DNA from: a virus
Strand: one strand, 5' to 3'
Virus genome (UHGV): UHGV-0200626
Length of the DNA stretch: 40,988 bases
Under the pieces are notes generated by a model. The model did no database searches and had not been told where the DNA came from. It saw nothing but the letters and a program-made list of their open reading frames with translations. A program made the translations under genes and the position numbers. Position 1 is the stretch's first letter, and every line of letters starts with the position of its first letter. Of the stretch, positions 1-40,988 are shown one piece after another.

Positions 1-480
1 AAATGCGCTATCTTGCAATTTATCTGCGCTATCGAGCTTCGCTTCCAGTTCAGCGATTCGCTTCTCTGCGGCTTCCAGCTTCTCGCGCATATCGTCAACG
101 TACTCGACCAGAGATCCGCCAGCAGGAATTTCGCACTCCTCGACCAGTTGGAAGTAGATATCAGCTGCGGCCCGTGTGTTGCTATGCCTAGCGTTGCCCA
201 TCTCACCTTCACGAAGAGCATCGCGTTCGGCGGTAAGATTGGCTATTTTGCTGTCTTTGCCTTCCAGCTCAACGCGCAGCCTCCCAACCGTAAGCGCAAT
301 ATCCTCGTTCTCCTGGTCACGGCGTTTGATGTATTGCTGGTTTCTTTCCCGTTCATCCAGCAGTGCCAGCACAACCTGAGGTGTGACTTTCATACGAAAT
401 GCCAGCAATTTTTGAGGCGTTGCTACTGTTTCAATTGCTACTGCTGCCTCACGCAGTACCTGATAGTCAATCTTGCTCAC
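1..480 (-). CDS. Coiled-coil phage early protein, N-terminal part only (continues past window start)
   Basis: Open frame from GTG at 480 to position 1 with no stop; AAGGAGG Shine-Dalgarno 6 nt upstream; GTGA start/stop overlap with the upstream gene; in-frame ATG at 387 is an alternative start. Not in the ORF track because it runs off the edge. Confidence 0.5.
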   Translation of the reverse strand, partial: MSKIDYQVLREAAVAIETVATPQKLLAFRMKVTPQVVLALLDERERNQQYIKRRDQENEDIALTVGRLRVELEGKDSKIANLTAERDALREGEMGNARHSNTRAAADIYFQLVEECEIPAGGSLVEYVDDMREKLEAAEKRIAELEAKLDSADKLQDSAF

Positions 481-1127
481 TGGTTGCCTCCTTTGCGAAG
501 CTGGTCGGCGAACAAACGTACACTAGACGCTTCACTGTGTAGAAACTTAACGGCATAATCAAAACCACCTCGTTCTGCGTCGTCTGCTCCGTTGTCGAGG
601 TTATCTGCGTACATCTCTACCCCCTGCGCCCGTACTTCAGCCAGGAAAGCATCGGTGGCTGGGGTTTTGATTTCGTTAAGTGCATCACTGAATCCACCTC
701 TCTCCATACCTAGCTCTGCTTCGTAATCGGCATCGAATGCAGCGTCTTTGCAGAACTTCTTCAGCTTTGCATTCTCCGCTGCCAGCGCAGAAAACTTCTC
801 GTGCGCCAACTTAACGGCTGCATCTGCCTGCCTCATTGCCTCCATTGCTTTCTCGTTATCAGTTGCTAGCGCCGCGCACTTGGCTTCAAGTTCGGCAAAC
901 TTATCAGCCACTGATTTCGGCCCGTCTTCGCCGCAAGCCTGCATCATTGATGACTCCCATGCTCTTTCTGCTGCTTCCGATAGCTTTAATTGCACTTCAA
1001 GTAATGCAATCTTTGATTCAAGCTCACCAAATTTACGCACCAGATATTCAGCGTTTGTTTCGTTAACCTTTAAGTATCGCGGGATGCATTTTCCTTTCAG
1101 AAAACCATCCATCTCAATTAGTGACAT
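477..1127 (-). CDS. Ea22/Ead-like coiled-coil phage protein (family assignment tentative)
   Basis: 216 aa ORF in the leftward early operon; heptad-rich central segment ([33 protein letters not shown]). Family recalled from memory. Confidence 0.45.
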
Positions 1128-1313
1128 TTGTTTAATTTCTTCCCACTCCGCAACATCGCATTCAGATATTTGTTTTGATTCACTGATGGAAAAGAATTTC
1201 TCTTAAGCAATTCCTCTCTCGATGGCATTGGCTTTACGCGTTGGCGAATAATCATTTCTGCCGGAAGAATGCCTGGATTGTATGCAAGTCCTCTCATGGT
1301 AAATTCCTCTTTG

Positions 1314-1628
1314 TTAATTTATTCGTATGCCTGCTCTTTCTTCATCGAGTTTTTTTAGCTTGTATCGCATAGCTCTTACTGAATAAATTGAGCGGCAGGT
1401 TGCAATTGCTATTTCTTCTGCGGAGAACTTACCGAAAAGTGATACTTCGGCTCTTGTCCAGCGTCTTCCACGAAGTCGGCTAACAATGTCAGCGCCAATC
1501 CTTGTTGCTTTCGCCATTACTGCTTTTTCAGTCCCTTCCAGTTTTTCAGCGATAACTTCAACTGGCATTGTCGCCGCCACTTCGCGCAAGAAATCGACTT
1601 CCCATTTCTCCCATGGAGTCTTTTTCAT
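1314..1628 (-). CDS. Hypothetical phage protein
   Basis: 104 aa ORF co-oriented with the early-left operon, tightly packed between neighbours. Confidence 0.45.
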
Positions 1629-1639
1629 AGGCGATACCG

Positions 1640-2122
1640 TTATTTGATAAGAAGTGAAGGTTTCCCAACTTTGAGTTGAGCGCCGGGGATATTTATTCCT
1701 GCTTTTAGTTGGTGTTTGATTGCCAGTTTGTCGGCTTTAATTGTCGTTTCAAACTCAACGTATTCAGGAGGAAGGGCGCTTGAGTCGATGATTTCTACAG
1801 TTTCTGACGGTTTGCGGATTGTTACCTGGTGAATACCTGCTCTAATCTTTTTCTTGCCAACCATTTCAAGCGATGACGCTATATACGCCATAATGCTGCC
1901 AATCTTATTTTGAATTACTGCGGCTCGCTCATTCAGTGACTTTGCCTCTTCCTTGAGGCGTTCAGCATAACCAGATTCATTTTTAATAATGGCAAGAAGT
2001 TGCTCTATTTTATCGGTAAATTCTCCTTCCATGCCTTCTATTGTGTCAGCAATCATCTCTGGTTCTAAATCTGAATCCATCAATTTTGCGTATTCATTGG
2101 CAATTTCATACAGTTTGCTCAC
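1640..2122 (-). CDS. Gp157-like (Sipho_Gp157 family) protein
   Basis: About 160 aa acidic protein directly downstream of recT; likely GTG start at 2122 with GGAGG 6 nt upstream (the track's longer start at 2128 is TTG with no spacer). Family recalled from memory. Confidence 0.5.
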   Translation of the reverse strand: MSKLYEIANEYAKLMDSDLEPEMIADTIEGMEGEFTDKIEQLLAIIKNESGYAERLKEEAKSLNERAAVIQNKIGSIMAYIASSLEMVGKKKIRAGIHQVTIRKPSETVEIIDSSALPPEYVEFETTIKADKLAIKHQLKAGINIPGAQLKVGKPSLLIK

Positions 2123-3017
2123 TGGCAACCTCCAGTTTCGCTTTGCATTCTATGTAAATGGCTTGTACGTTCTGCTGCAATTTCATTCCAGATGTCAGGC
2201 GATATGCTTCTGCAAAATATCGCTTCAAATCATCCATGTTTTCTGCCTGAGCCATTTCATCGCAAAGAAGTTGTGCTTTATCCATTATTTCCTGCTGGCG
2301 TTTCCGTTCATCTTCGCGGATATCTTCCTCTGATTTGTGCGGCATAACTGGTTCGGTCCACACGCCTTCTTCTTCGTTTAGTACGTGAATAGCACTATCA
2401 AGGCGTGATGCCTTAGGCCAATACTTGCTTGCACGCTTTACGACCGTCTTTCGCGCCATCTCATTCCAGTGATTTACCCATGGTCCTTTATCGCTGAATG
2501 CTGCCTTGCTTGTTTTCCTTACAGCCTCAATTTCAGCCAGACTCATCTCTTCCGTTAGATAATCACCTGCTGGCGTCTTAACTGTGCAGTAAACGCCAAC
2601 GATATCACCACGGTCACCGAAGGCGTTGTATTTATGGGTTGGTGCTTTATCAAGCCCGTTTGACTCATAGGTATCGTTAGCATGAACAAGTTTTGCCTGA
2701 CCCCATGAGATAACACCAGACTCCATTGCAATATGGAGCAATCCCATATAGCTGATATCAAGGCACACCATGCCGTCGCGAGGAACCAGATAAGCCAGTT
2801 TGCTGGCCGGGTTTAAGGTGATGCCGATCGCCGCAACATTGATGATGGCGTTCTGTGCGCTGGTTGGATTTGCCAGTGCTGTTTTAGCCAGGTAATCGTT
2901 TTTCTGGAAATACTGAATTGCAAACTGGCTTTCCTTAGCCCATGTCACCGTCTGTTCAGTCAATGCTCCGCAGAATAACTGCTCCTGCTGTTTAACGAAT
3001 TTAACGATATTGCTCAT
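2106..3017 (-). CDS. recT: RecT-family single-strand annealing protein
   Basis: 303 aa; C-terminal block GPWVNHWNEMARKTVVKRASKYWP closely matches the conserved RecT motif (E. coli RecT GPWVTHWEEMAKKTAIRRLFKYLP). Confidence 0.8.
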   Translation of the reverse strand: MSNIVKFVKQQEQLFCGALTEQTVTWAKESQFAIQYFQKNDYLAKTALANPTSAQNAIINVAAIGITLNPASKLAYLVPRDGMVCLDISYMGLLHIAMESGVISWGQAKLVHANDTYESNGLDKAPTHKYNAFGDRGDIVGVYCTVKTPAGDYLTEEMSLAEIEAVRKTSKAAFSDKGPWVNHWNEMARKTVVKRASKYWPKASRLDSAIHVLNEEEGVWTEPVMPHKSEEDIREDERKRQQEIMDKAQLLCDEMAQAENMDDLKRYFAEAYRLTSGMKLQQNVQAIYIECKAKLEVASEQTV

Positions 3018-3325
3018 GCAGCTTCTCCAAAAATGTGTCTGCGTTTGAATATTGCGAAGGCATATTCAGCCTTAACTCTTTCGGTTATTGCATCCCAGAA
3101 CCATTCAGCGGCTTTTTCCTGATAGTTACAGTCATCATCTTCCAGCCAGTCGATAGCGTCCTTAGTGTGTTCATCTGGTTTATATGAGCGAAGCATTTCG
3201 CTTATTGGGTCGCAACGTTTGCAGAGGCGATCAACTTCACTGTTGATTCGTTCGTAATCTTCATCAGTAAAACTTGCGATTATTTGCGATATTTCACGCT
3301 TATCATTCAGAGTCAGAATCATCAT
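3014..3325 (-). CDS. Hypothetical phage protein
   Basis: 103 aa acidic ORF with ATGA overlap onto the recT start. It sits where an exonuclease partner would be expected but is too small to be one. Confidence 0.45.
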   Translation of the reverse strand: MMILTLNDKREISQIIASFTDEDYERINSEVDRLCKRCDPISEMLRSYKPDEHTKDAIDWLEDDDCNYQEKAAEWFWDAITERVKAEYAFAIFKRRHIFGEAA

Positions 3326-3543
3326 CTTTCTCCTGTTCTTTGTGCTGATTGAGCATTTCTTTCATCTGACGAATGAATTCTTCGTCTGACCAGTTATCTG
3401 TAAAACTCATTTCCTGCGATACCACGGAAGGTTGATAGCTGATTTCATCGCTTTATTTGCTTCAAGCCACATTTTTGAATCACCAATAAATCGGGCTATT
3501 ACTGCTTTGTTCTGTGCAGCACGAAGCATCTGGTGATTAATGG

Positions 3544-3678
3544 CTATTTCATTGCGCATAACGCCTCCAGTTGTTTCTTTGCTGCTCTGATTAATTGTTT
3601 AACTCGGCGTGATAATTCAGATTCGTGCGGGTAGAAAGCGGACATGACGCCGCTACCCGCGAGCTGAAAGTGCATCAT
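3544..3678 (-). CDS. cIII: cIII-like protein (putative FtsH inhibitor)
   Basis: 44 aa from ATGATG at 3678 with AAGGAG upstream: MMHFQLAGSGVMSAFYPHESELSRRVKQLIRAAKKQLEALCAMK; resembles lambda CIII (MQYAIAGWPVAGCPSESLLERITRKLRDGWKR). The track's 79 aa form is an upstream in-frame extension. Confidence 0.55.
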   Translation of the reverse strand: MMHFQLAGSGVMSAFYPHESELSRRVKQLIRAAKKQLEALCAMK

Positions 3679-3742
3679 GGGTAACTCCTTATATTTGATT
3701 GCATAACGAAAACGCCTCGAGTGAAGCGTTATTGGTATGCAT

Positions 3743-3768
3743 ATAAAAAAGCCCTCACACTGGAGGGC
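3743..3768 (-). terminator. Intrinsic terminator inside the leftward early operon (tL-like)
   Basis: Minus strand reads GCCCTC-cagtgt-GAGGGC followed by TTTTTTAT; lies between the kil-position ORF and cIII. Confidence 0.55.
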
Positions 3769-3863
3769 AAAGAAGATTTCCAATAATCAGAACAAGTCGG
3801 CTCCTGTTTAGTTACGAGCAACATTGCTCCGTGTATTCACTCGTTGGAATGAATACACAGTGC

Positions 3864-4052
3864 TTATTCGTCATGCATTTCAGGTAATTCTTCGTATTCG
3901 ACTCCCCATACGAGTTTACACCAAGTGACTCGCTCATATCTTTTACAAAAATCAGACCACATAACTTGTGTTCCATCATGGTTTGTTATTACTTCTGTAA
4001 TATCACCAACACTAACAAAACTGGTATTAGAAGCAGTTATTTTTACTTTCAT
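3864..4052 (-). CDS. Hypothetical small early protein (kil-equivalent position)
   Basis: 62 aa ORF; TAATG stop/start overlap with the upstream gene. Confidence 0.4.
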   Translation of the reverse strand: MKVKITASNTSFVSVGDITEVITNHDGTQVMWSDFCKRYERVTWCKLVWGVEYEELPEMHDE

Positions 4053-4339
4053 TACTTATCCCCAAGAGCTTTTCTGATTGCTGCGATACCTTTATTAACA
4101 GCTCCATACCATTCTGGATATGTTGTCGTTGTTCTATTTTTGGATTGCTTAAGTAATAACTGAAGTGCTTCGAGAAGGTCAGGTGCTGCCGCTATCAGTA
4201 GCGCATCCTCCCTTTCATTTCTTGTTGCTGCTTCAATGTATGTGTCACCAATCGTCACACCATGGAACGTAGTCATCATCTCGTTGACGTTTCTAACCGT
4301 GTACTTCCATTTACCAGGCGTACCCTTAAACTCTTTCAT
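4052..4339 (-). CDS. Hypothetical early protein
   Basis: ORF with ATG at 4339 and GAGG 5 nt upstream (the track's 4345 start is a GTG two codons further up). Confidence 0.45.
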   Translation of the reverse strand: MKEFKGTPGKWKYTVRNVNEMMTTFHGVTIGDTYIEAATRNEREDALLIAAAPDLLEALQLLLKQSKNRTTTTYPEWYGAVNKGIAAIRKALGDK

Positions 4340-4370
4340 ATCCACCTCTGTTGTTTATGCCAAAGCAAAT

Positions 4371-4613
4371 TTAACCATCAACAAACTCTTCTGGTAATTT
4401 ATCAACCAGTTGATGACTTATTATCAGCCATTTGCCATCCTTCGTTTCGTATGCATATTTCTGGTCTTTTATCATCATGTGTTCGGCTACTGCCCTAACT
4501 GCCTGATCGGTGACATCTTCTCTCTTTCCTACCCACATTCCTTTTTCAGTGTTTAATGTTCCTTGAAAAATACGACCACTTAATGGGCTTGCGCCCATAG
4601 TTTTTACTCTCAT
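4371..4613 (-). CDS. Hypothetical early protein
   Basis: 80 aa ORF co-oriented in the PL-like operon. Confidence 0.45.
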   Translation of the reverse strand: MRVKTMGASPLSGRIFQGTLNTEKGMWVGKREDVTDQAVRAVAEHMMIKDQKYAYETKDGKWLIISHQLVDKLPEEFVDG

Positions 4614-4676
4614 GTATCAGCTCTCAAATAAGTGGTTTGCTGCCAAAACAATGAACCATCCGGAAATTCAGATAGT

Positions 4677-4901
4677 TCATAATTCACTCTTCAATACTTC
4701 CAACTTACTAATCGCCGATAGATATCCGCGCTGATAGGGCATCATCATTCCTTCGAGCTTGCCACTTCTTAACTCCTTCCTGAGCAATTGTATTGCTTGA
4801 TCAATAACCTCTGCCTTAGCGTCCTTTATGGCTTGCTTGCGGGGCTTTGCTTTCTGCTTTGGCAGATTTCTCAAGCATGATGGAATGTATGTCTGATTCA
4901 T
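4677..4901 (-). CDS. Hypothetical basic protein, first gene of the leftward operon (N-equivalent position)
   Basis: ATG at 4901 with GAGGT upstream; Lys-rich N-terminus (PKQKAKPRKQAIKDAK). No arginine-rich motif recognised, so an N-like role is positional inference only. Confidence 0.4.
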   Translation of the reverse strand: MNQTYIPSCLRNLPKQKAKPRKQAIKDAKAEVIDQAIQLLRKELRSGKLEGMMMPYQRGYLSAISKLEVLKSEL

Positions 4902-5153
4902 CACTTACCTCGCTGTAACCTGCTTACTTGTACGATGACCAGCTGCGAAAAGCGCAACTTCTGGCAGGCAGACAGTACCACTCTTCAAATCAGCCTCCTT
5001 TTTCTTTTTCTATATCAAAAAGCTGCTTTGCTTTTGCGACTAAAAGCAAAAAAGCCTTCTCGCTAATGAGCAGCATTGCCGTTCATCCTGAACCCGCCGC
5101 ACTCCCGACGCATGGTTTAATGTCGCGCCGTTCGACATGGCTTAACTATATCC

Positions 5154-5180
5154 AAAGCTATTATTTCTGTAAATAGCTAT
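5154..5180. promoter_or_regulatory. OL-like operator palindrome
   Basis: AAAGCTATT-N9-AATAGCTAT, near-identical to the palindrome in the cI-cro intergenic region; sits upstream of the leftward operon and downstream of the cI terminator. Confidence 0.4.
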
Positions 5181-5269
5181 AGTTATAAAATAACTACTTT
5201 GGTTATTTAGTTGTTGATATCTAATATAATTTATTTTTCTTGAGTGTGATGTTTGGTGTGTTTTGGGCA

Positions 5270-5294
5270 ATAAAAAACCCGCAAAAAGCGGGTT
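5270..5294 (-). terminator. Intrinsic terminator downstream of cI
   Basis: AACCCGC-aaaaa-GCGGGTT hairpin with a T-run on the minus strand (plus-strand A-run at 5271..5277), about 20 bp beyond the cI stop. Confidence 0.6.
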
Positions 5295-5312
5295 TGTTGT
5301 GGTGTGATGAGG

Positions 5313-6044
5313 TTAGTAATCAACTACAGACCACCAGAAAATTCTTCCGATGATCTCAATGTCACTTAGATTCTTTTCTTCTTGTGGGTATTCCAGTGAG
5401 TTAAAGCTTCTAATGCTTACCTTGTCAGGCCCTGTTCGAAAGAGAATCTTAATGCGTTTCCAACCGTTCTCGTTAATGGCGTAAATCTTTCCGTCAACTA
5501 TTTTCTTATCGTTGGTGTTAACAGCAACTGTTGTTCCATCAGGAATGTTTGGCTCCATGCTGTTGCCACGAGCCGGAAAACAAACAACCCCGCTTCCATC
5601 ACTGTTCGCGCCAACTCTGCGAAGGGTTGATTTGGAAAAGCGCAACATAAAGCCGTTGTGATCTTCATCAATCACCCGACCATCCCCGCATGCAAACTCA
5701 ATATCTTTAAGGTAAGGAATTTCAACTTCATCACCTCTTAAAGGCGTTCCTCCATCCCATGGGTCCAAACATCCCCACGTGCTTTCATGAGGAATAGAAG
5801 ATTTTGGATCATAAGGTTCAACTCCCTCATCACGCATTGGCCCAGTTCCATCGGAAAGCCATTCCGTACGAACTCCAAGCACTTTTGATATTTCAAAAAG
5901 TTTGCGCGTATTGCGTGTTTTTCCAGACGTAAGTTTCCAGACGCTTGGCTGAGACATGCCAACAGCATTGCCAAGAGAAGCCTGAGTAAACCCAGCCTGA
6001 TCCATCGCGTATGTAAGCCTTTGAGAAAAAGTATCTAGTTTCAT
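5313..6044 (-). CDS. cI: CI-like repressor (N-terminal HTH, C-terminal S24 LexA-like peptidase domain)
   Basis: 243 aa; HTH-like segment (GFTQASLGNAVGMSQPSVWKL), C-terminal GNSMEP serine motif and a downstream Lys typical of S24 autopeptidases; divergent from a cro-like gene. Confidence 0.8.
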   Translation of the reverse strand: MKLDTFSQRLTYAMDQAGFTQASLGNAVGMSQPSVWKLTSGKTRNTRKLFEISKVLGVRTEWLSDGTGPMRDEGVEPYDPKSSIPHESTWGCLDPWDGGTPLRGDEVEIPYLKDIEFACGDGRVIDEDHNGFMLRFSKSTLRRVGANSDGSGVVCFPARGNSMEPNIPDGTTVAVNTNDKKIVDGKIYAINENGWKRIKILFRTGPDKVSIRSFNSLEYPQEEKNLSDIEIIGRIFWWSVVDY

Positions 6045-6055
6045 TCGGACAACCT

Positions 6056-6112
6056 ATAGCTACAGCTATTATTAGTCAAATATCTAAAGCTATTTACTTT
6101 CTGAATAGCTTT
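6056..6112. promoter_or_regulatory. OR-like operator region between cI and cro
   Basis: ATAGCT-AC-AGCTAT (6056..6069) and AAAGCTATT-N9-AATAGCTTT (6086..6112) inverted repeats in the 108 bp divergent intergenic region. Confidence 0.5.
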
Positions 6113-6152
6113 GGCTATTATTCTTGTTGTGAATTCAGCAGGAGTTATTTTT

Positions 6153-6383
6153 ATGGTCAACAAGGCTATTAAAGCGGCTATTGACTCAGTAGGAAGTCAG
6201 CAAAAGTTAGCTGATGCCTGCGGTGTTAAGCAGCCGTCTGTATGGGCTTGGTTGCATGGGAAGAAAAGGGTATCCGCTAAAAATGCCAAGCGCATTGAAA
6301 TGGCTACCAATGGAAGCATCCCTGCATACCTGATTCGCCCTGATTTATCCGATTTGTTCCCCAATCCGAACAAAGCAGCTTAA
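6153..6383 (+). CDS. cro: Cro-like HTH regulator
   Basis: 76 aa from ATG 6153 with AGGAG upstream; HTH-like segment QQKLADACGVKQPSVWAWLHGKK; divergent from cI. Confidence 0.6.
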   Translation: MVNKAIKAAIDSVGSQQKLADACGVKQPSVWAWLHGKKRVSAKNAKRIEMATNGSIPAYLIRPDLSDLFPNPNKAA

Positions 6384-6502
6384 TAAAGCAAATTTTTATA
6401 CCGAACGGCCCGGTATACGGTCGGGTGCCCGGCGTGGTCAAGGATGACTGTCAATGGTGCACGATAAAAACCCAAATTATTTACCTATGGAGATAGTAAG
6501 AA

Positions 6503-6799
6503 ATGACACAAACAAGTTACAGCAAGCCAACACAGCGAGAAATTGATCGCGCTGAAACTGATTTACTCATCAACCTGTCAACGCTTACCCAGCGCGGTTT
6601 GGCAAAGATGATTGGCTGTCATGAATCGAAGATAAGCAGAACGGACTGGAGATTTATTGCTTCGGTCTTGTGTGCTTTCGGAATGGCATCAGACATCAGT
6701 CCGATTAGCAGGGCTTTTAAGTATGCATTGGATGGAATCACAAAGAAAAAATCCCCGGCTGCCACCGAGGATTCTGAGCAAATTGATATGCAATTCTGA
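6503..6799 (+). CDS. cII: CII transcriptional activator
   Basis: 98 aa; C-terminus KKKSPAATEDSEQIDMQF matches lambda CII KKRPAATERSEQIQMEF; correct position after cro. Confidence 0.8.
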   Translation: MTQTSYSKPTQREIDRAETDLLINLSTLTQRGLAKMIGCHESKISRTDWRFIASVLCAFGMASDISPISRAFKYALDGITKKKSPAATEDSEQIDMQF

Positions 6800-6831
6800 G
6801 GGAATTACTGGATCAATCCACAGGAGTAATT

Positions 6832-7476
6832 ATGACATACGAAAATGACAAATTCCAGGTTCTGAAGAGCATGAAGGTGCCAGATGATTTTAAATCAAAT
6901 GGCTTTGTTTATGTGCTTTCTAATGAGTGCATGCCAGGAATTTATAAGATTGGGATGACTAAGCATTCACCAGAAGTTAGGGCTAAAGAAATTTCAGCCT
7001 CTACTGGCGTTCCTAAGCCATTTAAGGTGATAGCAGCCTTTCATTCAAATAATCCCGCATCAGATGAAAAACTCATTCATAAAGCCTTTGCAAAAGAGAG
7101 GCTTAGTGATAATCGAGAGTTTTTCAAGCTTGAAGATAATGAGCTTTCTGAATCTCTAAATGAAATAAGGGCGCTGGTTGGCCCTGAAAGAAATGGCGAG
7201 ACGGCAGAATACGCAATTTACGACTCATTCATTTCTTTTCGCCATGAAAATGAGCTTGATCTTAATGAGGAGCTTATAGAGCAAGGTCTGGGTAGTGTAG
7301 TTGGTCATCTTCCTGCGGTGAAAAATTTCCTTATTCGCGCCGGAATTGATTACGCGAAGCAACTGATAAGCAAATATAACTCATCGATAGTTATTAATAC
7401 AGATGGCAGTGTGGTGATGGTTAAGTCTCTTGAAGCCCAATGCTTTGATGCGGAGGTTGGAAATGAGCCTGGCTGA
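6832..7476 (+). CDS. T5orf172 (GIY-YIG-like) domain protein, accessory gene
   Basis: 214 aa; N-terminal GFVYVLSN...GIYKIGMTKHSPEVRAKEIS...PFKV...EKLIHKAFAKERL...REFFKL fits the T5orf172 pattern recalled from memory; AGGAG 5 nt upstream of ATG; inserted between cII and O. Confidence 0.55.
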   Translation: MTYENDKFQVLKSMKVPDDFKSNGFVYVLSNECMPGIYKIGMTKHSPEVRAKEISASTGVPKPFKVIAAFHSNNPASDEKLIHKAFAKERLSDNREFFKLEDNELSESLNEIRALVGPERNGETAEYAIYDSFISFRHENELDLNEELIEQGLGSVVGHLPAVKNFLIRAGIDYAKQLISKYNSSIVINTDGSVVMVKSLEAQCFDAEVGNEPG

Positions 7477-8305
7477 AGTATTTTACCTGTCGAAGAGTGA
7501 ACCTGTTGAACAGGAGCGAAGAGTGGCTGATATCGATGATGGTTACACCAGATTCGCTAACGAGCTGCTGGAAGCTATCGCAAGTGCTGATTTAACCGCT
7601 CGCCAGTTGAAAGTTATGCTGGCCTACGTCCGGAAAACATATGGATTCAATAAGAAAACAGATCGAATAGCCGATGAGCAAATTGCTCAGTTAACAGGAC
7701 TGTCAAGGCAGAATGTTAACAAGGCTAAAAAAGAACTGATTTCAATGAATTGCCTGTTTATGGATGGAAATCAAATCGGTGTAAACAGTGAGGTATCTGC
7801 GTGGCAATTCAGCAAGTGTCTCCAAGTTAGCAACTTTGTCTCGAAGTTAGAGACAAAAAATGTCTCCAAATTAGAGACACTCAATGTCTCGAAGTTAGAG
7901 ACACACAAAAGACATTCTTTAAAGACAAAAGAAAATATTAATAAACCCCCTATATCCCCCAAAAAAGTTTCTCAGAAGTTCGACCCGCTAGAAACAGAGT
8001 TGCCTGATTGGTTATCAGCAGAAACATGGTTGTCGTGGGTTACCTATCGCAAGGAGATAGGTAAGTCGATCAAGTCTAAGCAAAGTGTCACTCAGGCTAT
8101 CAACGTTCTAAGCAGAAGTCTGGAGAAGGGATATACACCTGAAGAAATTATAAACCAGAGCATCGCCAGTGGTTGGCAGGGGATTTTTGAACCCAAGACT
8201 CCAAAGGGGAAATCTCAACCGAGGCCGCAGCAGCGAGCTATGCAGGAAAACTTTGCCGCCAAAGATTACGGGCAAACTGAAATGCCTTCATGGGCGCAGG
8301 AGTGA
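7463..8305 (+). CDS. O: Replication initiator, lambda O-like
   Basis: N-terminal region (RRVADIDDGYTRFANELLEAIASADLTARQLKVMLAYVRKTYGFNKKTDRIAD) parallels lambda O; GGAGGT upstream of ATG 7463; contains iterons. Confidence 0.8.
   Translation: MSLAEVFYLSKSEPVEQERRVADIDDGYTRFANELLEAIASADLTARQLKVMLAYVRKTYGFNKKTDRIADEQIAQLTGLSRQNVNKAKKELISMNCLFMDGNQIGVNSEVSAWQFSKCLQVSNFVSKLETKNVSKLETLNVSKLETHKRHSLKTKENINKPPISPKKVSQKFDPLETELPDWLSAETWLSWVTYRKEIGKSIKSKQSVTQAINVLSRSLEKGYTPEEIINQSIASGWQGIFEPKTPKGKSQPRPQQRAMQENFAAKDYGQTEMPSWAQE
7817..7903. repeat. Origin iterons inside the O gene
   Basis: Three 19 bp inverted-repeat units (7837..7855, 7861..7879, 7885..7903) plus a degenerate copy at 7817..7835, followed by an AT-rich stretch to about 7975; they encode the repeated peptide VSKLET. 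Confidence 0.65.
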
Positions 8306-8307
8306 AT

Positions 8308-9201
8308 ATGAATACGACAAATGGTTACAATCTGGCACTGCAAAGGCAACTTGTAGACTCAAAAATCAATGACATTTCTGATCTGAAACAGAAACTTGAG
8401 TTTAGCAAAATTGGATCAGCATCAGATGGAATGTCAGTTACCAGCACAGTGGAAGAGTGCGAGAAACACGGTAAATATACTTCCTATGAGAAATATCTGA
8501 CCATCTCAGGAAAAAGAATTACTTCAAGTAAATCTGAGTGCCCACAGTGCCTTGAGGAGAAAATTCGTAAGAAAGAGATTGAACGTGAGCAGGCAGAACA
8601 AAGAGCAAGACAATCAAAAATTGAATATTTGTTGAATTCTCTCAATATTCCAGAGAGGTTCAAAAATTGCACTCTTCAGAATTATGAGCCTGTTAACGAT
8701 GATGCAAAGCGAGTTCTTAAGGTATGCCAGGCATATGCCAGTAAGTGGCCTGAACGCCTTCAGAAAGGTGGCGGACTGGTCATGTGTGGTAAGCCTGGAA
8801 CTGGAAAGAACCACCTTGCACTGGCTATCGCTAGGCACGCCATTATCGAGCATCAAAGCTCTGTGATATTTACCACTGCGTTGAAAATTGCCAGAGAGTA
8901 CAAATCAACATGGTCTAAGGCCGCAACCAGAACTGAAGAAGAAGTCATTAGGCAATTTACGCATCCTGACTTGTTAATAATCGATGAGGTTGGCGTGCAG
9001 TTCGGCAGTGATGCTGAAAAGCTAATCATGTTCGAAATTATCAACACCAGATATGAATACATGAAGCCAACAATCCTGATTAGTAATCAGAGCAAAGATG
9101 AACTTTCGGCATTCATTGGTGAGCGTGTTATTGACAGGATGAATGATGGCGGAGGGTGCACTCTTGCGTTTACATGGGATAGTTACAGGAGCAGATCGTG
9201 A
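8308..9201 (+). CDS. DnaC/IstB-like AAA+ helicase loader
   Basis: Walker A GKPGTGKNHLALAI and Walker B LLIIDEVG; ATG 8308 follows CAGGAG and overlaps the O stop. Confidence 0.8.
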   Translation: MNTTNGYNLALQRQLVDSKINDISDLKQKLEFSKIGSASDGMSVTSTVEECEKHGKYTSYEKYLTISGKRITSSKSECPQCLEEKIRKKEIEREQAEQRARQSKIEYLLNSLNIPERFKNCTLQNYEPVNDDAKRVLKVCQAYASKWPERLQKGGGLVMCGKPGTGKNHLALAIARHAIIEHQSSVIFTTALKIAREYKSTWSKAATRTEEEVIRQFTHPDLLIIDEVGVQFGSDAEKLIMFEIINTRYEYMKPTILISNQSKDELSAFIGERVIDRMNDGGGCTLAFTWDSYRSRS

Positions 9202-9488
9202 CTGGAAAAGAAATCATCCTGGAATATCTGAAAACTCATGAACAATTCTCCCCACATGAATTAGCACTGATTACCGGAATACCAAATAACAGAATCGCTC
9301 AAGCAGCAAGGCATATGGTGAAACAAGGGCATTTGAGTGTTGTTGAGCGTAAGTGGAAGACGGTTATTTATGCGAAACGCAAAGTGAAGAAGGAGCCAAT
9401 TAAAAGAAATCCAGATGGTACGGGGTGGGTATGTGCAAATCCAATGACGGCGTTTATTAATAGGGCGCTTATGGAGGTAAGGCAATGA
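9198..9488 (+). CDS. ren: Ren-like protein
   Basis: 96 aa; N-terminus MTGKEIILEYLKTHEQF...ITGIPNNRIAQAARHM resembles lambda Ren (MTGKEAIIHYLGTHNSF...) from memory; same position after the replication genes. Confidence 0.45.
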   Translation: MTGKEIILEYLKTHEQFSPHELALITGIPNNRIAQAARHMVKQGHLSVVERKWKTVIYAKRKVKKEPIKRNPDGTGWVCANPMTAFINRALMEVRQ

Positions 9489-9754
9489 ATAAAAAACAAT
9501 TAGCCATTCTCGAAAAGGCATGGGATGCACAAATATCATGCGCTTTGAAAGAACAGGCACTACCAATAATCCAGACCAAATCGAAAATAGCCAGGCAGTT
9601 ATGCGATGACGGATTCCTGAACGAAGTTGAGATTACGCGCCAGATGGTAACGTTCAAAGGGTATGAGATAAATCATCATGGTATAGCGGCGTATTGCTCC
9701 CACCTTCCTGATGACGTTGACATTGATGAAATGGAAAGGGAGATGAAGCAATGA
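9485..9754 (+). CDS. Hypothetical phage protein
   Basis: 89 aa ORF with ATGA overlap to the upstream gene. Confidence 0.45.
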   Translation: MNKKQLAILEKAWDAQISCALKEQALPIIQTKSKIARQLCDDGFLNEVEITRQMVTFKGYEINHHGIAAYCSHLPDDVDIDEMEREMKQ

Positions 9755-9778
9755 TCATCTACATCACTGAGCTAATAA

Positions 9779-9811
9779 CAGGCCTGCTGGTAATCGCAGG
9801 CCTTTTTATTT
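9779..9811 (+). terminator. Intrinsic terminator between replication module and nin region (tR2-like)
   Basis: AGGCCTGC-tggtaatc-GCAGGCCT perfect 8 bp stem followed by TTTTTATTT. Confidence 0.6.
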
Positions 9812-9839
9812 GGGGGAGAGTAATTGGAGGCTTTAAGAA

Positions 9840-10055
9840 ATGAGTTCGATGACTGAGCTTGTCCGCGCCGACTTTCAGGAGAACATTGGTCGTGCAAAGC
9901 GGTACTGGTCTGCTTCCAGACTTCCGACTGGCGAGAGACAGAAAAACGCCCCTAAGCCACGTATCTATCCGCGTGACCGTGTTCTTCGACGGTTGTCCAA
10001 ACTCAACAATGAGTTTCAGCGCAACAGAATTATTCGGAGTCTGGATTTAAAGTAA
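9840..10055 (+). CDS. Hypothetical phage protein
   Basis: 71 aa ORF in the nin region. Confidence 0.4.
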   Translation: MSSMTELVRADFQENIGRAKRYWSASRLPTGERQKNAPKPRIYPRDRVLRRLSKLNNEFQRNRIIRSLDLK

Positions 10056-10065
10056 AGGAGTGAGC

Positions 10066-10272
10066 ATGACAAATCAGCAGCAAATAGAGTTCATCCTTGA
10101 GCAGATTCGAAAAATGCGAGAAAAGAACCAGCCAGACATGATGGAAATATGGAGACGCCAGCAGGAAGAATACCGCAAGCATATTTTTGGTGAGAGAAAA
10201 CAGGATGACTGGAGCCTATATGGCTATGGCACCAGGACAAATAAAAACGGATATAGCCTTTACACATATTGA
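10066..10272 (+). CDS. Hypothetical phage protein
   Basis: ATG at 10066 with AAGGAG 5 nt upstream. Confidence 0.45.
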   Translation: MTNQQQIEFILEQIRKMREKNQPDMMEIWRRQQEEYRKHIFGERKQDDWSLYGYGTRTNKNGYSLYTY

Positions 10273-10280
10273 GGAATTCC

Positions 10281-10691
10281 ATGAAACAGACAATTTTCCT
10301 CAGGAGTAAGCAACAACAGCAAGCCGCAATCACCGCCATCCTCGCAACACCACTCGATAAAGACAAGCCAGTTACCATCCGCATTACTGACTACAAGCGC
10401 AACCTTGACCAGAACGCAAAATTTCACGCGATGCTGGCGGATATCGCAAGTCAGGTTCAATGGTGCGGCAAATGGTTAAAACCAGAACAATGGAAGGTTT
10501 TGTTGATAAGCGGTCATGCAGTGGCAACAAAGCAGGAAGCTGATGTTTTGCCCGGCCTTGAAGGTGAATACGTCAACATTCGCGAAAGCAGCGCACAGAT
10601 GAGCGTGAAGCGCATGGCAAGCCTGATTGAGTACACGACAGCATGGGCTATTGGTCAGGGTGTCAGATTTACCGACAGGAGGTACGAATGA
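10281..10691 (+). CDS. ninB: NinB recombination protein
   Basis: Matches lambda NinB pattern (RSLDQN.K.....L.D...QV.W.G.WL....WK); ATG 10281 with GAGGA upstream. Confidence 0.75.
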
Positions 10692-10864
10692 GACGACAGC
10701 GACGAAGTTTCACCGACATAATCTGTGAAAACTGCAAATACCTTCCAACGAAACGCTCCAGAAATAAACGCAAGCCAATCCCAAAAGAATCTGACGTAAA
10801 AACCTTCAACTACACGGCTCACCTGTGGTATATCCGGTGGCTAAGAGAACGTGCGAGGAAATGA
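10688..10864 (+). CDS. ninE: NinE
   Basis: [58 protein letters not shown], nearly identical to lambda NinE from memory; AGGAGG upstream. Confidence 0.8.
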
Positions 10865-10866
10865 CA

Positions 10867-11286
10867 ATGGATTATTCACAGTTAAGTGATTTTGAAATTA
10901 ACAGACGAGTATGTGAGGCTTTAGATATGGAGGAGCATTTCTTCATACCTGATGACGAAGCAGACTTCGATTCTGAGATCCCCACTGACGAAAGAGGTCC
11001 TATTTGGCAGACGCAAAAAAGGGATATTAATGGCTTCCGTTCTTCAAACGGAAATTGCTTCAATCCTTGCAATAATCCTGAATACGCGTGGCCAATTATC
11101 ACTGAAAGCAAAATCAGCACTATGTGGATGACAGCGGAAAAAGAATGGTGCGCATGGTCAGGAGGTGATTTAGAGGAAGGTTGTTGTGAATGGGAAAATA
11201 TTCCTGGCTACTACTTCTGCGGTGAATCTCCACTCCGCGCCGCCATGATTGTATTTCTCATGATGCAGGACGCCAATAATGCTTAG
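10867..11286 (+). CDS. Hypothetical nin-region protein (Cys-rich)
   Basis: About 140 aa ORF; ATG 10867 with GAGGAA upstream. Confidence 0.5.
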   Translation: MDYSQLSDFEINRRVCEALDMEEHFFIPDDEADFDSEIPTDERGPIWQTQKRDINGFRSSNGNCFNPCNNPEYAWPIITESKISTMWMTAEKEWCAWSGGDLEEGCCEWENIPGYYFCGESPLRAAMIVFLMMQDANNA

Positions 11287-11464
11287 CCCATCCCAATCTC
11301 TTCAATACCAGAAAGAAAGCGTCGAGCGGGCTTTAACGTGCGCTAATTGCGGTCAGAAGCTGCATGTGCTGGAAGTTCACGTGTGTGAGCGTTGTATATA
11401 TGAATGCTTAAATATGGTGGAACATAATGAGAAATATAAGCAACATAGACGAATTAAGAAATAA
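11279..11464 (+). pseudogene. ninF: ninF disrupted by an endonuclease gene insertion
   Basis: First 37 codons match lambda NinF (MLSPSQSLQYQKESVERALTCANCGQKLHVLEVHVCE); the frame then runs into unrelated sequence. The missing NinF C-terminus (CAELMSDPNSSMYEEEDDE) is encoded at 11935..11994 after the inserted gene. Confidence 0.6.
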
Positions 11465-11933
11465 ATTATCATATGATGATGTTTTAGGTGTACTTAGATG
11501 GAAAGTGTCTCCTTCTAATAATGTTAAGGTTGGCAGTGTTGCTGGTTACATTAGAAGTGATGGTTATAGGATGTTAACTATCGATGGTGTAATTACTTAT
11601 GCTCACCACGTTATATGGATGATAAATAATGGTGAGATTCCATTAGGGTATAAAATTGATCATATAAATGGATTAAGGTCAGATAATAGGCTGTCTAATC
11701 TTCGATTGGTTACACACCAACAGAATGCACAGAACCAAAAGAGAAAAATAACCAATTCGTCAGGAGTGACTGGAGTATATTTCAATAAAGAGAGATGTAA
11801 GTGGATTGCGAATATATGCGTAGATGGGCGCACCAAATATCTTGGAATATTTGCTAGCATCATTGACGCTATTGCAGAAAGGAAGAGGACAGAAAAAGAA
11901 CTGGGTTTTCATGAAAACCATGGCAGACCATAA
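11391..11933 (+). mobile_element. Free-standing homing endonuclease gene insertion within ninF
   Basis: About 543 bp lying between the two halves of ninF, almost entirely occupied by an HNH-AP2 ORF. Confidence 0.5.
11427..11933 (+). CDS. HNH endonuclease with AP2 DNA-binding domain
   Basis: 168 aa; HNH core YKIDHINGLRSDNRLSNLRLVTHQQN and AP2-like segment SGVTGVYFNKERCKWIANICVDGRTKYLGIF. Confidence 0.75.
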   Translation: MRNISNIDELRNKLSYDDVLGVLRWKVSPSNNVKVGSVAGYIRSDGYRMLTIDGVITYAHHVIWMINNGEIPLGYKIDHINGLRSDNRLSNLRLVTHQQNAQNQKRKITNSSGVTGVYFNKERCKWIANICVDGRTKYLGIFASIIDAIAERKRTEKELGFHENHGRP

Positions 11934-11986
11934 CTGCGCAGAACTGATGAGCGATCCGAATAGCTCAATGTACGAGGAAGAAGACG

Positions 11987-12199
11987 ATGAGTGATTACCT
12001 GAAATGGTATCTCTGTTACCGCTGGTTAATTAAGTTTGCTGTAAAAGACTGGATGACAGCGGATGCCAACAAACTTAAGCAAAGAAAGGACTATTACTAC
12101 GCCAGAATGAAGGAAAACTACTGCTCAATTCGCACTCGCATATTTATTAAAAAAGACCTTCAGTCAATTCTTCAATTGCGAGGGAAGGTAAATGGCTAA
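11987..12199 (+). CDS. Hypothetical nin-region protein
   Basis: 70 aa ORF whose ATG overlaps the stop of the ninF remnant. Confidence 0.4.
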   Translation: MSDYLKWYLCYRWLIKFAVKDWMTADANKLKQRKDYYYARMKENYCSIRTRIFIKKDLQSILQLRGKVNG

Positions 12200-12482
12200 T
12201 CTACGCAAAGAAGCGCGCGGCAGAGAATGCCAGGTACGTATTTACGGCGTATGCAATGGCAATCCTGAAACTACAGTTCTGGCACATTACCGGATGGCTG
12301 GAATTTGCGGAACGGGAATGAAACCTGACGACATGATCGGCGCATGGGCTTGTAGCGCGTGTCACGATGAAATCGACCGACGCACCCATAATCTCGACAA
12401 CAAAGACGCCAGACTTTACCACCTCGAAGGCGTGATCAGGACGCAGGCGATACTGCTGAAGGAGGGGAAGATTAAGTCATGA
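12192..12482 (+). CDS. ybcO: YbcO-like protein (DUF1364, Cys/His-rich)
   Basis: 96 aa; MANLRKEARGRECQVRIYGVCNGNPETTVLAHYR...CSACHDEIDRRTH matches E. coli DLP12 YbcO from memory. Confidence 0.65.
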   Translation: MANLRKEARGRECQVRIYGVCNGNPETTVLAHYRMAGICGTGMKPDDMIGAWACSACHDEIDRRTHNLDNKDARLYHLEGVIRTQAILLKEGKIKS

Positions 12483-12841
12483 ACGAATATCAGTTTGTGC
12501 TTCCGTACCCGCCGTCGGTGAACACCTACTGGCGAAGACGGGAAAGCCAATACTACATCAGCGATAAAGGCCAGAAATACCGAAAAGACGTTCAGCAAAT
12601 CATTCGCCAACTCAAGTTAGACATTTTCACCAAATCACGACTCCGCATCAAAGTCATCGCAGACGTTCCAGATTCCCGCCGCCGCGACCTCGACAACATC
12701 CTGAAAGGTTTACTCGACTCCCTTATCCACGCCGGATTTGCGGAAGACGACGAGCAATTCGATGACATTCGCGTAATTCGTGGCGTGAAAGTACCAGGCG
12801 GACGGCTTGGAATAAAAATCACCGAACTGGAGAACGTATGA
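12479..12841 (+). CDS. rusA: RusA Holliday junction resolvase
   Basis: 120 aa; PDSRRRDLDNILKGLLDSLIHAGF and GGRLGIKITE correspond to RusA catalytic motifs (E. coli RusA PDRRRRDLDN...GGRLELTITE). Confidence 0.8.
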   Translation: MNEYQFVLPYPPSVNTYWRRRESQYYISDKGQKYRKDVQQIIRQLKLDIFTKSRLRIKVIADVPDSRRRDLDNILKGLLDSLIHAGFAEDDEQFDDIRVIRGVKVPGGRLGIKITELENV

Positions 12842-13026
12842 ACGCCACAATTCAAACGATACCAGAGCTTCTTATCCAGACACGAGGCAATCAGACCGAA
12901 GTGGCGATGATGCTTTCCTGCGCAAGAGGAACAGTGCTCAAGTACAACCGAGACAGTAAAGGCGAGCGTCACGTAATAGTTAACGGCGTCCTGATGGTCA
13001 AACAGGGAAAAAGGGGAAGGCCATGA
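12838..13026 (+). CDS. ninH: NinH
   Basis: TIPELLIQTRGNQTEVAMMLSCARGTVLKY...HVIVNGVLMV parallels lambda NinH (TIPDMLVEAYGNQTEVARRLKCSRGTVRKY...) from memory. Confidence 0.65.
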   Translation: MNATIQTIPELLIQTRGNQTEVAMMLSCARGTVLKYNRDSKGERHVIVNGVLMVKQGKRGRP

Positions 13027-13646
13027 GACTCGAAAGCGTAGCTAAATTTCATTCGCCAAAAAGCCCGATGATGAGCGACTCACCACGGGCCACGGCTTCT
13101 GACTCTCTTTCCGGTACTGATGTGATGGCTGCTATGGGGATGGCGCAATCACAAGCCGGATTCGGTATGGCTGCATTCTGCGGTAAGCACGAACTCAGCC
13201 AGAACGACAAACAAAAGGCTATCAACTATCTGATGCAATTTGCACACAAGGTATCGGGGAAATACCGTGGTGTGGCAAAGCTCGAAGGAAATACTAAGGC
13301 AAAGGTACTGCAAGTGCTCGCAACATTCGCTTATGCGGATTATTGCCGTAGTGCCGCGACGCCGGGGGCAAGATGCAGAGATTGCCACGGTACAGGCCGT
13401 GCGGTTGATATATCAAAAACAGAGCTGTGGGGGAGAGTTGTTGAGAAAGAATGCGGAAGATGCAAAGGTGTCGGCTATTCAAGAATGCCAGCAAGCGCCG
13501 CATATCGCGCTGTGACGATGCTAATACCCAACCTTACCCAACCAACCTGGTCACGCACTGTTAAGCCGCTGTATGACGCTCTGGTGGTGCAATGCCACAA
13601 GGAAGAGTCAATCGCAGACAACATTTTGAATGCGGTCACACGTTAG
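13023..13646 (+). CDS. Q: Late-gene antiterminator Q (lambda-type)
   Basis: 207 aa beginning MRLESVAKFHSPKSPMMSDSPRATASDSLSGTDVMAAMGMAQSQAGFGMAAFCGKHE, which to my recollection is essentially lambda Q; followed by a lambda-type PR'. Confidence 0.85.
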   Translation: MRLESVAKFHSPKSPMMSDSPRATASDSLSGTDVMAAMGMAQSQAGFGMAAFCGKHELSQNDKQKAINYLMQFAHKVSGKYRGVAKLEGNTKAKVLQVLATFAYADYCRSAATPGARCRDCHGTGRAVDISKTELWGRVVEKECGRCKGVGYSRMPASAAYRAVTMLIPNLTQPTWSRTVKPLYDALVVQCHKEESIADNILNAVTR

Positions 13647-13688
13647 CAGCATGATTGCCACGGATGGCAACATATTAACGGCATGATA

Positions 13689-13717
13689 TTGACTTATTGA
13701 ATAAAATTGGGTAAATT
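13689..13717 (+). promoter_or_regulatory. Late promoter PR' with expected qut site
   Basis: TTGACT (13689..13694), 17 bp spacer, TAAATT (13712..13717); the string ttgacttattgaataaaattgggtaaatttgactcaacgatgggttaat matches lambda PR' from memory. Confidence 0.7.
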
Positions 13718-13749
13718 TGACTCAACGATGGGTTAATGCCTTCGTTTCA

Positions 13750-13785
13750 AGCCCCGCGGATAACACCGTGGGGCTTTTGCGTTTC
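13750..13785 (+). terminator. Hairpin with T-run in the PR' leader (tR'-like)
   Basis: GCCCCGCGG-ataacac-CGTGGGGC followed by TTTTGCGTTT, about 30 to 60 nt downstream of the predicted PR' start. Confidence 0.5.
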
Positions 13786-13821
13786 TGGAGGTAACGGCGA
13801 GGCGCTACCCTCGCCTTAACA

Positions 13822-14238
13822 TTAAGGGAGGGTTTTCATTACGCTATCAATCTCCCTTCCTTCAAATCTTGAAGTCCAGCCGCAGGAGCCGCAATGGTAA
13901 GGAAAGTCATCGAACCCGCTACCGACCTGTTTAAGACAGTTGGGGCAATAAACCGCGCTGATATACCCACCCGCGGGATTTTTTCTAAAGGCCGCACCCA
14001 TGTGCTCGACAAACTCATCCTTTGCCCGATAAGCCGCTATTTCCTTCTCAAGTTCTACGTTCTTGGCTTTCGCCTCGGCAAGTTCTGCTATGGTGGCAGC
14101 ATGGGCTTTTTGAAGTACGTCGATCTGCTCTCCAATGAAAGCGATGCGCTCGCGCAGGACCTCGTTACTTTGCACAGCAGAAAGCGCGCCGATCCCGTTT
14201 TTAAGGGACGCGATAAGTAATCCTACATCCATGGTCAT
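13822..14238 (-). CDS. Coiled-coil plus C-terminal zinc-ribbon protein, antisense accessory gene between PR' and holin
   Basis: 138 aa ORF on the strand opposite to late transcription; C-terminus CPNCLKQVG...YHCGSCGW (four Cys); AGGGA SD before the second ATG at 14232. Confidence 0.5.
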   Translation of the reverse strand: MTMDVGLLIASLKNGIGALSAVQSNEVLRERIAFIGEQIDVLQKAHAATIAELAEAKAKNVELEKEIAAYRAKDEFVEHMGAAFRKNPAGGYISAVYCPNCLKQVGSGFDDFPYHCGSCGWTSRFEGREIDSVMKTLP

Positions 14239-14573
14239 TCCCTAATTGTCTGTGGAATGACCAATTTAGCAATTTCCTTTGTCTGTGGAAAGCAGGGAAA
14301 CCACGCGCCGGGCGTGAATAAATATCCCGGTATTGAATCGACTGTTGGCTGCCGCTTGGCGGCCTTTTTCATTTCAGGCTCACGGGAATCATCCGCTACG
14401 TGCTTTGTTGATAAATCCAGCCCGTGAAGCCTGACACTTTTCAAACACACACACACAGCGCCATCCGAAAAATCGGAGGTGAGGCCTATGAAAATGCCAT
14501 ACAAACAAGATTTCATCGCTGCGCTACTTGCCGCCAAGGAGCAGGGTATTGGTGCAATGCTGGCTTTTATCAT
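14235..14573 (-). CDS. Possible upstream ORF of the antisense module (doubtful)
   Basis: ATGA stop/start overlap with the zinc-ribbon gene suggests coupling, but the longest form overlaps the holin start on the other strand, the only non-overlapping ATG is at 14372, and a plus-strand hairpin with T-run lies inside it. Confidence 0.25.
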
Positions 14574-14811
14574 GGCGTATCTGCGTGGTCGCTATAACGG
14601 CGGCGCGGTAACAAAAACGCTAATTGATGCGCTGATGTGCGCGATGATTGCCTGGTTCGTTCGTGACCTTCTGGACTTTATCGGCCTGAGCAGCAACCTC
14701 GCCTACATAGCCAGCGTCTTTATTGGATACATCGGCACCGATTCGATCGGCAATCTTATTAAAAAACTTGCAGCAAAAAAGGCGGGAGTTGACGATGCAA
14801 ACCAGTCCTGA
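14488..14811 (+). CDS. S: Holin, lambda S family, with dual-start MKM motif
   Basis: [40 protein letters not shown] closely matches lambda S; GGAGGTGAGG upstream. Confidence 0.85.
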
Positions 14812-15244
14812 CGGAATTGCTCTGATAAAAAAATTTGAAGGTTGTCGGCTGACTGCTTACCCCGACCCCGGAACGGGAGATGCGCCGTGGACCATCGGCT
14901 ATGGCTGGACCCATCCGGTTGACGGAAAGCCAGTAAAGCGCGGTATGACTATCGACCAGCAAACCGCTGACAGGCTTCTGAAAACAGGGCTTGTTGGTTA
15001 TGAGAATGACGTGCTGAAAGTTGTCAGGGTGAAGCTGACACAAGGCCAGTTCGACGCACTGGTGTCGTTCGCTTACAACGTTGGGTCGCGTGCTCTTTCC
15101 ACATCTACACTGCTGAAAAAGCTGAATGCTGGCGATATAAAAGGCGCGGCAGATGAATTTCTGCGCTGGAATAAATCAGGCGGAAAGGTGATGCCGGGGC
15201 TCACGAATCGCCGCAAGGCAGAGCGAGCTCTGTTCCTGTCATGA
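14795..15244 (+). CDS. Endolysin, P22 gp19-type lysozyme
   Basis: [40 protein letters not shown]...[11 protein letters not shown]; the C-terminus matches P22 lysozyme (RRRRERALFLS) from memory. Not the lambda R transglycosylase. Confidence 0.8.
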
Positions 15245-15708
15245 TTAGCGCACTGGTTAAGCGTTACTGGCTGCAGTTGCTGGTGCTGGCGTTAATCGGC
15301 GCACTGGCTTTCTTCGTGAACCACTACCGCGACAACGCCATCACTTACAGAGACCAGCGCGATAAGGCCACTGAGAAACTCCTCCTGGCGACCGCCACCA
15401 TTAAAGACATGCAGACCCGCCAGCGTGATGTCGCTGCACTGGATGCCAAATACACCGGAGAACTGGCTGATGCGAAAGAAACCATTGAGCGTCTGCATAG
15501 CGATGTCATTGCTGGCCGTAAGCGGCTGCAAGTCGCCGCCACCTGTGCAAAGTCAACGACCGGAGCCAGCAGCATGGGCGATGGAGAAAGCCCAAGACTT
15601 ACAGCAGATGCTGAACTCAATTATTACCGTCTACGAAGTGGAATCGACAGGATAACCGCGCAGGTTAACTACCTGCAGGAATACATCAGGACGCAATGCC
15701 TGAAATGA
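15241..15708 (+). CDS. Rz: Rz i-spanin
   Basis: N-terminal TM segment then [10 protein letters not shown]...[16 protein letters not shown]..., matching lambda Rz. Confidence 0.8.
15470..15655 (+). CDS. Rz1: Rz1 o-spanin lipoprotein, embedded in the +1 frame of Rz
   Basis: [20 protein letters not shown] lipobox followed by a Pro-rich segment; entirely nested in Rz. Confidence 0.7.
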
Positions 15709-15739
15709 TTTTTTTGCAAATCACAAAGTCAATTTAATG

Positions 15740-15763
15740 AGCCTCGCGATGCGGGGCTTTTTG
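15740..15763 (+). terminator. Intrinsic terminator after the lysis cassette (first of two)
   Basis: GCCTCGC-gat-GCGGGGC (one G-U pair) followed by TTTTT. Confidence 0.5.
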
Positions 15764-15769
15764 CAATAA

Positions 15770-15794
15770 ATGCGTACCGCAACGCATGTTTTTT
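15770..15794 (+). terminator. Intrinsic terminator after the lysis cassette (second of two)
   Basis: ATGCGT-accgca-ACGCAT followed by GTTTTTT. Confidence 0.5.
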
Positions 15795-15909
15795 ACACCG
15801 AACCTGCCCCTTTGGAATGGGCCTTTGAGGATACCAGTTAGTGCTGGCGAGCCTCGGTGGGCTGGTTTCCTGTGCGGCAAAGGTTCATTTCAAAGAGTAG
15901 GTACACGCT

Positions 15910-16407
15910 ATGAAATCATTAACCCTCTTCAATCAACCAATTCGTATCGGTGAAGATGGCATGATCTGCCTCACTGATATGTGGAAAGCCAGTGGTAAAA
16001 GTGAATCTGAATCGCCTTACCACTACCTGCGAAACAAGCAGACCAAAGAGTTCTTAGCCGAGCTGGAGAAAAACCACGAATCTGTGGTTTTTACTGAGCG
16101 CGGTGTACACGGTGGAACATATGGCGGGAAGTTTGTTGCTTACGATTATGCGGCTTGGTTAAACCCCGGGTTCAAGTACGCGGCCTATAAAGTCCTCGAT
16201 GACTACTTCACCGGAGAACTTCAGCATCGCAACAGCTTAAGTGCGCAGCTCAACATGAAATGTCATGAGTTTGACCAGAAGAAAGACATGGCGAGTTTCT
16301 GCGGACAAGGGCTGGCGGCATGGCGCTATACGAAGCCAGTGTTGGTCGCTGAGATTAACTCCCTGGCTAACCAGCTGCAGATTACGATCCCCGGGCTTCC
16401 GGGATGA
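15910..16407 (+). CDS. KilA-N domain protein
   Basis: N-terminal segment (ICLTDMWKASGKSESESPYHYLRNKQTKEFLAEL...GVHGGTYGGKFVAYDYAAWLNPGF) fits the KilA-N/APSES pattern. Confidence 0.55.
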   Translation: MKSLTLFNQPIRIGEDGMICLTDMWKASGKSESESPYHYLRNKQTKEFLAELEKNHESVVFTERGVHGGTYGGKFVAYDYAAWLNPGFKYAAYKVLDDYFTGELQHRNSLSAQLNMKCHEFDQKKDMASFCGQGLAAWRYTKPVLVAEINSLANQLQITIPGLPG

Positions 16408-16673
16408 GTGATCGTGTCATTGAATGCGCCTCCAGAGCGGGGCGCGACTTCTCAGAGTTCATGAAAGGCGAGAAGGGCATGATGGAAGCATTGGCCTCGG
16501 TGGATGAGTTTGGCGAGCAGCTGCGCCTCAACGGCTGTGTCAATCATCACTTTGTTAGCTACATGATGCGGAACTCGATCATGCAGGCATTCATGGACAT
16601 GGCAAAAGCCGAGAGGAAAGAAGAGCGCCGGCGTAAGCGAGCGGAAGCAAAAGCAAAAGCAAAAGTGAAGTAG
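16404..16673 (+). CDS. Hypothetical protein with Lys/Ala-rich C-terminal tail
   Basis: 89 aa; ATGA overlap with the KilA-N gene; C-terminus ERKEERRRKRAEAKAKAKVK. Confidence 0.4.
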   Translation: MSDRVIECASRAGRDFSEFMKGEKGMMEALASVDEFGEQLRLNGCVNHHFVSYMMRNSIMQAFMDMAKAERKEERRRKRAEAKAKAKVK

Positions 16674-16967
16674 CCATTACAAAGCCTATCTACGGATGGG
16701 CTTGATAATGAAACCAAAATTTATTCTGGGTAACCAGTTACGGCAGTACAGCGAAACAAACCAAGCCAGAAAGTGGGGAAATAACACTGGCAGCCACTGA
16801 AAGATGAACCTCCTGCCTTATGGCAAAAAAGATTCTTTGTGGTGGCGGACTGATGGAAAGACATCGGTTATTGCAGAGATCATTCAATGAGTGGTCTCGA
16901 CAATGGCTTATACCCTACACGGGATAACTTAACAGATATCCCTTTTAACGGATAAACGGAGCCAACA

Positions 16968-17210
16968 ATGGCAGGGATTATTCCCATGACTGAAGAACAG
17001 AAATTCCAGTTAGAGATTTACAAACTGGTCATGAACCAGAACGCAGCCGCAGAGGAAGCATTTCAGTTCATTGGCACTGACGAACTGAAGCTTGAGCTAT
17101 TCAAAATTCACTTCCAGTCAGGCGGCGCTAATTCAGATATCACGATCCGCACATTTGAAGCGGTGCGTAAATCGAAGGAAGCGTTAGACCTGTTCACTAC
17201 CGGAGCATAA
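16968..17210 (+). CDS. Hypothetical 80 aa protein upstream of terminase
   Basis: Size and position match the small ORF that precedes gene 3 in P22-like phages (from memory). Confidence 0.4.
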   Translation: MAGIIPMTEEQKFQLEIYKLVMNQNAAAEEAFQFIGTDELKLELFKIHFQSGGANSDITIRTFEAVRKSKEALDLFTTGA

Positions 17211-17289
17211 ACATGGCAACTCAAGGTTTCGACAACCCATCCAAATTCCGCGATGAATGGGATAAGCAAGCAGAAGGGAAATAATCAAT

Positions 17290-17778
17290 ATGGCAGCACC
17301 AAAGGGCAACCGATTTTGGGAGGCCCGCAGTAGTCATGGGCGAAACCCTAAATTCGAATCGCCTGAGGCGCTGTGGGCTGCTTGTTGTGAATACTTCGAG
17401 TGGGCTGATGATAACCCGCTATGGGAGGGTAAGGTATTTTCATATCAGGGAGAAATAATTAAGGCTAATGTCCCTAAGATGCGAGCCATGACTATTTCAG
17501 GATTGTGTACCTTCCTTGATATAACCAGGCAAACATGGGGAACCTTCCGGTCAATGGAAGGTTTTTCTGACGTCACATCACGAGCGGAAGACATCATCTA
17601 CGACCAGAAATTCTCTGGCGCAGCCGCTGACCTTCTCAACGCTAACATCATCGCCCGTGATTTGGGCCTCAAAGAGCAGTCGCAAGTTGAAGACGTGACA
17701 CCTGATAAGGGAGATCGCGATAAGCGACGCTCTCGTATCAAGGAGCTATTCAACCGTGGAACTGGACGCGATTCTTGA
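17290..17778 (+). CDS. Terminase small subunit (P22 gp3-like)
   Basis: 162 aa directly upstream of and overlapping the large terminase; recalled as near-identical to P22 gp3. Confidence 0.6.
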
Positions 17779-19252
17779 TAACCTGAGCGACGAAGAGCAA
17801 ATCGAATTGCTCGAGCTACTCGAAGAAGAAGAAAACTACCGGAACACACACCTGCTATATGAATTTACGCCATACAGCAAACAGCGTGAGTTCATCGACG
17901 CCGGGCATGACTATCCAGAGCGATGTTTTATGGCTGGTAACCAGCTTGGTAAGTCATTTACTGGTGCTGCTGAAGTCGCGTTTCACCTTACCGGGCGTTA
18001 TCCGGGCACAAAAGGCTATCCTGCTGATGGTAAATATGGCGGTGAGTGGAAAGGTAAGCGTTTCTATGAGCCTGTTGTCTTCTGGATTGGCGGCGAGACA
18101 AACGAGACGGTAACCAAAACGACTCAACGCATCCTGTGCGGTCGTATCGAAGAGAATGATGAACCTGGCTACGGTTCCATACCGAAAGAGGACATCATTA
18201 GCTGGAAGAAGTCTCCTTTCTTTCCGAACCTTGCTGATCACCTTCTGGTTAAGCATCACACGGCTGATGGCGTTGAAGATGGTATTTCAATCTGCTACTT
18301 CAAACCATACTCGCAAGGCCGTGCTCGCTGGCAGGGTGACACAATCCACGGTGTGTGGTTTGACGAAGAACCACCATACAGCATTTATGGCGAAGGGCTT
18401 ACCCGTACCAACAAATACGGGCAATTCTCAATTCTGACGTTTACCCCGCTGATGGGGATGTCTGACGTTGTTACCAAGTTCCTGAAGAATCCCAGCAAGT
18501 CGCAGAAAGTGGTCAACATGACCATCTATGACGCAGAGCACTACACCGACGAGCAGAAAGAGCAAATCATCGCATCCTATCCCGAGCATGAGAGAGAGGC
18601 GCGTGCTCGCGGTATTCCTACGATGGGTAGCGGTCGAATCTTCCAGATACCGGAAGAGACGATTAAGTGTCAGCCGTTCGAGTGTCCTGATCACTTCTAC
18701 GTCATCAATGCAATGGACTTCGGATGGGATCACCCACAGGCACATATCCAGCTTTGGTGGGATAAAGACGAGGACGTGATTTATCTTTCTCGCGTCTGGA
18801 AGGCCAAACAGAAGAAGGCGACAGAGGCATGGAGTGCTGTTAAAGCATGGAGCAAAAACACCCCTACGGCTTGGCCTCATGACGGGCATCAGCACGAAAA
18901 GGGAGGCGGCGCTCAGCTCAAGGAACAATACGCCGAAGCTGGGTTCGACATGTTGCCAGATCATGCAACATGGCCTGATGGAGGTAATGCGGTCGAACCC
19001 GGGATAGCAGAGATACGCGACATGATGCTCGACGGTCGTTTCAAGGTATTTAACACCTGCGAGCCATTCTTTGAAGAGTTTCGTCTGTATCACCGCGATG
19101 AGAACGGGAAGATCGTCAAGCTAAATGACGACATCCTTTCTGCTGTTCGCTATGGCTACATGATGAGGCGTTTTGCAATACAGATGCGAGACATCAAAGA
19201 TCCTAAAGAGATTGATTACTCAAGCTACAACATACCTTGCGGAGTTGGATGA
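17756..19252 (+). CDS. Terminase large subunit (P22 gp2-like)
   Basis: 498 aa; Walker A-like GNQLGKS near the N-terminus; position between small terminase and portal. Confidence 0.8.
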
Positions 19253-21453
19253 TGGCTGATGATAGAAAGATGACTGACTGGCATCGCAAGGTGCTGTGCA
19301 ACTTTGATAATGCCTGGTCAGCAACGCAGGATATGCGTGAGCAGATTATTGAGGCTCAACGTTTCGTCCGGGTATCCGGCGCACAGTGGGAAGGCAGCAC
19401 AAACGCTGGTTACTCATTTGATGAAGGCAGGTTTGAGCATTATCCGCGCTTTGAACTGAATAAGATTGCCCGTGAATGTGATCGCATCATTGGCGAGTAT
19501 CGACAGAATCGCATAAGCGTTAAATTCAGGCCGAAGGACGATAAGGCATCGGAAGCGTTAGCCGAAAAGATGAACGGCAAATTCCGCGCTGACTATCAGG
19601 AAACATCCGGTGGCGAAGCGTGTGATAACGCATTTGATGATGCTGTAACGGGCGGATTCGGTTGTTTCCGCATGTGTGCCGATTACGAAGATGAAATGGA
19701 CCCAAGTAACGAGCAGCGACGCATCAGCCTTCTTCCTGTTTACGACCCAGCGACATGCGTCTTCTTCGATCAGGACAGCAAGCAATATGACCGCTCTGAT
19801 GCTATGTGGGCTATGGAAATGTTCTCCATGACGCCTAAAGCGTTCGAGGCTGAATACCCTGATTCCATCGCGGCAAGCCTTTCTCGTGATGACACTGGCA
19901 CTCAATATGACTGGTCAACGCCAGATGCCATCTATGTTGGTCGCTACTACGAAGTTCGCATAGAGAAGGTGAAGCTCACGGCATGGCGTAACCCTGTTAG
20001 CGGAGAAACGGCAATCTATGATGAAGAGCAAATCAAAGATATTGTCGACGAGCTGACCGATGGCGCATTCGAACTGATTGGTGAGCGGACAGTGAAGAAA
20101 CGCAGAGTTTATTGCGGTCTTCTGTCTGGCGCTGAATGGCTGGAAGAACCGAAGCGTATTCCGGGCGAACATATTCCTCTCATCCCGGTATATGGGCGTC
20201 GCTCATTTGTTGATAATCAGGAGCGAATAGAAGGCCACGCAGCAAAAGCGATGGATGCACAGCGTCTTGAGAACCTGATGGTTTCCATGATTGCAGATAA
20301 CGCTACTCAGGCTGGCGGTGATGGCATTCCTGTAGTTGATGTTGACATGATTCCTGGTCCTCTTGCCACTCATTGGGCGGAGCGCAACAAAAAGCGCCCG
20401 GCGTTCCTGCCGATGGTCAGTCTGAAAAACAAAAACGGAGATATTACTGCGCAGGCTCAGGTCAGCAGTTATACACCTCCGACACAAATGCCGCCAGCTC
20501 TTGCCGGGCTATTGCAGTACACCGGAACGGCTATTCAGCAAATTACAGGTGCGTCGCAGCTTGAGAACATGCCGAGCAACGTCGCCACCGATACCGTTGA
20601 TAGCATTTTTAACCGGATGGACACGCAGTCCTATATCTACATGGACAACATGGCTAAATCCATGCGTCGCGCTGGCGTTGTGTGGCTTTCTATGGCGCGT
20701 GAGGTCTATGGCAGTGATACGCCGATGCGTATCGTTAATGAGGACGGCAGCGATGACGTGGCGCTGATGACTGGTGAAGTGGTTGACCGTCAGACAGGGC
20801 AGGTTATCGCGCTTAACGACCTTTCGCAGGGTAACTATGAAGTGACTGTCGATGTTGGTCAGTCGTTCGCTACTCGCCGTGATGCAACGGTTAAGTCGTT
20901 ACTTTCCATGCTGGCACTTATCCCACCAGGAACGCCGAAGCACGACCTTGTATCGTCGATGATTCTCGACAATATGGATGGCGAAGGGATGGACGACCTT
21001 AAAGAATACAACCGCAATCAGTTGCTTCTGTCTGGAGTTATCAAGCCGAGAACACCAGAAGAACAGCAGATGGTTGAGCAGGCGAAACAACAACAGGCCA
21101 GTCAGCCAGATCCGGCTATGGTTGCAGCGCAAGGTCAGCTTCTTGCTGGTCAGGCTGAATTGCAGAAAGCGCAGAACGAACAGGCAGCCATTCAGGTTAA
21201 AGCATTCCAGGCACAGACTGATGCTCAGGTTGCAGCGGCAAATGTTGTGAAAATCCTCGCATCTGCCGATAGCCAGCAAAAATCTGATATCCGTGAGGCG
21301 CTGAAACTGCTCGGACAGTTCCAGCAACAGCAAGGAGATAATGCCCGTGCTGATGCAGAGCTTGTCCTGAAAAGTCAGGCACAGGGCCATGCGCAGCGCA
21401 TGGACATCAGCAGCATCCTGCAAAAATCAACTCAGCAACAACCACAGCAGTAA
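19249..21453 (+). CDS. Portal protein (P22 gp1-like)
   Basis: About 735 aa; C-terminal Gln/Ala-rich helical barrel region (QAELQKAQNEQAAIQVKAFQAQTDAQVAAA) as in P22 portal; ATG overlaps the terminase stop. Confidence 0.75.
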   Translation: MMADDRKMTDWHRKVLCNFDNAWSATQDMREQIIEAQRFVRVSGAQWEGSTNAGYSFDEGRFEHYPRFELNKIARECDRIIGEYRQNRISVKFRPKDDKASEALAEKMNGKFRADYQETSGGEACDNAFDDAVTGGFGCFRMCADYEDEMDPSNEQRRISLLPVYDPATCVFFDQDSKQYDRSDAMWAMEMFSMTPKAFEAEYPDSIAASLSRDDTGTQYDWSTPDAIYVGRYYEVRIEKVKLTAWRNPVSGETAIYDEEQIKDIVDELTDGAFELIGERTVKKRRVYCGLLSGAEWLEEPKRIPGEHIPLIPVYGRRSFVDNQERIEGHAAKAMDAQRLENLMVSMIADNATQAGGDGIPVVDVDMIPGPLATHWAERNKKRPAFLPMVSLKNKNGDITAQAQVSSYTPPTQMPPALAGLLQYTGTAIQQITGASQLENMPSNVATDTVDSIFNRMDTQSYIYMDNMAKSMRRAGVVWLSMAREVYGSDTPMRIVNEDGSDDVALMTGEVVDRQTGQVIALNDLSQGNYEVTVDVGQSFATRRDATVKSLLSMLALIPPGTPKHDLVSSMILDNMDGEGMDDLKEYNRNQLLLSGVIKPRTPEEQQMVEQAKQQQASQPDPAMVAAQGQLLAGQAELQKAQNEQAAIQVKAFQAQTDAQVAAANVVKILASADSQQKSDIREALKLLGQFQQQQGDNARADAELVLKSQAQGHAQRMDISSILQKSTQQQPQQ

Positions 21454-21543
21454 TTAACCAATAACGTGCAATGGCTGTCTTTATGAGGCCTGGCACCCTA
21501 TTGCCTTCCGATGGGCTGAACATCGAGTAAACAGGGGTAACAA

Positions 21544-22440
21544 ATGGAACAGATGGCAGAAAACACACCAGAAGTTGAAATCGAAACCGACGCGTCAGAG
21601 CAGATTCATGATGATGTCGAACTGGCTGAAGAAGTCGAAACAGAAGATGGCAGTGAGTCCTCTGGCAATGATGCAGAGGAAGCTACTGAAACTGATGACG
21701 ACGAATCAGAACAGGAATTCTACTTTGGTGACGAAAAGCTGGATTCGCCAACCAGCGAAGATAGCGCAGAGCATGGACTGGTAAAACACCTGCGCAAGAC
21801 GATTAAAGAGAAAGACCGCGAGCTGAAAGAGCTGATGCGTCAGTCTCAGAAACCCGTCGAGCAGCAGCCGGTAATCACTCAACCACCGCGAATGCCAAAA
21901 CTGGATGATGAGGACATCGGTTTCGATGAAGAAATCTATCAGCAACGCATGACTAAGTGGGCAGAGGATAACGGCAAGTACCAGCAACAGGAGATGGCTC
22001 GCAAGCAGAAGGAGCAGGAGCTTCAGGCTGCCTATCAAGAGCGATTATCCAAATATCAGCAACGTGTTAAGGCTCTCAAAGTTCCTGGCTATCAGGAAGC
22101 TGAGCAGGCCGTACTCGAGGAAATCCCCATCGAGACACAAAACGCGATCCTGTTTGAGTCAGAGAAGCCGGAAATCGTTGTTCTGGCGCTCGGTCGCAAC
22201 GCTGAACTGCGCAAGCAACTGGCAGAAGCTACCAACCCCGTAGCAATTGGTCGTCTGCTGGAACGTATCGAATCGAAGGCCAGAATCATGCCAAAAGCCA
22301 AAACAACCGCCGCCACCACCCCGAAAGTGAAGGGAGGGAACGGCGCTGCAATTAATAACCTCGATAAATTGCGCGAAAAAGCAGAGCAATCTGGTGATTA
22401 CACCGCCTACCTTGCCGCAAAACGCAAAGCTAAAAAATAA
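21544..22440 (+). CDS. Scaffolding protein (P22 gp8-like)
   Basis: 298 aa, highly acidic N-terminus, basic C-terminal end (AYLAAKRKAKK); sits between portal and coat. Confidence 0.6.
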   Translation: MEQMAENTPEVEIETDASEQIHDDVELAEEVETEDGSESSGNDAEEATETDDDESEQEFYFGDEKLDSPTSEDSAEHGLVKHLRKTIKEKDRELKELMRQSQKPVEQQPVITQPPRMPKLDDEDIGFDEEIYQQRMTKWAEDNGKYQQQEMARKQKEQELQAAYQERLSKYQQRVKALKVPGYQEAEQAVLEEIPIETQNAILFESEKPEIVVLALGRNAELRKQLAEATNPVAIGRLLERIESKARIMPKAKTTAATTPKVKGGNGAAINNLDKLREKAEQSGDYTAYLAAKRKAKK

Positions 22441-22458
22441 TCCATCGGAGCATTAAGC

Positions 22459-23718
22459 ATGGCTAACCAGTTAACGAAAGACCTTGAAATCCTCTTTGAA
22501 AACGTCATTGACGGGTTTGAAGCATCAAATGTAGTGTCCCGTGAGTGCAGCAAGTTCCGCCCGGGTGACACTGAAATGCAGCGCGCAGGCGACGTTGTTT
22601 ATCGTCCTCAGGGCTACCACCTGAAAACCGTGAGCGGACTTGATCTGACTGCGGCGACTGCAAACTCACCCGTTCAGCGTCAGGTACCTGCGCGTTTCCG
22701 CGAGCCAGAGAACGTTATCTATGAGCTGGACGCAAAAGAAATGCGCGATCCGTGGCACAAAGAGCAGGCCGGCAAGGCGGCGGGTCGCCAGTTGTCGGCG
22801 TGGGTTGATAATCTGATCGTCGATGAGGTGGCCGCTCGCGCCACCAACATGGTCACCATTGGCTCAGCGTCCACCGGCAACACTCTCGGCGAAGATCTCT
22901 GGAACGCATCCGCAGGCATTGACGCTATGATGCTCTCCATTGGTGTGCCTCAGGGCGGTCAACGCAAGGCGTTCTACAACCCGTTCAACTATAAAGACCT
23001 GGCTAAGGAGCTTGGCTCTCGTGCATATGCGGTCGGTGCAACGCTGACAGCGTATGAGAAAGCTCAGATCCCACCAGTAGCATCCTTTGACAGTTTCCGC
23101 GTTGATTATGCTGGCGCGCTGAAAGCTGGTTCTGCCACTGCAGTAACTCTGGGCGGCGCAGTAGCGCACAAAGTTACCGCGATGGATTCCAACGGTGCGC
23201 CTACCGATAACCGCCAGGGTGATATCACCGTATCTACGGCTGGCGTACTGGCTGTCGGTGATGCATTCACTATCGCAGGCGTTAACAGTGTCCACATGAT
23301 TAAGAAAGTGGATACTGGTCAGTTGCAGGTATTCCGCGTTCTGGCGGTTTCCGGTACTACCGTGACAATCAGCCCGAAAATTCTGCCTCCGAACAACGCT
23401 GATGCACCTTCCATCCCTTACCAGAACGTTACCGCCAATCCGGCAAATAACGCGGCGATCACCATCCTCAACAAGAAGGCTGCGGCTTCCAACATCTTCT
23501 TCGCTGAGGGCTCTGTTGAGCTGATGTACGGCAAGCTGGCATTCCCGACCGGCCAAGGCCCGCAGGTAATGACTGCAACGACTGAGCAGGGCGCAACCAT
23601 CATCATGGCATACCAGTTCGATGCCAAAGCCGGTAAGACGTGGACGCGCTTTACCACTCTGGCGGGGGCAAGCGTACTGGTCCCGGAATTCACCGGCCTA
23701 GTACTGGCCAACCAGTAA
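22459..23718 (+). CDS. Major coat protein (P22 gp5-like)
   Basis: 419 aa, followed by a strong terminator; position and size match P22-like coat. Confidence 0.7.
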   Translation: MANQLTKDLEILFENVIDGFEASNVVSRECSKFRPGDTEMQRAGDVVYRPQGYHLKTVSGLDLTAATANSPVQRQVPARFREPENVIYELDAKEMRDPWHKEQAGKAAGRQLSAWVDNLIVDEVAARATNMVTIGSASTGNTLGEDLWNASAGIDAMMLSIGVPQGGQRKAFYNPFNYKDLAKELGSRAYAVGATLTAYEKAQIPPVASFDSFRVDYAGALKAGSATAVTLGGAVAHKVTAMDSNGAPTDNRQGDITVSTAGVLAVGDAFTIAGVNSVHMIKKVDTGQLQVFRVLAVSGTTVTISPKILPPNNADAPSIPYQNVTANPANNAAITILNKKAAASNIFFAEGSVELMYGKLAFPTGQGPQVMTATTEQGATIIMAYQFDAKAGKTWTRFTTLAGASVLVPEFTGLVLANQ

Positions 23719-23721
23719 TCA

Positions 23722-23746
23722 AAGGGGCTTCGGCCCCATTTTTATT
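23722..23746 (+). terminator. Intrinsic terminator after the coat gene
   Basis: GGGGC-ttcg-GCCCC (UUCG tetraloop) followed by ATTTTTATT. Confidence 0.7.
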
Positions 23747-23757
23747 GGGAGAAGACA

Positions 23758-23946
23758 ATGGCACGAACAATGCTCTATAAGCCGGGCAACATGATCACCT
23801 GTGGTCAGCTTGCTGTCGATTACATCATTGTTGATGACGAAGAAGTTAAATCTCACCTGAAAAAAGGCTGGGTAAAAACTCCTGAAGAAACCGCAACGAA
23901 GCAAAAAGTGGCTAAGGCGGAAGAAGATGGCGAAAACGAAGGGTGA
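23758..23946 (+). CDS. Hypothetical small protein
   Basis: 62 aa ORF between the coat terminator and the gp4-like gene. Confidence 0.4.
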   Translation: MARTMLYKPGNMITCGQLAVDYIIVDDEEVKSHLKKGWVKTPEETATKQKVAKAEEDGENEG

Positions 23947-24388
23947 TCTCGTTCTTAAGGCTTTACGAAAAGCCGGGCTGTATTCCAATGCCACGTTGAC
24001 AGATGCCGACCCTCAGGCAATTGAAGATGCCATTAATGACCTCGAAGACATGATGGCAGCATGGCAGGCGAAAGGTATCGAGCTTGGATATCAGTTTGCG
24101 GATACAGAAAACGGCATCATGCCGTTACCTGACGATGATTCAGGTATCCCTGCATGGGCAAATGATGGCGTCGCTTTGAAACTCGCTGTGCAAGTGTGCA
24201 TGGATAACGTCATTCAGCCGTCAGACGCTCTCCTTACCGCTGCTGACAGTGCATATCAGACAATCTGCATCGCTTTAACCAAAATACCACCACTTGAGCG
24301 GCGAAATGACATGCCTCGCGGTAGTGGTAACAAAAGCGCGTTTACGTGGAATCGGTTTTACATCGAGAAAGATGATCCGAGTACGTGA
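23927..24388 (+). CDS. Tail accessory / head completion protein (P22 gp4-like)
   Basis: N-terminus KTKGDLVLKALRKAGLYSNATLTDADPQAIEDAINDLEDMMAAWQ resembles P22 gp4 from memory. Confidence 0.6.
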   Translation: MAKTKGDLVLKALRKAGLYSNATLTDADPQAIEDAINDLEDMMAAWQAKGIELGYQFADTENGIMPLPDDDSGIPAWANDGVALKLAVQVCMDNVIQPSDALLTAADSAYQTICIALTKIPPLERRNDMPRGSGNKSAFTWNRFYIEKDDPST

Positions 24389-24397
24389 GGTGAATAA

Positions 24398-25816
24398 ATG
24401 CCGATTCAGCAACTTCCTCTTATGAAAGGTGTCGGCAAAGACTTCCGAAACGCCGACTATATCGACTATCTGCCAGTGAATATGCTGGCTACACCCAAAG
24501 AAATCCTGAACAGCAGCGGATATCTTCGCTCATTCCCTGGCATTGCCAAACGCTCTGATGTGAACGGCGTATCGCGGGGCGTCGAGTACAACATGGCGCA
24601 GAGTGCTGTTTATCGCGTGTGTGGTGGGAAGCTCTACAAAGGCGAAAGCGAAGTCGGTGACGTCGCCGGAAGTGGTCGTGTATCAATGGCGCATGGTCGA
24701 ACATCACAGGCGGTAGGCGTTAACGGGCAACTGGTCGAATACCGCTATGATGGCACGGTTAAAACCGTCTCAAACTGGCCTGCAGACAGCGGGTTTACGC
24801 AGTATGAGTTAGGTTCGGTTCGTGATATTACGCGCTTACGTGGGCGTTATGCGTGGTCAAAAGACGGAACTGATTCATGGTTCATCACTGACCTTGAAGA
24901 CGAATCGCATCCTGACCGTTACAGCGCACAATATCGCGCAGAATCGCAGCCTGACGGCATCATCGGCATAGGAACATGGCGAGACTTCATCGTCTGCTTT
25001 GGTTCATCGACGATTGAATATTTTTCCCTGACAGGTGCAACCACCGTTGGTGCCGCTTTGTATGTTGCACAACCATCGCTGATGGTGCAGAAAGGCATCG
25101 CCGGGACTTACTGCAAAACGCCATTCGCTGATTCTTATGCGTTCATCAGCAATCCGGCAACAGGTGCGCCGTCTGTGTATATCATCGGCTCCGGTCAGGT
25201 ATCACCAATCGCCAGCGCGAGCATTGAGAAAATACTACGCTCCTACACTGCTGATGAACTGGCTGATGGCGTGATGGAATCGTTGCGGTTTGATGCTCAT
25301 GAGTTGCTGATTATTCACCTGCCGCGCCATGTTCTTGTTTACGACGCATCTTCAAGCGCCAATGGTCCGCAATGGTGTGTGTTGAAAACAGGCCTGTATG
25401 ACGATGTGTACCGCGCTATCGACTTCATTTACGAAGGCAATCAGATAACGTGCGGCGATAAGCTGGAATCTGTTACCGGGAAACTGCAATTCGACATCAG
25501 CAGCCAGTACGACAAGCAACAGGAACACCTGTTGTTTACACCACTCTTCAAAGCTGAGAACGCCAGATGTTTTGATCTGGAAGTTGAATCATCGACGGGT
25601 GTCGCTCAGTACGCTGACCGCCTATTCCTCTCTGCAACCACTGACGGAATCAATTACGGGCGTGAGCAGATGATTGAGCAGAATGAACCGTTCGTTTACG
25701 ACAAACGCGTTTTGTGGAAGCGTGTCGGGCGAATCAGGAAAAATGTCGGCTTCAAATTGCGCGTTATCACGAAGTCACCTGTCACTCTGTCTGGTGCTCA
25801 GATAAGGATTGAGTAA
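24398..25816 (+). CDS. Tail accessory protein (P22 gp10-like)
   Basis: 472 aa, same length as P22 gp10, in the conserved position. Confidence 0.6.
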
Positions 25817-26517
25817 TGGCTGATTCGAATCTCAACACCCCTGTTATTGTGCAGGCTACGCGCCTTGATGCTTCAATTTTGCCACGCAATATCTTCTCGC
25901 AGTCGTATCTGCTGTACGTTCTCGCGCAAGGTACTGATGTTGGTAACGTGGCTAACAAGGCCAACGAGGCCGGACAGGGCGCTTATGATGCACAGGTCAG
26001 GAACGATGAGCAGGATGTTATTCTGGTCGATCACGAAGAAAGAATTCGTCAGCTCCGCATCGACGTAGACGACCATGAAATCCGTATTACTGCAAATACC
26101 AATGCAATCGCGTCGCTGGATGTCAGACTAACCACGGCTGAAGGAGAAATAGTCACCTTACAGGCTGACGTCAGCGCTCTTGATGGCCGGGTTACGACTG
26201 CTGAGAGCAACATTTCTGCATTACAGGACGACTATGTATCGAAAACAGCCACTGCAACACAATCGCTGGCATCTCCCCTCAATGTAACAACATCCTATTC
26301 GGTCGGCGGCACCAAGGTTATTGGTGCTCGTCAGACAGGGTGGACAGCGGCTACAGGTACGGCTCTTCTCGGCTCATTCAACGCTAACCAGACATACACG
26401 GTAAGTGCCACATACACACGGTCTGAGGTGTCGGCTATGGCTACAGGATTGCAGCAGGCGCGGCAGCGTATCAAAGCTCTGGAAGATGCATTACGGACTC
26501 ATGGGTTGATTGACTGA
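25816..26517 (+). CDS. Tail needle (P22 gp26-like)
   Basis: 233 aa; N-terminus [35 protein letters not shown] and C-terminus [11 protein letters not shown] match P22 gp26 from memory. Confidence 0.75.
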
Positions 26518-26972
26518 TGATTACATTCAAACCAACGCGAAACATCGACCTGATAGAAGCAGTAGGAAATCACCCTGACATTATCGCCGGGAGCAACAAC
26601 GGTGATGGATACGACTACAAACCTGAATGCCGTTACTTTGAGGTGAACGTGCACGGGCAGTTTGGCGGCATTGTTTACTATCAGGAGATTCAACCGCAGA
26701 CATTCGATTGCCACGCCATGTACCTGCCAGAGGTTCGTGGATTCAGCAAGGAAATCGGACTGGCGTTCTGGCGATACATTCTGACTAACACCACCGTTCA
26801 GTGCGTCACATCGTTCGCCGCACGCAAATTCCGCCACGGGCAGATGTACTGCGCAATGATTGGCCTTAAGCGTGTCGGAACCATCAAGAAATACTTTAAA
26901 GGCGTGGATGACGTGACTTTTTACAGCGCCACACGCGAAGAACTAATCGACTTCCTGAATCACGGGAGATAG
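26517..26972 (+). CDS. Ejection/assembly protein (P22 gp14-like position)
   Basis: 151 aa; assigned by synteny only. Confidence 0.4.
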   Translation: MITFKPTRNIDLIEAVGNHPDIIAGSNNGDGYDYKPECRYFEVNVHGQFGGIVYYQEIQPQTFDCHAMYLPEVRGFSKEIGLAFWRYILTNTTVQCVTSFAARKFRHGQMYCAMIGLKRVGTIKKYFKGVDDVTFYSATREELIDFLNHGR

Positions 26973-26974
26973 CC

Positions 26975-27667
26975 ATGTTATATGCATTTAAGCTGGGCAG
27001 AAAACTGCGCGGCGAGGAACCTTATTGCCCTGAAAAGGGTGGGAAAGGTGGCAGTTCTGATAAAAGCGCAAAGTATGCCGCAGAAGCTCAGAAGTATGCA
27101 GCAGACCTGCAAAATCAGCAGTTCAACACCATCATGAATAACCTGAAGCCGTTTACTCCTCTGGCTGATAAGTATGTCGGCAGCCTCGAGAACTTATCGT
27201 CTCTGGAGGGGCAAGGTCAGGCGCTAAACCAGTATTACAACTCTCAGCAGTACAAAGATCTTGCTGGTCAGGCTCGCTATCAGAGTCTGGCGGCAGCGGA
27301 AGCAACAGGTGGATTGGGTTCCACTGCAACCGGTAATCAGTTAGCAACAATCGCACCAACGCTTGGTCAGCAGTGGCTGTCTGGTCAGATGAACAACTAC
27401 CAGAATCTGGCAAACATAGGTCTTGGCGCACTGCAAGGTCAGGCAAACGCCGGGCAGACATATGCCAACAACATGAGTCAGATTTCGCAGCAAAGTGCGG
27501 CTCTTGCAGCGGCAAATGCCAACAGACCATCAGCAATGCAATCTGCTATTGGCGGAGGTGCGTCTGGTGCTATTGCTGGGGCCAGACTTGCGAAATTAAT
27601 TGGTTCATCAACTCCGTGGGGGGCTGCGATCGGCGGCGGTCTTGGTCTGCTTGGCTCGTTGTTTTAA
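26975..27667 (+). CDS. Ejection protein (P22 gp7-like)
   Basis: 230 aa, Gln/Ala/Gly-rich with a hydrophobic Gly-rich C-terminus; synteny. Confidence 0.5.
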   Translation: MLYAFKLGRKLRGEEPYCPEKGGKGGSSDKSAKYAAEAQKYAADLQNQQFNTIMNNLKPFTPLADKYVGSLENLSSLEGQGQALNQYYNSQQYKDLAGQARYQSLAAAEATGGLGSTATGNQLATIAPTLGQQWLSGQMNNYQNLANIGLGALQGQANAGQTYANNMSQISQQSAALAAANANRPSAMQSAIGGGASGAIAGARLAKLIGSSTPWGAAIGGGLGLLGSLF

Positions 27668-27677
27668 GGGGTAATCA

Positions 27678-29027
27678 ATGGCTACGTGGCAACAGGGTAT
27701 TAATTCTGGTGGTTTTCTGGCTGGCATCGGTACACAAAATGAGAATGCGCCAAAGGCAAGCGACATTAACGCAACGCTTGGTCTGATCCGCGAAAACAAT
27801 GAACTGGCTCGCTCAGGTGCAAATAACGTTGGTCTGACCGCGTTACGTGGTCTGGCTGGAGTTGCTGATATTTACAATCAGGAACAGCAACAGAAAGCTA
27901 TTAGTGCGTTCAATAAGGTTCACGCTGATGCATGGGCTTCTGGTGATCCATCGGGACTATTTAAGTTTGCCCAGGAAAATCCAGCGTTTGTTGCACAGGC
28001 ACAACAGGCGTTTTCCGGTCTTAATGATCAGCAACGCAACGATATGGGCGATTTAGCCATGAGGGCTAACGTCGCTCTTTCTCAGGGACCGGAAGCCTAC
28101 AGTAAATTCATTACTGACAACAAGGACAGGTTAAATCGCGTGGGGGCGAATGCTGACTGGATGATTCAGACAGGTATCCAGAATCCCGAGCAGCTATCAC
28201 ACATGCTGACTACTATGTCTCTCGGTGCGCTTGGACCAGAAAAGGCGTTTGCTGTTCAGGATAAGATGGCTGGTCGCCAACTTGAGAAAGGGCGATTGGA
28301 TGAAAGCATCCGTCAGGCTGATATGGAGAATGCGAGAGGATGGGCAAATATCCAGAACGCTCAACTAGACAGGGCTCAGCGGGCACAAATGCATAATGAT
28401 AACGTCGCCCTGAAGTTGCAGGAATTAGGTATGAAGCAACAGGAAAGCGGAAAGATTGACCCAAAACTTGTTCGAGATCTGAACAGTGATATTAATGGGT
28501 TCTCAAAGAATTATTCTGCAATGCGCAGTGCTTCTGACAACCTACAAGCCCTTGGGAAGCGCAACACTCCAGCCGCGCAGTTGGGAATGATTTTCAACTA
28601 TATGAAATCGCTGGATCCGCAATCTGTGGTACGCGAAGGTGAGCAAGTGCAGGTAAAACGCACTGATGGAATATTCGGCACACTTGGTAACTATGTTAGC
28701 CAATTATCTAACGGCAAGATGCTGAATAATGAGCAAGTCCAAGACTTAATCAACACCTCAAAACTGATGGCAAATACTGAAGGCGAAAAGTTTAACCAGC
28801 AAATGGATGATTATCTTTCAACTTATGGAGATTCTCTCCCCAGCGGACTAACTAAGCAATTGCAATCCAGAAAAGCCAAGCTGTATGAAGATATTCAGCA
28901 GCCTGCGCAACAACAGACACAACAAGCAACATCTGGCGGTCAAACATTTCGAGAAGGTATGACCGCGAAAAATCCTAAAACTGGTCAGAAAATTATTTAC
29001 AGGAACGGACAATGGCAACCAATGTAG
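27678..29027 (+). CDS. Ejection protein (P22 gp20-like)
   Basis: 449 aa; synteny with the P22 injection-protein cluster. Confidence 0.5.
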
Positions 29028-31180
29028 GTTTACCAGAGGGGTTTGTTCTGGATGAACAGCCTGATAACTCACAACTTCCTGATGGCTTTGTGCTTAATTC
29101 CCAACCAGAACAGCAGCAATCTCCTTTGGTTTCACCAGAGGAAAATTCCAGACAGGAAAATGTTGTTAATAATGCTAACGGTTTCGACCGTTTTATGTAT
29201 GGCGTTCTCAGTGGATTGATGGATGTTGGTAAAGGTGTTGGCCTGTTTCAGGATATGACACCAGAAGAGCAAGCCGCAATTCAGTCTCTACAGCAGAAGT
29301 TAGCGGCAAAACCATCAACCGCACAAGATGTTGGTGAGTTTGTTGGACAAGCAGCGCCATTTGTTAGTGGTGGTGGGATTATTTCTCAGGTTCCGAAAGG
29401 GGCGGCAAGGCTGGCTGCCGCCGCAGGGCTTGGTGCGGTTGAAGGTGGTGTTGTTGCTAACGGAACCGGTGGCAATGTAACTACAGGGGCGGCTATAGGT
29501 GCTGCCGCTGGTCCAATTGCTGAATTGGCATCTCCAGTGATTAGCAAAGCAGCCAGTGCGGTTACGAAGAGGTTTAGGCCTCCATCGGCAGAAATGTCTC
29601 AGGCATCTGAACTTAGTGGAATGGCGAGGGTTGCAACGAAAGCTACAGATGTGAATCCAATAACAGGAAACAGATCTGGTTTAAATGCTCTCGCGGAAGC
29701 TGTTTCACCAGATGATTCTGTGCTACAGGCCGCCCGCAATCTTGGGATGGAGGATGCCTTAACTCCCGGCATGTACTCCAGCAACCCTTCTTACCGCGCG
29801 TTTGAAAATGCTTTAGCTGCAACCCCAGGGAATAAACTGTTCCACGCACAGCGAGAGGCCATTAGTAGGCTTGGAGAGCAGGCAGATAAATTTATTAATG
29901 ATTTTGGTGGGAGCGTTGATAAGGACTTTATCAATCAAAAGGTCAAAAGCTCTTATGAGGAGTTAAGATCAAACCTGAAGCGCCAAGAAGACACTCTATA
30001 CAATCAAATTAGAGCAAAAATTCCAACAAGAGCTACCGTAGATACCACCCATACCACTAACGCCATTGAGGATATTGCAGATGATGTCGGTGGGCTAGAA
30101 AAACTAAAATCGCTATATCCTCAACTGTCAAAGACCTTGGAACAAATAGACCCAAACACCGCCCCGACTTATGGTCTTCTTGATGCAGTTCGACGGCAGG
30201 TTGGAAGGGCTCTTGGCAAAGAGATGGATAAAGGGCCATATAGCGGCATCGACGCTCGGCACCTTGGAATTATTGAAAGCGCACTGATACAAGATCAGGG
30301 AGCCGCTGCTGCCAAATATGGTGCAGAGGATACATGGAATTTAGCTAGAGAGATCGGGAGAAAGAGATTCGCAGTGCAGGCAGCCGCTGTTCAAAATCTT
30401 GGCAGAGACTTGGATAAAGGAATAGTGCCGCAATTACAGCAAGCTATCGTCGATATGTCTCAAGGAAAGGGCGGTGACTTCCGTCGCCTAGTTTCAAATC
30501 TTCCTGATGACATGGTGCAACCAGCTGTTGCCACCGCAATGAATAGGGCTTTCACTACGTTCGCTAAATCTCCCGGGCAGTCACTTGGTGTTCCTGGATT
30601 TGTTAAGTGGTATGGAGGGCTATCAAGAAACAAATCAAATATGCAGGCATTGAGCCGGGCAATTGGCTATCCGGCTACGCGTAGGTTGAGAAACATCTAT
30701 GAGGTGGCTTCTGGCATGCAAAGGGTGGGCAGCGAGAAGGTGTATTCCTCCTCTCAAATTGACCGGATGATGAATCAGTTCGCAGGAGAGAAGGGAATGC
30801 TTGGGCGTATATATGGAATAGGAAAAGACGTGGCTAAAGCAGAAGGGCTAACCACAGCCATCGGAGCGCCTGGAGCCGGTACGGCAGGGGTACTCTTTAG
30901 CCTCCTCCGTTCTGGTAAAAACTCAAGAATGGCTGCCGCTGATGAATTAATAGCATCTCCGGCTTTTAAAAATCTCTCAAAAAGGATTGCCGCAGGTCAC
31001 GCCAGCACCCCAGCATCTAGGAAATCGGTGGATGCTTCAATGCAGAAAGTGAAACCATATAGGGATTGGGTAAATACGCTATCAGCGGACGAGAAGAAAA
31101 ATCTAGCCCGCGTTGGTATTGTCGCTTTTCTCAGTAGTAACGATTCTTTGCCCACAGAGCAACAAGCAGGGCAACAATAA
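29012..31180 (+). CDS. Ejection protein (P22 gp16-like)
   Basis: 722 aa, last gene of the ejection cluster; synteny. Confidence 0.5.
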
Positions 31181-31225
31181 TCCAACCGACTGTTACCATA
31201 TTAACCTCCCGATAGCCATGGATGG

Positions 31226-31549
31226 CTATTCTGACATCCTTTTTAATTTATTGTATGACTCTATAGAATCTGTGCACAACTTCATGAACTCTTGAAGTGA
31301 CATTCCTAGGCGAGAAATTTCCGTATTCAAAAAACGTTCAATAAATTCATCTCCGCCGGGCATCTGTGTTGCTTCTTGAAAAGCAAACATTTGTTTAAAT
31401 GTTCCACACATACCAGCAACTTTAGCTGTAACTAACATGTCGTTAGCAAATTTCAGATCCTTATCTTGCGATTGTGCAAGACCACTAATTAGAAAACAGA
31501 ATGCACCTATAACCCATCGCTTCACACCAACCTCCTTAGTTTTGAGCAT
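31226..31549 (-). CDS. Secreted/periplasmic protein of unknown function (predicted signal peptide)
   Basis: 107 aa; N-terminus KRWVIGAFCFLISGLAQSQD looks like a Sec signal peptide; at the P22 sieA-equivalent position. Confidence 0.45.
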   Translation of the reverse strand: MLKTKEVGVKRWVIGAFCFLISGLAQSQDKDLKFANDMLVTAKVAGMCGTFKQMFAFQEATQMPGGDEFIERFLNTEISRLGMSLQEFMKLCTDSIESYNKLKRMSE

Positions 31550-31578
31550 GACGAAATTAACCAGCCATCAGGCTGGTA

Positions 31579-31761
31579 TTAGTCACATTCTATTTCTTTT
31601 GTCGAGGTCCATACATAAGGGTCTGAGCAAACAACCTCTCCATTTATCATGACGTCATAGCCCATTAGATATGAGTTACCACCAACAATCTGAGCGGCTA
31701 TGACGCTAATGCTGGCGGCGCAGGCTGCACCAAAAACGAAACCAATTAATATATTTTTCAT
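31579..31761 (-). CDS. Small secreted or membrane peptide (signal peptide, two Cys in the mature part)
   Basis: 60 aa; [24 protein letters not shown] hydrophobic leader, then about 36 residues with two Cys. Confidence 0.4.
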
Positions 31762-31792
31762 TTTAATTCCAAATAGTTATAGGATGAAAGTT

Positions 31793-31978
31793 ATGACCAT
31801 AGAAGAACGTCTGAACAACATTGAGTTGAACCAAACCCTGCTTGACCAGCGACTTTCAGATCTTGAGCTTAAAGATCTAGATGCGCAAATATCAGAAGCA
31901 GAAGCCAAGCTCTCCAGCCTAAACCACCGCAAGAAGCAAATCCGCAACAGAATTACTCAGGGACGCGGAAGCTGTTGA
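31793..31978 (+). CDS. Possible small coiled-coil protein
   Basis: ATG 31793 with AGGA about 7 nt upstream; heptad-like sequence; 3' end overlaps the convergent minus-strand ORF by 26 bp. Confidence 0.3.
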   Translation: MTIEERLNNIELNQTLLDQRLSDLELKDLDAQISEAEAKLSSLNHRKKQIRNRITQGRGSC

Positions 31979-32162
31979 GGTGGGATGCTAGGTCTCTATC
32001 GTTAAAATCAAGGCTGCTAATCATTTCATTGTAAATGGCGTTTTTATCTTCCATTGGCAGTCTTGAGTAAACCAGACACAGAGCATATTTCAGGGAGTTT
32101 AGCTCTTTCTCTAGCTCTTCCTTGCTTGACGTTGTTGACTTAATAAACTGTTTTTTATTCAT
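31953..32162 (-). CDS. Hypothetical protein downstream of mnt
   Basis: 69 aa; ATGA overlap with mnt. Confidence 0.4.
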   Translation of the reverse strand: MNKKQFIKSTTSSKEELEKELNSLKYALCLVYSRLPMEDKNAIYNEMISSLDFNDRDLASHLNSFRVPE

Positions 32163-32410
32163 TTTGCATCCTTACCATACATGGTCTTTAGCGTCTCAAC
32201 ATCGTGTTCAAGATCTATCAATCGTGATGCTATAGTTGCAAGGTCTAGTGCTTGAATGTGTTTATTTTTTTCGGTCCACGCTTCAAGTGCCGCGACCATC
32301 TCAGCATTTAATGAACGAGAATTAGCCTCAGCCAGTTCAATAAGACGTTCCTTTATCTCTACAGGAAGCCTCAGATTCACTTGAGGGTTTTTGTACTTAC
32401 GATCAGACAT
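32159..32410 (-). CDS. mnt: Mnt-like ribbon-helix-helix repressor
   Basis: 83 aa, same length as P22 Mnt; N-terminal NLRLPVEIKERLIELAEANSRSLNAEMVAAL fits the RHH pattern; divergent from arc-ant. Confidence 0.65.
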   Translation of the reverse strand: MSDRKYKNPQVNLRLPVEIKERLIELAEANSRSLNAEMVAALEAWTEKNKHIQALDLATIASRLIDLEHDVETLKTMYGKDAK

Positions 32411-32514
32411 CGGCGCATCCTGAATAATTATTTACCACAGGATATGTAGGTATCTATTGACTATCAATGCGTACCTAAATACTATGTATGCGTACCACAT
32501 ACAAAGGAGCAAAA
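32411..32514. promoter_or_regulatory. Divergent mnt / arc-ant promoter-operator region
   Basis: 104 bp AT-rich intergenic region containing two direct ATGCGTACC copies. Confidence 0.45.
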
Positions 32515-32661
32515 ATGAAAGTTAAGACATTAAGGATGCCAGAATGGCTAGAAAAGGCTTTGGAGCAGTCCGCGAAAAAGGATGATCGGTCGTTCAGTAA
32601 TGAGGTATTGAGGAGACTAAAGGAGTCAGTAGCTAAGGATGGAATTGTTTGTCCAGAATGA
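32515..32661 (+). CDS. arc: Arc-like ribbon-helix-helix repressor
   Basis: 48 aa ORF absent from the track (below its length cutoff): MKVKTLRMPEWLEKALEQSAKKDDRSFSNEVLRRLKESVAKDGIVCPE; AGGAG upstream; position between mnt and ant. Confidence 0.55.
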   Translation: MKVKTLRMPEWLEKALEQSAKKDDRSFSNEVLRRLKESVAKDGIVCPE

Positions 32662-32727
32662 GTAAAGCCCAAGCTATTGCGAGTAGCTCGGGCTTAAATC
32701 GCCAGTAAATTTTGAGGAAAAACTGAC

Positions 32728-33657
32728 ATGAAAAGTATAGCAACAGCAGTATCTACTATCAACGTGCCATTCCACGGCGCAGAGCTTTATGTCGTCAATC
32801 ACAACGGTGAACCGTACACCCCAATGAAACCTATCGTTGAAGGCATGGGTATGGATTGGGCTTCACAGTTTACGAAAATAAAGCAACGGTTTAAAACCTG
32901 CATTGTGAAAATCACAATGCAGCTTCCTGGCGATGAACAGTGCCGTGAGATTATTTGTTTGGCACTTCGCAAACTTGCTGGCTGGCTGCAAACCATCAGT
33001 CCTAACAAAGTTCGCCCTGAAATCCGCGACAAGGTAATCCAGTATCAGGAAGAGTGTGACGATGTCCTATACGAGTACTGGACTAAAGGCCATGTAGTTA
33101 ACCCACGCAAAGCTAAAAAGGCGTTGCCGGGTAAAATCACCACTGAACAGCAGGAAGCCATTAAACAACTCGTCATGAGTCGCGGTCAGTCTCTGCCAAA
33201 AGAAAAACAGGCGAAGGCGATGATCACCATGTGGTCGTCACTGAAATCCCATTTTGGATGTTCGTACAAAGAAATCAGTGAGGAGCAGTTTACCGAAGCA
33301 CTATCACTTGCAGCTCGAGTTCCACTTGAAGGTGAGTTCATTGGCAAACAAGAGAAGAAAACCAGCGAGCTTTCTGCAAAAGAAGCAAACAGCCTTGTAT
33401 GGTTATGGGATTATGCCAACCGTTCACAGGCATTATTCCGCGAACTGTATCCGGCGCTAAAACAAGTTCAATCGAACTATTCCGGCAGATGCTACGACTA
33501 CGGTCATGAATTCTCGTATGTTATCGGAATGGCGAGAGACGTTTTAATCAATCACACACGAGATGTTGATATCAATGAGCCAGACGGACCAGCGAATCTT
33601 TCCGCATGGATGAGACTTAAGAATAAAGAATTACCTCCTTCAGTACATAACTACTGA
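32728..33657 (+). CDS. ant: Antirepressor (Ant, AntA-type N-terminal domain)
   Basis: 309 aa; N-terminal VPFHGAELYVVNHNGEPYTPMKPIVEGMGMDW fits the antirepressor N-terminal pattern; downstream of arc as in P22 immI. Confidence 0.65.
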   Translation: MKSIATAVSTINVPFHGAELYVVNHNGEPYTPMKPIVEGMGMDWASQFTKIKQRFKTCIVKITMQLPGDEQCREIICLALRKLAGWLQTISPNKVRPEIRDKVIQYQEECDDVLYEYWTKGHVVNPRKAKKALPGKITTEQQEAIKQLVMSRGQSLPKEKQAKAMITMWSSLKSHFGCSYKEISEEQFTEALSLAARVPLEGEFIGKQEKKTSELSAKEANSLVWLWDYANRSQALFRELYPALKQVQSNYSGRCYDYGHEFSYVIGMARDVLINHTRDVDINEPDGPANLSAWMRLKNKELPPSVHNY

Positions 33658-33674
33658 CAGATAACCAACGCGAC

Positions 33675-33700
33675 AACCCAGCTTCGGCTGGGTTTTTTTA
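33675..33700 (+). terminator. Intrinsic terminator after ant
   Basis: CCCAGC-ttcg-GCTGGG followed by TTTTTTTA. Confidence 0.65.
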
Positions 33701-33767
33701 TGCCCAAAATTCACCGTAGCCATGCTGCGGCGATTCCTTGTATCTGGAGCAAATTAAATGACAGACA

Positions 33768-34262
33768 TTATCTAAAACAAGCAAACTCGCCATGATATTT
33801 TTCCCTGAATGCAATAGACATCAATTCGGCCAGCTCAATATCATCGGTATACCCAAGGCAAATAGACTTACCTTTTAGTTTGAACATAACTTTATATGTG
33901 TTTTTCCCTTTAAGAAGATGAACTCCTTTTATACCTGTATTGGATGATGAAACGCTGTTGGTTTTATTCTGACCTCTGGTTACTTCTCTTAGGTTTGAAA
34001 TTCTATTGTCATTTTTAACCCCGTTAATATGGTCAATTAACCCTTTAGGCCAGCATCCTTTCATATAAAACCAAGCAAGTCGGTGGCAAAGATACGATTT
34101 TCCATTAATCCGTATTGATAAGTAGTCGGCCTGTGAGTTCGTCTTAAATCCAGCAACCTTTCCGATACTGGAGCTACCAGAAGCTATCTTCCAAGTGAAG
34201 ACGCCTGTTTCTGGGTTGTAGTTGAGTGAAGAGGTTAATTCTTTATGAGTAATCATATTCAT
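33768..34262 (-). CDS. HNH endonuclease with AP2 domain (second copy)
   Basis: 164 aa; HNH core GLIDHINGVKNDNRISNLREVTRGQN and AP2-like TGIKGVHLLKGKNTYKVMFKLKGKSICLGY; paralogous at protein level to the ORF at 11427..11933. Confidence 0.7.
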   Translation of the reverse strand: MNMITHKELTSSLNYNPETGVFTWKIASGSSSIGKVAGFKTNSQADYLSIRINGKSYLCHRLAWFYMKGCWPKGLIDHINGVKNDNRISNLREVTRGQNKTNSVSSSNTGIKGVHLLKGKNTYKVMFKLKGKSICLGYTDDIELAELMSIAFREKYHGEFACFR

Positions 34263-34282
34263 TCCTTAAATAGAGATTTACT

Positions 34283-36118
34283 ATGTCAAATATTGTGCCA
34301 AATGTTATAATTTCAATGCCAAGTCAACTATTTACGTTAGCCAGAAAATTCCAGGCCGCAAGCAATGGCAAGATATTCATTGGTAAGATAGATTCCGATC
34401 CTACGCTCCCACAGAATCAAGTGCAGGTTTATGTGGAAAACGAAGACGGTTCTCACGTTCCTGTTTCGCAACCAATAATCATTAACGCTGCTGGTTACCC
34501 TGTATATAACGGACAGATTGCCAAATTCGTAACTGAGCAAGGCCATTCTATGGCTGTTTATGATGCGTATGGTGCACAGCAGTTCAAATTCCCAAATGTG
34601 CTGAAGTATGATCCTGACAGACTTGCTCAAAAACTGGAGAGTGAATTTGGAACTAAATATATAGGAGCTCCGTCAGGTGGCGGGACTCTTTATGATATGC
34701 TGTGGTTTGTAACTCCAGCACAATTTGGAGCCCCAGAAGATGGGAGCGATGCATCATCCTCATTACAGGAAATGCTTGATTACGCTACACTAAACGGTAA
34801 GGCAGTATTATTCGATAAAGCGATTACATATAACATAGAAAAGCCGTTAATATATAAGCAAAAAGGATTTCGTAACAGCCGTATTCTTTGCTATGGTGGA
34901 CGAACAGTAATAAATCTAAACTCTTCAACAGCGACTTCCGGATTGCCTAATGATGAAAGCGGAATTGTTATGGATGTTAATGCTGCAATTGTTGTGTCGT
35001 CAACAAACCCGGACACCGCGGTAGTAAACCAACCACAGGCTGTATATATAGAAGGGTTGCAATTCACTTCAACTGCTGGCGGCTCCTACGGAATTTACCT
35101 TGGGAAAACACAGAACACAAATATTAACGATTGTAAGTTTACAGGATTCACTGAAGCTGATATCTGCGATAACGGTTCATGGGTATTCCGAGTTCATGGC
35201 TGCCAAAATTTTAGCGCAGCCAACTACGGTATATGGAAAAAAGCAGGTACATCTGCATGGATTACAGAGTGTTATTTCCAGAACTCTAACTATGCAGTGC
35301 GAATGAAGAGTGGGTACTCTGTTATATCCAAGTGCGCTAATGATTTTACTAAAAATGCCGCATATTGGCTTGAGTCATCGGATTATAACAGTGTATATAC
35401 TATTGATGAGTGTGGTTTTGAGAACTCAGGTTCAGATGCTGTTGTTAAAGTTTCTGGGCGTATTGCACTCACATGGTCTAACTGTATGGCCGGTAACATT
35501 GAATCTCAACAGTCACCTGTTCCTACAAATTTACTCTGGGTTCAGGGCGACAGCAACGGTTCTCAGTTTACACTGAGCAATATTAGATTCCTCAATACTG
35601 GTCGTCGCATATGGGATTTAGGGACTAATAGCCGCTTCACCATTAACCGTGTCAACCATGCCTCAGGTGGCTTAGCGGATGTATGGGGGGATGGCGCGCT
35701 TGTCAATGAAAACACCTATAACACCACCAAGTATATGTCCGCCGCCTACCCCAATGGTTTTCAGATTGGACCAACAGGACTTAGCGACTGGTTCTCATCA
35801 GGCGGAAACACTGGCTCATTACCAAACGACCAAAGATTTTTGAGGTACTCCAAGACGATTACCAGAGCATCTGGTCAGAGTTTTGGAACAACAACAATAA
35901 CGTTACCATTTCAGTTGAGTGTCGATGGTGAGGGGTATCAGGTTATTGTCACTCCGAGAGAGTATCCAAATAACGTCCCTACGTATCAATGGCATTGCGC
36001 AAGTTATAATCATACATCCACTGATGTTCAGATTATAGCTGGTCGTGGTGATGGCAACACAGCATGGTCAACAGTTATTGTTGACATATTAATAATTGGA
36101 AAAGCGATAAACTTTTAA
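34283..36118 (+). CDS. Tailspike: P22 gp9-like N-terminal head-binding domain with a different receptor-binding domain
   Basis: Residues 1 to about 110 match P22 gp9 (GKIFIGKIDSDP...VYVENEDGSHV...VLKYDPD); the remainder is unrelated and rich in N/G/S/T as in beta-helix depolymerases. Confidence 0.8.
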   Translation: MSNIVPNVIISMPSQLFTLARKFQAASNGKIFIGKIDSDPTLPQNQVQVYVENEDGSHVPVSQPIIINAAGYPVYNGQIAKFVTEQGHSMAVYDAYGAQQFKFPNVLKYDPDRLAQKLESEFGTKYIGAPSGGGTLYDMLWFVTPAQFGAPEDGSDASSSLQEMLDYATLNGKAVLFDKAITYNIEKPLIYKQKGFRNSRILCYGGRTVINLNSSTATSGLPNDESGIVMDVNAAIVVSSTNPDTAVVNQPQAVYIEGLQFTSTAGGSYGIYLGKTQNTNINDCKFTGFTEADICDNGSWVFRVHGCQNFSAANYGIWKKAGTSAWITECYFQNSNYAVRMKSGYSVISKCANDFTKNAAYWLESSDYNSVYTIDECGFENSGSDAVVKVSGRIALTWSNCMAGNIESQQSPVPTNLLWVQGDSNGSQFTLSNIRFLNTGRRIWDLGTNSRFTINRVNHASGGLADVWGDGALVNENTYNTTKYMSAAYPNGFQIGPTGLSDWFSSGGNTGSLPNDQRFLRYSKTITRASGQSFGTTTITLPFQLSVDGEGYQVIVTPREYPNNVPTYQWHCASYNHTSTDVQIIAGRGDGNTAWSTVIVDILIIGKAINF

Positions 36119-36257
36119 TTGCTCAAAGGCATGAGGTCTGTCATCCAATCATCAATCTAACGATGGCTTGTTGTGGCTGATGAGATAAAAATGAGACACA
36201 CAACGATTTTGCATTGACTCGCAAAGCTTTGTGCTCTTCGATAGTGGTTAAGGTGGA

Positions 36258-37451
36258 TTACTCCACCTTTTCATCAAGCCAGTCCGCCCACCACTGCATC
36301 ATTTCTCTGCGCTTATCGAGATACTGAGCATGGTTGTAAATCCCGCGCACAGATCCGCCGTTGGCATGTGCCAGTTGCACTTCAATAGCATCAGCAGGCC
36401 ATTCGTGCTCGTTCATAATCGTGCTGAATTCATGCCTGAATCCGTGACCGCTTTCCAGACCCTCATAGCCAATTTGTTTGATCACAAGCAATACCGCGTT
36501 CTCGCAGATTGGCTTCTTCTTATCGTTGCGACCGGCAAAAACAAACTCTGATACTGGTTTAGTGATTGAGCTTAGCGTAGTGAGAAGTTCAACCACCTGG
36601 TCTGACATAGGAACCACATGAATTTTGCGTCCCTTCATCACACTGGCGTCGATGGTGATAATCCTGTTTTCAAAATCGACGTTCTTCCATAGCATGGAAC
36701 GAAGCTCTTTTGTTCTGAGGGCTGTGTAGCGTAAAACTTTGGTCGCAATGAGCGATACGATGCTTCCTGAAAATGTTGCCAGTGCTTTGTTAAATGCCGG
36801 GATCTGGTCTGCAGGAAGAAACGGGAAGTTTTTCTTGCGGTATCCCTTCATGGCGTCAGCAAGGTCAGGTGCCGGGTTATATTTAGCCCTACCAGTGACA
36901 ATAGCGTAACGGAAAACCTCGCCGCATCTTCTGCGGGCTTTGTTGGCTCGCTCCATTGCACCGCGATCTTCAAATCTGCGGATTACTTCCAGCAGTTGCA
37001 TCGGCTCAATATCCTGAATTTCAAGGCCGCCGATGATAGGTAAAATGTCGTCATCAAACATTTTTGCAAGTTCAGTCGCATACCCTACTGACCAGACTTG
37101 CTTCTTGTGCTCGTACCATTCCTTGTAAATCGCACTAAAGGAATTGTTGTTAGACGAAGCCTTTTTCGCCTTTACCGGATCGATGCCAACCGAGATGTCT
37201 TTCCTCGCAGTCCATGCCTTATCCCTTGCCTCCTGCAAAGTCATTAGCGGATATTTTCCTACGGTCAGGATTTTCTCCTTACCGTCAATCTTGTAGCGAA
37301 GCTGCCATACCTTTTTCCCGGATACAGGGACATAAAGGTACAGGCCATTACCATCGAGAAGGCGGTATGGTTTTTCTTTCGGCTTTGCTGCTTCAATCTG
37401 CTTAACAGTGAGCATGAGTAAAAATCCGGTGGGTAAAATTATTTTATCCAC
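36258..37451 (-). CDS. intS: Tyrosine integrase (CPS-53 IntS-like)
   Basis: 397 aa; C-terminal catalytic residues within HGFRHEF and RGIYNHAQY; immediately downstream of the tRNA 3' end. Confidence 0.85.
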   Translation of the reverse strand: MDKIILPTGFLLMLTVKQIEAAKPKEKPYRLLDGNGLYLYVPVSGKKVWQLRYKIDGKEKILTVGKYPLMTLQEARDKAWTARKDISVGIDPVKAKKASSNNNSFSAIYKEWYEHKKQVWSVGYATELAKMFDDDILPIIGGLEIQDIEPMQLLEVIRRFEDRGAMERANKARRRCGEVFRYAIVTGRAKYNPAPDLADAMKGYRKKNFPFLPADQIPAFNKALATFSGSIVSLIATKVLRYTALRTKELRSMLWKNVDFENRIITIDASVMKGRKIHVVPMSDQVVELLTTLSSITKPVSEFVFAGRNDKKKPICENAVLLVIKQIGYEGLESGHGFRHEFSTIMNEHEWPADAIEVQLAHANGGSVRGIYNHAQYLDKRREMMQWWADWLDEKVE

Positions 37452-37576
37452 TTTTTACCCGTCATGGAGTGCGGCTGTCAACGATCTGACGCGAACCATT
37501 ACGAACTGTGAATCTACGGAAGGCTTGATATTCAGGGGATTTTGCGGACTGGTACGGATGGGAGCGAACTGATAAA

Positions 37577-37651
37577 TGGTGTCCCCTGCAGGAATCGAAC
37601 CTGCAATTAGCCCTTAGGAGGGGCTCGTTATATCCATTTAACTAAGAGGAC
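37577..37651 (-). tRNA. argW: tRNA-Arg (anticodon CCU), argW-like
   Basis: Reverse complement reads GTCCTCTTAGTTAAATGGATATAACGAGCCCCTCCTAAGGGCTAATTGCAGGTTCGATTCCTGCAGGGGACACCA (75 nt) with acceptor stem, CCT anticodon in a CTCCTAA loop, GGTTCGATTCC T-arm and CCA end. Confidence 0.95.
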
Positions 37652-37662
37652 AATGCGGCATG

Positions 37663-37691
37663 AGTATACCCGCTAATGGAGTGCGGGGTAA
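37663..37691 (-). promoter_or_regulatory. Candidate promoter for the tRNA gene
   Basis: Minus-strand TATACT about 11 nt upstream of the tRNA 5' end, with TTACCC 17 bp further upstream; not a strong consensus match. Confidence 0.3.
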
Positions 37692-37726
37692 GTACGCTGC
37701 CGCTCGATTGCTTAAACCCTCGCCAT

Positions 37727-38659
37727 TTATGCCGGGTTTTTATCATTTTTCTTAATGTTTTCCGCACGTTCTGCTTTTTGGCGTGCTTCTGCTTTACGCT
37801 TGTTGCTCATGTCGTTACGAATCTGTGCATGACTCATTAACGCGAAGATAAAGGTGCCGCCGCAGATGTTCCCCGCTAAAGTAGGTAGTGCGAAGGGCCA
37901 GATGAAATCGCTCCAGTGCAGCGTACCGTTAAACACCAGATAGAGGATTTCAACAGAACCGACCACGATATGGGTGGTGTCACCCAGGGCAATAAGCCAG
38001 GTCATCAATATAATCACCACAATCTTTGCCGCACCTGCTGCAGGAAACATCCATACCATAGTGGCGATCAGCCAGCCGGAAATGATCGCGTTGGCAAACA
38101 TCTCGCTGGGGGTGTTCTTCATCACATCCATGCCGATTTTGACAAATGCATCGCGAGTTTCTTCATTGAAGATAGGCATATATTCAAATGCCCACGCAGC
38201 AATACCAGTCCCGAGAATATTACCCAGCAGCACGACTCCCCATAACCGCATAAGTAAGCCAACGTTGCTCATTGTCGGTTTTTGCATGACGGGTAGTACC
38301 GCAGTCACGGTGTTTTCGGTAAATAATTGCTGGCGGGCCATTATGACGATAATAAAACCAAAGGTATAACCGAGATTCTCCAGTAAGAAGCTGCCCGGCA
38401 CACCTTCCAGTTCGACATGAAATATCCCTTTTGCCAGTAACGAAGCGCCCATCGACAGACCCGCCGCAATGGCTGACCACAGTAGCGCCATTGCGTCGCG
38501 TTCCAGCTCTTTTTCACCATCCTGGCGGATATGCTCATGAATTGCCATCGCCCGGGAGGGGAGTCGGTCTTCATCTATTTCTATTTTTTTGCCGCGCTCT
38601 TTTTCTTCGCTCTCAACTTCAATTTCGTCGCTGTGTTGATCAATTTTGTCGTTGTCCAT
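37727..38659 (-). CDS. yfdC: Inner membrane protein, YfdC-like (formate/nitrite transporter family)
   Basis: 310 aa polytopic membrane protein; same position and length as E. coli yfdC next to argW. Confidence 0.65.
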   Translation of the reverse strand: MDNDKIDQHSDEIEVESEEKERGKKIEIDEDRLPSRAMAIHEHIRQDGEKELERDAMALLWSAIAAGLSMGASLLAKGIFHVELEGVPGSFLLENLGYTFGFIIVIMARQQLFTENTVTAVLPVMQKPTMSNVGLLMRLWGVVLLGNILGTGIAAWAFEYMPIFNEETRDAFVKIGMDVMKNTPSEMFANAIISGWLIATMVWMFPAAGAAKIVVIILMTWLIALGDTTHIVVGSVEILYLVFNGTLHWSDFIWPFALPTLAGNICGGTFIFALMSHAQIRNDMSNKRKAEARQKAERAENIKKNDKNPA

Positions 38660-38952
38660 GGTCTCTTCTCTTGAATTAGCACGTATAGCTAAAGCGTAGC
38701 GGCTTTTTTGCTCGCAACTGGCGGGAGTTACTCTGAAAATGTAGAAAAGGCTGCGTTTGCCTTTTTCTGTTTCTATAGAATCAAGTAGCCTACAGGGCGG
38801 CGATTACCAGGCTATGATCAAATCAGCAAATCAGGGCGTCTGGACATCAGTTGACGTGCTGTTACAATCGCCCACACCTAAACAGGCGGATACGGTATCG
38901 TTCCGTCATGGATGGCAAACTGCATAAGCCATAAAAAAACAGGGAGACATTT

Positions 38953-39708
38953 ATGAAGCTTCGCCTGTCGGCGCTTGCTCTGGGAACTACGCTTCTGGTG
39001 GGGTGTGCGAGTTCCGGCACAGATCAGCAAGGGCGTTCTGACCCGTTAGAAGGGTTCAACCGCACCATGTACAACTTCAACTTCAATGTATTAGACCCGT
39101 ATATTGTTCGACCGGTCGCTGTCGCCTGGCGTGATTATGTTCCGCAACCGGCGCGTAACGGTTTGAGCAACTTTACTGGCAACCTTGAAGAACCTGCGGT
39201 GATGGTTAACTACTTCTTGCAGGGCGACCCTTATCAGGGGATGGTCCACTTTACCCGCTTTTTCCTGAACACCATTTTGGGGATGGGCGGTTTTATTGAT
39301 GTTGCAGGGATGGCGAACCCGAAACTGCAACGGACTGAACCTCACCGCTTCGGTAGTACGCTTGGTCATTATGGCGTGGGTTATGGGCCTTACGTCCAGT
39401 TACCGTTCTACGGTAGCTTCACGCTGCGTGATGACGGTGGTGATATGGCGGATGGGCTTTACCCGGTTCTTTCCTGGCTGACCTGGCCGATGTCTGTGGG
39501 TAAATGGACGCTTGAAGGGATAGAAACTCGTGCGCAGTTGTTGGATTCCGATGGTCTGCTGCGTCAGTCGTCCGATCCTTATATTATGGTGCGCGAAGCG
39601 TACTTCCAGCGTCATGATTTCATCGCTAATGGCGGCGAACTCAAACCGCAGGAAAATCCGAACGCACAAGCGATTCAGGATGATTTAAAAGATATTGATT
39701 CTGAATAA
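38953..39708 (+). CDS. mlaA: MlaA (VacJ) outer-membrane lipoprotein
   Basis: 251 aa; lipobox LLVGC; sequence recognised as E. coli MlaA from memory. Confidence 0.8.
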   Translation: MKLRLSALALGTTLLVGCASSGTDQQGRSDPLEGFNRTMYNFNFNVLDPYIVRPVAVAWRDYVPQPARNGLSNFTGNLEEPAVMVNYFLQGDPYQGMVHFTRFFLNTILGMGGFIDVAGMANPKLQRTEPHRFGSTLGHYGVGYGPYVQLPFYGSFTLRDDGGDMADGLYPVLSWLTWPMSVGKWTLEGIETRAQLLDSDGLLRQSSDPYIMVREAYFQRHDFIANGGELKPQENPNAQAIQDDLKDIDSE

Positions 39709-39715
39709 GAAACAA

Positions 39716-39750
39716 ATAAAAAAGGTGAGTCGCAAAACTCACCTTTTTTG
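39716..39750 (+). terminator. Intrinsic terminator downstream of mlaA
   Basis: GGTGAGT-cgcaaa-ACTCACC followed by TTTTTTG, with an A-run on the 5' side. Confidence 0.65.
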
Positions 39751-39889
39751 TTGTTATCCCTCAATTACCACAAGTAAAAGGAGATAAACCGACAATGACC
39801 CGGACGTAATGATGTAAAAATACTGATGTTCGTCACTGACTATTTCCGATATTCAGGCGTTGAAAAATCAAAAAACTGGAAAAATAATT

Positions 39890-40948
39890 TTAAATATCAT
39901 CAAAATTAACACCTGGCGCAGATAGTTGATTAATTTCATTTTGATATTTCGCCTGGCGATTTTGAAGTCTTTTTTCAACGTTATCTTCGAGATCCTTAAA
40001 GTCTTTGTATTTATTTTCAGGATGGTCAACGTCAACTTTGTTAGCGAATAAATTAGAAATTATTTCTTTTACATTATCGCGTCTAAATTTTGCATCGTCC
40101 ACTTGAAAATTATATCTTATTGCTCGACCTAAACGTTTAAAAACTTCGTTAGGTTCTCTCAGTCTTTCCCCGTTGAGCTCGTTTATAACCTGATGATCGG
40201 AACCTGTTGCAAATGATTCTGCCATGATAGCTTTACTGCTTTCAAACCACGCTGAAGCACTCCTGGCGTTTTCACTACAATATTGGGTGAGACTATCACC
40301 ATTAATACGAATTCCTCTTTGAATGTGGTAGTCGTCCTGATCGTAGTAACCGAGAGATAAGTAATCATTTCCGTTTTTATTTTTAATTACAATAGCGAGA
40401 GAGTCGCCTTTTTTATCTTTACCGTACCAGGTAAATAAGTCCGTTGGTTCGCTTTTCCCGCTCTCATCAAATTCCGTTACCGTATGTCTGAGTTTGTGTG
40501 ATATCTTATCGAAGATAAAACCAGGATCTCCATCATATATTTCTTTTAATGCGCTGAAGATCATTTCCTTGTTATTGATATCATGAGTCTTCTCAACTAT
40601 GTTGTCATTAATGATAGTACGGACGAGTTCTTTGTCTTTATAGTTCGCAGGTAATTCTATTGGTTCTTGGTTGTCGATACCAATAGTAATATGGTCTGTA
40701 TCATTGGAGTCAATATCAATATAAGTAACTGAGGAATTATTAATATTAAATCTATAAGGATCGTCGTTTACTCGTATGGCGTTTTTTATAAGCTCAAGTA
40801 GATGTTTAATACAGGTGCTTATTCCTTCCTTACCATTAAAAAGGTTTTTGAACTCTTGTACTAATCCATTAACTTCATCATTGTTATTTTCATTGATGGA
40901 TTCTGGGTAAGCTGCGCTGGTATTGTTGATTGAAATAGATGGTAGCAT
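39890..40948 (-). CDS. yfdF: Uncharacterised protein, YfdF-like
   Basis: 352 aa, Asn/Lys/Asp-rich, in a visibly AT-rich segment; length and position match E. coli yfdF. Confidence 0.55.
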   Translation of the reverse strand: MLPSISINNTSAAYPESINENNNDEVNGLVQEFKNLFNGKEGISTCIKHLLELIKNAIRVNDDPYRFNINNSSVTYIDIDSNDTDHITIGIDNQEPIELPANYKDKELVRTIINDNIVEKTHDINNKEMIFSALKEIYDGDPGFIFDKISHKLRHTVTEFDESGKSEPTDLFTWYGKDKKGDSLAIVIKNKNGNDYLSLGYYDQDDYHIQRGIRINGDSLTQYCSENARSASAWFESSKAIMAESFATGSDHQVINELNGERLREPNEVFKRLGRAIRYNFQVDDAKFRRDNVKEIISNLFANKVDVDHPENKYKDFKDLEDNVEKRLQNRQAKYQNEINQLSAPGVNFDDI

Positions 40949-40988
40949 GATTTTATTCCATTTTGATTGATTTGTTACAAATATATAT

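Follow-up and report, generated by a model that had tools for sequence, protein, structure and literature searches.

A tailspike of an argW-integrated Escherichia coli P22/Sf6-like prophage probably joins a conserved head-binding anchor to an acquired, glycan-active beta-helix module

Analysis of the window, a 40,988-nt stretch of viral DNA (UHGV-0200626), revealed a tailspike gene that closes the late genes of a P22/Sf6-like (Lederbergvirus) prophage. It is a real gene, and a chance open reading frame is ruled out, because the identical 611-aa protein is encoded in the same gene context by ten independent public contigs and relatives were found at 79–99% identity. Within the gene, the minus strand holds open reading frames of 97, 58, and 50 aa, which were taken as mechanical. 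The features of the locus are as follows:

33700..33775, + strand: conserved boundary sequence found upstream of tailspike genes; a relic of the ancestral start (33758, ATGACAGACATTATCTAA) forms its end
33768..34262, – strand: HNH endonuclease gene (164 aa; PF13392 HNH_3, E = 4.3e-15), inserted at the start (codon 5) of the ancestral tailspike gene
34283..36118, + strand: tailspike gene (611 aa; ATG start, stop included), with Pfam and PHROG tailspike matches
34283..34423, + strand: recoded first 47 tailspike codons, which travel with the upstream HNH cassette (nucleotide comparison with B4103-1 and 1916D6)
34283..34621, + strand: head-binding (virion anchor) domain, residues 1–113 (PF09008; Sf6 gp14 and P22 gp9 alignments)
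34622..34688, + strand: linker or neck past the conserved KYDPD motif, residues 114–135 (model helices 111–118 and 123–126, low pLDDT)
34689..36118, + strand: transferable receptor-binding module, residues 136–611
34802..35782, + strand: right-handed parallel beta-helix, residues ~174–500, the predicted glycan-binding and catalytic body
35168–35170, + strand: D296, likewise invariant across the module family
35342..35422, + strand: candidate catalytic, family-invariant carboxylates D354 (35342–35344) and E380 (35420–35422)
35831..36106, + strand: C-terminal beta-sandwich, residues ~517–608 (model strands 517–528, 534–540, 553–558, 570–575, 581–588, and 597–608)
36258..37451, – strand: IntS-type integrase gene, convergent with the tailspike gene (Pfam Phage_integrase, Arm-DNA-bind_3, and Phage_int_M; intS in B4103-1)
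37577..37651, – strand: tRNA-Arg(CCT) gene argW (ARAGORN), attachment site, where the prophage ends on the right; the empty argW site of strain 2021CK-01361 matches from 37577 onward

The backbone of the prophage is 92–95% identical to phages E212, EC.P3, Kapi1, and CUS-3, and the terminase, portal, scaffold, coat, needle, and ejection genes are retained. Upstream of the tailspike gene lie Arc-family ORFs and a P22 antirepressor (PF10547/PF10548), that is, P22-type ant and arc. No repeat of the tRNA 3′ end, which would mark attL, was found within the window; the window therefore starts inside the prophage.

The N-terminal 113 residues of the tailspike cover the Pfam Head_binding profile PF09008 completely (positions 1–113 of 113; E = 1.8e-63, 212 bits with a cut-off of 24). 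In sequence searches of the PDB, Sf6 gp14 (7sg7) aligned to residues 1–121 (E = 3.9e-58), and full-length P22 gp9 (8tvr_A, 667 aa; 2xc1_A, 666 aa) aligned by phmmer to residues 1–126 with its own residues 1–124 (E about 3e-41). Judged by these alignments, Sf6 gp14, not P22 gp9, is the closer relative of the domain; the N-terminal domains of Lederbergvirus tailspikes found by Foldseek were 75–80% identical over the aligned part. A preliminary description of this DNA had limited the likeness to P22 gp9 to the first 110 or so residues and had called the remainder shorter than the P22 endorhamnosidase domain; both statements were borne out, with an alignment that stops at residue 126 and protein lengths of 611 and 667 aa. 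At the nucleotide level, megablast matches to 23 phages and 963 E. coli records stopped at about nt 336–366 of the gene. In residues 114–135, likeness to other Lederbergvirus tailspikes has ended and likeness to carriers outside this genus has yet to start. Such a pattern is familiar in P22-like phages, in which the head-binding residues 1–115 are conserved while the C-terminal parts are “not recognizably similar” (PMC2629481; the pattern also in PMC10408124). The structure model, a monomer built from an 18-sequence alignment, gave pLDDT values below 50 for residues 1–139 because the alignment was shallow; the N-terminal domain was identified by sequence instead. The “colanic acid degradation” label of phrog_8280 was rejected as an annotation of the protein, as the match came from the head-binding domain and an extension of the alignment.

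Comparison with related loci showed how the 5′ end of the gene was altered. A boundary of about 71 nt, 96–100% identical, lies upstream of or overlaps the tailspike start in about 770 E. coli genomes and 21 phages, and is annotated in CUS-3 as “bsq1; boundary sequence.” The canonical tailspike 5′ sequence reads ATGACAGATATCACCGCAAATGTT... and is found in B4103-1, from which the HNH gene is absent; the recoded 5′ end of the window has 57% nucleotide identity to it, rising to 95% from nt 142 of the gene. Strain 1916D6, by contrast, has the same HNH gene upstream of its tailspike gene and a 5′ end 100% identical to that of the window, and the combination of HNH gene and recoded 5′ end was found in 7 of the 5,426 genomes. 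The HNH cassette might be an active homing element, with a double-strand break and its repair, placed right where the tailspike gene starts, co-converting the flanks and so promoting exchange of receptor-binding modules among P22-like prophages; the recoded codons 1–47 would then presumably be resistant to cleavage. We regard this idea as tentative and unlikely, but if it were true, the cassette would be a mechanistic driver of host-range switching rather than a passive passenger.

The disruption of the ancestral gene start by the HNH cassette would speak for a tailspike gene that is a decaying, non-functional relic of a defective prophage, as would the location of the only complete-genome copy (B4103-1) in a prophage remnant. 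However, all 611 codons are intact, the lost 5′ end has been replaced in frame by that of the cassette, the ten contigs encode the identical protein, the prophage of the window keeps the genes for packaging, head, and ejection listed above, and the receptor-binding module is carried at 93–95% identity by lytic phage contigs. Decay of the gene is thus very improbable.

Past the neck, the protein has a different history. Nucleotides 34689..36118 are 88.2% identical over 1,430 nt to a Kagunavirus-like siphovirus contig (L010), and the match ends exactly at the stop codon. The tailspike of that contig has a different anchor, PF18668. At the protein level, the module is 93–95% identical to PF18668-anchored tailspikes on a siphovirus contig, and identities of 87–95% were seen to proteins whose N-termini are PF18668 or of another type. 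Further copies are carried by a myovirus contig with multiple tailspikes and, at 61% identity, by a T7/SP6-like podovirus contig. The module was acquired horizontally and is exchanged among phage types, with recent transfer between a temperate phage of the P22-like kind and lytic contigs of siphovirus, myovirus, and T7-like podovirus type. While the anchor (the first ~340 nt) was found in 963 E. coli records, the rest of the gene was found in one; the swap of the receptor-binding domain behind a conserved head-binding domain, proposed in the preliminary description, was thereby seen directly. The module is rare: among 5,426 complete E. coli genomes a single one carries it (strain B4103-1, O27:H7), and among 1.84 billion representative proteins its family comprises 12 clusters at 50% identity. 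This small family has no member with a solved structure or an experimentally known receptor. Conceptually the exchange is nothing new, as anchor/receptor-binding modularity and exchange across genera are already well documented.

Structure prediction and fold search of the C-terminal part, the check proposed at the outset, gave a confident prediction for residues ~140–611, in which a right-handed parallel beta-helix is followed by a C-terminal beta-sandwich, the architecture of tailspike depolymerases. The model clearly places the module within the pectate-lyase-like beta-helix superfamily. In Pfam, the beta-helix matches of the module stayed under the gathering threshold (Beta_helix PF13229, 20.4 bits vs. 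25.9; NosD PF05048, 21.0 vs. 23.6), and its relatives bear precomputed matches to PF13229, PF05048, and PF12708 (Pect-lyase_RHGA_epim). W595 and G606 are conserved in the beta-sandwich across the family alignment, and by analogy this domain may have a part in trimer assembly. Searching the PDB by sequence with the module returned no close solved homologue; mostly the generic N-terminal cap motif was matched (Phi92 gp150, beta-1,3-glucanases, and mannuronan epimerases), apart from a longer but weak match to 24qi (module positions 9–261; E = 1.8e-5).

The preliminary description had further held the remaining 500 residues to be unrelated to P22 gp9. This stood for the sequence and not for the fold class, which is a right-handed parallel beta-helix in both. 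The shared fold and similar size, together with the P22 and Sf6 spikes listed by Foldseek with E values down to 6e-13, would also fit a C-terminal part that had diverged far from a common ancestor with the P22 endorhamnosidase instead of replacing it. We consider this extremely improbable: P22 gp9 showed no alignment past residue ~125, no P22, Sf6, or HK620 tailspike was among the PDB matches of the C-terminal profile at E values up to 10, and the tailspike protein matched no P22-tail family in the Pfam search.

Three acidic residues, D296, D354, and E380, are invariant in the 18-sequence alignment, which extends down to 25% identity. In the secondary structure of the model, D354 and E380 end the short second strands (352–354 and 378–380) of consecutive rungs, and the stacked cysteines C351 and C377 stand three residues before them; this geometry was deduced from the DSSP register of the model and not from coordinates. 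The spikes of HK620, Sf6, and P22 likewise have acidic residues stacked on consecutive rungs. The model would thus be consistent with a catalytic role of D354 and E380, and possibly of D296.

The fold search itself does not tell a hydrolase, lyase, epimerase, or non-enzymatic binder apart, as high scores were shared by tailspikes and non-hydrolytic beta-helix proteins. The adhesin PfbA, the AlgE4 epimerase, and NosD scored equally high, and no catalytic motif of a defined GH or PL family was recognized in the module by Pfam or PDB profile search. The module might therefore bind its glycan without cleavage, or modify it, for example by deacetylation, instead of depolymerizing it; the acyltransferase of the O27 cluster, described below, would be in line with O-acetyl groups on the receptor. 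This alternative nevertheless appears quite unlikely to us given the three acidic residues that stay unchanged in family members as distant as 25% identity, two of which stack on neighbouring rungs. In addition, known tailspike deacetylases such as G7C gp63.1 have an SGNH fold and not a beta-helix, which counts against deacetylation.

As to the substrate, a depolymerase acting on the O-antigen is the reading we prefer, and the O27 O-antigen is our best guess as the receptor, on slender grounds, because the lone module carrier among the 5,426 complete genomes is O27:H7. The O27 wzy gene was found in 11 of these genomes, B4103-1 among them, a coincidence with a chance probability of about 0.2% that is based on one carrier (n = 1). 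The B4103-1 copy sits in a remnant in which the replication genes are truncated and no head genes were found within the stretch examined. Five genomes match the chromosomal flank of the window at 100% identity; one of the five is 2021CK-01361, an O27-wzy strain with an unoccupied argW site. The annotated O27 cluster consists of glycosyltransferases, wzx, wzy, and an acyltransferase, with no dedicated sugar-nucleotide pathway genes; in view of the acyltransferase the receptor may bear O-acetyl groups. Serogroup O27 occurs among enterotoxigenic E. coli. In Lederbergvirus prophages, tailspikes usually match the O-antigen of the host (PMC10408124). The E. coli host, the lack of sequence similarity to the endorhamnosidase, and the O27 serogroup of the sole complete-genome carrier strongly imply that the surface polysaccharide specificity differs from that of P22 for the Salmonella O-antigen, in agreement with the preliminary description.

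A glycan other than the O-antigen, such as a group 1 or 4 capsule, colanic acid, or the enterobacterial common antigen, would make the module not serogroup-specific. The best whole-protein PHROG bears the label “tail spike protein with colanic acid degradation activity,” and the module begins with an N-terminal cap like that of the Phi92 gp150 colanidase. Capsule-specific P22-like spikes also exist, with an endosialidase in CUS-3 on the same prophage backbone, and several receptor-binding protein subtypes span many serogroups (Pas et al., 2023). However, the head-binding domain accounts for the PHROG match, and the search with the module alone gave nothing convincing (best E = 0.00097). The similarity to gp150 is limited to the first 60 residues, a generic FGAxGDGxxDD cap. 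Moreover, a spike for colanic acid or the common antigen would be expected in many serogroups, while the module was found in one genome, an O27. Such a target therefore seems unlikely.

Altogether, we consider it probable that the ORF is the tailspike of an apparently complete, argW-integrated E. coli P22/Sf6-like prophage and combines an anchor with an acquired glycan-active beta-helix module. The spike would be the sole receptor-binding protein of the prophage, built of two modules. Residues 1–113 would dock the trimeric spike onto the tail hub. In the horizontally gained residues ~136–611, the predicted beta-helix ahead of the beta-sandwich most likely binds a polysaccharide of the host surface and cleaves it, by analogy with all characterized spikes of the same architecture, and D354 and E380, possibly with D296, would be the probable catalytic residues. 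Cleavage of the glycan would allow the virion to reach the outer membrane; the substrate is most probably an O-antigen, with O27 as the best current guess for the serogroup. Tailspike modules decide which serogroup can be infected and serve as serotyping reagents and depolymerases; if the link to O27 holds, an O27-specific spike would be added to the catalogue.

Compared with known systems, the tailspike shares the PF09008 head-binding domain with P22 gp9, Sf6 gp14, and HK620 gp9, being highly similar to residues 1–121 of Sf6 gp14. The gene position after the immI (arc/ant) region is the same, and so is the plan of anchor, neck, parallel beta-helix, and C-terminal domain. The receptor-binding part, in contrast, has no detectable sequence similarity to the P22, Sf6, and HK620 spikes and is shorter than that of P22, which suggests that the specificity must differ from theirs. 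The solved depolymerases (gp86 of the Acinetobacter phage Belisarius, 24qi; AS12 gp42, 6eu4; Det7, 6f7k; CBA120 TSP2/TSP3) are 10–16% identical to the module, and neither their substrates (Acinetobacter capsules, Salmonella and E. coli O-antigens) nor their catalytic residues can be carried over to it. With the Phi92 gp150 colanidase (6e0v), the first ~60 module residues align as an FGAxGDGxxDD-type cap (E = 1.4e-8); the profile search found no similarity past the cap, the Foldseek TM was 0.23, and the query has lost the canonical motif and reads FGAPEDGSDAS.

The nearest named relatives are ECML-4 RBP3 (YP_009101512) and PGN829.1 RBP2 (AXY82585), to which the spikes of IME10 and UTEC10 can be added. 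All are homologous over 96–99% of the module at about 32% identity (tblastn: ECML-4, 32.3% over 98%; PGN829.1, 31.9% over 96%), PGN829.1 RBP2 was the top structural match among viral proteins, and these relatives have the same invariant residues as the module. ECML-4 RBP3 and PGN829.1 RBP2 belong to the receptor-binding protein subtype “X2,” “serogroup not assigned” (Pas et al., 2023). Under the subtype definition of at least 30% amino acid identity over at least 60% of the receptor-binding domain (Pas et al., 2023), the module would fall within X2 by its sequence, as a borderline case and with no bearing on the receptor. As the identity is only about 32%, the sugar specificity is very probably different; should the O27 link hold, a receptor would be assigned within the X2 family for the first time. 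The anchors of the X2, IME10, and UTEC10 spikes are those of Kuttervirus, Gamaleyavirus, Kagunavirus, and another Lederbergvirus.

The window is a segment of an E. coli chromosome with a P22/Sf6-like (Lederbergvirus) prophage that shares 92-95% identity in its late region with phages E212, EC.P3, Kapi1 and CUS-3. The prophage looks complete, because ORFs for terminase, portal, scaffold, coat, needle and ejection proteins were all found. Comparison with the empty argW site of strain 2021CK-01361 placed its end at about 37577, and attL was not found in the window. Arc-family genes and a P22-type antirepressor gene lie just upstream of the tailspike, which is surrounded by the following features:

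33700..33770: boundary sequence of about 71 nt, immediately 5' of tailspike genes and reaching into their start, annotated as 'bsq1; boundary sequence' in CUS-3
33768..34262, minus strand: HNH endonuclease gene (PF13392), directly after the relic of an ancestral tailspike start
34283..36118, plus strand: tailspike ORF with an ATG start, 611 codons
36258..37451, minus strand: IntS-type integrase gene, convergent with the tailspike
37577..37651, minus strand: tRNA-Arg(CCT) gene argW, followed by yfdC, mlaA and yfdF

The preliminary description had placed the tailspike ORF at exactly these coordinates. Pfam Head_binding (PF09008) spans its whole profile at residues 1-113 (E 1.8e-63). When all PDB chains were searched by sequence, residues 1-121 aligned with Sf6 gp14 (7sg7, E 3.9e-58) and residues 1-126 with full-length P22 gp9 (8tvr_A, 667 aa; 2xc1_A; E ~3e-41); past residues 1-126 no PDB chain aligned. 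The resemblance of this anchor to P22 gp9, noted earlier, was thereby recovered, but Sf6 gp14 is the closer relative. When a profile of the C-terminal part together with its relatives was used as the query, the spikes of P22, Sf6 and HK620 were not recovered at E up to 10. The match to P22 gp9 is N-terminal only, and the earlier interpretation, a conserved head-binding anchor with a swapped receptor-binding module, is correct.

The structure of the protein was predicted with AlphaFold2 from an 18-sequence alignment. Residues ~140-611 were modelled at high confidence (pLDDT mostly 80-96) as a regular right-handed beta-helix with three strands per rung (residues ~174-500), followed by a beta-sandwich (residues ~517-608). 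The N-terminal 139 residues were modelled poorly because the alignment was shallow, and that domain was therefore identified by sequence. In the fold search the module matched phage tailspike depolymerases (Belisarius gp86, AS12 gp42, Det7, CBA120 TSP2/TSP3) and other pectate-lyase-like beta-helix proteins (AlgE4, RbmB, GH28, GH110), and P22 gp9 was absent from the best 60 matches. Foldseek matches to P22 and Sf6, with TM scores of just 0.2-0.37, stem from the common anchor. The C-terminal part had been called unrelated to P22 gp9, which holds for sequence but not for fold class; an origin by divergence from the P22 endorhamnosidase is all but excluded. Among predicted viral structures, PGN829.1 RBP2 was by far the best match (E 1.3e-29). 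Most members of the family and many pectate-lyase-like proteins keep the beta-helix cap motif FGAxGDGxxDD. In this protein (34724..34756, residues 148-158) and its nearest relatives the motif reads FGAPEDGSDAS, a drift that probably explains why PF12708 was not detected here.

By analogy with the family architecture, a trimeric spike is expected, with a beta-helix that would bind and cleave a surface polysaccharide. Five acidic residues, D153, D224, D296, D354 and E380, are invariant across 18 family members down to 25% identity, D153 as part of the cap motif. In the model, D354 and E380 are the last residues of strands 352-354 and 378-380, the short second strands of two consecutive rungs, and each lies three residues past a stacked cysteine of the ladder C284, C307, C330, C351 and C377. 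We propose D354 and E380 as the candidate catalytic pair, perhaps with D296 as a third residue. A module that binds without cleaving, or that deacetylates, seems quite unlikely.

In 5,426 complete E. coli genomes, megablast with the tailspike gene matched 963 records, almost all of them ending at nt ~336-366; the match ran on to the stop codon in a single record, E. coli O27:H7 B4103-1 (98.8% identity). None of 50,697 phage records contained the C-terminal DNA. Close relatives of the module (79-99% protein identity) carry differing N-termini: PF09008, PF18668 (a TSP1/gp66-type anchor) or a short unrelated one. A 48-kb Kagunavirus-like siphovirus contig encodes a PF18668-anchored spike with 88.2% nucleotide identity to the window from 34689 exactly through the stop codon (36118), the module is found at ~93% amino acid identity on a myovirus contig of 104 kb that encodes several tailspikes, and on a T7/SP6-like podovirus contig it is a protein of its own (492 aa, 61% identity). 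From the stretches shared among these carriers, the transferable unit is residues ~136-611, and residues 114-135 are a neck or linker after the conserved KYDPD motif. A dead tailspike gene is very improbable, because the ORF is intact, the same protein occurs on 10 contigs and a near-identical one is found in lytic phage contigs.

When 1.84 billion cluster representatives were scanned exhaustively with HMMER, only 12 related clusters emerged, 11 of them at E < 1e-30. Phage GenBank has no relatives other than the spikes of IME10, UTEC10, vB_Ec-G1, ECML-4, PGN829.1, CR01, M01 and U1G, at ~32% identity; ECML-4 RBP3 and PGN829.1 RBP2 belong to RBP subtype 'X2', to which no serogroup was assigned (Pas et al.). 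The best PHROG for the whole protein is labelled 'colanic acid degradation'. We rejected this label for the module, because the module alone had no convincing PHROG match and its likeness to the colanidase Phi92 gp150 is limited to its first ~60 residues, the beta-helix cap.

The boundary sequence is 96-100% identical in ~770 E. coli genomes and in P22-like phages of E. coli and Salmonella, and is likely a recombination anchor for tailspike exchange. It leads into a relic of the ancestral tailspike start, ATGACAGACATTATCTAA at 33758; the HNH gene was inserted after codon ~4 of that ORF, and the present start follows (cassette region 33758..34423). Over its first 141 nt the present gene shares only 57% identity with the canonical 5' end of B4103-1, although the encoded peptide is similar; from nt 142 on the identity is 95%. 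Strain 1916D6 matches those 141 nt at 100% and likewise has this HNH gene, but a different receptor-binding module. With the cassette comes a recoded version of codons 1-47, 100% identical to other carriers; the cassette occurs in 7 of the 5,426 genomes, where the downstream spikes differ from that of the window beyond the anchor. The cassette resembles a free-standing homing endonuclease accompanied by a recoded copy of its own target, presumably immune to cleavage. That it promotes module exchange is a speculation we consider unlikely. Between the antirepressor gene, just 5', and the boundary sequence lies a strong terminator-like hairpin (33675..33694, AACCCAGC-TTCG-GCTGGGTT, then a T run). 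For the spike to be expressed, late transcription must pass through this hairpin and the antisense HNH gene.

Lederbergvirus prophage spikes usually match the host O-antigen (PMC10408124), and the sole complete-genome carrier of the module, B4103-1, is O27:H7, with 'O27 family' wzy and wzx in its galF-gnd cluster; O27 is therefore a candidate receptor. The O27 wzy occurs in 11 of 5,426 genomes, so that a random carrier would be O27 by chance in ~0.2% of cases. The receptor is probably some O-antigen; a capsule, colanic acid or ECA as the target is unlikely. O27 itself is a tentative assignment, slightly short of an even chance, with effectively one carrier and that in a remnant prophage. In B4103-1 (NZ_CP024245.1 2262699-2276393) truncated replication and helicase genes run straight into the immI region, and the stretch examined has neither head genes nor the HNH cassette. 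Five genomes match the chromosomal flank of the window at 100% identity, among them the O27-wzy strain 2021CK-01361, which, with its empty argW and identical flank, would be a natural host for trying the phage. At its unoccupied argW (NZ_CP107720.1 1521723-1539059) the sucrose-utilisation csc genes adjoin the tRNA. The tailspike-integrase gap (36119..36257) is without an O-antigen modification gene (gtrABC or acetyltransferase), so seroconversion of the host by this prophage from that position may be lacking. Related prophages have such a gene there, for instance the acyltransferase after the spike in 1916D6.

Mildly new are a rare module family without a solved structure or assigned receptor, possibly specific for O27, and the recent movement of this module between three types of lytic phage and a temperate podovirus. 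A conserved anchor with a swapped C-terminal part is already in the literature: P22-like phages conserve residues 1-115, with C-terminal parts that are 'not recognizably similar' (PMC2629481). The tailspike swap is a real but ordinary case of this well-documented phenomenon.
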